Part shown: in pieces, positions 1 through 64,000 of the stretch
Numbering within the stretch: position 1 is the first letter of the stretch
How the letters are laid out: each line of letters starts with the position of its first letter
Notes under the pieces: generated by a model
Database searches by the model: none
What the model was told of the DNA's origin: nothing
Seen by the model: only the letters and a program-made list of their open reading frames with translations
Translations under genes and position numbers: made by a program
NCBI RefSeq assembly: GCF_006345805.1
Contig: NC_043004.1
Location: 59,582,001 to 59,646,000 of the forward strand
DNA: 64,000 bases
DNA from: Octopus sinensis
Taxonomy: Eukaryota
Direction of reading: 5' to 3'

Positions 1-1369
1 TCAGAGGGAAATGAAGTGGAACAAACAGACTGAATTGGTGAACTGAACTTACGATATCGAGATTTATAAACATAGTGTTTTGTTTTAGATTTGATCGACT
101 CGATGCTGCTTTTTTTTTTCAGACTAAGAAAAGAGAAAAAGAAAAGTATTGTTTCAGTTGTTTATTTACTATCAGGTACTTCAAACTATCTCATCATTCT
201 ATGTACTCATTCGATAAAGCAGAATGCTATTGGGATAGCATTATCTCCTCATACATTTTGAAGATACTCCATGATGTCAGAATCAGCTCTTGTGACATGG
301 CGTCAGTGCTTGATCTGCGATTATTTAAAGCCCATCGCTTTTATATCAATCGTGCTGCTTTTTCTGTAGTGAATATACTTGCCGAACCACACTGTATTTT
401 TAAAGTTGTAGGTGTGTGATATTCTCATCTAAAATTAGAAAACAAAGTAAGGTATTTAAGCATCATGACCAACCGCATAGAATTTCTGCTACGTGGGATA
501 TATATACATATGTAGAAAAAATTGATTTATATAGTGGAAATTAATAAAAAGAACATGCATTGGTAAATATATATCCTATGCTAGTGACGCAAATATTATT
601 TATAATAGAAAAAATAATAGCAAAAGAACAAACATAATTTATCTTTTAAGGAATATTCAGGGATGATTGTCAATATGTTATTCTCATAAGCGAATTAATA
701 TTCAATAAATTTTGTGGTTCACGAATCAGTCATGAAAGTAGCTTTCTTACTATCACTAAATATATAGAAGTATTTAATCATTTTTTTTTCTTTTTTACCA
801 CATCGATTATATTATTATGAATGTAACCGTTACTTATGTGAAACCTGAGGGAAATGAAATTTTATTTCAGCTGAATATACGCAGTAACATTGAATGCAAG
901 CTCCCGTGCGCGCACGAACACACACATGTAAGCTCACATACCCACCACACACACGCAGCAAGGAGCTAATATCAGTTAGGAAAATATTCCAGTTGTGAAG
1001 ATAATAACTGTAAATATATATAACATCTAGTTGATAATTTAAAGTAACTTTTACTTTACAGAAAGTATTAAAGATAATGGAAGCAATATAAGTCAGAATA
1101 TGGTAATTCCAAATCAGGTTTTATGATGGTGGGTCTGCCAACTCAATTGTAGAGCTCTTGGAATAATTGGTACACGTCGTATATTTCAATTCCAGTCTAT
1201 AATACTGAGAATTCTAATAAACAATATGAATAAGAATAAAAATACTGTAGCGTTAAAATATATTAGTGGATTTAACTGCTTTTCTTTCAATAAAATAAAT
1301 ACGGGCCTATATATCTGCTCCCTCTCACACGCACATATATAATGCACACATGTGTAGTCGCGTGTTGTG

Positions 1370-1515
1370 TGTATATACATATATATGTAAACACGTATGA
1401 ATACATACACACACATATATGTACAAAAATACATATACATATATCTGTATATATGCAGACATATATATATATATACAAACTTTTATATTTATATACATAT
1501 ATATGTATATATATA

Positions 1516-1546
<31 letters not shown>

Positions 1547-1586
1547 AACTTTTATATTTATATACATATATATGTAGATATATATA

Positions 1587-1617
<31 letters not shown>

Positions 1618-1639
1618 AACTTTTATATTTATATACATA

Positions 1640-1702
<63 letters not shown>

Positions 1703-1717
1703 GCATATAAATGTAAA

Positions 1718-1807
<90 letters not shown>

Positions 1808-1815
1808 ATATCTAA

Positions 1816-1869
<54 letters not shown>

Positions 1870-2170
1870 CTCTCTATATATATATTTATGGACGCATGTT
1901 TGTATTTGTGTGGATATGTATGTATATTTCACCATGTTACATTACAATATAAATGCAGAGAGAAAAGTGAATGAGAGAAGAGATTTTGACACACATGTAC
2001 AGATATTTATGCCTATATCTGTTATTCTTTTTAACAAGCTAAAAAACTGTCCTTTATACATTTATATTCATATGTACATATGTATATATCTACATGTATG
2101 TATGTATATATATATTATATATATATATATATATAAATGCATACACAAGTGGTATAAATATGCATAAAGG
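1370..2170. repeat. Compound TA / TATC microsatellite region
   Basis: Long (TA)n and (TATC)n runs visible; they explain the YI/LSIY-rich ORFs. Confidence 0.95.
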
Positions 2171-2689
2171 AATATGTGCATATCAATATCTTCGGTAAAA
2201 TGTATAGGTAGATACGTTTGGTTTATATAAACGTGGGCGTCGTTCTTCTAGTTCAGGAGCCTATAATTAGGGATCATAAATATTGATTGAAAATATCAAG
2301 GCTATAATATATTCGTCACCTACACACACGTGTTTCTTACATTGCCAAATGCATGTACTTATACACACGATATTCAGAAATGTATAAAATGCTATAGAAA
2401 TTTAACTTCTTTGGTATATATGGCACACTAAGTATGTATATATACTACACACAGAGTATTATACAGACATATGTATGTATATATGATGATGTTAATACAC
2501 GTTTATCTATGTATGCATATATATATATATATATATACATATGTGTGTGTGAATATATATATATAATATATATATATATTCATACCTGTGTATGTATGTG
2601 TGTGAGTATATATATATATATACAAAAACACATGCAATAATATATCTACATTCATGTATATATATATTATATATATATATATATATAAT

Positions 2690-2725
<36 letters not shown>

Positions 2726-2810
2726 GTAAATATATATATGTATATTTCTTTTTCTCTATCTCTGTATCGATAACCATATCTATATATACATACATATAAT
2801 TAGATATATG

Positions 2811-2841
<31 letters not shown>

Positions 2842-3443
2842 AATGTATGTGAGTATATATGCATGTGTGTATTTATGTATATGTGAGTACATATGTATAT
2901 GTGCGTGAGTGTGCGTGTTTTTGTGTGTACGTGTACGTACTTATGTAAAAAAAATGTAAGAGAAAAACAGTTAGAAATGAATACAAAGAAATACATAGAC
3001 TTTACGTTACGCTTATCTGTATATAGCTAGGAAGTGTCAAAATGCTTTTTACATCCACTAAAATAAAAAGATAAGATGTTGACATAGAATATAAAAAAAA
3101 AGAAGAATGTAAAGACATCATACATCCCCCCGCCAAAAAAATATTGAGATTGCCCTACAATCCTAGTTTTAACCACACCTGTCAATAAAATATACAGGAT
3201 CAGAAAGATAAATGAGCATTCTTCTAAGAAGCAGGGATAGTACCTAAAATGTGGAGGTTATATTGAAGCTAATAATCAGAGATATGCCATTAAATGCATA
3301 TGGTAAACCGCAGTGAAAGGAGGGATACTGATATATGTATACACATACACAGGCATATCGCATACATACTCAATACATATACACATACATATAGATACCT
3401 ACATAGATACATAATATGTACATACATAGACACACACACACAC

Positions 3444-3499
<56 letters not shown>

Positions 3500-3635
3500 A
3501 TATTATAAATTATATATTATATATATATGTGTATAGATGTCAGTGTAAACACAAATTAAGTATATATATATATATGATATATTATATATTATATATATAT
3601 GTTTGTGTATAGATGTCCGTGTAAACATAATCTAA

Positions 3636-3672
<37 letters not shown>

Positions 3673-3927
3673 ATATATACAGGATGTATATATATGTGCG
3701 TGTGTGTGTATTTATGTACATATGTGTATGTGTATTTTTGTGTATATGTGTGTAATTTGGAATAGTATATCTCGAAGCACACATGTAAATTTATAAATAA
3801 CCGTCTGTATATATTGGGTTGAGAAACCTCTTTGGGTAGAAAGAGTTTAAACAGACATTGACTATTTCAAAAATGAATGATTTCCCCGTTATCACGGAAG
3901 TTTTTGAATTCTAGTGATATCAACAAT

Positions 3928-3975
<48 letters not shown>

Positions 3976-4789
3976 CATATATATATAATTGTATACATAC
4001 GCTACACATATGCACATGTGTATATATACCGTCGTGCTATTGACTATTTTGTAGCTGTATACATATATATGGATGTGGGTGTGTGAGTATCAATCTATCT
4101 CTCAATCTCACTATATCTATTCACACACAAACACATGCACACACACACACACACACACACACAAGCACACACACACACACACATGCACATGCACGCCTGC
4201 AGACGCCTACACATACCCAAACGAGCGCACATTTATTCACGTCAGGCCAATACATTTTCATACATGCATGCGTTTTAGTGGAAATAGGGAAACGAGTCAA
4301 AAGATGGATAAAGAGAGAAAAAGTGAGATGGGAGGAAGAGGAAAGGAATTTAGAATTAGGCATTAGCATAGTTGTGGGAGTAGGAAAGCGAACGCCAATG
4401 CCATTTCATACACATATTGTGTATGTATGTGTGTGTGCGTGTGCGCGTGTGTGTGTATCCATGTGTGTGTGTATGTGTGTGTGTGTATGTGGGGGGTGTA
4501 TTAAAATTGATTGCATTGTTAGATGGAAAGTGAAAATATGTTCAGTCAATTTTCATCATTCTACTTCTGCGAATATGTATGCAAAAGAAGAGTGTTATCA
4601 GGTGCGTAGTCACTCTCCCCCCTCTTATCATACATGCTGAAATTGACGTGCACCTTCCAGCACACATGCACGCGCACACATGTATATATATATGCATGTA
4701 TGTCTCTCTCCCTATGTTTCACAATTTCTGAGTTCTTTTCTCTCTCATTCCATTTTTTTCTCTCTCTCATCTTATCAGTATATTTACCA

Positions 4790-5080
4790 ATATGTATGCA
4801 TGCATGTATGTATGTATGTATGTATGTACGTATGTATGTATGTATGTATGTATGTATGTATGTATGTATGTATGTATGCATGTATGTATGTATGTATGTA
4901 TGTATGTATGTATGTATGTGTGTATATATGTATGTATGCATGCATGCATGTATGTATGTATGTATGTATGTATGCATGCATGTATGTATGTATGTATGCA
5001 TATATGTATGTATGTATCTATCTATCTGTCTATCTATCTATCGATCGATCAATCTTGTATATATGTATGTATATATATAT
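4790..5080. repeat. (TATG)n microsatellite
   Basis: Tetranucleotide run visible. Confidence 0.95.
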
Positions 5081-5081
5081 A

Positions 5082-5395
5082 CAGTGTACATTTAAACACA
5101 TAAGAGGTATCCATCTTAGGATTTCTTTCACGCTAGAAGGAACAGCTAAAGTCCAAACCACTATTAGCGATTAAAAACTCGAAGGGAATGAAAAATGAAA
5201 ACATTTACCATCTATCTCCTGGAACGGAAGTAGAATGATGATATCTGACTGAACTGACTGAGATAGATGGTAAATGTTTTTATATTTCATTCCCTTCGAG
5301 TTTTTATCCCTAATAGTAGTTTGGACTTTAGCGGTTTCTTCTATCGTGAAGAGAATCCTATGATGGATACCTCTTATGTGTTTAAATGTACACTG
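5082..5395. mobile_element. Tc1/mariner-type MITE (foldback, ~135-bp imperfect TIRs)
   Basis: TA|CAGTGTACATTTAAACACATAAGAGG...CCTCTTATGTGTTTAAATGTACACTG|TA; TA on both sides; the two halves are reverse complements; a fragment recurs at ~7169-7215. Confidence 0.85.
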
Positions 5396-5494
5396 TATTT
5401 ATATGAAGTATATATAGTCTATTGACTAATTTTTCTACAAGCTAAGCCACAGGTAGTAAACATTTCTAAAATATTTATTACCCTGATATTATTA

Positions 5495-5534
<40 letters not shown>

Positions 5535-5574
5535 TGTTGTGTGTGTGTGTGTGTGTGTGTGTTGTGTGTGTGTG

Positions 5575-5782
5575 TTTGTGTGTCTGTCTTTGTCCCCCCA
5601 ACATCGCCTGATAACCGATGGTGATGTGTTTACGTTCCTCTAACTTAGCGTTTCGGCAGAAGAGACCGGTAGAATAAGTACTAGGCATCTAAAGAATATG
5701 TTCTGGCGTCGATTTGCTCGACTATAGTCGGTGCTCCAGCATGGCCACAGTCAAATGATTGAAACAAGTAAAAGAGTAAAAG
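5575..5782 (+). mobile_element. SINE family A, 3' half
   Basis: Matches the 3' half of the copies at 28785/29441 (GATGTGTTTACG...CAGTCAAATGATTGAAACAAGTAAAAGA). Confidence 0.8.
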
Positions 5783-5797
5783 ATATATATATATATA

Positions 5798-5992
5798 TAA
5801 CGGGAAAGTTTACGTAAATAAACAAAAGACGAAGGCAGGTGGAGTACAAACAAACAAATGTATTAGTATAGCGCCCAGGAATAGACATAGAAAATGTCTT
5901 TTACGTTTCGAACCTACGCTCTTCGACAGAAAGATACACAGAAAAAAACAAGGAGAGGAAAATTTGCGTGTAGGAGCTAACGATCTATTATG
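5798..5992 (-). mobile_element. Probable Penelope-like terminal-repeat fragment with minimal hammerhead-like motif
   Basis: Unique island in a TA tract; minus strand 5934-5897 reads TCTTT CTGTCGAA GAGC GTAG GTTC GAAA CG TA AAAGA. Confidence 0.45.
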
Positions 5993-6077
5993 ATATATAT
6001 ATATATATATATATAAAATAGAAAGATGATACATACCGCTTCGTCAAGAAACTGATATATATATATATATATATATA

Positions 6078-6282
6078 GGTTTGAAATTTCAGGGCACAAG
6101 GTGAGCATTTTCTAAGCATGGGACTAGTTGGTTACATCGACCTCAGTGTATAATTGGTTCTTATTTTATGAACCCCACAAGGATGAACTCCAAAGTCGAC
6201 CTCGGTGGAATTTGAACTAAGAGCGTAAAGTTGGGCGAAATGTTGCAAAGCATTTTGCCTGGCGTGTTACCGATTCTGCCTC
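6078..6282 (-). mobile_element. SINE family B, diverged
   Basis: Similar to 23821-24055 (AAAGTCGACCTCGG.GGAATTTGAACT). Confidence 0.75.
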
Positions 6283-6864
6283 ACACATAGATATATGTGA
6301 GTGGGTCTCTCTATTTCTATCTCTGTCTCTCCCTCCCTCTCCCTCTCTCTGTTTCAATCCATATACCTACATAGTTTCATATGCACCACCTTTCCCTCGC
6401 CACTCACAGATGTGCACTTAAATGTTATCTCGATGTAACGGCCTTTCGAACAGTAGCAATATTGCAATATTCAAAAGCGTACATATGAATTATAAACGTG
6501 AAAGTTATAAAATTAGTGGTTATTTATAAATAAAACAGTGTTTTAATTTTTATAGGAAATATCATAGATTCAATTAGATAAAATGTAATTGAAAAGTATA
6601 TATAATGCAACTTTTCGAAAGAGTTTTGCATACGAGTCTCTATTGATTACTTCGTTGAACATACAGTTAGTAATAATTCACTTGCTAACTGGTGAAATAT
6701 TTTTCTCTCCGCCAATTCAAATAGGATAATAAGTGGGTCTTTTTAATTATTATTTTTGCGAATTCAGTGATATACTTTTCATGAAAGCATTAAAAGGAAA
6801 ATGAAATTCTAACCTGATTTTTAAAACAAACATAGGACCATTAGTCAATTACGTACAATAGTAT

Positions 6865-6881
6865 GTGATGTGTGTGTTGTG

Positions 6882-6920
<39 letters not shown>

Positions 6921-6959
6921 CGTGCGTGTGTATGTGTGTGTGTGTGTGTGTGTGTGCGT

Positions 6960-7008
<49 letters not shown>

Positions 7009-7244
7009 TGGTTGTGTTTGTGTATTTCTATATATGTATATACATGTGTGAGTGTTTACAGAAAGAAAGAGAGATAAAGTCAGAGAAAGAGGGAGAGAGA
7101 AAGCGAGAGGTCAGAGATAGAAACAAAAAAGAAAATCGCCCTATATAAATGCAATATACATACATGCATAAAGTCCAAACTACTATTAGGATAAAAACTC
7201 GAAGGGAATGAAATATATATTGTATATATATATATACATATTTA

Positions 7245-7342
<98 letters not shown>

Positions 7343-7345
7343 GTA
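6865..7345. repeat. (TG)n and (TA)n microsatellites
   Basis: Direct observation. Confidence 0.9.
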
Positions 7346-8092
7346 TGTAGGAGGGAAGTATAATTGGAACAATGATCATAATAATTATTCTAGTATTTCT
7401 ATAATCACCTGTGCATATATAGAAAAAATATATATACATACATTCATAGTCAGACAGACATCCACACACACACATGCGCGCGCACATATATATAAAATGG
7501 TGGCTGTGCGCATGAGTTTATTTATTTGTTCTATTTAATACTAGGTAAGTATATAGTATTTCCATTTCAGTCGATTATTTACGTTCTATTTATAAATAAA
7601 CATAGAATCATTCAATAAATATTTGATAATGAATAATTTAAAGCGTTCGCTAAAAGTATTAATATAATAACGATTATAATTTATATAATTTATTAGATAA
7701 ATTAATAGCAAGTTATTCAATTTATTTAAAAATATATCGTTCTAAAAATGAATTTTTACTAATTTGAAATATTAAATATCATTGTTACAACGATATGATC
7801 TTACAAATTTGTGTTCCATATTGTGTTGATTTTTCGAAAATTGCTTATTTTCAGCAGCTGTTTCTTCTTTAGTGATTCCAGATTACATTTATCCTTTAAT
7901 GTTGTAATTATTGATGTCATATTTTTACTATAGTATACAATACTGGTTGATTTATAAATATCTGCTAAACATTTATTCCCAGCTAAACGTGGATAACACG
8001 AATTTTGGTGTGGCACACATATAGATCTTTGGTGCAGAATGTACGCTTGTTTGCCAGCGGGGAGACAAATCCTCACAAATCCAACGCCGAGA

Positions 8093-8139
8093 CCACCAGC
8101 TCACGTGATTTCCATCTTCTCCGACCTCATCGGTGATGG
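8093..8139 (-). ncRNA. Type-I hammerhead ribozyme-like motif, copy 1
   Basis: CCATCA-CCGATGA-GGTC ggagaa GATG-GAAA-TCACGTGA-GC-TGGTGG; stem I, core, stem II, palindromic stem III; U16.1 position is G. Confidence 0.55.
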
Positions 8140-8610
8140 ACACTTGGCCGCTAGAGATAGCAGCAACTCATCTCCCCGTCAGTGATATATAGATAACCCG
8201 TTTCTGAGGAGGACCTGACGTTGTGATCAACCAGCCAGCCCATCAAAAGATGTGTATTACCGAGAGAGGTAAAATATATGTATTAGCGCTATTATCGAGA
8301 GGCAAGATTTTATTCCCACCTGGAATTTCGTCTTCCTGCTGGCGAAATAAACAAACGTGCATTGTACACCAAAAGCCTCTGTGGGTATTTCTCTCTTGGT
8401 GTCAGTCAAAGTAAAGTTTGTTCTAGCGGAGTATCCAGGTTTAGCTGGGAATAAATGTTGCCTCTAGGTATTAGTGCTGACTCTGGCGATAATATATATT
8501 TTTTCGACGGGTTGGCTGGCTGGAAGCGAGCCCAGTACCTGTTCAGATTCAGGTTTTCTATGTATCGCTGGCGAGGAGATGCGTTGTTGCTTTCTCTAGC
8601 GGTCGTGCGT

Positions 8611-8657
8611 CCATCACCGATGAGTTCATGGAAGATCGAAATTACGTAATCCGGTAG
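8611..8657 (+). ncRNA. Type-I hammerhead ribozyme-like motif, copy 2
   Basis: CCATCA-CCGATGA-GTTC atggaa GATC-GAAA-TTACGTAA-TC-CGGTAG; AUC cleavage triplet; stem I 3' strand diverged. Confidence 0.55.
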
Positions 8658-9767
8658 TTTCGGCGCTGGAGTTGGTGTGGATTTCTGTCCCCGCTAGCAA
8701 TCTAAATAAACAAGCGTGCATTCTTCGCCAAAAATCTATATTAGTGTTTCTTTCATGGTATCTGCCGCAGTATAGTTTGTTCTAACGGAACATCCACGTT
8801 TAATTGGGAATAAATGTTACCTCTCCGTATTAGCACTATATCTATCGCTAATATATTTTCTGACGGACCATCAAACTCTTCTTCAGTTATATCTTATTTC
8901 TTAAGATTATTATTCCTGGAATATTGCCATTGTTTGTAGCTGTCGACTCCATTGTTTAACAAATAACTAGACTCTAATTTTGACAATATGTTAAGTTTCC
9001 GACTGTAACTTCGAAAGTTTTCATTTCTTAATTTTAATTTCAGCTCTTGATGTCAGCCAAACTTAAACTTCTGTTTAAATTAGGGATACCGAATACTAGT
9101 AAACTTCCCCTCATTTACGCATTCTTCGCTAACGGAGAATGCATAAATGAATGGAATATTTTATCTGTTGGATAATTTCTTCTGCTTATTTGTGCCATAC
9201 TCTCTACAAATTATACGCAGCGTGTTGTCTCTTTGATCTGGCTTGATCTATTTATTCAATAGTCATCATGAACAATGAACCAGAGCCGAGACACCAGCAG
9301 AATACGTTCCTTGTCGGATCACGCTACGTGGGATGTCGGATAACTCTCGGAAATTAATGCGAGTCATGGTATGAGCTTCAATTGTTAACTTCTCATCGCA
9401 GGCACTATAAACAACTGCAGTGCCAATCAAACCGAAGAGTTTTCCGGACCAAAAGTCGTAACACTGCAATTTGTCGTGCCAAATGGGAAGAAATCCAAAG
9501 ACAAATACTTTTTATGCTTTGCAATTCATTCTCTGCTACCATCCTGCTTTCAAAGACACTGGAATTTCCGCAAATTTTACGTCTTCAACATTTCACCGTC
9601 ATCTTGAGTTGCCAAACAGCAGCCCGAGATTTTGTTCTACACTGATTATAGAGTATTCGCAGCTAACGGCAAACTGGGAATCCGATGGATTGGAGTTATC
9701 ACAACCGCACACATCATATATATGTATTCCTTTTGCCTTACGTGTTTTAGTCAGTAGATTGAAAGTA

Positions 9768-9915
9768 GGCTGGAGCACCGTCTTCACCTAATTTTAGTAG
9801 AATAAATCGACGCCAATACTTAGTTCTGTAAGCCAGGTATTTATTCCATCGGTTATTTTTGCTGAATTGCTAGTTTACTGGAGCTAAACTCACCAACACT
9901 GTTTGTCAAGCGTTA
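9768..9915 (-). mobile_element. SINE family A, old 3' fragment
   Basis: GCTGGAGCACCG...TGTCAAGCG resembles the reverse complement of the family A tail. Confidence 0.6.
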
Positions 9916-10005
9916 GATGGATACAAAGGTAGGCAGAAAAATATTTTTACCATATGTGTGTGTAAGTATGTTAGATATGTATATATATATATATCTATGT
10001 CTAAA

Positions 10006-10052
<47 letters not shown>

Positions 10053-10087
10053 ATCTATCTATCTATCTATCTATCTATATCTATCTA

Positions 10088-10165
<78 letters not shown>

Positions 10166-10229
10166 TATATATATATATATATATCACCTGACCGACCAGA
10201 CCATCAGATGTTGCTTCACATCGCTGGTC

Positions 10230-10270
<41 letters not shown>

Positions 10271-10271
<1 letters not shown>

Positions 10272-10552
10272 GAGGCGCAATGGCCCAGTGATTAGGGCAG
10301 AGGACTCGCGGTTTCGATTCCCAGACCGGGCGTTGTGAGTGTTTATTGAGTGAAAACACCTAAAAGCTCCACGACGCTCCGGCAGGAAGTGGTCATCCCT
10401 GCTGTACTCTTTCACCATACTTTCTCCCATTCTTTCTTCTGTTGGCCTGCTCGCTTAGCCAGCGGAGTGGCGTCATTCGAGGGTAAAACAATGCGAACGC
10501 ATTGTGACCAGCGATGTGAAGCAACATCTGATGGTCTGGTCGGTCACGTGAT
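10271..10552 (+). mobile_element. SINE family C (tRNA-like head), tail type 1
   Basis: GGAGGCGCAATGGCCCAGTG (A-box-like), GTTTCGATTCC (B-box-like); body shared with 22034, 23279, 34348. Confidence 0.85.
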
Positions 10553-10776
10553 CACCTCACGTGATATATATATATTATATATATATATATAATATATATA
10601 TATAATATATATATATATATAGATAGATATTTAGACATAGATATATATGTGTGTGTGTTTGAGTATGTGTGCGTATATGCTTATATATACATATATATCT
10701 GTATATATATATATATATATGTTTGTGTGTGTGTGTGTATGCATATACATATGCATATATACATACATGCATATAT

Positions 10777-10809
<33 letters not shown>

Positions 10810-11359
10810 GTTTGCGTATATATATATATATGTATACATATGGAGAAAGGCATGCGTGCACGTATTTGTGTGAATACTCATACAATCACGAATAATATAC
10901 AACGATGCACTCCGATTTTACGATAGAATGCGTGTTTTCCAGCACTCATTCGTATCTATTACCATCCACGCGCATACACGCTCGCACATACCGTCACATT
11001 CAGCCACATGAGAGGGAAAGAATGGAACGCAATAATAGTAATGAATGTGGCAAGAGATTTTTGCACCTAAAGATCCTTTGTGAAGCTGTATCAAAATTGA
11101 AGTGACTTTCTATTTTCACCAGCTGGCATGACGAAGAATTCCTCTGCTAAATCTCATTTCATAACCAATCAGTTTAATATGTTCACTGGTAAAAAGCCAC
11201 TCTTCCGATATGATGTTCATGAGTGAAATATAGCTTGTAATATTCTTTAATCGATATTGTTATAGAGCATCCATATCCGTGATCTTACCTACCTCTGCAA
11301 CGGTGTTGGCAACTGTATTAAATGTATCGTCTGACATGATACCATTAGCACGCATATGC

Positions 11360-11455
<96 letters not shown>

Positions 11456-11598
11456 TATATAGTCACATACATACATGGATATATATATGCACTGCGTTGA
11501 CTCTAAATGCCGTCATCAACTACTCGTATTTCTCGCTTTCTAATGCGCATAGGCACACACACACACTCTCCCCCACCATAAATATATATATATATATA

Positions 11599-11634
<36 letters not shown>

Positions 11635-11635
11635 T

Positions 11636-11686
<51 letters not shown>

Positions 11687-12535
11687 AATATATATGTATG
11701 TATGTATATATATATTATATATGTATGTATATGCATATATTTACATGGATATACGTATGTATATTTTTTTAGTATGAATGTACATATAATGTGCATTGTG
11801 TTGAAAAGACAGGGAACTATGAAATCCAATGTCGTATATTATTTTAGATGACTGAACCCTATTTTGCATGCTTCAAAGTCCTAAATGCGTATACGTAATT
11901 TATATGTAAAGAGACCTGCCTATTAACAAACGCAAGGAATGTCATACGATACGGCCATCATTCCAACTGTAAATGTCTCCATTATTCAAAATATAAATCA
12001 AAATCAAAACCATGTCTTTCTGGTATGTATAGGTAAAGAATTCATGAAGTTGAAAATTTAAAGCAGGCTAGAGACGATAACTTCCTGCGTAACATCCAAT
12101 GAATCAGTGTTCATTCCAAGGAAGATCTATTCTCAAAATAGCTTTCCAATAAATTTCGCCAATATATACATAAAAATCAAACAAACCGAAGGTGTTTTCG
12201 TAGATAACAACTACACCAAAATTAATACCGCGGTGGATGGGAGAGTCGTTCCGATATCGGAAAAAATGCGTTACAGGATTTAATCCTGACCGTTATGTTC
12301 TGAGTTCAAGCCTTGCAGTGCTTATTTTCTTTACTCACCACCATGTACTGGTCGATATTAGTCATACACTAGGGCCGTATTTATAGATTCTTCCGCCAAT
12401 CTGAAATTGCGATATAAACAGTGTCTCACAATGACAAGAGAAGTTTTATTATGTTATGTATTGAAGATTTGCTTCAATAAATGTGTTCCTCCCAGTCCTT
12501 GTTACTTACGTTGAAAATACGTATTCGTTATACGG

Positions 12536-12827
12536 CAGTACTTATTCTATCGGTCTCTTTTGCCGAACCGCTAAGTGACGGGTACATAAACACACCAGCA
12601 TCGGTTGTCAAGCAATGCTAGGGGGACAAACACGGACACACAAACACACACACACATATATATATATATATACATATATACGACGGGCTTCTTTCAGTTT
12701 CCGTCTACCAAATCCACTCACAAGGCTATAGTAGAAGACACTTGCCAAAGGTGACATGCAGTGGGACTGAACCCAGAACCATGTGGTTGGTAAACAAGCT
12801 ACTTACGTTACAGCCACTCCTGCGCCT
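12536..12827 (-). mobile_element. SINE family A
   Basis: Ends CAGCCACTCCTGCGCCT, the reverse complement of the family head; internal CA/TA microsatellite. Confidence 0.85.
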
Positions 12828-14825
12828 ATATATGCAATTTTTACAAATATTGTGTGAAAACTATGTACAGGTATGTCCTAACAATGCTTACGTTTGACAA
12901 CATTTCAAATATAAAATAGAAGCAGCACCAGTGTAATAAAAACGACTACATATACTTAACTTAGAAACTATGTGTTTGCCGGTTGGTATGATTTGATGTG
13001 GGGGGGATTTCCTTTAGGTGGTCTAACACCCAGTGCAATAGGGAGTTCAAACCAGTTTGCAAACTGATCTTAGCAACATTACAATGCTTTCGCCTGCTTT
13101 CATTCAAAAGATTAGAGAAAATGGAAAAAATAGTAGATATTTATAGAACTATTCGCAAAGATTTTCTCAATTTGTATCCATGCTGAATGCGAGAAATCAC
13201 TTCCGTAATATCCTAGAATTTCTGAAGTTTCCTCACTGATGAAATAACGGTAAGGACTAAACACTCCATGGGAAAGTATAATAGCATTACACAAAATATA
13301 GTGAAAACACATTTTCATATGCACGATCTAGCACGGGTCTTAACATTAAGTGAGAAATTTTAATAGCTAGGACCACGTGATTCATTGAAAACATTTTGTT
13401 TTGATTACATCCTAGTCATGTTCCTCTATGCATGACCAATCATATAAATATATATATAAAGATATAAAATTCTGGAACAGTTTTATACGCACGTGGATAA
13501 ACATCCGTTTCCTGACGAGATCGAAATATATTCCCAGTGAGAGCATAAAGATCCAACTAATTTCTCTGCTGTAAACAAGACTGCTAGTAACAGTCAGCAA
13601 TATATATAGCCGCAAGGGTTATAGCGTTGTGATAACCTCTACAATTTCCTTTTGTTATTACAACTTCCCTACAAGCACAGCATTTTGATTAAGTCGTATA
13701 CTATAAAGCATTTCTGTAGAGTACCATTACTTGCTAATTTCTGGGAAATTATTTCGTTTCAGAAATATCAACTTTTGTGACAAAGATCTTGTTTTCGTCA
13801 ATATGAGGCATTTCCTTTCGTTTACATTTTAATTTGTGCAACTTGTAGTGACCAAAATTATTTGTAACTAAATGTTATACGTAAAATTATACAAAATCGC
13901 GTGCAGGTTTTTTTTTAGAATACTTTGAAGTGTAGCACACGAAAATAAGATCAATGATTCATTCTGTTGCTTATATAGTGTAGCAAAAGTAAGATGAACA
14001 AATAAATGTTTCGGTAAGTGGGCTGGAAAGCTTCAGGTAACCAAAATCTAAGCACGAGATGAATATCAATCGTCGGCCTTTCTACATAATATATATATAT
14101 CACAACCAGATGGGATTCGGCCGACGCATGATCGATGTTGTCTGCCGTTCTGATTCGGTCAAAGCATGTTCGTCGTTGCTTGCAGATCCCAGAAAAACGA
14201 GATCAACTCCAACGTTGCATTGTCCATAACTTTCAATATCTCACTTACTTGGTTTCAGAGACATAATCTCGCTTGATTAGAAATATTATGATATCGAATA
14301 AAGCGAATACTTTTCAGTCGTTGAGTCATAATATTCGCCTTATATTCACAATATACTTTTATATACTGGAGAGAACAGAATATAAAGTTTTTACTTTTAT
14401 ATTAATAAGTATGGAAGATTGGTGAGAATATTGTCTGTATGAAGTTAAAGGATTGGTCGCTATATAGTTATATAATCTAGGAGTTAGTTATAGGCTTATT
14501 TATTGAATTTATTTACTGATATTGTAGTACATAGGGTAAATGTGTTTATTAGTTGTAGTTTAATTCATAATATTATTGTTTAATCCTTCCTAGAATTAAG
14601 ATTGAATGGATTTGGTGATATCTAAGGTATGTTTGTTCCTAAGCAATACTTATTTTAGCGCTGTTGACACCGCCGGATTGAATGGTACTCCCCAGGTGTC
14701 GAAACCATAGTGATATCCGTGGGGCAGCTGATGATGGAGGTATGTTGGATTGTGGGTATGGCTGTTTTTGTATGTGCAGAATAGTTTATAACACATCCAA
14801 TTATATATATATATATATACTGAGC

Positions 14826-15140
14826 GAATGCGTGTAATTTAGTGGTTAGGGCTTTCAGCTGACAATTGTATGTCATGAGTTCAATTCCCGGCAACACGCT
14901 TTGTCCTTGAGCAAGGCATTATATTTTGCGTTCCTGCAGCCAACTAAGCTGGCAAAAATGAGTAGTATCTGAATTTCACAGGACCAACCTTGTTTCTCTC
15001 TGTGTCACGCTGATTTTCCCTAAGGACTATGTTAAACGTACACGTGTTTCTTGATGATCAGACATTTGCACGTTAATTTATGATCAGGCTGTTCCGTTGG
15101 TCGGATCAACCGGAACCAGTATCGTTGTAACCAACGTATT
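14826..15140 (+). mobile_element. Old SINE with tRNA-like head and family-C type-3 tail
   Basis: AGTGGTTAGGGC...GAGTTCAATTCCC head; tail CTGTGTCACGCTGA...GGATCAACCGGAACC matches 23510-23650. Confidence 0.7.
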
Positions 15141-16099
15141 TCACTAAGAGGCCTCAAAAGGCACATGTATATTGTTTATGTTTAAGTGCACAAACGAGCT
15201 ATGGCATTGCCTGAAATTGAGTTGCAGCCATTACACACACACACTCACACACAATTATTTATGTCTGTCTACCTGTCTGTCACTTTATCTATTTATCTGT
15301 CTACCTATTTATCTATTTATCTACACATCTAGTTAATGAATGAAAGAAAATATTTGTAAACATAGAGGTGCGAATAATAATAATCAAATGGTAATCGAAC
15401 CATTTGTTTCGTGCAAACAGCAAAATATATTAACATAACTTTACCACCTATTTTCTAATTTTCACCTACGCTTCTACACCATGATGTGTTTATAGTCGTG
15501 CAACCGCCGTAATTTTTTTCTATCACTGGACAAAAACAAACTCAAGCACACACATCCGTACACACACAGAAAAAAAACGTAGCAATACAAAGAGACAGAA
15601 GTGCTCATTTTCCACGTATACAGATGTTCGTATATATATTTACGAAGGTGAGTTTAACCATATAGTTTTTTTATAATGTGTAATAACATCAACTGATATA
15701 ATCCTGGGGATGAATATCACTTTATTATTTGGCTTAAGTTTAGACCAAAACATGTCCCTGAACGAAATATTTTTGCACATTTGTAGTTTATATGCATGTG
15801 TATATTGTTTTGTTTCACTATCGATGCATTTATTTACCAATAACTGTGTGCGTGTTTGTATGTATGTATGTATCCGTGTTTGTTTCTGTATGTGATCACG
15901 TGGAAGGACTCATTGCAAATACGTGAACAGTCTTCAGGCAAAAAGTGAAAGGAAATAAAGAATAAAAGAAATGGTAAAATTTATTCTCTGTCGATCGAAA
16001 AGCCGCTAAACTTTCTTTCACGTGTGCACAACAGGTTGTTTGGACATTGATTTCTTACTAATCTTTGATTTATCACAAGCATCAACACAAACACAAAGA

Positions 16100-16810
16100 G
16101 TTAGCATCACCGTTGCCACCAATATTAAGCATGAGGCTGCAACCGGCAACAATAACGCCCACCTCGTCAGCAATAAGAAATACAGTGCAACCACCACCGC
16201 AAGTGCGTACCATCTCCCCTGACACCAATTACTACCACCGTCGGCATCATCGTCTCCTCATTCACTACCGGGCCCCAACCACCGGCACCACTAGCACCAG
16301 CAAGATTATCACCACCACCACCACCACCACCACCACCACCATCACCATCATCCGCCGCTGCAACCACTGCCACCACCGCCAGGAGCGCCAGCAGTGCCAG
16401 CACCTGCACTACTACCAGCAGTAGCAGCAGAAGCAGCAGCAGCAGCACCACCACCAACAACAACAACCACAACACCAACAACAGCCATCACCACTACAGC
16501 TAGCAGCGGCCGCCATCAGCGTCACTGACGCCACCGACCAACACCACCACCGTCAAAAATCATCACTACCAATCCCATCACTAAACACACCACCACCACT
16601 ACCACCACCACCACACCACCACATTTACCACCATCTACGAATACCAACGGAGCAATAACCATATTTCAGAATCGCCAAAACCCCTCAGACCTAACAGTAA
16701 TTGAGCCACCAGAATAATGTCAGCATCATTACACATCTCCCTCAACATCATGCTCAATTTTCGCTATCATTAGCATCTCAGTGATACTATCGCAACCACA
16801 CCACCTCCAT
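16100..16810. repeat. Degenerate CAC/CAG/CAA trinucleotide low-complexity tract
   Basis: (ACC)n, (AGC)n and (AAC)n runs; similar tract at 19520-19847. Confidence 0.8.
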
Positions 16811-19124
16811 CTTGGTTTCTACGTAGCCATTCGATCTGCTAGAAATAGCAGCAAAATCTCTAATTATGCGCTATTACCTTTCGAGAGAGAAATGAAAGCC
16901 ATTTGGGATAACGCACTCCTAAAGACATTGAACATGAGAAATACATAAATGAATGAATAAGTAAGTCATGATAACCACGGCTGATATGCCTTTGGTGATA
17001 AATCTGACCATTCAGGGTTGACCTCAGGTTAAACAACTTCATCAACTAAAACAATAGACGCAACCGCATCAACTCCAATTGTGATATCAACAGTAGCATA
17101 TACAATACTCCTTTACCAATCTTTAGCATCATCAGCATGAGTATCCTCATCTAAATGGCCATCCCTCAAATCAAGGAAGGAGCCTATCTGTAGTTGTCCG
17201 ACTGACAGAAATAGCGGCAAATCATTAAAGAAACACTTTAGTTTCTGAAAGACAAATTGGATAAGTTTGATAATATGGTCGCGTGATTTCGTCGACGAAG
17301 CACTTGTCAAGAGATAATACACAGTCTTATTCTTTCTTGAAGTCAGCTGCTGTGGCCCTCCACTTGGTCTGGTGTGCTGTTTGTTGCAGGATATTGGTTT
17401 CGAACTGAAGAAAACCACCAAAGAAATAAGCATAGCATCTGAAGCTAGTTCAAGTTGGCTGTGGTTGATTAGGAATCGCTGGTGAAACCCTTCCGTAGGC
17501 GAAAACTAATACAGTCCTGGTAAAGTATGCAGGCTAGGGGGCAAAATGCCATGAGCCTGTTCATCATAACGAAGGATTTCCGATATTGCGATGAAATCAG
17601 AAGGAGCACTTGTTATAGCGGATTTAGTTTTTTTCATTCACAAAATATGCATTTTTTTAAAAGGAAGTAAAAAAAAAAATCTGAAAATGGGTTATAAGAA
17701 TGTAGATTCCAGTCTCATTGCTTTGAAGGGATGATGTTGTGGAGAAAAAAATTGGTGAAAAAGGTTACAGAGGTTTAAAAGTTTTAAAATTGTGTATTTA
17801 TAGCCAAGAGCGAGACAGAAACTTTCTGCATTTAGCGGAGCGGCGTCAACTTTAAGGTTGTACTCTGTGAAATTCGTAGTTTAGCGTATGACCTGTTCAT
17901 TGTAGGTTTATAAATAAACAGAAATACCTAATAAAATCAACATATATCATCTTACTGTTCCTTTTGTCTCTTCATGGTGTGTGTATGTGTGTGAAAAGGA
18001 TGCGTCTGTCTCTAAAACTCCAAAGTTTGGTAACGTTTTCAATCTTGGATTTGTAAACTACGATAAGAATAACACTGGTCAACAAAGAATTTGTCCCAAG
18101 GAAAAGTATACCTGCATCTTGTACGTTTTTGCATGCAGAAGTCAAAAATAATGTCAACCCACAGCTCCACGATATCACTCTCAGTTCCTGCTACGTGGAT
18201 TAATTTCGGTTATTCTATTGAAATGTGTATCTAACGGTTTAAGAAATACGCATAATTAAACTTTTTATTAACCTAGTCGAATCATAAATCCAGCTGAGTC
18301 AATGAGTCCCCAAAATATAAAGAAATGAAAAAAATTGTAAAAATACTAATACACAGAAAAAGTACAGAAAAATACTAACACACAGAAGCACAGAAAAATA
18401 TGTAATATACTAACACACAGAAAAATTAATACAAAACACGCGAGTGAAAAGCATCTCGTGGTTTGAAGAATCAAGTGTGAAAAATTAACATAGACAACCG
18501 CAGCACTGACAACGGTGAACAACAACACAGCATGCAGTTGTCGTGGTAACAGGCTGCTAATGCCACGCTTTCTGTTGATTGGCTAAAATTACTCAAATTT
18601 CCCAAAATTAATTCAAAATAACATCAGATTCTTTAATTTACGAGATAAAGTAATTGGTTGATAGTAGTCAAAATTTAGAGTTGCATCGATACATCAAAAT
18701 TGAAAGCAATCTGAGCAAAATTAAGTGGGGTGCGGCTCATTTCGTGAATGAGAAAGACTAGATCTGCAATAGCTCTGAACATCTCCAGCAGCTTCTGTGT
18801 GGTGCAATGCATTTCCTTTGTTTATTTCAGTTCTCTTCAGAGTCCATAAGAGGCAAAATGGGTTTATGATCAAATGAGCTTGATTGTAGGTATGCTCGTT
18901 CATGGTTGACCTGGGGCCAAACGTCAACAGTAACTTTGCTAATCTCCAGCAGCAGCTATGGTGTGCTGCTACATCAACTAAACTACATCCATTCTCTCTT
19001 TGACTCCTACCACAACACTAATACCGCCACTCAAGCTATCGTTATCTATCTAACACAAACAACAATTCCACCATCCGCGCAAGCACAATACAGCGGCAGA
19101 AAGTATAACTACAACCATTATACA

Positions 19125-19502
19125 AAGGCACAAAAATGGTTGTGTGGTAAGTAGCTTGCTTACCAACCGCATGGTTCCGGGTTCAGTGTCTTCTACTATA
19201 GCCTCGGGTCGACCAAAGTCTTATGGATGCATTTGGTAGACAAAAACTGAAAGAAACCCGTCATATATACATACATATATGTGTGTGTATACGTTTTTGT
19301 GTCTGTGTTTGTGTCCCTACCATCGCGTAACAATATATTTTGGTGCGTTTACGTCCCCTTAACCTAGCGGTTCGGCGAAAAAGTCCGATAGAATAAGTAA
19401 TATGCTTTCAAAGAATAAGTCCTGGGGTCGATTGTTCAACTAAAGTCGCTGTTCCAGCATGGCCGCAGTCAAATTACTGAAACAAATTAAAGACTAAAAG
19501 AC
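19125..19502 (+). mobile_element. SINE family A, diverged, internal deletion
   Basis: TGTGTGGTAAGTAGCTTGCTTACCAACC...GGTTCCGGGTTCAGT head and family tail. Confidence 0.85.
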
Positions 19503-19847
19503 TAGCACATATACATACCACCTCCAGTGCCATGGCTGCGATAAGAGTGCGTGTGCCATCACGGCTAGTCACACACCAGCACTAATCACCATAATCTACA
19601 TACCCAATATCGTTGCCGCCAAAGCTAACACTTACACCTACACCACCATGACTTCCTACACTCGCCACTAAGCAATCATCATCATCATGCTTATCATCAT
19701 CATCATCACAGTCTTCATTATTCTCATCGATATCATCATCGCCCGCTAATAAGCACCACCAACAAAACCATCTCAGCCATCATCATCACCGGTACCACGA
19801 CCACCAACACCACCACAACCACTAATAACAACAACAACAACAACCAC

Positions 19848-19947
19848 NNNNNNNNNNNNNNNNNNNNNNNNNNNNNNNNNNNNNNNNNNNNNNNNNNNNN
19901 NNNNNNNNNNNNNNNNNNNNNNNNNNNNNNNNNNNNNNNNNNNNNNN
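19848..19947. other. Assembly gap (100 N)
   Basis: N run. Confidence 1.
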
Positions 19948-21374
19948 ATGAACTTTCCTTATATTAGACCCCTCTGTATGCAGGGATCGTGGGTAGATTA
20001 TAATCAATAAAACCATCTGCGGTTTGATCACTGCTGGAATGTCGTGGATCATAAAATTGCTCAATCACTGATGTCTTGTGACGAAACAAAAGTAGCTGTA
20101 ACTCGATGATATTACGCATAGAGAAATAAAAGAGAGAATGAAAAAGAATGTATTGTAAAATATTAAAGCTTCTATGGAAGTCCAAACCCTATTCAATAGA
20201 TTTAATAAATGAGATCAACACATCAGCAATTGCCATCGTGTGTTATAATACTGGAACAATGAACAAGAGGGAAGATGAAATAGAAGTGCTGCACAAATCT
20301 CTTAATCTACTGCCTGAGAGATAATGTTTATGATAAGGTGGAGGAGATAAGTTGATCAGTTCGATCACAGCTCTTAAAATGTATTTTATTTTATTGAAAC
20401 TGGAAAGATGAATGGCAAAGTTGACTTAGGAGGGTTTTGAACTTAGAACTTAGGGAGATAGCGAACGTACAGGAAAACATTTTTTCCGAGTCTCTACCGA
20501 TGGTGCCAATGAAAAAAGAACAACGATACCAAAAATAAAAGCAAATTGAGAACTAATCAGGGAAGGTAAACTACTATTGTAACATATTCTGTTTGAAAGC
20601 AAATCCTCTCACAATAAAGAGGAATAAATGGAAATGAGAGGCAAAATGAAAGAACGAATTGGAAGACAGTTGCAGCAAAATGTAAAAGATGGAAGATGAA
20701 AAAATTGGTAGAATGAAAATGATGAGCCTGAATAGAATAGAAAATGAGTGAGATATAGATAAAATGAATCTGCAAGTTAGGAGATAGAATGCGTGGAAAT
20801 AAAGTAGGTCAAAGAAGTTATAGAAAAGAATAGATGAGTTTAAATCATACAGAATAGATAGGAAGATGTGCTAGGCACAAACTAGAGTTAAAAAGTAAGA
20901 AAAGTAGAGAGAGAAAAATTAAAGGAGAGAGGAGGAGAAAGTAACTGGAAGAAATAGCAAGAAAAGAAACGAAAAGAAGAGATGTAATATGTCAAGAAAA
21001 AAGAGGCAAGTAGGAATGGAAATGAATTTGAAAGAAAATTTGGAATATAGAAAATGGAAGCTTAAAGAAGAAAAAAAAAGAATTATGATGAAAATCGAAA
21101 TGGAGGGATAAAGAAACGATGAGGAGAGTCTTGTACCGGTGCTACACGAAAAATGGAGAAAAGTAATAAAGTGTATTCTGAATGTATTTGGATGTGTGTT
21201 ACTGTGTGAGTGTGTATGCATATGTTGCGATTTTTACGTGCATACTCCTCTATATATGGATACGTTGTCACAAACAATGGGAAAAAGAGATTGTTGAGCA
21301 AAATCAAATAGTAACGCCGGAAGGGAGAACAAGGTGGTGAGAATAATAAAACAATGCACAGAGAGAAAAACTCA

Positions 21375-21621
<247 letters not shown>

Positions 21622-22033
21622 GAAAGAGGGAAGTGGCGCAGACGTATCTAAAACCCAAATGAGTGGTATAGAGAGAAAAACAAAGCGGAAGAGACTGAAA
21701 CGGCGACAAAGATTGTTGAAGACAGATGTTATCATATAGCAAAGAAAAGTTACGTGAAATTGCCGACCAAGATATTAATTCGCGCCAGAAAACCTAAACA
21801 TTAATTGAACAATTTTCTTTCCGGAAGTAAAATGATGTTTTAGAGAAGGCGTCTATTGTGTATGTTTAGCACTGTAATGTCAAATTTGCCATCAAATGTG
21901 TTGCGAGAGTTTTGCGAATCGATTATGAAAATGTAACCATAGTTACAACTGAGCATTATCATAATTCATATGTTGATTAGAATACAGTGGGAGAAAAGAA
22001 TCACGAATTAGTTGTGATTAATTAGAATAAGAT

Positions 22034-22366
22034 GGAGGCGCAATGGCCCAGTGGTTAGGACAGTGGACTCGTGGTCGGAATATCGTGGTTTCGATTCCCA
22101 GACCGGGCAGTATGTGTGTTTATTGAACGAAAACACCTAAAGCTCCACGACGCTCCGACAGGGGATGGTGGCGACCCCTCTTTTACTCTTTCGCCCCAAC
22201 TTTCTCTCACTCGTTCTTCCTGTTTCTTGGGTAAGTCTGGCGAACCAATTTGGGTAACGATGGACTGGTGTACCGTCCAGCTAGTGAGAACACATACGCC
22301 ACAGAAACCGGGAAATCGGGCCCATGAGCCTGGCTAGGCTTGAAAAAGGGCGCATAAATAAATAAA
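22034..22366 (+). mobile_element. SINE family C, tail type 2 (V-SINE-domain-like)
   Basis: Same head/body as 10271; tail CGATGGACTGGTGTACCGTCCAG...CACAGAAACCGGGAAA..GGGCCCATGAGCC; (TAAA) end. Confidence 0.8.
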
Positions 22367-22389
22367 AATTAGAGTAGGTGTACATGAAA

Positions 22390-23256
22390 TAAAACGTACT
22401 TGCATGCTCAAGCTCATGAACCGTTAGACAATTTATGTTTCAAAAATTAGGATAAAGAAAGTTCTTTCTTAATCTAAAGTATACTCTCATTCATTTTCTA
22501 CAATGCTCTTCCATCTATCTGGTAGACTTGCAAGATCTCTCTTCCAAAATTCACTTGATGTGGCGAAAAATACTCCCCCAGTACTGTTTTGACCTCGTGT
22601 ACAGAATTCATGTTTATACGTCCAAATGATTTTGAAAACTAAAGAATAAAGGAGAATCAGACGGGGCAATGTCCGGTAAATATGATGGATAGAGTATCGT
22701 TTTCCATTAAAACTGCTCCAGCCTTCGGAATGTCATGCTCACTGTATGTGGCATGATAGAAGAACACCTTCCGTCTTGAAATCAAAAATGGTTGTCTTTC
22801 TTCTCACGCTGGTGTCGCCGAATGCTTGATTGACCACGTCCCAAGCCTCTTTGCTAGTTCTTCAAATTCACGGTGGGATTTTGTTCCACCAATCCTTGCA
22901 GGACCTCCTCGTAAAGCACTGCAGATCTTCCAGGATGACGCTTGACACTGGCTTGCACGTATTGTCCGATCCCCATATACCGCATTAATATTCCTCGCAC
23001 TTTCTGTTGCGTTGTTGCCTTTATTGAACTCATAAAGCAAAATATGCCGAATATGCTCCTTTGTCACTTTTGTTGTAAGTTTGAAAAAATAACGGTTAAA
23101 ATCGAACTTCTCTCTTCAACGCTTGCACTAGGAATAAAAACGAAGGTAAAATTACTACTTGTTTTTATAGCAAGTTCATGCAGGTAGTTTATCCCGTCCC
23201 CTCCAAAATTTAGTTCGTATAATTAAAAAAAACGCATTATTTATGGGATGACCCAA
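22390..23256 (-). mobile_element. Internally deleted mariner transposon remnant
   Basis: N-terminal HTH MTKEHIRHILLYEFNKGNNATESARNINAVYG (23067 down); C-terminal FFATSSEFWKRDLASLPDRWKSIVENE (to 22487); TIR-like TTGGGTCATCCCATAAATAATGCG next to TA at 23257. Confidence 0.85.
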
Positions 23257-23278
23257 TATATATATATGTGTATATAGT

Positions 23279-23656
23279 GGAGTCGCAATGGCCCAGTGGT
23301 TTGGGCAGCGGACTCGCAGTCATAGGATTGCGGTTTCGATTCCCAGACCGGGCGTTGTGAGTGTTTATTGAGCGAAAACACCTAAAAGCTCCACGAGGCT
23401 CCGGCAGGAGGTGGTGATCCCTGCTTACTCTTTCACCACAACTTTCTCTCACTCTTACTTCCTGTTTTTGTTGTACCTGTTGTATTTCAAAGGGCCGGCC
23501 TTGTCACTCACTGTGTCACGCTGAATATCCCCGAGAACTACGTTAAGGGTACGCGTATCTGCGGAGTGCTCAGCCACTTACACGTTAATTTCACGAGCAG
23601 GCTGTTCCGTTGATTCGGATCAACCGGAACCCTCGTCGTCGTAACCGACGGAGTGC
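23279..23656 (+). mobile_element. SINE family C, tail type 3
   Basis: A/B-box head; high similarity to the 34348 copy. Confidence 0.9.
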
Positions 23657-23820
23657 TTAGGAATAGAATGTGTATATATATATATGTGTGTGTGTGTGTT
23701 TCTGTGTGTGCGCGCGCGTGAGTGTATGTGTGTGTGAGCGTGAGTGTGTTTCTGTGTGTGTGCGTGCGCGTTGTGCGCATGTCTGTTTCCTAGTATGCTC
23801 GAGACATCGCAGAATATTAT

Positions 23821-24055
23821 TTATTTCTTTATTACTCACAAGGGGCTGAACATAGAGGGGATAAACAAGGACAGACAAAGGTATAAAGTCGATTACATCG
23901 AGCCCAGTGCGTAACTAGTACTTAATTTATCGACCCCGAAGGGATGAAAGACAAAGTCGACCTCGGCGGAATTTGAACTCAGAACGTAAAGGCAGACGAA
24001 ACACGGCTACGCATTTCGCCCGGCGTGCTAACGTTTCTGCCAGCTCGCCGCCTTA
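23821..24055 (-). mobile_element. SINE family B, full length with TSD
   Basis: Flanked by ATCGCAGAATA(T/C)TAT at 23806-23820 and 24056-24070; head GGCGGCGAGCTGGCAGAAACGTTAGC, B-box GAGTTCAAATTCC. Confidence 0.92.
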
Positions 24056-24099
24056 ATCGCAGAATACTATTGACAAGGACTTACAAATCTTTTGCAATG

Positions 24100-25752
24100 C
24101 AGTTGGTGGAGAATTGAACATAAATTAGATCAAAGATCTATGTTTTACATTAAAACCATTGATAATCCGATATTTCGAGTGGAAACTGCTTTCTACACAG
24201 AATGAAAAGATCTGAAGAACACGTCTGGCTTTGTTACAGATTAAACTTGCTATGATATGTTACGGTGATACGTTGCTTTGTTCGAACAAAGTAGTATTAT
24301 TAATTGCCTTGCATAGGATATATATTTGAAGGTTCTTTAGTTATTAATCTATTGGCATTGGTAGGATTAACGTCACGTATGTGCAGGAAGCAAGCGTGTC
24401 AAATGTTTCATAGTACATGTATTGTTTTCTATGACTAGCTAAACAAGTCGTTCTCTTTCAGTATTCCTGATTTCTATTGTCTGATGGGAATACATTTTGT
24501 CTGAATGCGGATCTGCACATTTCCAACATTTCACTCCGCATCTCCGATAGCTACGAAACTTATCTAGATAATTTTTCACAAGTAAAAGGGAATTTGTTGT
24601 TTGATTCGGTGTAAATCTCTCTTAGTTGATTCAAATATATAAGAACTGAGTCATGTTGCCAATGTGATATTCCTAGCATATACTGCACCCTGTCTGTGAG
24701 AAGACTTAACATTGCGAGACCATGTTCGTACTGTAAATTTAGCGATTGGACGCCGAACATTGGTTTTCATAACAAGGATCACCATATCTTAAAGATATTC
24801 TTAAATGACTGTGCTGTGTATTTAGACCTCATTAACGGATTGGTTGGAAAATTACAACTGTTATTTTGTTATTGGAATTTACAACTTCATAAAACGTTTA
24901 CAAGAAGAGTTGTACTGTTTTCTTACTGAGAGTGACTGGCTGAGTCTGTTTCTTAAGCGAAGACTCCCGTAAAGCTTTGCAACTGCTAGTTATTAGTGGT
25001 GTGATTCATATCTTACTGTATCTCTCTTTAATTCAACTCATATCATTCCAACTGTAGACAGTATAAAGAATGACAAGGAGCATGTATCTTTGCTTGAAGC
25101 TTTCATGGAGACAACTTGAGCTTCTGCCAGTCTCCAGTGTTTCTTAGGTCGAACTTCGGGATAAAGAAATTCGGAAACGCTTGAACATACTGCAGCCAGT
25201 TTAACCATTAAAAGCAGCAAACATTACTTATGCACTAGAACCATGTTTATGCTCATCTTCTAGTACACAGAGCGCTTAACAGATAATACACGTGTTCCAC
25301 ATTCATGCATTAGATGCAAAAATTGTTTTGGCTGTGCTACTCCATAGGTGTATCTGCAAATTGTTTAAATAAAGCCTCAGTATGTGGCTAGATTGTCTGC
25401 CACAGTCTCTTCCCCGTGAACACATTAACATTTTCTGGACAGTTTTCCTGTCCAAATATCTCCTATTCTCTTTTACATTTGCAGGCAGCAGGTGACGCCT
25501 ACAACGTCCGGTCTCAAGAGACTGTACAAATTCCTCCTCTGAATCGAGAGCGTGGATCTCCTTGGCACTGTGGTTTGCCTCTTGGTTTTGGTTTCCCGGC
25601 ATCTTATATACTGCAGTAATGTGTTGCTGCTCATATTCATACAAATGTAATAATGAAAATAAGTGTTCAAATTCATTTAAAATTATAAATCCTCGACTTA
25701 CAAAGTCATCTGCAACTTCCTTTGAAAAGATATCCAGAGCCAAGTCAGACAT
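24100..25752 (-). pseudogene. Decayed coding-like segment of unknown identity
   Basis: Non-repetitive 149-aa ORF from ATG 25752 followed by shorter same-strand open stretches (25038-25220, 24560-24760); no family recognised. Confidence 0.3.
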
Positions 25753-25797
25753 TTATCACAACAAGTATATATATATACATATATATACATATATATA

Positions 25798-25828
<31 letters not shown>

Positions 25829-26181
25829 CAGGTGTTTATGTGTTTGTGAATACTTGTGTGTGCATACAAATATAAGTAGCTACGTAGGTATGAATGTATG
25901 AGTTCATTTAGGAAGTGTTTTCCATTAATAATATATAGTTTTAATTTACACTTTAAAAATATTGCTTGCAAAAGTAATCAACAGACTGATTTGAAATAAA
26001 TAATTTATCGATAAATAAGTATTTTTCGTTGGACCGAAAATCAATTTCATTATTACTTCGACTAGAAATATAAGTTAACTGAAAATTAAAACTATAAATT
26101 ATAACACTGTGATGTCTTGAGTAGATCTCTGCACAGATACGCACCGTCTCCACAAACACACATCTATCTATCTTTCTTTCT

Positions 26182-26228
<47 letters not shown>

Positions 26229-26611
26229 ACTATATATCTATCTATTGCTGTATATATATATATATATATAGACACACATACATATATGTGTTTGTAAATA
26301 TATATGTGAACGTTTTTGTGTGTATGAAGGAATATCTTTCACAATGAATTGTCTCTCTATAAAACTAAATGATGCGATATTGCGATTCCCATTCGAACCT
26401 GCGATATCATTTGAAGTCACATAATTAAGAATACATACTTATACATTTTCAATAGATGATTAATGTTTCAGTGGTTTTCATAAAATGTGGTCGATATTTC
26501 CTTTCTGCTCCAATCATGAAGCTCATACAAAGCATAATATCATGTGTTAAAATTGGCATAAAATCCTCTATGCCTATATCCATTGGTGAAATGAATAAAT
26601 TTATAAAACTA

Positions 26612-27003
26612 CTGGCACTATCGCCCGGCGTTGCTCGGGTTTGTAAGGGAAATAGCTATATAAGCATTTTTAGAGATGTAAAGTATAATAGCCATCTCAA
26701 TATGGCTAACCACAAAGGGGGGTGTTACTGTAGCTTTTTACGTTCTGAGATTTAATAATACATTTTTAGAGAGTTACTTCCCTTATATAATAGCAAAAAT
26801 GCATTAAAAATGGGAAAAAATGATGCTAATTTTTTTTTTAAATCGTAGACTCATCGTAGACGCGTCCTAATACACAAAAGGGCTCGATATAAATCACGTC
26901 TATAAGATACCCGCTTTTGGTTACACTGCACCGCAAAATGTGGGAGTAGTTAGGAATCTAAATCGTAAAGACAGACACACAACTTCACTTTTATATATAA
27001 AGA
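26612..27003 (-). mobile_element. Non-autonomous Helitron
   Basis: Minus strand: 5' TCTTTATATATAAAAG; 3' hairpin CCCGAGCAACGCCGGG then CCAG (CTAG variant); lies between A and T; homologous to 61339-61733. Confidence 0.8.
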
Positions 27004-28016
27004 TTTCGTGAAATACAGAAAAATAAAGGAATATCTTGTGGGCCATAAATTTTGCAGCTTTACTAGAAATCAACGCAGTGGAAGATGTAATCTGCAGGTA
27101 TAGTTGTTTCTGTCCTAACCAATTCCCTTTCTAGAGTATCTAATATAGTCTGGAATTAGTGGGGGAAAGATTTGCTTTTTACCAAACTGTATATAATGTT
27201 ACTTTAATTTTTATAAGAGAAACATCATGATTGGCGTAGTTACACACCTCGCACCCATCAATCCCCACATATACACGAGGAAACGCAGGCACACACAGCC
27301 ACAAACACACACATACGTACACGTACAGGCATATACACACACACTCACACACTAATAAGCAAAAAAAAACAAAAACAAAAACAGAAACGTACATACACGC
27401 ATACATCAATGCATTTACAGAAATAAAATATTGTCTTAGTCCAAAAACAAATTGTGTATTTTAGTGAAAATGAATAATGTGATAATGCCTTTCCAAATTT
27501 GACATACTGACCTGTGTTTATCATATGATGTAGTGATAAATACACAAGCAGCAAAACCATATCGAATCAACCATTTTTAAAGATTTATGAAGTATTCAGG
27601 CTGCCGAACATACATTATTGGTCAGTATTTGAACTCAGAACTCAAGAAACATTGTTCAGTACGTGTCTCAAGCTAGGGTTCTGTTTAGAAAAGGAAAAAT
27701 CGCTGCTATTTATAATGTTTCCTGTAGGAATACTCAATTAACTCATTCAGGACAATTCTTTGGTTCATCTGGAGCTCAGAAGGCTAAATAAACGCCGCTC
27801 TTATGAATCGTCTGAAGAAAATTGATGGAATTCTTTTACGATATTCGTCAATTATTTTGGAATAACATGAATATCATGCATATACTGCATTATTTATTCC
27901 CACTTGACCGTGGCTGTTCTGTTGGAAGAAGCTTTACTGCAATAGATACCATAAAAGAAACACACAAGTAGGTTTTGGTGCAGAACAGGTGATTAGTCAG
28001 TTAAGATATATATATG

Positions 28017-28062
<46 letters not shown>

Positions 28063-28067
<5 letters not shown>

Positions 28068-28290
28068 CTTTACTACCCACAAGGGGCTAAACACAGACGG
28101 GACAAACAAGGTCAGACAAACGGATTAAGTCGATTATATCGACCCCAGTGTGTAACTGGTACTTAATTTATCGACCCCGAAAGGATGAAAGGCAAAGTCG
28201 ACCTCGGCGGAATTTGAACTCGGAACGTGACGACAGACGAAATACAGCTACGCATTTCGCCCGGCGTGCTAACGTTTCTGCCAGTTCGCC
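28063..28290 (-). mobile_element. SINE family B
   Basis: Close match to 23821-24055 and to the reverse complement of 36268-36497. Confidence 0.9.
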
Positions 28291-28293
28291 TAT

Positions 28294-28365
<72 letters not shown>

Positions 28366-28432
28366 TATATATATATGTATATGTATATATTATATATATA
28401 TATATTATATATATATATATATATTATATATA

Positions 28433-28473
<41 letters not shown>

Positions 28474-28534
28474 TATATATATATATATGTATATATATAT
28501 GTATATATATATGATATATATATATTATATATAT

Positions 28535-28577
<43 letters not shown>

Positions 28578-28605
28578 GTATATATATATATACATATATA
28601 TATAT

Positions 28606-28694
<89 letters not shown>

Positions 28695-28695
28695 G

Positions 28696-28758
<63 letters not shown>

Positions 28759-28784
28759 ATATGTTATATATATATATTATATAT
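28291..28784. repeat. ~500-bp (TA)n tract
   Basis: Direct observation. Confidence 0.95.
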
Positions 28785-29195
28785 AGGCGCAGGAGAGGTT
28801 GTGTGGTAAGTAGCTTGCTAACCAACCACATGGTTCTGGGTTCAGTCCCACTGCGTGGCATCTTGGGCAAGTGTCTTCTTCTATAGCCCCGGGCCGACCA
28901 ATGCCTTGTGATTTGGTAGACGGAAACTGAAAGAAGCCTGTCGTATATATGTATATATATATGTATGTGAGTGTGTGTTTGTGTGTCTGTGTTTGTCCCC
29001 CTAGCATTGCTTGACAACCGATGCTGGTGTGTTTACGTCCCCGTCACTTAGCGGTTCGGCAAAAGAGACCGATAGAATAAGTACTGGGCTTACAAAGAAT
29101 AAGTCCCGGGGTCGATTTGCTCGACTAAATGTGGTGCTCCAGCATAGCCGCAGTCAAATGACTGAAACAAGTAAAAGAGAGAAAAGAGAGAAAGA
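28785..29195 (+). mobile_element. SINE family A, full length
   Basis: tRNA-like head (TGTGTGGTAAG A-box-like, GGTTCAGTCCC B-box-like), CTTGGGCAAGT motif, internal microsatellite, AAAAGAG tail. Confidence 0.9.
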
Positions 29196-29286
29196 TATAT
29201 ATATATATATATATATAATATATGTATATATATACATGTATATATATATATACATATATATATATTATATAATATATATATGTATA

Positions 29287-29340
<54 letters not shown>

Positions 29341-29362
29341 GTATATATATAATATATATATA

Positions 29363-29418
<56 letters not shown>

Positions 29419-29440
29419 ATATATATATATATATATATAT

Positions 29441-29848
29441 AGGCGCAGGAGAGGTTGTGTGGTAAGTAGCTTGCTAACCAACCACATGGTTCCGGGTTCA
29501 GTCCCACTGCGTGGCATCTTGGGCAAGTGTCTTCTTCTATAGCCCCGGGCCGACCAATGCCTTGTGATTTGGTAGACGGAAACTGAAAGAAGCCTGTCGT
29601 ATATATGTATATATATATGTATGTGAGTGTGTGTTTGTGTGTCTGTGTTTGTCCCCCTAGCATTGCTTGACAACCGATGCTGGTGTGTTTACGTCCCCGT
29701 CACTTAGCGGTTCGGCAAAAGAGACCGATAGAATAAGTACTGGGCTTACAAAGAATAAGTCCCGGGGTCGATTTGCTCGACTAAATGTGGTGCTCCAGCA
29801 TAGCCGCAGTCAAATGACTGAAACAAGTAAAAGAGAGAAAAGAGAGAA

Positions 29849-29851
<3 letters not shown>
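29441..29851 (+). mobile_element. SINE family A, near-identical tandem duplicate of 28785-29195
   Basis: Offset 656 bp; I see only one difference (TTCTGGG vs TTCCGGG). Confidence 0.9.
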
Positions 29852-29883
<32 letters not shown>

Positions 29884-30185
29884 ACAGAAGCCTTATTAAT
29901 ACCGAGAGGTAAAATTGATTTCCACAAGCGTGAATTCTGCACCAAAAAGCCGACACGAGAGTTTATCTCATGGCATCTACCGCAGTAAAGTTTGTTCAAA
30001 CAGAACATCCATGTTTAAGGGGGAATAAATATTACTTCACGGTCTTAGTACTGCTACTGTCACTACTATATATATATCTTAACAAGCTCATTGGCAAATC
30101 ACGACATCAATGTCTGTTCAAGCACTACTTTTCTATATATAGTTAGCGGATAGATGAGTATCTTCTATCTGTAGCGGACGAGCGT

Positions 30186-30232
30186 CCATTACGAATGAGA
30201 TCAAAGAAGGTTGAAATAACGTGATTTGGTGG
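30186..30232 (+). ncRNA. Type-I hammerhead ribozyme-like motif, copy 3 (core degenerate)
   Basis: CCATTA-CGAATGA-GATC aaagaa GGTT-GAAA-TAACGTGA-TT-TGGTGG; stems I and II pair fully allowing G-U. Confidence 0.45.
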
Positions 30233-30330
30233 TCTCCGCGATTGAATTGGTGAGGATTTATCCCCACGCTTACGATACAAACAAGCGTGTATTCTGCATC
30301 AAAACCCAATATGAAGTTTCTCTCATGGTA

Positions 30331-30897
30331 CGAGATAGTATCGAAAGGTTCCCAGGCTAGTGTTTAATAAAATGTACCTTATTTACCTAAGTTTTATTAT
30401 CATCGCCTTCGAAATAGGCACCTTGAGCAGCGATAGACCGGTTCCAGTGTTCCTGTCACTTTTGGAATCCGACCTGGAAGTAATTTTCCATAAGCCAGTC
30501 GAGGAACTACTGCCATTCGTTCTGGATCTAGACAACGCTGTTATTTTTGGCAAGAAACTAACGAGTGAGGAACTTTGTCGTCTAATGTCCTCCATAAAAA
30601 GCTTCAAAACATCGAAAAAGAAATCTCGATTGGCGGTCTGGTCCCGGGGAGCGAATTCTCGATGTACAATACGACAATTCCAGGGATGAAGCTCGTGGTA
30701 GGTCTTCCAGACCACTCATCGCCTTTGAAGTGCCTGAGCCACTCGAAACAACGCGTACAACCCATTGCCTCGTTGTCGTAAGCTTGCCGAAGAATGCTCA
30801 ATATCTGTAGCAGACTACCGAAGTTTAACGCAAAAGGGGTGTTACCACCTGTTGGCGGGCTACAGAACTAGTCCGGGAACATTTTGATACTACCTCA
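30331..30897 (-). mobile_element. Internally deleted mariner with TIRs and TA TSD
   Basis: TA|CGAGATAGTATCGAAAGGTTCCCAGGCTAG...CTAGTCCGGGAACATTTTGATACTACCTCA|TA; peptides LRQAYDNEAMGCTRCFEW..HFK..DEWSGRP and VHREFAPRDQTAN. Confidence 0.9.
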
Positions 30898-31525
30898 TAT
30901 CTAACGCAATAAATGTTGTTTCTAACAGAATGTCCACGGTTAAGTGAGAATAGATATTAACTGTCGGTATAAACCTTCTGTCTACCAATGTGTCCAATGG
31001 ACATATTTCAGTTTTTCCAGTTGCTTTTTCCCACTGTTCATATTACTGGATTCTGATGATCTCGTGACTTGTTTTTCCTTGACTCTTTTATTTGTGAAAT
31101 GGGAAATTTTCCGTATGTTTATAAAAGCTAGAAAATTTCACTTTATACATTAATTGCAGTATAGGTCCATTGGACACTCAAATTAAATTCAGACACTACT
31201 CCTGTCATTCTAAACACAGTATCAAAGCAGTATCAAATGTTATTTTCCTAGATATTTATCAGATACAAAATAGATAAAATTGTATTCAATTTATTTGCTG
31301 AAGTTTAGATAAAACAGGAAAAATTAAGAAAATATTCTTGTAAAATTGTATGGTATTACATCACTTTCAATCTGCTAGGTTACAGGGTGATTCAATATTT
31401 CTATATGATGACGCAAGCCTTACAATATATCGCACCGTCTTACAGGAGAGTATAACTATGTGAGAAAGCAATATCTGCCTTTAGTCTGCTATCAAGTTTC
31501 ATATAGTTCAGTTGTGCTTTCCAAT

Positions 31526-33199
31526 ATGCCTAGACATGAAAAGTTGAGTGAAGACCATAAATCAAAAAGGCGATTAGAATTAAATGACGAATGGGAAGAA
31601 GATGGTAGTGATTGATTCTATTGCTCTGAAGATGATGGTGAAAGCGATTGTGTGCTGGACAGTTTAGGTCTCTGTCATCAGATGATGAAGATACACAAAA
31701 ACAATTATCTGCAAGCTACCCAATATGAATGAGCAATATATTTCTAGAGACAGAGAAGAAATTTGGCATTCTTATCCTCTTACTGAAGCAGCAGTAAGAA
31801 CTTCATCTTGCGATATTGTGCGCCAAGAATGTGGACCATCTTGCTTTAACAAAAGGTCTTGTGATAGCACTGCAACATGTTTTGCTATCTTTATGCGCCA
31901 GATTCTTCTTGAAGTAATTCATAAATGGACAAATATTGAAGATCAGATTGTTTACAAAGATAAATGGAAGGACATTGATCAATCTGAACTAAAGAAATTT
32001 ATTGGACTGATTATTCTTATAGGTGTTTAGGGATCTAAACATGAAAATGCCACACAGTTATAGAGTCAAAAAGGTGGTCGCCCAGTATTGAACAAACTTA
32101 TGGGCCGGGGAAAGTTTCAACAGATTTTAGAGGTATTGCGTTTTGATGATGCTAGTGCAAGAAGAAAAAAGAGAAGTGATGATAAATTGGAGCCCTTAAG
32201 AGAAGTATTTGAAATATGGAATCAGAATTAGCAAGATGGATATTTCCAAGTTCATGAATGACAGTTGATGAACAATTAGTTTCATTCAGAGGACGCTGCC
32301 CATTCTGGGTATATATTCCTTCAAAACCAGAGAAATATAGAATTAAATTTGGGCAATATGCGACAGTGAAACATCTTTCGCCTGGAAAATGCAAATCTAC
32401 ACTAGAAAAGACCCATAAAAGAGAGAGAGAGAGAGAAATCAAGGATCCAAAGTTGTTGAAGACCTAGTAAAAGAACTTGAAAATACTGGTCGCAATATAA
32501 CTTGTGATAATTGTTTTAACATGTCTAGGATTGGCTAGAAAGCTGCTAAGCAAGAAAACTACTTCAGATGGAACAATTAAAAAGCACAAAGTTGAACTTC
32601 CAAGTGCTTTTAAAAATAGAAAAGAAAGAGAAACCAAGAGCACAATATTTGGATTTCAAAAGGATTCTATGATCCTATCTTATTGTCCCAAGAGAAATTT
32701 TGTAGTCACACTCATGAGTACAATGCACTCTCTGCCTTCAATTGATTCAAAAAGTGCTGAAAAGAAACCTGAAGTTAATACATGTTACAACAAAACATAA
32801 GGAGGTAAGGACATTCACTTGCAAAAGAATGACTCAAAGATGGCCTATGGTTATATTCTACAACATGATTTATATACGTGCAGTGAATACTTCCATTGTT
32901 GCTAAACAGCTTCACTTGCAAAATTTCAAGGATAAAAGAAGACAGTGCCTGATTTAGTTAGGAAAGGAACTAAACAAGAAAATGACAATCACTTTTCTAG
33001 TTCCGTTAACATTTCTCAAACAAACAAGTAAAGATGATCTTCAACCTCATTTGAGATTCCTCAACCAAAGAAAAAAGATGTTCTTTGTGTGACTCCCCAC
33101 CAAAAAAAAAAAAAAGATAGGAAAACACGTACTACATGTAAGATTTGTAATATCAAGGTTTACCAAGAACATTCCAATGTTGTCTGCATTCACTGCTAA
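31526..33199 (+). pseudogene. Decayed piggyBac (PGBD-like) transposase
   Basis: Acidic N-terminus; ELKKFIGLIILIG; MTVDEQLVSFRGRCPF..YIPSKPEKY.IK; RNITCDNC; VTLMSTMH; RWPMVIFYNM; C-terminal Cys cluster CSLC..TCKIC..VCIHC*; many stops and frameshifts. Confidence 0.92.
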
Positions 33200-33389
33200 A
33201 GAGCTGTAATTCTGTATTTTTGTAATTTTTAAAATTTATGATATATTCTGTATTCTGTAGTTTTGTATTAAAATTTGTGAGGAGCAGTAAATCTTCATTC
33301 ACCTGATAGCATATATAATGTAGCAAAGAAATACTGGTAGTTTGAACAAAATTTAATTAAAAGACAAATATTGGGTTCTTTGGATCTGA

Positions 33390-33477
33390 TCTCAAGAAAA
33401 TTCAGCAAACGCCAGAACGTAAGCGAGCAAGACAAATTTGTCGCTTACGTTCTGGCGTTTGCTGAATTTTCTTGAGA
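33390..33477. repeat. Perfect 37-bp inverted repeat with 14-nt spacer
   Basis: 33390-33426 is the exact reverse complement of 33441-33477. Confidence 0.95.
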
Positions 33478-34347
33478 ACAATCTTTTCTTAGTGGTGAGA
33501 CCATATGGGGTCTACATCTAGCATGATGGGTGTCCACATAGTGGTCATCCCTCTGATATATATATATATATGTAATATAACTTTTCTGAATCTTCAGATT
33601 TTTCAAAATGCTAGGCGACTGGTTTTAAATTGATATTAATCAAATTAATATTCAATTTTTCACCCTTTTTATTTAAATATATATATATATATATATACTG
33701 CATTATGCTTTTGATTTCGACTGGTACTTGAGAGCTGCCTTGTAAATAGCAAAATAATTCCATAGACAAGTTATGTCAACATTCTGAGAAACTATCAATC
33801 ATGTCCACAACGTACTCTTTGATTATATCTAGTAAACTAGTTCAGTCTATTCTATCAAGACATCCACAGTAGATGATAGAGGGTAATACCTACACAAAAT
33901 ACAAAATAAATACGAATATAACTTACCGAATGTTGCAATGTTATATCTGTATTGACAGAACGAAAGTCTGTCTTGCGAAGTAAACTGACTTGACGTAGCA
34001 TCGTTGCCACGATCGCTATTACAGTTATTCCATCTAAAAGTCAAAATATTTATCATAATGTAGTTTCTGTAGCTGAGTGCTCATAAGATATTAATAAATA
34101 TTTATAAATAGGCTTATACTGCTGCTCAGGTAAATTCACTCTGGTGATCTCTGTAACTAGTGTGATTGTCTAAGTGGTTATAATACTGCATCTACCTTCA
34201 CAGGTTCGCCCTGAAGCCATGCTTTCAGACGCTGCTAAATATACTGAAAGAAACCACCAACAGAATATCTAGTGAGAATGAGCGCGTCTAGGTTGTGAAG
34301 ATCATTACTTCAGTTTTTGGTTTCGACTGTTCTCATATTCATGGAGA

Positions 34348-34677
34348 GGAGGCGCAATGGCCACGTGGTTAGGGCAGCGGACTTGCGGTCATAGGATCAC
34401 GGTTTCGATTCCCAGACCGGGCGTTGTTAGTGTTTATTGAGCGAAAACACCTAAAGCTCCACGAGGCTCCATCAGGGGATGGTGGTGATCCCTGCTGTAC
34501 TCTTTCACCACAGCTTTCTCTCACTCTTACTCCCTGTTTCTGTTGTACCTGTATTTTAAAGGGCCGGCCTTGTCACTCTCTGTGTCACGCTGAATATCCC
34601 CAAGAACTACGTTAAGGCTACACGTGTCTGTGGAGTGCTCAGCCACTTACACGTTAATTTCACGAGCAGGCTGTTCC
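34348..34677 (+). mobile_element. SINE family C, tail type 3, 3'-truncated, with 11-bp TSD
   Basis: ATTCATGGAGA at 34337-34347 and 34678-34688. Confidence 0.9.
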
Positions 34678-34855
34678 ATTCATGGAGAAGTAAGAAGCAA
34701 AGCAAATATATGCATGCCCATATATTCTCTTCCATCGAAATAAAAATAAAATAGCTGAGAATATTTTGGCTCTTTGCTAAATTTTTAACAGTAACAATGA
34801 AATAGTTTAGAACAATGAAAAAACAAACATGGAAATAGCTTATTTCTCGCACATA

Positions 34856-35742
34856 CGTGGTCTAAGCAAAAATGATCCAGACTGTTGCCGCAGTAATGAA
34901 GCTAAAGCACAGAAAGTAAAGCTGCTTAGCAAAGATTGACCGTGAATACTGCTGTGTATGCGTATTAAGTTTTGACGTTCTAGCTCACTTCCGCTGTTTA
35001 CAACAGTGCTTGGAAGGATGGTGTGTAACCTGTGATCGCCTCATTGACTATTACAGTGTAATTTGAGCAGAGAATCAGCACCAAATTTTGCTAAAAGCTT
35101 GGCGATACCTACTCAGACATCTACGCAAAGTTTTCAAAAAGCTTTCTTTGTTCTCCACACAATCAATAATATATTCTGCAACTGAAAGCCGACTGTCGTT
35201 TTGGCCAGCCGACAGCTGTTTTGGGGCAAATTCGACAGACACGCGTCTCATACCCAAAACATCAAATATAATGGACTTAACTGAACCGTAACTAATCTGT
35301 ACATCCTCCGATAACTCATGGATGGTGATTCAACGATTTCCCCTCAAAGCTTCACGCACTTCTGAGATGTTTTTCTCAATTCTGCTGGTTGCGGGTCTCT
35401 CAGAACGTTGGTCAATATCGACATTTTTCGGCCATCTTAGAAACGTCCGAACCAATCGTACACTTGTGTGCGCCTCAAACACTCCTCTCCATACACTTTC
35501 TGCAACTTTGTTTTGGCCGCTGAACATTTATCGCCATGACATTTTCATGGACAATGCGACGATCACACGCTACACTTCTTTCTTCCAAGAACTGCTGTAA
35601 ACAGCGGAAGTGAACTAGAACATCAATATTTAGTGTGCATGCGCAGTGGAGTTCAAGGTTAATCTTTTCCAAGCAGCGTTAATCTGCGTACTTTAGCTTC
35701 GTTACTATGGTAATAGTCTGGATAATTATTCATCAGACCTCG
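34856..35742. mobile_element. Mariner-derived element with ~55-bp TIRs and two opposed transposase N-terminal fragments
   Basis: TIR CGTGGTCTAAGCAAAAATGATCCAGACT...GAAGCTAAAG vs CTTTAGCTTCG...AGTCTGGATAATTATTCATCAGACCTCG; + strand EQRISTKFC.KLGDT; - strand DQRSERPATS...LGMRRVSVEFAPKQLS. Confidence 0.8.
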
Positions 35743-35924
35743 TGTAATTTATCGTATACCTGTAACTTAAACATACACACATTCATATAAAAGATGTGCG
35801 TGTGCGTTGTGCACATTAAGTATGTATATACATGTATGTACATATGCATTCGTACACCCGCGTACATAGAAAAATACACATACATACATGCATACATACA
35901 TACATACATACATACATACATACA

Positions 35925-35957
<33 letters not shown>

Positions 35958-36267
35958 GTATATATTTGTCAACCTATATACGTACTTATGCTGGTCAGAA
36001 AGGTAAATAAAAGAACATAAAAGAGAATCTACATAAGTGAATATTGAATGAAAACATAACAAAAAGAGAGAAAAAAAACACCATCCATTAATGATTAATT
36101 ATTTCCCTGTCATCAAATGATTAGGTTTATGAGGTATCAGAAACTATGAATAATATACCTATATAAACATGTGTCATGTCATATCGTAGTCACACTAATA
36201 CAACACACACACACACACACACACATGCACACACACACACACGCATATATATATATAAATATATAAA

Positions 36268-36495
36268 GGCGGCAAGCTGGCAGAAACGTTAGCACGCCGG
36301 GCGAAATGCGTAACTGTATTTCGTCTGCCGTTACGTTCTGAGTTCAAATTCCGCCGAGGTCGACTTTGCCTTTCATCCTTTCGGGGTCGATAAATTAAGT
36401 ACCAGTTACGCACTGGGGTCGATGTAATTGACTTAATCCCTTTGTCTGTCCTTGTTTGTCCTCTCTGTGTTTAGCCCCTTGTGGGTAGTAAAGAA

Positions 36496-36497
<2 letters not shown>
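36268..36497 (+). mobile_element. SINE family B, full length
   Basis: GGCGGCAAGCTGGCAGAAACGTTAGC head; central GCCTTTCATCCTTTCGGGGTCGATAAA..AGTACCAG block recalls the MetaSINE-type domain (from memory, unverified). Confidence 0.9.
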
Positions 36498-36534
<37 letters not shown>

Positions 36535-36553
36535 ATATATATATATATTATAT

Positions 36554-36587
<34 letters not shown>

Positions 36588-36651
36588 GAAATATATATAA
36601 CAATGAGGGTCTTTGCAGCAGGTTGCTAGACCACATACCGAAAGTATTAGA

Positions 36652-36739
36652 AATAGCAGCCAGAAGTCTGCCATCTCCTTTTACTACAAAAATGTCTCTT
36701 TTTGTAGTAAAAGGAGATGGCAGTCCTCTGGCTACTATT
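36652..36739. repeat. Hairpin: perfect 25-bp stem, 6-nt loop, imperfect basal extension
   Basis: 36668-36692 pairs with 36699-36723; AATAGCAGCCAGA pairs with TCTGGCTACTATT. Confidence 0.9.
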
Positions 36740-37854
36740 GGTCCTTTTCCATACCGAAATACTACTTGGTAAAATTTGTTGATTTTATTAAATAATTATA
36801 TTTCATCCTTTATCTGTATATATATATATATATATGCATATATATATATACATATGTGTTTAGCCCCTTGTGGGTAGTAAAGAAATATATATATATATAT
36901 ATATATAATATATATATATATTTTAACATACCGGACTTCTTGATAAAAATATTAATTATTAATTGATTAATTAATTTTACCCCATATTATTATAGACAGA
37001 CAGATGGATAGGTAGATAGCTAGATAGATAGGTAGATAGATAGATAGATTGATAGATACATACATACATATATACATACATACACACGTACGTAGATATG
37101 TTTTCAAACCAAGTAGTGTTCTTTTCAAGCACTTTTGTTTATTTCCCTTTTCCAATGTCGCTCTTAGGCGTCATATATGTGTGAGGTATGCATAAGGAAC
37201 TCAAAAATACTACAAATAAATTCGGTGGAGTAATAAAATAAAAGAGTAGATAAGAAAATGTTTGCTATTATTTGTTTACTATTGCATCAGTTTCATCAGC
37301 AGTTAGGAGTTACAAGATTGTACCTGTTGTAGAAAACCTGCACCGTATCTCCTATCACAAATTCTTCACAGAGAGAATCAAATCAGAAATAGAGGGGAGA
37401 CAAATATATGAAGTAATATACATGAGGGCTTGAGATAACATTCGTATTCTTTATTTAAAAAAAAAATCTAAATTATATTTTCCGAGCCTGCACTTAGCAC
37501 GTTATTATTTATAGTTTTATAACTGTTTTGATATTCAGTTTTTCTGTGCCAGAGGGTCAAACGAAATTTCGTGAAATTGCACTTCCCTTTCTGGCCAATA
37601 ACTGAGGATTTGGTGTCCATCTGTGTCTGCTTTCTGTTTCTTTGTGCATTTATTATATGCATCTCAACCTATTATTTAATGAAACGCCAAGTGGTTATAT
37701 ATATATATTCATTTATTCTTTTATTATTTTACTTGTTTCTGTCATTTTGACTGCGGCCATACACATACATATACATACATACACATATACATCCATCCAT
37801 CCATCCATACATACATACATACACACATATATATACATATGTTTATATATTTCT

Positions 37855-38229
37855 CTTTCTCTTTTACTTGTTTCAGTCATTTGACTGCGGCCATGCTGGA
37901 GCACCGCCTTTAATCGAGCAACTCGACCCCGGGACTTATTCTTTTTTGTAAGCCCAGTACTTATTCTATCAGTCTCTTTTACCGAACCGCTAAGTGACGG
38001 GGACATAAACACACCAGCATCGGTTGTCAAGCAATGCTAGGGGGACAAACACAGACACACATATATATACATATATACGACGGGCTTCTTTCAGTTTCCG
38101 TCTACCAAATCTTTGGTCAGCCCGAGGCTATAGTAGAAGACACTTGCCCAAGGTGCCACGTAGTGGGACTGAACCCGGAACCATGTGGTTGATAAACAAG
38201 CTACTTACCACACAACCACTCCTGCACCT
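37855..38229 (-). mobile_element. SINE family A (extra tail fragment at ~37725-37760)
   Basis: Reverse complement of the family A sequence. Confidence 0.9.
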
Positions 38230-39087
38230 ATACATATGTGTATATGAACAAGCAGAATGGGAATGCATATGGTAGCATTTGATATTTTGTATTAGAACTT
38301 CGCTGTTCGTAGAGATATTCAGTGTAAGAGAGAAGTGAATAGCAATGTAACTAGAAAATAAAATAACATAACAATAACAAATACGCTATTAGACGCAGAA
38401 GCAGATTTTGTAACGAATATTATTTACCACATTTAGATTAACTTAGATATGTTGTTTATAAGGTCTTATATTGCTGTAAGCCTTTTCGTTCGTGCATAAA
38501 ACACAGGCTAAAAACCATCGAAACTGTATTATCATTTGACAAAATTTTGTCAGTATATAGAAGGCGAGTATTACTGTATAAGGTTATTTTACCGTATCAC
38601 GGATCATCGGTGGCAGTAGGCTAAGCCGAAGTTACGTGATGTGGTAATGGCATCCCGTGGTGTACTTGCGGTATTTCGTCAATCTATAATAGAATTTCGA
38701 TGATTTTCAGCATTGTTCGTCTGTACGAAAAGACATTTTCTCTGGCATTTACTGCTGTCCATGTAGGGCCGTCTGAATAGCATTGTAGGCTTCCAAGCAA
38801 ATCAATCCACAGTGCTCTATAGCATTTATTTATTGAGAGTAAGCCACCTCACGCATAGATCATAATTGAGACCACACATAATTGATCCCCTTGACCAACC
38901 ACTCAGTGGGCCCACTCAGCAAGACGGGTACTGAGTCTATGACATTATTAACAACAGATTTAATTTAAGTTAGATGAGTTAATCAATAATAACAAATATA
39001 TCGAAAAGTTACAGGCGCTATATTTAGCTAAACTTGACATCTCGGTTTGATCACCGATTCACAAACTCCTTAGAGAGCAAGAGAGGA

Positions 39088-39119
<32 letters not shown>

Positions 39120-41274
39120 AAGAGAGAGAGAAATAGGAAGAAAGAAAGAAAGAAAAAGAGAGAGGAATAGGCAGAAAGAAAGAAAGAAAAAGTGAGAGAA
39201 ACTTGTCAATTTTGTTAGTGTAGCTATTCCCTGTGTTTTAAAGTCGTGCGACCATATTTGTGAGAATACAGGAAGAAAACGTGCGACGCAGTTAACGTTA
39301 AAACAATATAAGCGGCCAGTCGGGAAAAAAATTCAACTTAAGTTAATCCTAACCATTAATGATCAAATGTCTAGAACTGAATGCATTTTATAACAAATAT
39401 TAAGAACGGAGTATCTTTGTTAGCACGCACCACAAAGTTTCCTCGTTTCTCACATATACAACCAAAACACTGAGAGTTTTGGAACGTATCACACATCACC
39501 AAATTCTACATCTTTTCAAATTTAGTAACTAATTAACATACAAAACGTGGACTCATTTTTATGGGCAAAACATTAACACTAGTTGATGCTGTGCATACAC
39601 ACATAATCCTTATACCATGCATAAAAATTCAACTGCCAAATGAGGAGACTGATATTTCAACGCTGCAGTTCCTAAGGCGATGCTCACTTCACATCATATT
39701 ATTCCGAGGAATTACACAAGAATCGCTCTAAAGATCTTCAATAGAATGTTCGCTGCGTACAGCTATTCTTTTAGGCCAAGGGATAGCAAACGCGCATTAC
39801 TTTGGTACGTTGTATCCAAAGACTTGATAACGAAAAGAAAATGTTGCTCATGTAGCGTGAAGCATCCTTAACAAGATTCCACATTTTTTGCTTTTAGCAT
39901 GGAAGTGCAGAATTTGTGTCTCTATGAATTAGCATAAATTAAAGAGGCACGTTTTATCATTTAAATGTATTTAGATTTCATACTGCTCTAATCAACGGGT
40001 TCAGTATTATCTATTTTCAAGTTATTAGGTAATAGCACCGTGTCATAATTTACGCTGAATCTTTAATTAAATTCCAGTGGAATATTTCTCATGAAAGCAA
40101 ATGTATCAACGCATATCTATTGCATCTGATATGCCCCATAAAACCAATGTTAAATCCGTTTGCTTCTTCGGCACATGACTCGACAACATTTGAAATATCA
40201 GATACGTTTGCACGTTGGTGAGACTTTGAGTAAGGCAAATTTAAGTTACAAAATGTTAACGCAAGTACACGCGTTTACAACCAGACACACACACACACAC
40301 ACAAGTACACACGTGTGAAAACACACAAACGCTCACACACACCGAGTTCGTGTGCGCTAGCACATGCGTGTGTTTGCATACGAATGCATTTATATTTTGC
40401 CCAAAACAAATAGGCTTATCTAATAAATGATCGCCAGCCATTCTCCTCAGCAACATACAAAAGATAGGCTTGCTTCGCTGAGGAGGGTCAAACTAATATA
40501 TACAAGCCATAGTTTCATATCAGTAGTTGTTGGAACATCCGGCGTATTCTGCCCCAAGAATGCTTACACTTCGCCATCAAAATGAGACGAAAATCTTTCA
40601 GCTAAGGACACAACACAAACTAAGCTGAACAGCTGATGCAATAGATATCGTTAGCCTTTCTTATCGACATCAGGAAGTGCAAATACGTCAAATAATTCAC
40701 GAGAAAATGCAGAATTTATCTATTTCTCTGAAATTAATGGAATTTAATTATTTCATTGAATTAAGAAGAAAAGGAAAGAAATCATATAAGCGTATAGAAA
40801 GGAAACAAAAATTTAGACGTGTCTGTAAATCTTTCTTACTGATGGCATTTCTTTCTTAAATATATTTTGTAGGGTCTTCTTGGTCCAACAATTTGGGGGC
40901 GAAATATTTTCAAATCTAAATATATTTCATTGCGAAAGTGAATTTGATACATATTACCGTATTTGTCACATTGTGATAAAAATCAATATAAAATTAAATT
41001 TCAGTGTTATGAAACAAAGAACATTTGCAGAGTTGTTTGGCCTAGGGTAAGGCCTAGCAGCATTTGTTCTGGCTAATGGAAATTCTGAACTCATCGATGT
41101 CATCTTTGCCTTCTCCCTCTTTGCCATCACCGCATCTGAAGCAATGCAGTGATAGTCAAAGAGTGACGTTGATGCCGTTGACTAACAAAACATTGCAAAC
41201 TGATTCACTTTGTGCCTAATTCAGAAATTATTGCATTGGGTGAATTATTTGACTCAATACAATATTATTTAAGC

Positions 41275-41455
41275 AGGGAGCTTGCAGAATTGTCAGCACG
41301 ACCGGCGATATGCTTAGCCGTGTTTCGCCCAGGGTCGACTTTGCCTTGCATCCTTTCAGGATCGATAAATTAAGTAGCAGTGAAACACTAGGATCGTGTA
41401 ACCGACTGGTTCCCTCCCCATCAAATTTCTGACCTGCCTTCATTAGAAAGGATTA
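41275..41455 (+). mobile_element. SINE family B, diverged/deleted
   Basis: GGTCGACTTTGCCTTGCATCCTTTCAGGATCGATAAATTAAGTA. Confidence 0.7.
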
Positions 41456-41680
41456 TTATTATTCCTTCGTAACACAGTGTAGGTAAAACTGCGCCGGAAT
41501 CTTTAGTCATCTGTCAAGTCACAAGGACCTCAGACAGATAATATTTTCCTTAAGATGTGCGCTGTATCCAATAAGGCTGCTTTTTGCAAGACATCAGTTC
41601 TGCACGGGATTTCCAGTTGCCATAAGAAGTCTTGAAGTTTCAACGGTATTGAGCCCAACGCTCCAACCACTACAATTTCC
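41452..41680 (-). mobile_element. R4/Dong-like non-LTR retrotransposon, extreme 3' fragment
   Basis: Minus strand EIVVVGALGSIP...LQKAALLDTAHILRKILSV*, short UTR, (TAA)n tail; same motif as the 49171 ORF. Confidence 0.8.
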
Positions 41681-44434
41681 CCTAGTTCGTCCGTAATGTT
41701 TTAAGAAAGTAGCTATATTTGGTTGCTATTTCGAGCACATCGAGCGACCACATATGGGACCACTCCCTTTTCTCATTGCTTACTCGTGCTTACTCATCAG
41801 TTCTCCAACTCTGATAAATATCGGCGCCACATCACCAAAATACATTATTATTCATTTTTGCCCTCCCACTCTTAAACATTAAAAGCAAAAATATCATTTG
41901 CGTCCATATAAGCTTCTTTTGTTGGCCATGGGTTTGAGCAAATTGAGAAAAAAATGCTTTTAAACCATCTTAGCTTTATTAAACCTTTTTTCCAATATTT
42001 ACAGTCCCCCACCCCATGAGTCGGAGTATGGGGGCTGGTAGTCCTTCATCACGGGAAACTCTGCGGTACTGGGCATATACGTCTCGTAAATTTCCATTAA
42101 TTTTTTTACAGTGCAATCAATAAAATCCATTCAACAATGAATGAGGAACCTCTCCCCTCTGATATAATTGAAACCTTTCATGCGTGACGAAGTAGAAGTC
42201 TACTGGAAGCTTCTATGTTATCAACAACATTTATAAGTCAATTTCAGTAATATCATACATTTATAACGACTTTCACAATGAATTATGAGTCAGATATTTA
42301 ATATATTCAAACAATAAATTTCAAGTAGTTTAGTTAACCGTCTATAGATGAAGGAGTTGCAAATACACTGCAATATAGCTGCAGTAAGGAATCGAAAATA
42401 CGTAACAGATACATTATCTGTCCAAAATATCCTAATTGCCCAAAATATCAAAAGTAAATGCTCAACACCAATTCCTATTTTCAAAATAGGGAGGAGGTTA
42501 TTTTAGACTGGCGCCAATACTTGAAACTTGTAAACTGAGAGAATTATAAGCACTGAAGGAACATATTTGTGTATGAAAATGAAATGATGCGATGAGGCTT
42601 CAGTCTACCATTTAAGAACAGGAGCAAAACACTCTCCAACAAATTCCCCAGTTTTCGTTTACAAATTTACCTCACATTGATTTGCTCGACACGATTGATA
42701 ATCACTTAGAGGAATCGAAATTAAAGTCACTAGTTGGCGTAGAAGACTTTTTATCTACGCATATTTCTTTCTCAAAATGCCTCAAAATGATTTCTACTTA
42801 AATATTTCATACAGCACATTTTTCCAATAAAGAGAAATTATATATAATCTTGGTAATTATTTTTACAAAAAATATTTGTATTACTTAAACACTGCTCAAC
42901 TACAGCTGAAGATGCTTATGATGAAAGACGTTCCTACGGTGACTGTCCCGTCCTTTTAATAGTAACACACACAGTGACCCTTCAGATTTTGCGCTTTCAG
43001 TTCGGTCAATAAAGATAGTATCGGTCAATAAAGATAGTATCTGTTCCATATTGAGGCTAGTGTTTATTTATCTTTATCATATTTCCCATGCAATAAATCC
43101 AATGTGGCAAGATTTGGAGAATTTAAAAATCCCCTAGAAACTTCTGATTGTGCCTCCTCCACATCTCCAGTACACAGCGTTGGACTACAGAATGGACAGA
43201 AAGACCTTCACTACCAAACTTGTATTTTCCTTCTTTAAGACCTTAATATGTGATTGTCAAAGATTTAGATACTATTTGGAGAGATCATCGAGGGTTTTAA
43301 GTATTGGCTCTTAAACCTACCGTTGTGCTATTGCTGTTTAGCACCTTCACGATTTCAATATTTGTTTTCAAATCCTTCAGTTTAAAAACTGCACCACCTG
43401 GCTGAATAGATAATGTATATATATCATTAATCATCTTAAATTTATTGAATAGATTACATTCTATTCTCGTTTCAATAGAACCTGTAGCAAAGCGCCAGGC
43501 GTCGAAACTGGCGAGTGAATGTTTTACTAACGTAGGCTTTGCCTTTCCTGGCTGCTTCAGATTCTCATATAGTTGCTGAGTAGACACATTTCCGGACTTC
43601 AGTTGTTGACCTTGAAAGTCATTCAGGAGATAACGATCATATATTTAAGTATAGATGTATTTGATTGCACTTAAAATAGATGTGGATGACGAGTTTAATG
43701 ATACAATACACTATCGAGTCATGGAATTGAACATACAATCGCATGAAGATAAGCCAAATACTGCTAGCTTCTAAGCAACATGTATTCATATAGCGTTTGG
43801 CTGGCTAAGAAAAACATTATTTAGAATTCATTCGTATGGAAAAAAGACCTATTACCAAGCTGTAATTTTTGTTTTGGATTCACTATTTAAAAGTAACACA
43901 AGTATGATAACCAGCGTATACAAAAATGTTATAGGAAATAAAACGTTTCTATATACGCACATCTTTTCATGTCTTAGTGAGTGTGTGTGACTGATAGGTC
44001 AATGAAATGAGTGTATTTATGACATGGTACAATGGTAATTGCATACAGTTTCGACAAATTATTTGGTGTAACTATTCCATTTACCGAAAATACTGTGCTT
44101 TGCTGTAGAACACAACGGTTTGCAACCAGCCAGGCGATTTACAAATATGCAACATTGACTTGGTTTGAATAGGAGTTGTAATTTAAAACCGCTTCCACAG
44201 AAATATGTCATCATCATCATCGTCATCATCAGTATTATTATAATTAGTAGTAGGAGTAATAGAAGCAGAGCTGGCGATTAAGTTAAAAGCATTGCAAATT
44301 CTCCATTGCTTGACTGAAAATATTCATATTCTTCTTCATTCGCCTGAAGATATTTGGCAAATTTCATCGAGATTAATTCCACTATGTCTTCTCTGCTTAT
44401 AGTTTAATCTAATTTATATTACTCTGATAAAACG

Positions 44435-44823
<389 letters not shown>

Positions 44824-45188
44824 AAACACACACAAACACAGCAAAAAAGACAAAACATAAACCTACATCTTCAAACACTCATAAGTGTAGACGAGGATCT
44901 TTTTTTAAAATTGAAAATAATAAATATAAATATAAGTACTAAATACATAATTTCCAAATATCTTCTACGGACGTCATACTGATTGTGGAATTGGTTTCCT
45001 GATCAATGATTTTTTTCAATCGTAGCTTTTTTTAATTTAATACCCTTAAACCAGTACTTATCACACGTTACTCCATAATGTCTACCTAGATTTGTCATGG
45101 ATGTTTTTCGAAAATATATATCAAGGCGTTACAATATCCATACCTACGTTTTGAGCCTTTTGCAAAACGTGTCATGTGCCATTTTGTT

Positions 45189-45273
45189 ATAGAAAAAATG
45201 TGTGAACAGCAGCAAAAACAAAAGAACCAACACCACCACTACTACTACTACAATAACAATAAAAACAACAACA

Positions 45274-45355
<82 letters not shown>

Positions 45356-46038
45356 GAAAGCTTTAAACACGATAAGTAAAATAAGGTGAGCAATATTACA
45401 CTGCACATTTTATTAAAAATTTTCACTTTAAATCGGTTTATCTATTTCTTAAACTTTACCATAGGAAGCGCAATGTAAACTTTATTTTCGTTTCATGTTA
45501 CGTGTATCACTTATATTGTGGTTGATATTAAATATACCACGTAGTCAAAAAGGGAGGTAAATATTTTGAACTACTGTGTTAACCATGAACTTGAGAACTA
45601 CCATCTTTCCTAAGATACATAAAGATAGAGCAAAATGTTCGCAATACAAATAGCAATAACTAAAGATATAGAAAAAAAGCACGGTATAATCTGTCACATT
45701 TAAAGCACATTTTAATTAATCACAGTTTCGTTATCTTCTGTTTCTAACTGATACAGTGATCCATAAATAAGTAGAATTCGAGAAGCTTTGGCAACACAGT
45801 CGTTAAACTGCAGTAATAGAATATACGGATACAAAATGGTTGTTGGTTGCTGTTGACAAGAAGAAAATAGTAAACTAGAAATGTTAACAAGTTCACAAGG
45901 AAAATAGAGAAAATGTGTGAACAGCAGCAAAAACAAAAGAACCACCAACACCACCACTACTACTACTACTACAATAACAATAACAACAACAACAGTAATA
46001 ATAATAATGATAATAATAATAATAATAATAATACTAAC

Positions 46039-46093
<55 letters not shown>

Positions 46094-46110
46094 TGGAAGC
46101 TTTAAACACG
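45189..46110. repeat. Direct duplication of a ~190-bp (TAA)n-containing block
   Basis: AAAATGTGTGAACAGCAGCAAAAACAAAAGAACCA...(TAA)n...AAGCTTTAAACACG at 45189-45371 and 45904-46110. Confidence 0.9.
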
Positions 46111-47517
46111 TAGGGCATATGTACTATTCTATTCACACATTACCGATAAAGTTATGTACAAAATGTCTTGTTGAAAATTCGTCTTATCAGAAACAAGTTT
46201 CAACGGACGCAAATAGTCGTACGACTGCGTCATATAGATTATTATCGACCAGTCGGCTTCCAGTATAGTGGTCAAGCAACTTCTATACTCAGCAAGTATT
46301 AATTTATGATGAACAGAGCAAATGTAGGAGAAATTACAATACATACAAATGTATATTATTGGTTCCTACGTATGTTTCACCATTGTAGTGGTTTTAAATT
46401 TTGTATTAGATGTTCTAAATGTAATTGGATGCATAACCACTACGGACCGTCAGGGAAGACATTATTGCATTATGTTACAGACAACTAAAGCTACACATTA
46501 GCGTTTAACATGATTTCTCCTACAAATAAACACACACGCACTTTCTGTCTTGCTCTCTCTCTCTCTCTCTCTCTCTCTCACGCATAAACACACACAGAGA
46601 CACACGCACACACACATAACACGCATACAGACACACATACATATATAATTTAAAACAAAACTTTAAATAACTATCTGATGTCCTCATCATCTTCAACTTC
46701 GAATATTGCTCTTCAATCTGATGAAAAAATTTATGACCATCTATGGCTGTATTATCAAATGTATCCTTTCCTAGACTTAATGGTAATTAGTTTACTATTT
46801 CATTTGAAGAAAAATCATAGAGCGTCCTTTGTTTAGCCTCATTCAAGCCCTAGTAGAGCAGACCTGTGAATTTAAGATATATCTAAAAGTGTATTTCACG
46901 TCCACTTGAGAACGTCTAGAACTGCGGCGTTCAGTGCGTTCTTACCTTATCAAAGATGGTATGTGTAATCTACGGAAAACATGATTACGCTTTTAGCGGA
47001 GGGACTATCTGGGTAGAGGCCCACTCATTCTTTGATATGTTGTTATTATTGTAACAGTAGTTGTAACGACGGTGTTGTCCCTGTAACAAATGAAAATCTG
47101 AAGAAAACGAACGTGGTAGTGAACTCCCATACAAAATATTAGGAATTGATCAGGTAATTGACCCTAGTCTATATGGCGAATCCTCTGTACCCCAGGATGG
47201 TTCACCTCTCCACCCCTTAAAAGCCACCGTTTACGGAATGACGATAACAACTTAGCTTTCGCGCCCATGCAACCGCCAGTCTATCGCATGTACTGGGTGG
47301 ATCTTCAAGTTGCCACACGTATTCTTAGTAGCTTAGAGTAGGCACGAATTTGAGATCATTCCTTGTGGCTAATGGCGTGAGTCCTGGTTGGAAGAAGAAG
47401 TCCTCAGTTGGCGCGTACGCAAGTTCACACATACGAACACACATATAGGTATGTGAGTATATATCTGTATATGTGTGCGTGCGCGTGTTTGTGTTTGTGT
47501 GTGTATGTGTGTATGTG

Positions 47518-47722
47518 AAGGCGCGTGGTTTGATGGTTAGAGTGTTGCAATCATGATTGTAAAATTGCGGTTTCTATTCCTACTCTAGGAGACGCATTTG
47601 TTGCGTTTTCGGTAAAACGCTTCAATTCACGTTAGCCAGTTGAACAGCTGAGTAACTGTTCAGGAGGGAATATACATGCCATGGAATCCGTGAAACAGAC
47701 CTTATGAGCCCATGCCTAGAGA
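47518..47722 (+). mobile_element. Very old SINE with family-C-like head and type-2-like tail
   Basis: GGCGCGTGGTTTGATGGTTAG, GGTTTCTATTCC, GAAACAGACCTTATGAGCC. Confidence 0.5.
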
Positions 47723-47759
47723 AGAAACTCTGATCCTTTCACACACGCACGAGTGCATA

Positions 47760-47898
<139 letters not shown>

Positions 47899-48383
47899 TG
47901 TGTATATTAGTAATTTCTGAAGTTAGTCGGCACTTTTCTATTTCCTGGCGACTGAAACTGCGCTTGCGCGGTGAATATGAAAAATTATAATATATAATGA
48001 TGAGTCACGTATTATTCTGTCTAACTTATATATGTTAATGTTTGGCGTACCCACTGACGGGAACTTCGCCTACCAAATTATTTTATTTGCTAATTAAAGT
48101 TTGAAGCATAGGTCTGGCCGTAAAAAGCACGGTAAAAGTTATTAGTTTTCCATCCCTTCGAAATTGCTCTTAAATGTGGTTTTCGATGTTTTGGCTGCTC
48201 CTTCTTTTTGCGTTTAAATGTACACTAATTTTATATAGATAGATAGGTAGATAGATAGATATTTATAAATTGTAGTTAATCTTTACAAGTGTAATTATAG
48301 AAAAAATGCTGTTGAAAATACACATAGAATAAATGGGAATTAGAATGTACTTAGATTTTAAAAAATAGGTATACACTATACCG

Positions 48384-48682
48384 GAACACCCAATGTTTCC
48401 AGAGGTGAATTATTCAAACCCCAAAGAATCCTTCTCAACACATGGCTATGATGCTCCCCCACTACTTCTGCTCGTGATCAGAGATGCACATATCGTCAGC
48501 CACTAAGGGACATGCTCAACTGGTTACGGTCAAACAACTGACAAGCAAATCTGTGGTATTGAGCAGAATATTTGCTGTAGCCCATCTTTTATACCAAGAC
48601 AAAACAATGTACATGATAACACTTCCAATCAGTTAAGATCAGAAGCCATGAGAGCCACTGCCTGGTACTGCATCAGGGCATT
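48384..48682 (+). mobile_element. Probable retroelement 3' end preceding a (TAT)n tail
   Basis: GC-richer block ending GCCACTGCCTGGTACTGCATCAGGGCA directly into (TAT)n; single copy here. Confidence 0.4.
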
Positions 48683-48793
48683 TTATTATTATTATTATTA
48701 TTATTATTACTACTATTATTATTATTAGTATTATTGTTATCATCATTATTATTATTACTACTATTATTATTATTAGTATTATTGTTATCATCA

Positions 48794-48870
<77 letters not shown>

Positions 48871-48900
48871 GATTATTATTACTACTATTATTATTATTAG

Positions 48901-48948
<48 letters not shown>

Positions 48949-48949
48949 G

Positions 48950-48979
<30 letters not shown>

Positions 48980-48980
<1 letters not shown>

Positions 48981-49713
48981 TATATTTGACTTTTGCTTTA
49001 TATTTGTACAAGTTGGCTACAAGTCTTACCCAGAGACCTCAAGAGATAACAGGCTGGAAGTTCGTGCTGTTGTTATGCCTAGTGTGGCGTATATTTGGTT
49101 TTGTATTTAGTGTTGTACTAGTGAATGTCTACAAAAAAAAGGAAAATTATGTTTGTTTTAAAACTTGAGATTACATACAAAGTATTTTGCGTATGATATG
49201 AGCAGTTCCCATGAGTACCATCTCTTGAATTTCTGCCATTTTGGGGTTTCCTGGTATCTGAGTTAGGTAGCGATCAGCCCTTTTTGCTATCATTCCCAGG
49301 GCACCTATGACAACAGGTATTGTTTTAGTCTTCAGGTTCCACATTTTGCTGATTTCTATTTCAAGATCTTTATATTTGCTCAGTTTTTGGTAGGTCTTGA
49401 CAGATACGTTTATATCGATTGGGACAGTCATATCAATGAGGAGGCATGTTCTTTGTTTGAAGTCTTTCAATATGATGTCTGGCCTATTTGCATCTATCTT
49501 CCTGTCAGTTTGAATGGTGAAGTTCCAGAGGAGTGAGATGTGGTCATTTTCAAGCACTGAATGTGGTTTGTGTTCCCACTAGTTTTTATCACGCGGCAAA
49601 TCCAGATTTTTGCAGATTACCCAATGAATATATTTGTTGAGATACTCTGCAGGCGCAAGAAGACTGCACTTGGAGACAACATGATCAATGGTTTCATTTT
49701 GTTGTTGACATAC
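48980..49713 (-). mobile_element. 5'-truncated R4/Dong-like LINE (restriction-like endonuclease domain) within (TAA)n
   Basis: ORF 49171-49557 LLWNFTIQTDRKIDANRPDII...LLIDMTVP...KLSKYKDL...IPVVIGALG...GTAHIIRK (PD..D RLE); zinc-knuckle remnant ETIDHVVSKC upstream; (TAA)n on both sides. Confidence 0.92.
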
Positions 49714-49747
49714 ATTATTATTATTATCATTATTATTATTATTATTA

Positions 49748-49823
<76 letters not shown>

Positions 49824-52363
49824 TCTTATTATTATCATTATTATTATTTTCTATTTGAATTCACTCCCATACATGAAAATTTAATGTGAAACCAGTCAAG
49901 TGTATAGTATATGAACATATACATGAACTCAGAATAAGAAAATTGTTGGAAAATCATATCTTTGAGTTGCATGCTTCATATTAACTAGAATTACTGAATT
50001 GTTGGCTATCGTGGAAGGCAAGAAATGATTATTGTTACTGGTGCACAGTATGAACGAAGCAATTTTCTTACATATCAACTCCAGCATTAAATATGTTTTA
50101 CATTGAATTTCGGCATATTGATATCTTTCTTGACATAAGTCAGTTCTATTGAACAACGGTTTATTCGGCATGTATTTCAGGCTAGCAATCGAATGTGCTT
50201 ATGCTGATATTACTGCATTTGTGCAAAATTGTTTAGATGCGAGCGGAAGTTCAAGTGTTCCATTTTTAGCTAATAAACATCGCAAGTGAAATAAAATGGT
50301 TTGTTACGAACTATTTCACACAAAGACTAGTATTCAAATATACACATATTCGCCTAAACAGAAACGTACTTCACATGTCAGTAGAGGGATATGGAAGCTG
50401 TGACGTTCAGTTATTTCTGAAGGTAATAATGATATAATATAAATATGTAATGGATCTCTTACAAATTCGATCTTAACAAAGACACGAATGAATATAATCG
50501 TATACTTCTTTCTCTTGTTTCGCTAGCATTAGTTTCAATAGTATATTCCATTGAAAATTTGATACAAATCATATAATATCAAGACAATATCCTAGAAATT
50601 TGTGAGGATTGCTAACTGGTTTGTGTTACAGTTATAGATAGTAATATATTCTACAAGTAACAGCTCAAACTATTTATACATGCAGGTACAAATTCTCAAG
50701 CAAATGTGAATATCGTTACTAACCGACCCACGAAGAGTTCTTTACATAAAATAATTGGAAGATGCACTTCTTGTTTAATAAGTTAAATGTAATTTTTTCT
50801 TAATTGCGTACGGTTGCACTCTGAATTAAAATTCCACTGTGATATCTGTGGATTTCATCTTTTTTAGAATCGAGATAATATTCGCGACTTGAGCATTGAA
50901 GCTAATTGAATCGGTTATTACAAATTCCATCACATTTGAAGTCATGCGCCACTTAAGGAACTGATTATTTCTTTATTCTTTATTTGGATGATGTAACTTT
51001 TTAATACCAGGCTTTCCACAAGATTAGTGTGTGATATTCGATGCTGACAAGGCTAGTTATAGTATTTTTATTAAAGAGGATGGAGTGGAATCCATAGCTT
51101 TTCCATGGCATCTCTCAGTTTGTAGAAGTCGAAGAATTTGATGCTCAAATTGAATTACAGCAGATCGATACAGAGAAAGAGAGAGCAAGTGAGAGAGTGA
51201 GTGAGTGAGAGAGGGAGAGAGAGAGAGATAGAGAAAGAAAGTCTGTGTTTAATAATATGCAGGTTGCCGTGATATGTGAAATAAATCCATCTTGGATTAA
51301 TTTAAAATTATTCATCGACGCAGTTGAGAGATTTACAAGTTAGCACTCATATTTTGAAATTTTAAATGTAATTTAATCTGACAAATTGAATTTCTTTGTG
51401 CACTGTATCCGCGGTACATTGTACGACGAAATGCATGATGGCTTTTCTTTATCCTTGCAGCTTTGTGATGTGACTTAGAGGTTGATTAACATAATCAATA
51501 TTACTTTAGTCCATGATTGACAGGCATATGTGATGAGCAGAGCAGACTGCATGATATATTAATTTTTAGGTCGGCCTTGTGCCAAAATTTGAAAGTATTA
51601 ATATTAGGGTTTATAGAGGGATAAATTATCTTATTTTAGACGTCTTAATAATAGCTCTAAGATAGCTTATTCATTAAATCATTGATATCGCCTGGCTGTC
51701 TTAGATGATTATTAAGAGGTCCATTGATATGCTGAAATTCTCTTGCCAGTATTTTCAACCTATCGATTTCTAAAAATTTCACTCGTGATTTTTATACCAA
51801 ACTTAATGTTGAACATGGTTATGTTTGATTAGAAACTGATGTATTTTATTAATAATTAACTTATTACATTGGTACCGTAGATAATTTAATTTTTATGTGT
51901 TTAATGATTTATCAATTTCAGTAATTTGTTCTTTTTTCATTAATAAGTTAATCATATTTTGAATTTCAAATGACGACCTCACTATTTAAGTTAATGATAA
52001 ATCTAATGTTGATATTGATACGTTCATAAATTATTTCATTTGTACTATATAATTTGTGAGTAGCTATTTCAAGCTTATGTTCTTATCTATATTTCTTTTG
52101 TAGTGGAATTACTATCACCAAAATATACAAAAATCATTAGACTGCGAGAGTGATGAAAGATTGTACTGTATACATCGTGAGTTATTATTTTAGGCTTAGA
52201 GTATTGTTTATAGGTTTATATTTATACGAAAAGTTCCATTAGTAGTCGTATTATTAACAATATATACAAAAAGATTTAATTGTTATTATCAATGGAAGAA
52301 ATTGATTTGATATCATTTCAGTTAAGTCGAGTTTGCTGTAAAATACGGCAGCTGTTTGAATAA

Positions 52364-53920
52364 ATAAATTGTTAATCACGCTTTATGGTAGGTCACATTT
52401 TTGTTGATATTTTGAATATTACACATTATACAAAAGTGAAACTCGGTCCACCGAAAGATACTAGGTAAATACGTATGTAGAGAACATTTCAATCGTATTG
52501 ATAGGCTACATTCAAAGCCATGTTAATTTATGTATTTTGAAGTGCTTTCAACTGTGTCAGGCTTTATTGCAGATATACGAAAATGTCTCTGAAACGGCGT
52601 CTGACTGCTATAGAGGAGACGCAGATTGCTGCAGGTCTCACAGAAGGCTTATCTGTAGGAGAATTAGCCACAGAGCTTGGTCTGGATACAAGAATAATTG
52701 ATGATGTATGTGGAAAACTCCATCACCAAACCAGAACAAGATAAAGGTACGAGAAGTGTATTTCAGCATGACATCCGAAAAATATGTAGTCAAGAAAGAA
52801 AAGACCACTGAAATACAAATGCTGCCATACTTCAAAGTGCTGGGGTTGCTCCTTTCTCAAGAAGCACCCGGTGTAGGATCCTTTCAGAGATGGCCAGAAG
52901 TGCTAAGTGCATCGCTAAACCCATCCTAAGCAAGAACCACAGAGAAGCCTATTGATTGGACACATAATTGCATGAAGATCAATTTCCAGGATGTCCTGCC
53001 ATGGATGAGGCCAGACCTACTCTGTATGGCCCCGACGGATGGGTCATATTTGGGTATCTTTTGAAGCCTCTCATCCGCATCGCATTCGGCGTCACCAAGG
53101 AGGTGGTCCTGACATGTTTTGGGCGTGAATTATAGGAAATTAACTTGAGGGGCCTTTCCGAGTGCCAGAAGGTGTCAAACTCACCAACAACCCCGCCTTT
53201 CTGGAGGAGGATTTTGCAGCATGGTTAGATGATCTGTCACTCTCAGGTCGACGGCGATTGATTTTTATGCATGACAGTGTCCTTCGCATTCAGCCAAGGC
53301 TACAATTTCGTACCTCGATGCTTCTGAAGTCACACGCCAATCACTCATGACTTGGCCTCCCTGTTCTCCTGACCGAAACCCTATCGAACAATTCTGGTCG
53401 ATCTTGAAGAGGAAAGTCTATAAAAGAGGTATCCAGTTTTCATCGAAGAATGCTCTGTTGGTAAAGATAAAAAAAGGCTGCTAGTATCATAACATCTTCT
53501 CAGATTAGTCGGCTAAAAGCTTCTTTGTACAAAAGACTGTTTGATATAATTTCTAAACAAGGAAATTATGTAGAAAAATAAAGTACAACACCAACAATAT
53601 AATTTTGTTTTATATCTGTTGCTGCTATTCTTAGGTAGCGTGTCTCATTATTGCAATAAAATGGTAATATAACGAAAATACCTTGTTTCATTACCTTAAA
53701 TTGACATTTTCATACACTGCAATAAAGCCTGACACAGTTGATAGCACCTCAAATTACATAACTGAACACAACTTTGTAGCTTATCAATATAATTGAAATG
53801 TTCACCGTGTACGTACCTACATAGGATCTTTCTATGGAGCAAGTTTCATGGTTGTACAATGCTTAATACTCAAAATATCACCAAAAAGTTGACCTGTAAT
53901 AAAGTGTGATTCACAGTTTA
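52364..53920 (+). mobile_element. Full-length decayed Tc1-like transposon with ~220-bp TIRs
   Basis: TIRs ~52364-52587 and ~53703-53920 (CAACTGTGTCAGGCTTTATTGCAG vs CTGCAATAAAGCCTGACACAGTTG); motifs DEARPTLYGPDGW, RRHQGGG, FMHD, WPPCSPDRNPIEQFWSILKRKVY. Confidence 0.9.
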
Positions 53921-54404
53921 TAGAGTTTTATTATTTAAATTATTTATGTCTGGGCAATGTAGCAAGAGATAGAATGAAATCAAGAAATGTAAAAATATCG
54001 AAGTCTTAAAGTGCAAATTCTTATTCTACATCTTTCCTTTTATAATTTTTTTTCCACAAGAAGAGTAGTTAAATTATCGGCGAGTATTCGTTGTGCTATT
54101 TCTTTCGGTTCTTACGTTGAAATTTCAAATAACGTCGCAGTCAACTTTGCTCTTGAAACCCACGACCGATCCCTTAACAAAATCTGATCCTGTGCCTAAT
54201 CTGAAGGGAATATTTCTGCTCGCGAGAAACAAATTATACATTTTTGCATAACCCTGGTTATTACCTGCTGTTGACTACACATTTTATCTGCAGTCAATAT
54301 ATCAAAAATCTAACAGCTTCATCACATCATATTTCCTCCGTCACATCATCAAATTTCTTCACCTAAAGAATGTTGGTCCTATTTGTAATAATCCTTTCAA
54401 CTAA

Positions 54405-54600
54405 AGACACAAGACATGAATTTCGTGGGAAGGGGGTTAGTCGATTACATCGACCCCACACATGAGTGGTACATAGTTTATCGTCCTCAAAAGGATGAAA
54501 GGCTAAATCGACGCTAGCGCTATTTGAACCCAGAAGATAAAGTCAGAAGAAGTGCCGCAAAATATTCTTCCCGGTGTGCTGGACATTCTACCAGCTCGCA
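54405..54600 (-). mobile_element. SINE family B, diverged
   Basis: GTCGATTACATCGACCCCA...AAAGGATGAAAGGC. Confidence 0.75.
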
Positions 54601-55135
54601 ATCTATTTATTTGTAATAATGGAACATCATAATATTTATTCGTACTTTCTAACATGCATAAAATCTAGCATTTTTAGTGCGGCAGTCACCAGCAGAAATT
54701 ATCGACTACATCGTGTTTATACCAACATGATTTAACCATCAATTCACTTAAAAATAATTACTTTCCACTCCTCTGCATTGCTAAAGTAAAGGTCACAACT
54801 ATATAACAGCAGAATAATTTATATATCTAACTAGTAAATATCTAACTACTAAAATATACGGTATTCATTAAGGCATCTCAATACGAATGTAAGCAACTGA
54901 TACTGAAATCAATGCAGAACTATTTGAGGTGTTTTAATTTTCCTCTTTACAGAATAGGCCATCTTGTATAATCTGAACAGGCAGCATGAAAAACTTAAAT
55001 CTAACAAATTTATAAATATTTTGTCCTATTTGATGGTGCATACGTCAGCATGTCAGTAAGTACCGCGAAGGTTAGGTTTCGCTGATGAGGCGAAGAAACG
55101 CGCTCTGAATTGTTTCTCCTATGTGCACAGAATAT

Positions 55136-55776
55136 TATCAATATATCATTAATGAATACGATGAGTAAATAAGATATTTAGGACACCGGACAAAATGCTT
55201 AATGGCATTTAGCCCGTCTTTGCATTGTGGAATTTCGTCCGTCTTTGAGTACAAATTCTTCCGAGTTTCACTTTGCCTTTCATCATTTCGGGGTTGATAA
55301 AATAAGTACCAGTTGATCGCTGGGATCGATGTAATCGACAGAGTATCTCCAATGAAAATGCTGGCCTTCTGCTGAAATTTGAAACCAATATATTATCAAT
55401 GTATAAAAAGGTGTCATGCCGGCAAAACCGTTAGCGCACTGTACAAAGTAATAATCGCCATTTTGTCCGTCACTTCGTTCTGAAGTCAAATCCCGCTGAA
55501 TTCGACTTTGTCTGACATCTTTACTCGACTTCTACACTCCTCTCAAATTGCTGGTCTTGTGCTGAAATTTGAAACCAATATATTATCAATGAATACAAAG
55601 GTGGCTTGCCGGCAAAACCGTTAGCACGCTGTACAAGTTAATAAGCGGCATTTCGTCCGTCACTTCGTTCCCAATTCACATTCCGCTGAATTCGACTTTG
55701 CCTTTCATCCTTACTCTACATCTCCAAATTGCTGGACTTGTGTTAAAATTTGAAAGCAATATTTTATCAATGAATA
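55136..55776 (+). repeat. Tandem array of ~3 SINE-B-derived monomers (~180-190-bp period)
   Basis: AAATTTGAAA.CAATAT.TTATCAATG recurs at ~55375, 55565, 55746; GCCGGCAAAACCGTTAGC occurs twice. Confidence 0.75.
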
Positions 55777-56663
55777 GTATTGTATTGTATTTACGGTACA
55801 CGTTTTACCCACCGCCACATGGTGTCCTTTTTCTTTATGATGTTAAAAGCATCGTAAAGAAATTTATTTTACATAACTAGAATATAGAATATTTATACAT
55901 TATCGCCATGCTACTTTATAGTAAATAGTATCCCAGTTATGTATGGCAGACTTAATCCTTCTCTCATTTCGACTCCATGAGACATATTAATTGACTTCAT
56001 GGGAGCCCAATTTGTTGCAAGTATACCAGGCAGATCTTTGGTTTGATGATCTGTGCTCCCTTACTCGTAGAAGGGTCGAAGACCCAGTAAAGTTTTCACT
56101 GTCCTCGCTTAAAAATGAAACAGCGATAGATCTATTGACGGCTTAGAAAAATAAGTGTCAATATTTACAAGAATGAAAAGCACACAACTTAGTCTCGTGA
56201 TGCAAAAATTTGCTTCCTTAAACCTCCTAGGTATTTGTAAACATCAACTATTTTAAAACTACTGTCAAAACGTAATAGAATCTAATACCAACGTAGGTCA
56301 AACCCGTATTGAGTGTAACCTCATTTATTAGACATTGAAATAATGAGATCGTTCAATAGATAAGCTATAGATCTGTCTGCATCGTCTAAAGTTTAATGGA
56401 TGCAATAAATGTCAATCAAATTGTTTATGAGATTAGAATGTTGGGGAAACGAGCCGACCTCAGGGCGACGAGTTCAAAAATCACGTCTGAATAGATCAAT
56501 ATTATATTCCAACTTCAAATTTTTAAGTTCGAGGATAGTGAAAGCTGCACAGCTACAGACCTAAAATTGTACGTAATCGCATTTGCAATATCATAGACAT
56601 ACACCTAAACACATACATACATACATGTATATATACACACACTGTACATACAAACGCAAATCG

Positions 56664-56715
<52 letters not shown>

Positions 56716-56736
56716 GAAATGGAAAATACACACACT

Positions 56737-57310
56737 TTACATATAGAAAAATGTGCAAATACATCAAACCAAATTTCATAGTCTTCCCCTTCTACCAGTA
56801 CAAAGACTCAATCTCTCCACAAAAACGTTCAAATAAAGAAACTTTTTACATCGAAAAATACTGAACACGTCTTAATATGCACGCATAACCAACGCTTATC
56901 TTTTTACATATTTCCTCACTGTACATAAATCCCCTCAATAAACAAGTTTTTGAAACTTTTTCGTGTATATATATATATATATATTTTCCCCTCCCCTTAC
57001 CGAAAGCTGAACAGTTATCTTCTTTGCCCACAACAATAACAATAATAACAATAACCAATACATCCCCTTATTTTTCAACTTGTGATGTCATTCACTCGTA
57101 AATATCATCACACACAACATGGTCAAAACTTTCTTCATAAGAAAATACATATTCATATAAGGAAACCTTAATATCATGAAACGCGAAAGCGAAACCGGTT
57201 GATATATTAAAAATTATATTAGAACTATGTAAAGTGGGTGTATTTTCCTTTTTTATTTATTATAAATATCACAACTCACCTCATTGTAATTCCTCTTTTT
57301 CTGTTACTAA
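56737..57310 (+). mobile_element. Penelope-like element 3' remnant (GIY-YIG C-terminal region plus terminal repeat)
   Basis: HIEKCA../KPNFIVFPFYQYKDSISPQKRSNKETFYIEKY*TRLN resembles PLE endonuclease C-termini; hammerhead-like motif at 57171-57205. Confidence 0.6.
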
Positions 57311-57647
57311 TATATATATATATATAATATATATATATATATATAATTTATAGCGTAAAAGATACGCATATGTATGTTTAAACGAGCATATTAATAGGAG
57401 ATAGTATCAAAAAGTTGCGCATTATTTATTTATTGCGATTTTACATGTATTTTCTTTTTCAAAACCATGTATGGCTTAGTAAGATAAGTGCATTCGGGAG
57501 GATGGCCACTTGCAGGTGATGAAGAGAATTTCTAGCAACATTGAGTGTTCTAGTTTGTGTGAGTGTGTTTGTGTGCGTGCGTGTGTATTTGTGTATCCGT
57601 GTATGGATATCTCTACCTCTTTATGCGTACATATGTATATATATATG

Positions 57648-57729
<82 letters not shown>

Positions 57730-57752
57730 ATACGCGCAGAGAGAGAAGAGAA

Positions 57753-58515
57753 CGATGGTATCAAAATATTACCGGAATAGTTACGTTAAAATGTTAAATA
57801 AAAATAGCCTATTTACCCAAGTTTTAGTATAATCTCCTTCGAAGTAGTCATCTTACGTGGCAATTCACCGGTCCCACCGTTCCCGCCACTTTTGTAATCT
57901 GGCCTCGAAATCGTTTAACCTAAGCCATTCGAGGTTCTTCTGCGATTCACTCTTGATCTCGAAAGAGGTGTTAAGACGGTGACCTTCGAACTGCTTTTTC
58001 CGCTTGGGGAAGAGATGGAAGTACGCAGGTATTAAATCTGTTGAATAGGGTTGGTGCAGAAGCAATACCCTCTTGTTTTTGGCGAGAAGCTCGGTGACAG
58101 CATGCATTGTCGTCGGGAAGAAACCAGCACTTCGCGCTCCAAAGTACCGATCGATGTCGCGAATTTTCTTCTCTCAAACGCTTCAAACATTCTTGATTGA
58201 CGTCCGACATTCTCATGCACATGCTCATGAATTTTCCCCACACGTCTGGGGTTGGTATTCGTGACAGTTCTTCCAGACCATTCATCCTCTTCTAGGTATG
58301 TTTTTTTCCGCTTTTGAAGCGCATGTGCCTCTCAAACTATTGCATACAACCCATTACTTCTTGCTTAATCATTCTCAATGTCTTTGTAGCAGACTTCCCA
58401 AGTTTAACGCAAAATTCCACGTTGGCTCCTTGTTCAAACTACCTGTCCATGAAAAATTGGCTGAGTAGACCTGAGCACAAAAACACAAATTTCACAACTT
58501 GCGGAGTAATTACTT
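57753..58515 (-). mobile_element. Internally deleted mariner remnant
   Basis: EQGANVEFCVKLGKSATKTL (HTH); WFLPDDNA; HQPYSTDLIPAYFHLFPK (YSPDLAPxD-like); LQKWRERWDR. Confidence 0.88.
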
Positions 58516-58610
58516 AAGTAAGTAAATATGTATGTATGTGTATGTATGCATGTATTTATGTATATACGTGTGCTTGTATGTGTATTTATGTATGTATTCA
58601 TGTCTGTATA

Positions 58611-59007
58611 TACTCTTTACCCTTTTTACTCTTTTACTTGTTTCAGTCATTTGACTGCGGCCATGCTGGAGCACCACCTTTAATCGAGCAACTCGACCCC
58701 GGGAATTATTCTTTTGTAAGCCCAGTACTTATTCTATCGGTCTCTTTTGCCGAACCGCTAAGTAACAGGGACATAAACACACCAGCATCGGTTGTCAAGC
58801 AATGCTAGGAGGACAAACACACACATATATATATACATATATACGACAGGCTTCTTTCAGTTTCCGTCTACCAAATCCACTCACAAGGCATTGGTCGGCC
58901 CGGGGCTATAGCAGAAGACACTTGCCCAAGATGCCACGCAGTGGGACTGAACCCGGAACCATGTGGTTGGTTAGCAAGCTACTTACCACACAGCCACTCC
59001 TGCGCCT
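58611..59007 (-). mobile_element. SINE family A, full length
   Basis: Reverse complement of the family A sequence. Confidence 0.9.
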
Positions 59008-59253
59008 TGTTCGTATGTACGTATGTATGCATATGTGTATGTATGAGTGTGCGCATGTATGTATTTATGTATATATGTGTGTATGCATGCATATATGTAT
59101 GCTTATATATATCTGCGTGTGTTTGTATGCATGTATGCATTAGTGTATATATGTACGTATGTATGCATATGTGTATGTATGCATGTATTTCCCAATCATA
59201 ATTTTAAACATTATAGCTTCTGAATATACAGTACTTTCGAAATCATTGTTTTA

Positions 59254-59663
59254 TCTCTTTACTCTTTTACTTGTTTCAGTCATTTGATTGCGGCCATGCT
59301 GGAGCTCCGCCTTTAGTCGAGGAAATCGACCCCGGGACTTATTCTTTTTGTAAGCCCAGTATTTATTCTATCGGTCTCTTTTGCCGAACCGCTAAGTGAC
59401 GGGGACGTAAGCACACCAGCATCGGTTGTCAAGCAATGCTAAGGGGACAAACACACACACACAAACACACACACACACACATATATATATATACATATAT
59501 ATGACGGGCTTCTTTCAGTTTCCGTCTACCAAATTCACTCACAAGGCATTGGTCGGCCCGGGGCTATAGCAGAAGATACTTGCCCAAGATGCCACGCAGT
59601 GGGACTGAACCCGGAACCATGTGGTTGGTTAGCAAGCTACTTACCACACAGCCACTCCTGCGT
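59254..59663 (-). mobile_element. SINE family A, full length
   Basis: Reverse complement of family A; shares GGCATTGGTCGGCCCGGGGCTATAGCAG with the 58611 copy. Confidence 0.9.
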
Positions 59664-60525
59664 CAATAGTAAGAAGAAGAAAACTGTGTGATATATTGTA
59701 AGATATTGTTCTGAATATCGGTACCAAGGATGATATATGAGACAGAAATATATTTATAGACACCGATTTAAAGGATGATATATGAAACGTAGGAATATAT
59801 TCTCACGTTTTCAATCCCAATACACTGCAGGACAGAGTTGGCTGCAAGTTTACAGCTATGGTGGGCGTGGTAATCTATATTCCTCGCTTATACGAAAGGA
59901 AGTCCTTCACTTGGCTTCTAAGCAAACAGCATTAGCTGGTTTCCCTGGTGAACTGGTATAGGTGTCTAATAAATATGGGATATGAGAAACTGCGAATAGA
60001 AAATGTAAAAGAATCACCCTATCGCATGTTTCTAGCTCACATTTTCTAACTGGATTTTAATACAGATGTGAAAGTAATGGTATTTCCATGTCAGGCTTTT
60101 CACTCTGTTCAGGAGTTTATGTACAACTTAACTGAAGAAACGAAAATGAAAGTATTTTAGTTCAAGTATGATAAATTAAGATGTAAATGATATGTATACA
60201 AAAGCAACCTGAAGCATTTCATTTTTGAGGATTCGATGTTGTCACATGTGTGGAAAATGTACGAAGTATCCTATTACGAAACCAAACGTAATAGATGCCT
60301 GAAAATCTTCATTGCAAACTTTCCACACCCCAAGTGACTGCTATAAGTGACGAAAAGCATGGCTAGTGAAAGTGATCATAGAATATTATATGACAATATA
60401 CATACTTTGTTTCTAAAGTTAATTCGTTAATTACTTTAAAATATCAGATCTTACTACAATCAGTTTTTGCTTAGTGGAACAGCAAATGTAAATTTGCATT
60501 AACATAGAAATCGGACTAAATTTCA

Positions 60526-60705
60526 GTTGGCAGAATCATTAGCATGCCGGGTTAAATGCTTAGCGACATTTCGTCTGTCTCTACGTTCTGAGTTCAAATT
60601 CTACTGAAGTCAATTTAACCTTTCGGGATTGATAAAATAAGTATCATTTGAACACTGATCTAATCGACTTATCCACCTTCCTCGATCTTGCTGGTCTTGT
60701 GCCAC
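60526..60705 (+). mobile_element. SINE family B, diverged
   Basis: TTGGCAGAATCATTAGC...TACGTTCTGAGTTCAAATT. Confidence 0.75.
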
Positions 60706-61338
60706 TTATCCCATAGCTGTTACTACGAAAAGGGAAATTTTATCTCAACATTAAACTGATAAGTGCCAAAATCTCTATGCCGTTTTGGTAAATCATTAAG
60801 CCAGCGCATGATGTCTTCCGCAACAGTTTATTTGATATTAGAAAAGGACAAAGAAGTGGTCACTCTTTTATGTTTTGTTTCTAGTTATTGAAATGAAACT
60901 GCTTCCTCTAAAATGTTTCTTTATTGCTCAAATTCTATAGAACTGTTCCATCAATCATCGGTTTTGATGACGTTTACTTGAATCAGATCCTTGTAACATT
61001 TGTAAGAGATAGAACGATTTTAATACTTAGGGTCAAACCTGAGGTGTCACATTATTCAAACTTATATTACACTACTGTGATAATTAGGCATTGTTTTCAT
61101 CACAGATTAAAATCTGCATTAGGTGTTTTGGGAATTATTTTCAATGACGTTAGGTTAATTATATCCTATTTACAGACGCTGTTTTCTAAATATAAAAAAA
61201 TAAACATGTCTGAATGTGTGTTTAAACAACAATAAAATTATGCAAAATATACCCTATTTGGGGGAGTTGGTGAGCAGTTAGCTTTTTTCAAACAATTACA
61301 GTAGTGTAGGGAAATCCCCGAAGCACTGTATTATCATA

Positions 61339-61733
61339 TCTTTATATATAAAAGAGAAGTTGTGTGTCTGTCTCCTACGATTTAGATTCCTAACTACTCC
61401 CACATTTTGCGGTGCAGTTTAACCAAAACCGGGTATCTTATAGTCGTGATTCATATCGAACCCTTCTGGGTATTAGCGCGCGTCTACGATGAGTCTACGA
61501 TTTAAAAAAAAATTTACCATCATTTTTTCCATTCTAATGCATTTTTTTCGCTATTATAAGGGAAGTAACTCTCTAAAAATGTCTACGATGAGTCAACGAT
61601 TTAAAAAAAAATTTACCATCATTTGTTTTCCCTTTTTAATGCATTTTTTGCTATTTTTTGGCTATAACTCTCTAAAAATGCTTATATAGTTATTTCGCTT
61701 ACAAACCCGAGCAACGCCGTGCGATACTGCTAG
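61339..61733 (+). mobile_element. Non-autonomous Helitron
   Basis: A|TCTTTATATATAAAAG...CCCGAGCAACGCCGTGCG..CTGCTAG|T: 5'-TC, subterminal hairpin, 3'-CTAG, A/T target, no TSD. Confidence 0.85.
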
Positions 61734-64000
61734 TTAAAGATAAAACAGTAGAATAGAAAGATTAAAACAGATGTGGGAGAAGCAGAAGAATCTCTTCAGA
61801 ACCGTTTCTGATGCCCTTATCCCTAATGTATGACTCATTGCATTAATTTGGTTTACTTTGAGGTTGTTTTCGGTAAATTAATTACAACAGCTATTTATGT
61901 ATAAAATATGATCCACTGGATGACCAACTTGGAAGAAAAGCTCGAGAAGACCAAAGGTGAGATAAAAAATATGGTGGAAAAATTAATTTGAAAAGTAACA
62001 ACAAAAAGATCACTTTTAATTATCTACAACTTCTTACTATTTTAACAAACAATAGCCAGCTCTCTGTGTTTTCTACATAATTTAAAGGATCTCTGCTTTC
62101 TTAAACTATTAAAAACACAGCTGAAGGAGATAGATTTCATTGCTATTCCTATTAACCGATGTAATACTATCTCTAATGCCCGAGTGCAATAAAATGCATT
62201 CACACATTATGCGAAGAATCATGAACACTGCATCTGAAATTTTCGGAAGTTACTGAATTGCTGACGACTTATTCTTATACGTTCTATTAAGTGTCAGGTG
62301 GGGTTCAGCGCATGAAATCAATATCAACAACACAAGCTGTAGAATTTTCATAAACCAGGTATGTTTATTTAATTATACTGACAGACTTCCATTTCTGTGC
62401 TATTGAAAGCCGTATGTTACATCGTGTCTGCGGTACAACACGTCAGCAGATCCTACAAGTTCAATAGTTGCTTGAGAATACCGAACGCAAATTACGTCTA
62501 ATTGTGGAAAAAATTATACCGCTTTTCACTGACAGTATTTGATAAGAAGATAATTAATTTTATATTGGTTGAATACATGATTATTTTTTCTGCACTTGCT
62601 TGATATTTTATATTTACTATAATTAGTGAGTGCAAGCTGCAATCTTCAGTCACAATATTACATATATTTTGTTTCATTCTACTATTTATGTACTGAAGTG
62701 TAGTGATAATCACGTTAGTTTCTTAGCTATCATAAAATTTTGAACTTATTCTCGCTTTCTCTCTCTCTCTCTTCATCTCTCTCTTTCTCTCTCTCTCCCT
62801 CTCCGCCTCCCCATTCCTCCTTCCATCACATATGCTCACACACACACACAGACGTATACACGCGTATAAAGATCAAGACTCAAGAAATGAGGTGTAAGTG
62901 AAATATATTCACCAGCTAATGATATCCACAATGCCATAAACGAAATGATGTCCAACTCAACTGTACAATATATGTTTACAAATATGCTGTTCAACCATAT
63001 TACTCAATTGATACTGATAGCTAGAGAGAGACATTGAATTCGTATGTCTGAGAGCGGTCATTGCTGTTAATTGCTTATAAATTTGCTTTACAGCAGGTCA
63101 CATGATTACATACAGGTCATATACATATGCGTACACACATATGGGCCAAAATACAGGTATACACATCTGCCTGCCTCATATGTACGCATGTATATATGTA
63201 GATATACACACGTGTATATATATATATATATATATACATCCCGACTACTATTATTATTACTGCTGCTTATTCGACTGCTCCAGCCATTTCTTTTCAAAAC
63301 AGTCTTGACCAGATTACTTACTTAACCGTCACAGGCAGTGTCACTACTAATGCCATGAAAATTAAAGGAAATTACCACTTGCGCTTGCAAGATGAAGAAA
63401 AATACACTATGGACTATTATTTTAATAATAGGTCCCATATTTTAGGTCCCATGTACGGAGGGACAATTGTATTATATGCAGGATGAACGCACAATTTAAC
63501 TGTAAGTTTAGGAATATAGTCTATAGCTTACGAGGTACTGAGGGACGGTGCAGAGGCATGATAACTGCTTACATTGGGGAGATATCACGCAGCATAGAAG
63601 AATGTATAGGTGAAAAACTGGTGAGAACTCAAAGTTCAAAGAAGTGAAAGGCTTGTCAGTGCTCTACCAACAAGCTCAAGCAGAACATAAAGGCTCATTC
63701 GATAACATATGTAAAAGTATTATAAAAGCATAGAACTGACACGACACTTAGAAATATCACTGACGCTATACCCGTAGCAATATACAGACCGAGACTCTAT
63801 CGAATAGAACAATAACACTCACCACCACCAACACGTTACACAACATAACGACTAAGGACTACTGGATGAAGGCAGAAAAAGAAAACAAAATAATCAGACG
63901 CAAACAGCGTATATAAACATATATAAACATACCTATAATAAATATTAAAAACTTAGACACATTCAATAAAAAAAAACTGTATAAAGGACAAGGATACCGA

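What the first reader, a model, noticed from the sequence alone, without database searches (positions are those of the whole stretch)
7965..8840. Candidate retrozyme-like family: ~358-bp monomer carrying a type-I hammerhead ribozyme
Seen: a repeat with period 359 bp here and 357 bp at 29.9-30.3 kb. Three copies (8093-8139 minus, 8611-8657 plus, 30186-30232 plus) give the consensus CCAUCA-CCGAUGA-GRUC-6nt loop-GAUC-GAAA-UCACGUGA-UC-UGGUGG, which has exact hammerhead topology. Stem III is a palindrome with a compensatory double change (UCACGUGA vs UUACGUAA). Stems I and II tolerate G-U wobbles, and CUAGCGG/CCGCUAG can close a longer helix around copy 2. Two copies share C at core position 4 (CCGAUGA). 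Established: metazoan non-LTR retrozymes are tandem few-hundred-bp monomers, each with a type-I hammerhead; they are processed into circular RNAs and thought to be mobilised by Penelope-like elements, and palindromic stem III favours dimeric cleavage. Inference: this is such a family in a probable cephalopod with a non-canonical core. The individual copies here are each mutated and probably inactive.
Basis: partly seen in the sequence, partly recalled or inferred. Interest (0 to 1): 0.82.

Follow-up and report, generated by a model that had tools for sequence, protein, structure and literature searches.

The report
Old octopus retrozyme, Penelope-type insertion
This is a decayed copy of a genome-wide, non-coding repeat whose 355-base unit carries a hammerhead-ribozyme motif; it is likely an old retrozyme, a known kind of small self-cutting RNA parasite, and the mirror-image shape of its insertions suggests that Penelope-type jumping genes pasted it into the genome.

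Summary
In detail: period 359 and 357, three type-I hammerhead motifs at the stated places (shuffles give 0-1). 7968-8865 is one two-armed insertion: an inverted, 5'-truncated arm plus a 1.5-unit direct arm. It belongs to an old dispersed family (roughly 1,000-3,000 copies by estimate, 11-13% diverged). 3' ends fall at two points about 40 bp apart (100 of 149 arms), and inverted pairs carry one of each (13 of 15): the published footprint of Penelope-like elements (PLEs). Units join seamlessly and no PLE body was found attached, so the template is likely one ~355-nt RNA, probably a circle (consensus fold z about -8). CCGAUGA is a real subfamily core but a minority; UUGACAA (U3-A8 covariant) is commonest. 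The window's ribozymes are damaged; cleavage, circles and expression are not shown. Verdict: new member of a known kind (animal non-LTR retrozyme). No cephalopod retrozyme appeared in my paper searches; this scan noted similar octopus families on other DNA before.

The parts
7968..8353 (-). Inverted, 5'-truncated arm (unit positions 68-351 then 2-112); ends at the family's short 3' end point at 7968
   Evidence: nhmmer with the family unit profile; self-BLAST
8093..8139 (-). Hammerhead motif, copy 1: core CCGAUGA; G at 11.1 and G at 16.1 break two conserved pairs, predicted inactive
   Evidence: sequence
8348..8865 (+). Direct arm: one full unit (8348-8706) and unit positions 1-162 of the next; ends at the family's long 3' end point
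   Evidence: period 359 from three anchors
8611..8657 (+). Hammerhead motif, copy 2: core CCGAUGA and GAAA present, stem I 4 of 6 and stem II 3 of 4 pairs; predicted cut site 3' of 8651
8820..8865 (+). About 40-bp one-sided 'tail' (stretch between the short and the long end point), present on this arm only
27888..27987 (-). 100-bp 3' stump of the same family, ending at the short end point
29869..29940 (-). Second insertion: short inverted arm ending at the long end point, followed by a (TA)n tract
29924..30979 (+). Second insertion: direct arm (29924-30330 and about 30897-30979), interrupted by a later ~567-bp element
30186..30232 (+). Hammerhead motif, copy 3: core CGAAUGA (G5 lost), predicted inactive

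Best explanation
The locus is a decayed two-armed copy of a dispersed family of ~355-bp non-coding units, each carrying a type-I hammerhead motif, and it is likely an old animal retrozyme copied by the enzyme of a Penelope-like element. Steps: (1, inferred) a source copy with two hammerheads is transcribed and cut at both, probably as a dimer through the 10-nt palindromic helix III, releasing a unit-length RNA; (2, inferred) the RNA is ligated into a rod-ended circle; (3, inferred from the footprint) a PLE reverse transcriptase/GIY-YIG endonuclease primes at two fixed points about 40 nt apart, about 170 and 210 nt downstream of the cut site, and copies round the template for 0.3 to 2.7 turns; (4, shown) the products are 5'-truncated arms with seamless unit junctions, often as an inverted pair with one short and one long end; (5, shown) the copies then decayed, CpG sites first. 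Several source lineages with different cores existed (inferred): CCGAUGA (window), UUGACAA, UUGACGA and probably canonical CUGACGA.
For: Dispersed family: 40 scored of 319 and of 2,453 first-look candidates; core-blind patterns give 76 and 114 exact hits, reversed controls 0. Hammerhead: helix sizes 6/4/3; RF00163 full-model match in L119; pair 10.3-11.3 is CG 76, UG 17, UA 15, CA 7 among 121 copies, Fisher p 1e-5; pair 3-8 in CpG-retaining copies is CG 23, UA 17, UG 9, CA 5, p 0.0007 (copies are not independent). Subfamily consensuses folded as circles give z -8.5 and -8.3 against 60 shuffles, with the hammerhead strand about 20 kcal/mol more stable than its complement; the U3 consensus dimer folds into the double hammerhead. 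PLE footprint: 100 of 149 arm 3' ends lie at unit positions 105-130 or 145-172, against 21 of 149 5' ends; 30 inverted pairs in 96 loci; 12 of the 14 pairs with both ends classed are short+long, 13 of 15 with the window added by hand, p 0.004; 2 of 52 single-arm loci carry the tail alone, inverted, at the 5' junction, 0 in controls. Craig et al. (bioRxiv 2021.04.23.441226, passages) give 5' truncation, an adjacent inverted copy and a one-sided 30-40-bp tail as PLE marks. Fixed template: 38 arms in 35 loci run seamlessly through both end points into the next unit, 4 with an indel over 25 bp, 1 discontinuous tandem. The genome holds RT + GIY-YIG PLEs with long open frames.
Against: No cleavage, circle or transcript is shown. 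Whole-structure covariation is weak: of five measures only cells changed on both sides (36 against 24 +/- 5.5, 5 of 500 shuffles) and, marginally, the covariation score (22 of 500) exceed shuffles; pairs with a two-sided change do not (181 of 500). Each of the two covarying pairs may be one event in a source lineage. In the core-blind listing, 18 of 38 C3 copies have a non-pairing A8 and the 3-8 association is not significant (p 0.09). Retention of G12 over a control CpG is not significant (p 0.13). No PLE family was found whose ends match the unit (0 clear hits in 80 PLE loci; best 9.9 bits, E 0.008), so the helper is unidentified. The CCGAUGA consensus dimer did not fold as a double hammerhead, and neither monomer's lowest-energy fold is the active one. 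Arrays are shorter than in typical retrozymes. A linear multimeric transcript would give the same seamless junctions as a circle.
Confidence: 0.8

Rival explanations
1. The copies are stumps of an autonomous PLE that I did not find: the unit is its pseudo-LTR, and no free retrozyme RNA ever existed.
For: Same footprint as PLEs. Cervera and de la Pena 2014 (PMC4209133, parts 1-2 of 4) report hammerheads on opposite strands 100-700 bp apart and single motifs tied to truncated PLEs. One of 99 family loci (L030) has a GIY-YIG fragment on the same strand about 120 bp upstream. Only three PLE queries were run in a genome with thousands of candidates.
Against: 38 arms longer than the end-to-end distance continue into another copy of the unit in exact phase, not into a body. 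None of 26 pairwise hits among 63 upstream flanks reaches the junction in both loci in the same orientation. In L030 the family insertion overlaps where the endonuclease would end, as for an insertion into a PLE. The PLE hammerheads seen here are minimal variants of other sequence, whereas this one has canonical helix sizes.
Confidence: 0.1
2. Same element and helper, but the template was a linear multimeric transcript of a tandem source locus; the hammerhead only trimmed it and no circle was formed.
For: No circle seen (cannot show one). Arms never exceed 2.7 units. Both 3' end points lie far from the cut site.
Against: The 135-nt rod closes around the hammerhead and the whole unit folds far better than shuffles as a circle; circles are shown for 350-390-nt mussel units (PMC7229834 section 14). 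Fixed 3' ends inside the unit are easier to explain on a circle.
Confidence: 0.08
3. A fold-back or TIR DNA transposon (MITE) with a chance hammerhead-like motif.
For: The window locus is a large imperfect palindrome.
Against: Inversion points differ in every locus and most loci have one arm; matches of 7 bp or more across the junctions in 7 of 63 loci against 6.4% in shuffled pairings, no constant TSD; the motif has all three stems, two covarying pairs and an Rfam match.
Confidence: 0.02

Closest known systems
Animal non-LTR retrozymes (coral, mussel, axolotl: Cervera and de la Pena 2020, PMC7229834, passages and section 14; vertebrates: Li, Clavereau and Pollet, bioRxiv 10.64898/2026.07.22.740005, parts 1-3 of 5)
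   Same: ORF-less unit of 150-450 bp (mussel 350-390) with one type-I hammerhead, head-to-tail copies, GC about 45%, strongly self-paired as a circle, PLEs in the same genome.
   Different: Old and decayed, no young source found; mostly 0.3-1.5 units per arm; frequent inverted two-armed insertions with a one-sided tail, which the passages I read do not describe for retrozymes; main cores are UUGACAA and CCGAUGA, not CUGANGA; helix III has 3 bp rather than 1-2. Expression and circles not shown here.
Insertions of endonuclease-bearing Penelope-like elements (Craig et al., bioRxiv 2021.04.23.441226, passages; PMC8969392, passages; PMC4209133, parts 1-2 of 4)
   Same: 5' truncation, adjacent inverted copy, 30-40-bp tail at one end, hammerhead with palindromic helix III, U3-A8 core variant.
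   Different: No ORF; tandem junctions are in fixed phase instead of at random truncation points; canonical-size rather than minimal hammerhead.
Natural hammerhead core variants (Perreault et al. 2011, PMC3088659, passages and section 8)
   Same: U3-A8 covariation is natural and active in vitro; U4C is known from a viroid, much slower in vitro yet enough for infectivity; a 10-bp palindromic dimer helix III is drawn for a mosquito repeat.
   Different: Here both variants appear as source states of sister subfamilies within one repeat family.

Membership tests
Animal non-LTR retrozyme | Type-I hammerhead in each unit | tested here: met
   (RF00163 full model, 22.1 bits, under the gathering score); 0 gathering-level hits in 8 loci
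Animal non-LTR retrozyme | Head-to-tail units of 150-450 bp | tested here: met
   period about 355 (median), 38 seamless arms; arrays short, at most 2.7 units
Animal non-LTR retrozyme | No protein coding, no LTR body | tested here: met
   no stop-free frame of 110 codons over the locus; PLE peptide hit in 1 of 99 loci
Animal non-LTR retrozyme | Highly self-paired circular fold | tested here: met
   predicted only: z -8.5 and -8.3 for consensuses with CpG sites restored by my rule; -2.7 and -2.0 for the two window units
Animal non-LTR retrozyme | Two consecutive intact hammerheads (the 'active' criterion of Li et al.) | tested here: not met
   for the window loci: one hammerhead per arm, all damaged. 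23 of 121 family copies keep a U4 canonical or covariant core with stems, 7 more with C4
Animal non-LTR retrozyme | Self-cleavage in vitro | not testable with these tools
   bench assay needed
Animal non-LTR retrozyme | Abundant circular RNA in tissues | tested here: inconclusive
   only contigs of runs guessed to be RNA were available
Autonomous Penelope-like element | RT + GIY-YIG ORF attached to the repeat | tested here: not met
Autonomous Penelope-like element | 5' truncation, inverted 5' copy, one-sided 30-40-bp tail | tested here: met
TIR DNA transposon / MITE | Fixed inverted termini and constant-length TSD | tested here: not met

The most novel reading that the evidence does not exclude
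The family is a fossil record of a ~355-nt circular RNA copied by a Penelope enzyme from two fixed priming points 40 nt apart, and of a ribozyme core that moved through four working states (canonical C3-G8, U4C, U3-G8, U3-A8), with CpG deamination during the DNA phase supplying the changes and ending at the same U3-A8 core that this genome's own PLE hammerheads use.
Probability: 0.3. Interest if true: 0.6.

Novelty: new member of a known kind. Interest (0 to 1): 0.4.

Why it matters
The papers I read propose PLEs as the helpers of animal retrozymes from co-occurrence and sequence kinship (PMC7229834; bioRxiv 10.64898/2026.07.22.740005). Here ORF-less hammerhead units carry the PLE integration footprint itself, which is more direct support. 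The family also offers natural core variants in one sequence background for a simple cleavage comparison. Its age limits the value: no young source copy was found, so the life cycle cannot be watched in this family.

Tried and rejected
Rfam at the window: no hammerhead; 0 gathering hits in 8 better loci. RNAalifold on 33 CpG-retaining copies did not return the hammerhead fold (12 pairs, -1.3 kcal/mol), so pairs were counted on a structure that I named. Sequencing runs: no RNA holder listed. Four runs guessed to be RNA gave 315 contig pieces like the family, 195 under 90% and 1 at 99% or more alike, none spanning the stretch; one 704-nt contig shows a 355-nt step back, which a genomic tandem explains as well; no evidence for or against expression or circles. 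Whether the window insertion is shared with related species stays open. TSD search: no excess. Within-locus identity (70-86% for 20 pairs) does not exceed between-locus identity much (mean 75%), so it says nothing on the source; the remaining 13 pairs at 91-100% are recent local duplications. Selection on G12: not significant. The coding-looking DNA 3' of the locus (8860-9750) did not match PLE peptides. The tree of 89 units (FastTree, no supports read) broadly separates C3 from U3 copies and groups the window's copies with other CCGAUGA/GAUC-GAUC copies, but several copies fall across; I use it as a hint only. My typed tally summed to 78; the recount of the listing (76 rows) is used here. Rows dropped before counts: loci fetched twice, segmental duplicates (L123-L125), self-complement artefact hits and local tandem duplicates (131 to 121 copies). 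A look-up of earlier findings by sequence gave nothing. Lunse et al. 2017 (PMC5785218) is not held; not read.

Full report
Observation. A relaxed descriptor finds these three and nothing else in the window; 195 of 200 shuffles give none and 5 give one. The second locus (29869-30979) has the same two-armed layout, interrupted by a later element, and a 100-bp stump lies at 27888-27987.

The family. The window unit finds 50 matches from 40 scored of 319 candidates, at 68-82% identity. A copy near the consensus (L031/L032) gives 2,453 candidates, and the best of 40 scored are 81-87% identical. Two patterns that leave the core free give 76 and 114 exact hits with 0 for the reversed controls. With 26 fixed places and about 12% divergence, 76 hits imply roughly 1,000-3,000 hammerhead-bearing copies (my estimate). 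Non-CpG divergence from the subfamily consensus averages 12.6% (33 copies) and 11.3% (41 copies), minimum 6.4%. No young lineage was seen; near-identical hits are local or segmental duplicates. A young lineage with changed stems would have escaped the patterns. The host is probably an octopus: a 2.72-Gb assembly with about 30 large contigs and a SINE that I recall as octopus; not tested.

Insertion anatomy. In 96 loci, 149 arms were chained. 49 end at unit positions 105-130 and 51 at 145-172; 18 more 'end' at the profile edge, an artefact of chaining. 5' ends are scattered (21 of 149 in those two windows; 30 at the profile start, partly artefact). 30 loci have an inverted pair; in 16 one end could not be classed; of the other 14, 12 have one short and one long end. 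With the window added by hand this is 13 of 15 (p 0.004). In 2 of 52 single-arm loci the stretch between the two end points sits alone and inverted at the 5' junction (0 in two controls). No constant TSD was found (7 of 63 loci with a match of 7 bp or more, control 6.4%). Craig et al. (bioRxiv 2021.04.23.441226, passages) and PMC8969392 (passages) give exactly these marks for PLE insertions. Unlike PLE partial tandems, 38 arms in 35 loci pass through both end points into the next unit in phase; 4 have an indel over 25 bp and 1 is discontinuous. So the template was one repeating ~355-nt unit.

Is it the end of a coding PLE? The genome has many PLEs: 147 GIY-YIG matches from 150 scored of 5,029 candidates, with open frames up to 883 codons, and one carries RVT_1 plus GIY-YIG. 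The unit was not found beside the endonuclease in 30 + 50 PLE loci with 1.5-kb flanks (best 9.9 bits). 23 PLE peptides hit 1 of 99 family loci (L030), where the family seems to interrupt the endonuclease. Upstream flanks share no junction-anchored block. The search covered few PLE families, so this rival keeps 0.1.

The ribozyme. Helix I has 6 bp, helix II 4 bp with a 6-nt loop, helix III 3 bp with a palindromic ACGU loop; 6 and 4 bp are the canonical metazoan sizes (PMC4209133). A copy with canonical core matches Rfam RF00163 end to end below the gathering score. Among 121 copies, pair 10.3-11.3 is CG 76, UG 17, UA 15, CA 7 (p 1e-5), and 13 of the 15 UA copies have C3. On 33 CpG-retaining copies, 85% of cells pair in a 52-pair structure (hammerhead plus a long closing rod), against 37-50% for slid controls, but shuffles are exceeded only by the count of two-sided cells (5 of 500) and marginally by the score (22 of 500); the signal rests on pairs 10.3-11.3 and 3-8. 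Folded as circles, the two subfamily consensuses score z -8.5 and -8.3; the window units only -2.7 and -2.0. The U3 consensus dimer folds into the double hammerhead (-33.3 kcal/mol); the C3-C4 one does not.

The core. In one search (76 rows, counted by hand) UUGACAA is 22, CUGAUGA 12 (6 from one segmental triplicate), UUGAUGA 8 (4 from one local tandem), CCGAUGA 5, UUGACGA 5, CUGACAA 5, CUGACGA 3. In the first 100 of 114 rows the figures are 30, 9, 10, 6, 5, 12 and 3. CpG decay blurs this, so I used retention of 12 other CpG sites per copy. C4 copies keep 69% of them and U4 copies with C3, U7 and G8 keep 23% (17 and 18 copies, p 0.0002): CCGAUGA is a source state and most CUGAUGA copies are its decay products, although the mirror product CCAAUGA is oddly rare (1 against 18), which leaves room for a CpG-poor canonical lineage. 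Among U3 copies that keep half or more of their CpGs, positions 7-8 read CA in 15, CG in 8, UG in 1 and UA in 1 (p 0.0005 for CA against UG); none of 12 ordinary CpG sites shows a retention difference at p under 0.05. So U3-A8 is likely a source state. Against this, 18 of 38 C3 copies have A8 and the raw 3-8 association there is not significant (p 0.09). U3-A8 is a known active covariant and U4C a known slow variant (PMC3088659); U3-A8 also occurs in schistosome PLEs, and the minimal hammerhead-like motifs of the PLE families read here have it too. All three window motifs are damaged.

Mechanism and comparison. The best reading is an old non-LTR retrozyme: transcription and double cleavage (inferred), circle (inferred), copying by a PLE enzyme from two fixed points (inferred from the footprint), then decay (shown). 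It meets the sequence criteria of the class in PMC7229834 and bioRxiv 10.64898/2026.07.22.740005; activity and circles are untested, and the window loci fail the two-intact-hammerheads criterion for an active copy. Eight paper searches turned up no cephalopod retrozyme and no account of inverted, tailed retrozyme insertions; the library lacks most subscription papers, Dfam and Repbase were not searchable, and no supplements were read. I had reached this reading before looking at the scan's earlier notes; a word search there lists 99 findings, among them several octopus retrozyme families with the same footprint (unchecked AI notes, not support).

Verdict. Real feature, new member of a known kind, interest 0.4. 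What remains of value is the PLE footprint on ORF-less units and a set of natural core variants.

Noticed in passing
window 30331-30897: A ~567-bp element with ~30-bp imperfect inverted ends (25 of 31 matching, read by eye) between TA dinucleotides interrupts the second retrozyme insertion; its minus-strand peptide recalls a mariner transposase (from memory), but Pfam gave no hit.
   Followed up: partly
window 31600-33300: Broken piggyBac-like transposase remnant; PF13843 at E 0.0015, below the cut-off.
   Followed up: partly
window 63435-63803: Decayed PLE GIY-YIG endonuclease fragment (tblastn E 8e-17 to the L064 peptide).
   Followed up: no
L066, L069, L078, L081-L091 (about 430-1190 bp after the ORF); L143-L154; L173-L186: Three PLE families of this genome carry minimal hammerhead-like motifs with a U3-A8 core near their 3' ends (the last two read by eye from majority lines); the first family also shows a long and a short 3' end (L086 against L085).
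   Followed up: partly
L058:1657-2334; L126:1553-2006: Local tandem arrays of only the hammerhead-bearing 130-bp or 121-bp part of the unit, 91-100% identical within the array; recent duplication or assembly artefact.
   Followed up: no
L122-L125: A 2.4-unit copy with two hammerheads 359 bp apart lies three times on contig C30 and in part on C9833 (segmental duplication); its two units are 98.6% identical.
   Followed up: partly
window 28533-29882: A 656-bp tandem duplication (96% identical) of a common SINE plus microsatellite lies just before the second insertion.
   Followed up: no
   Followed up: no
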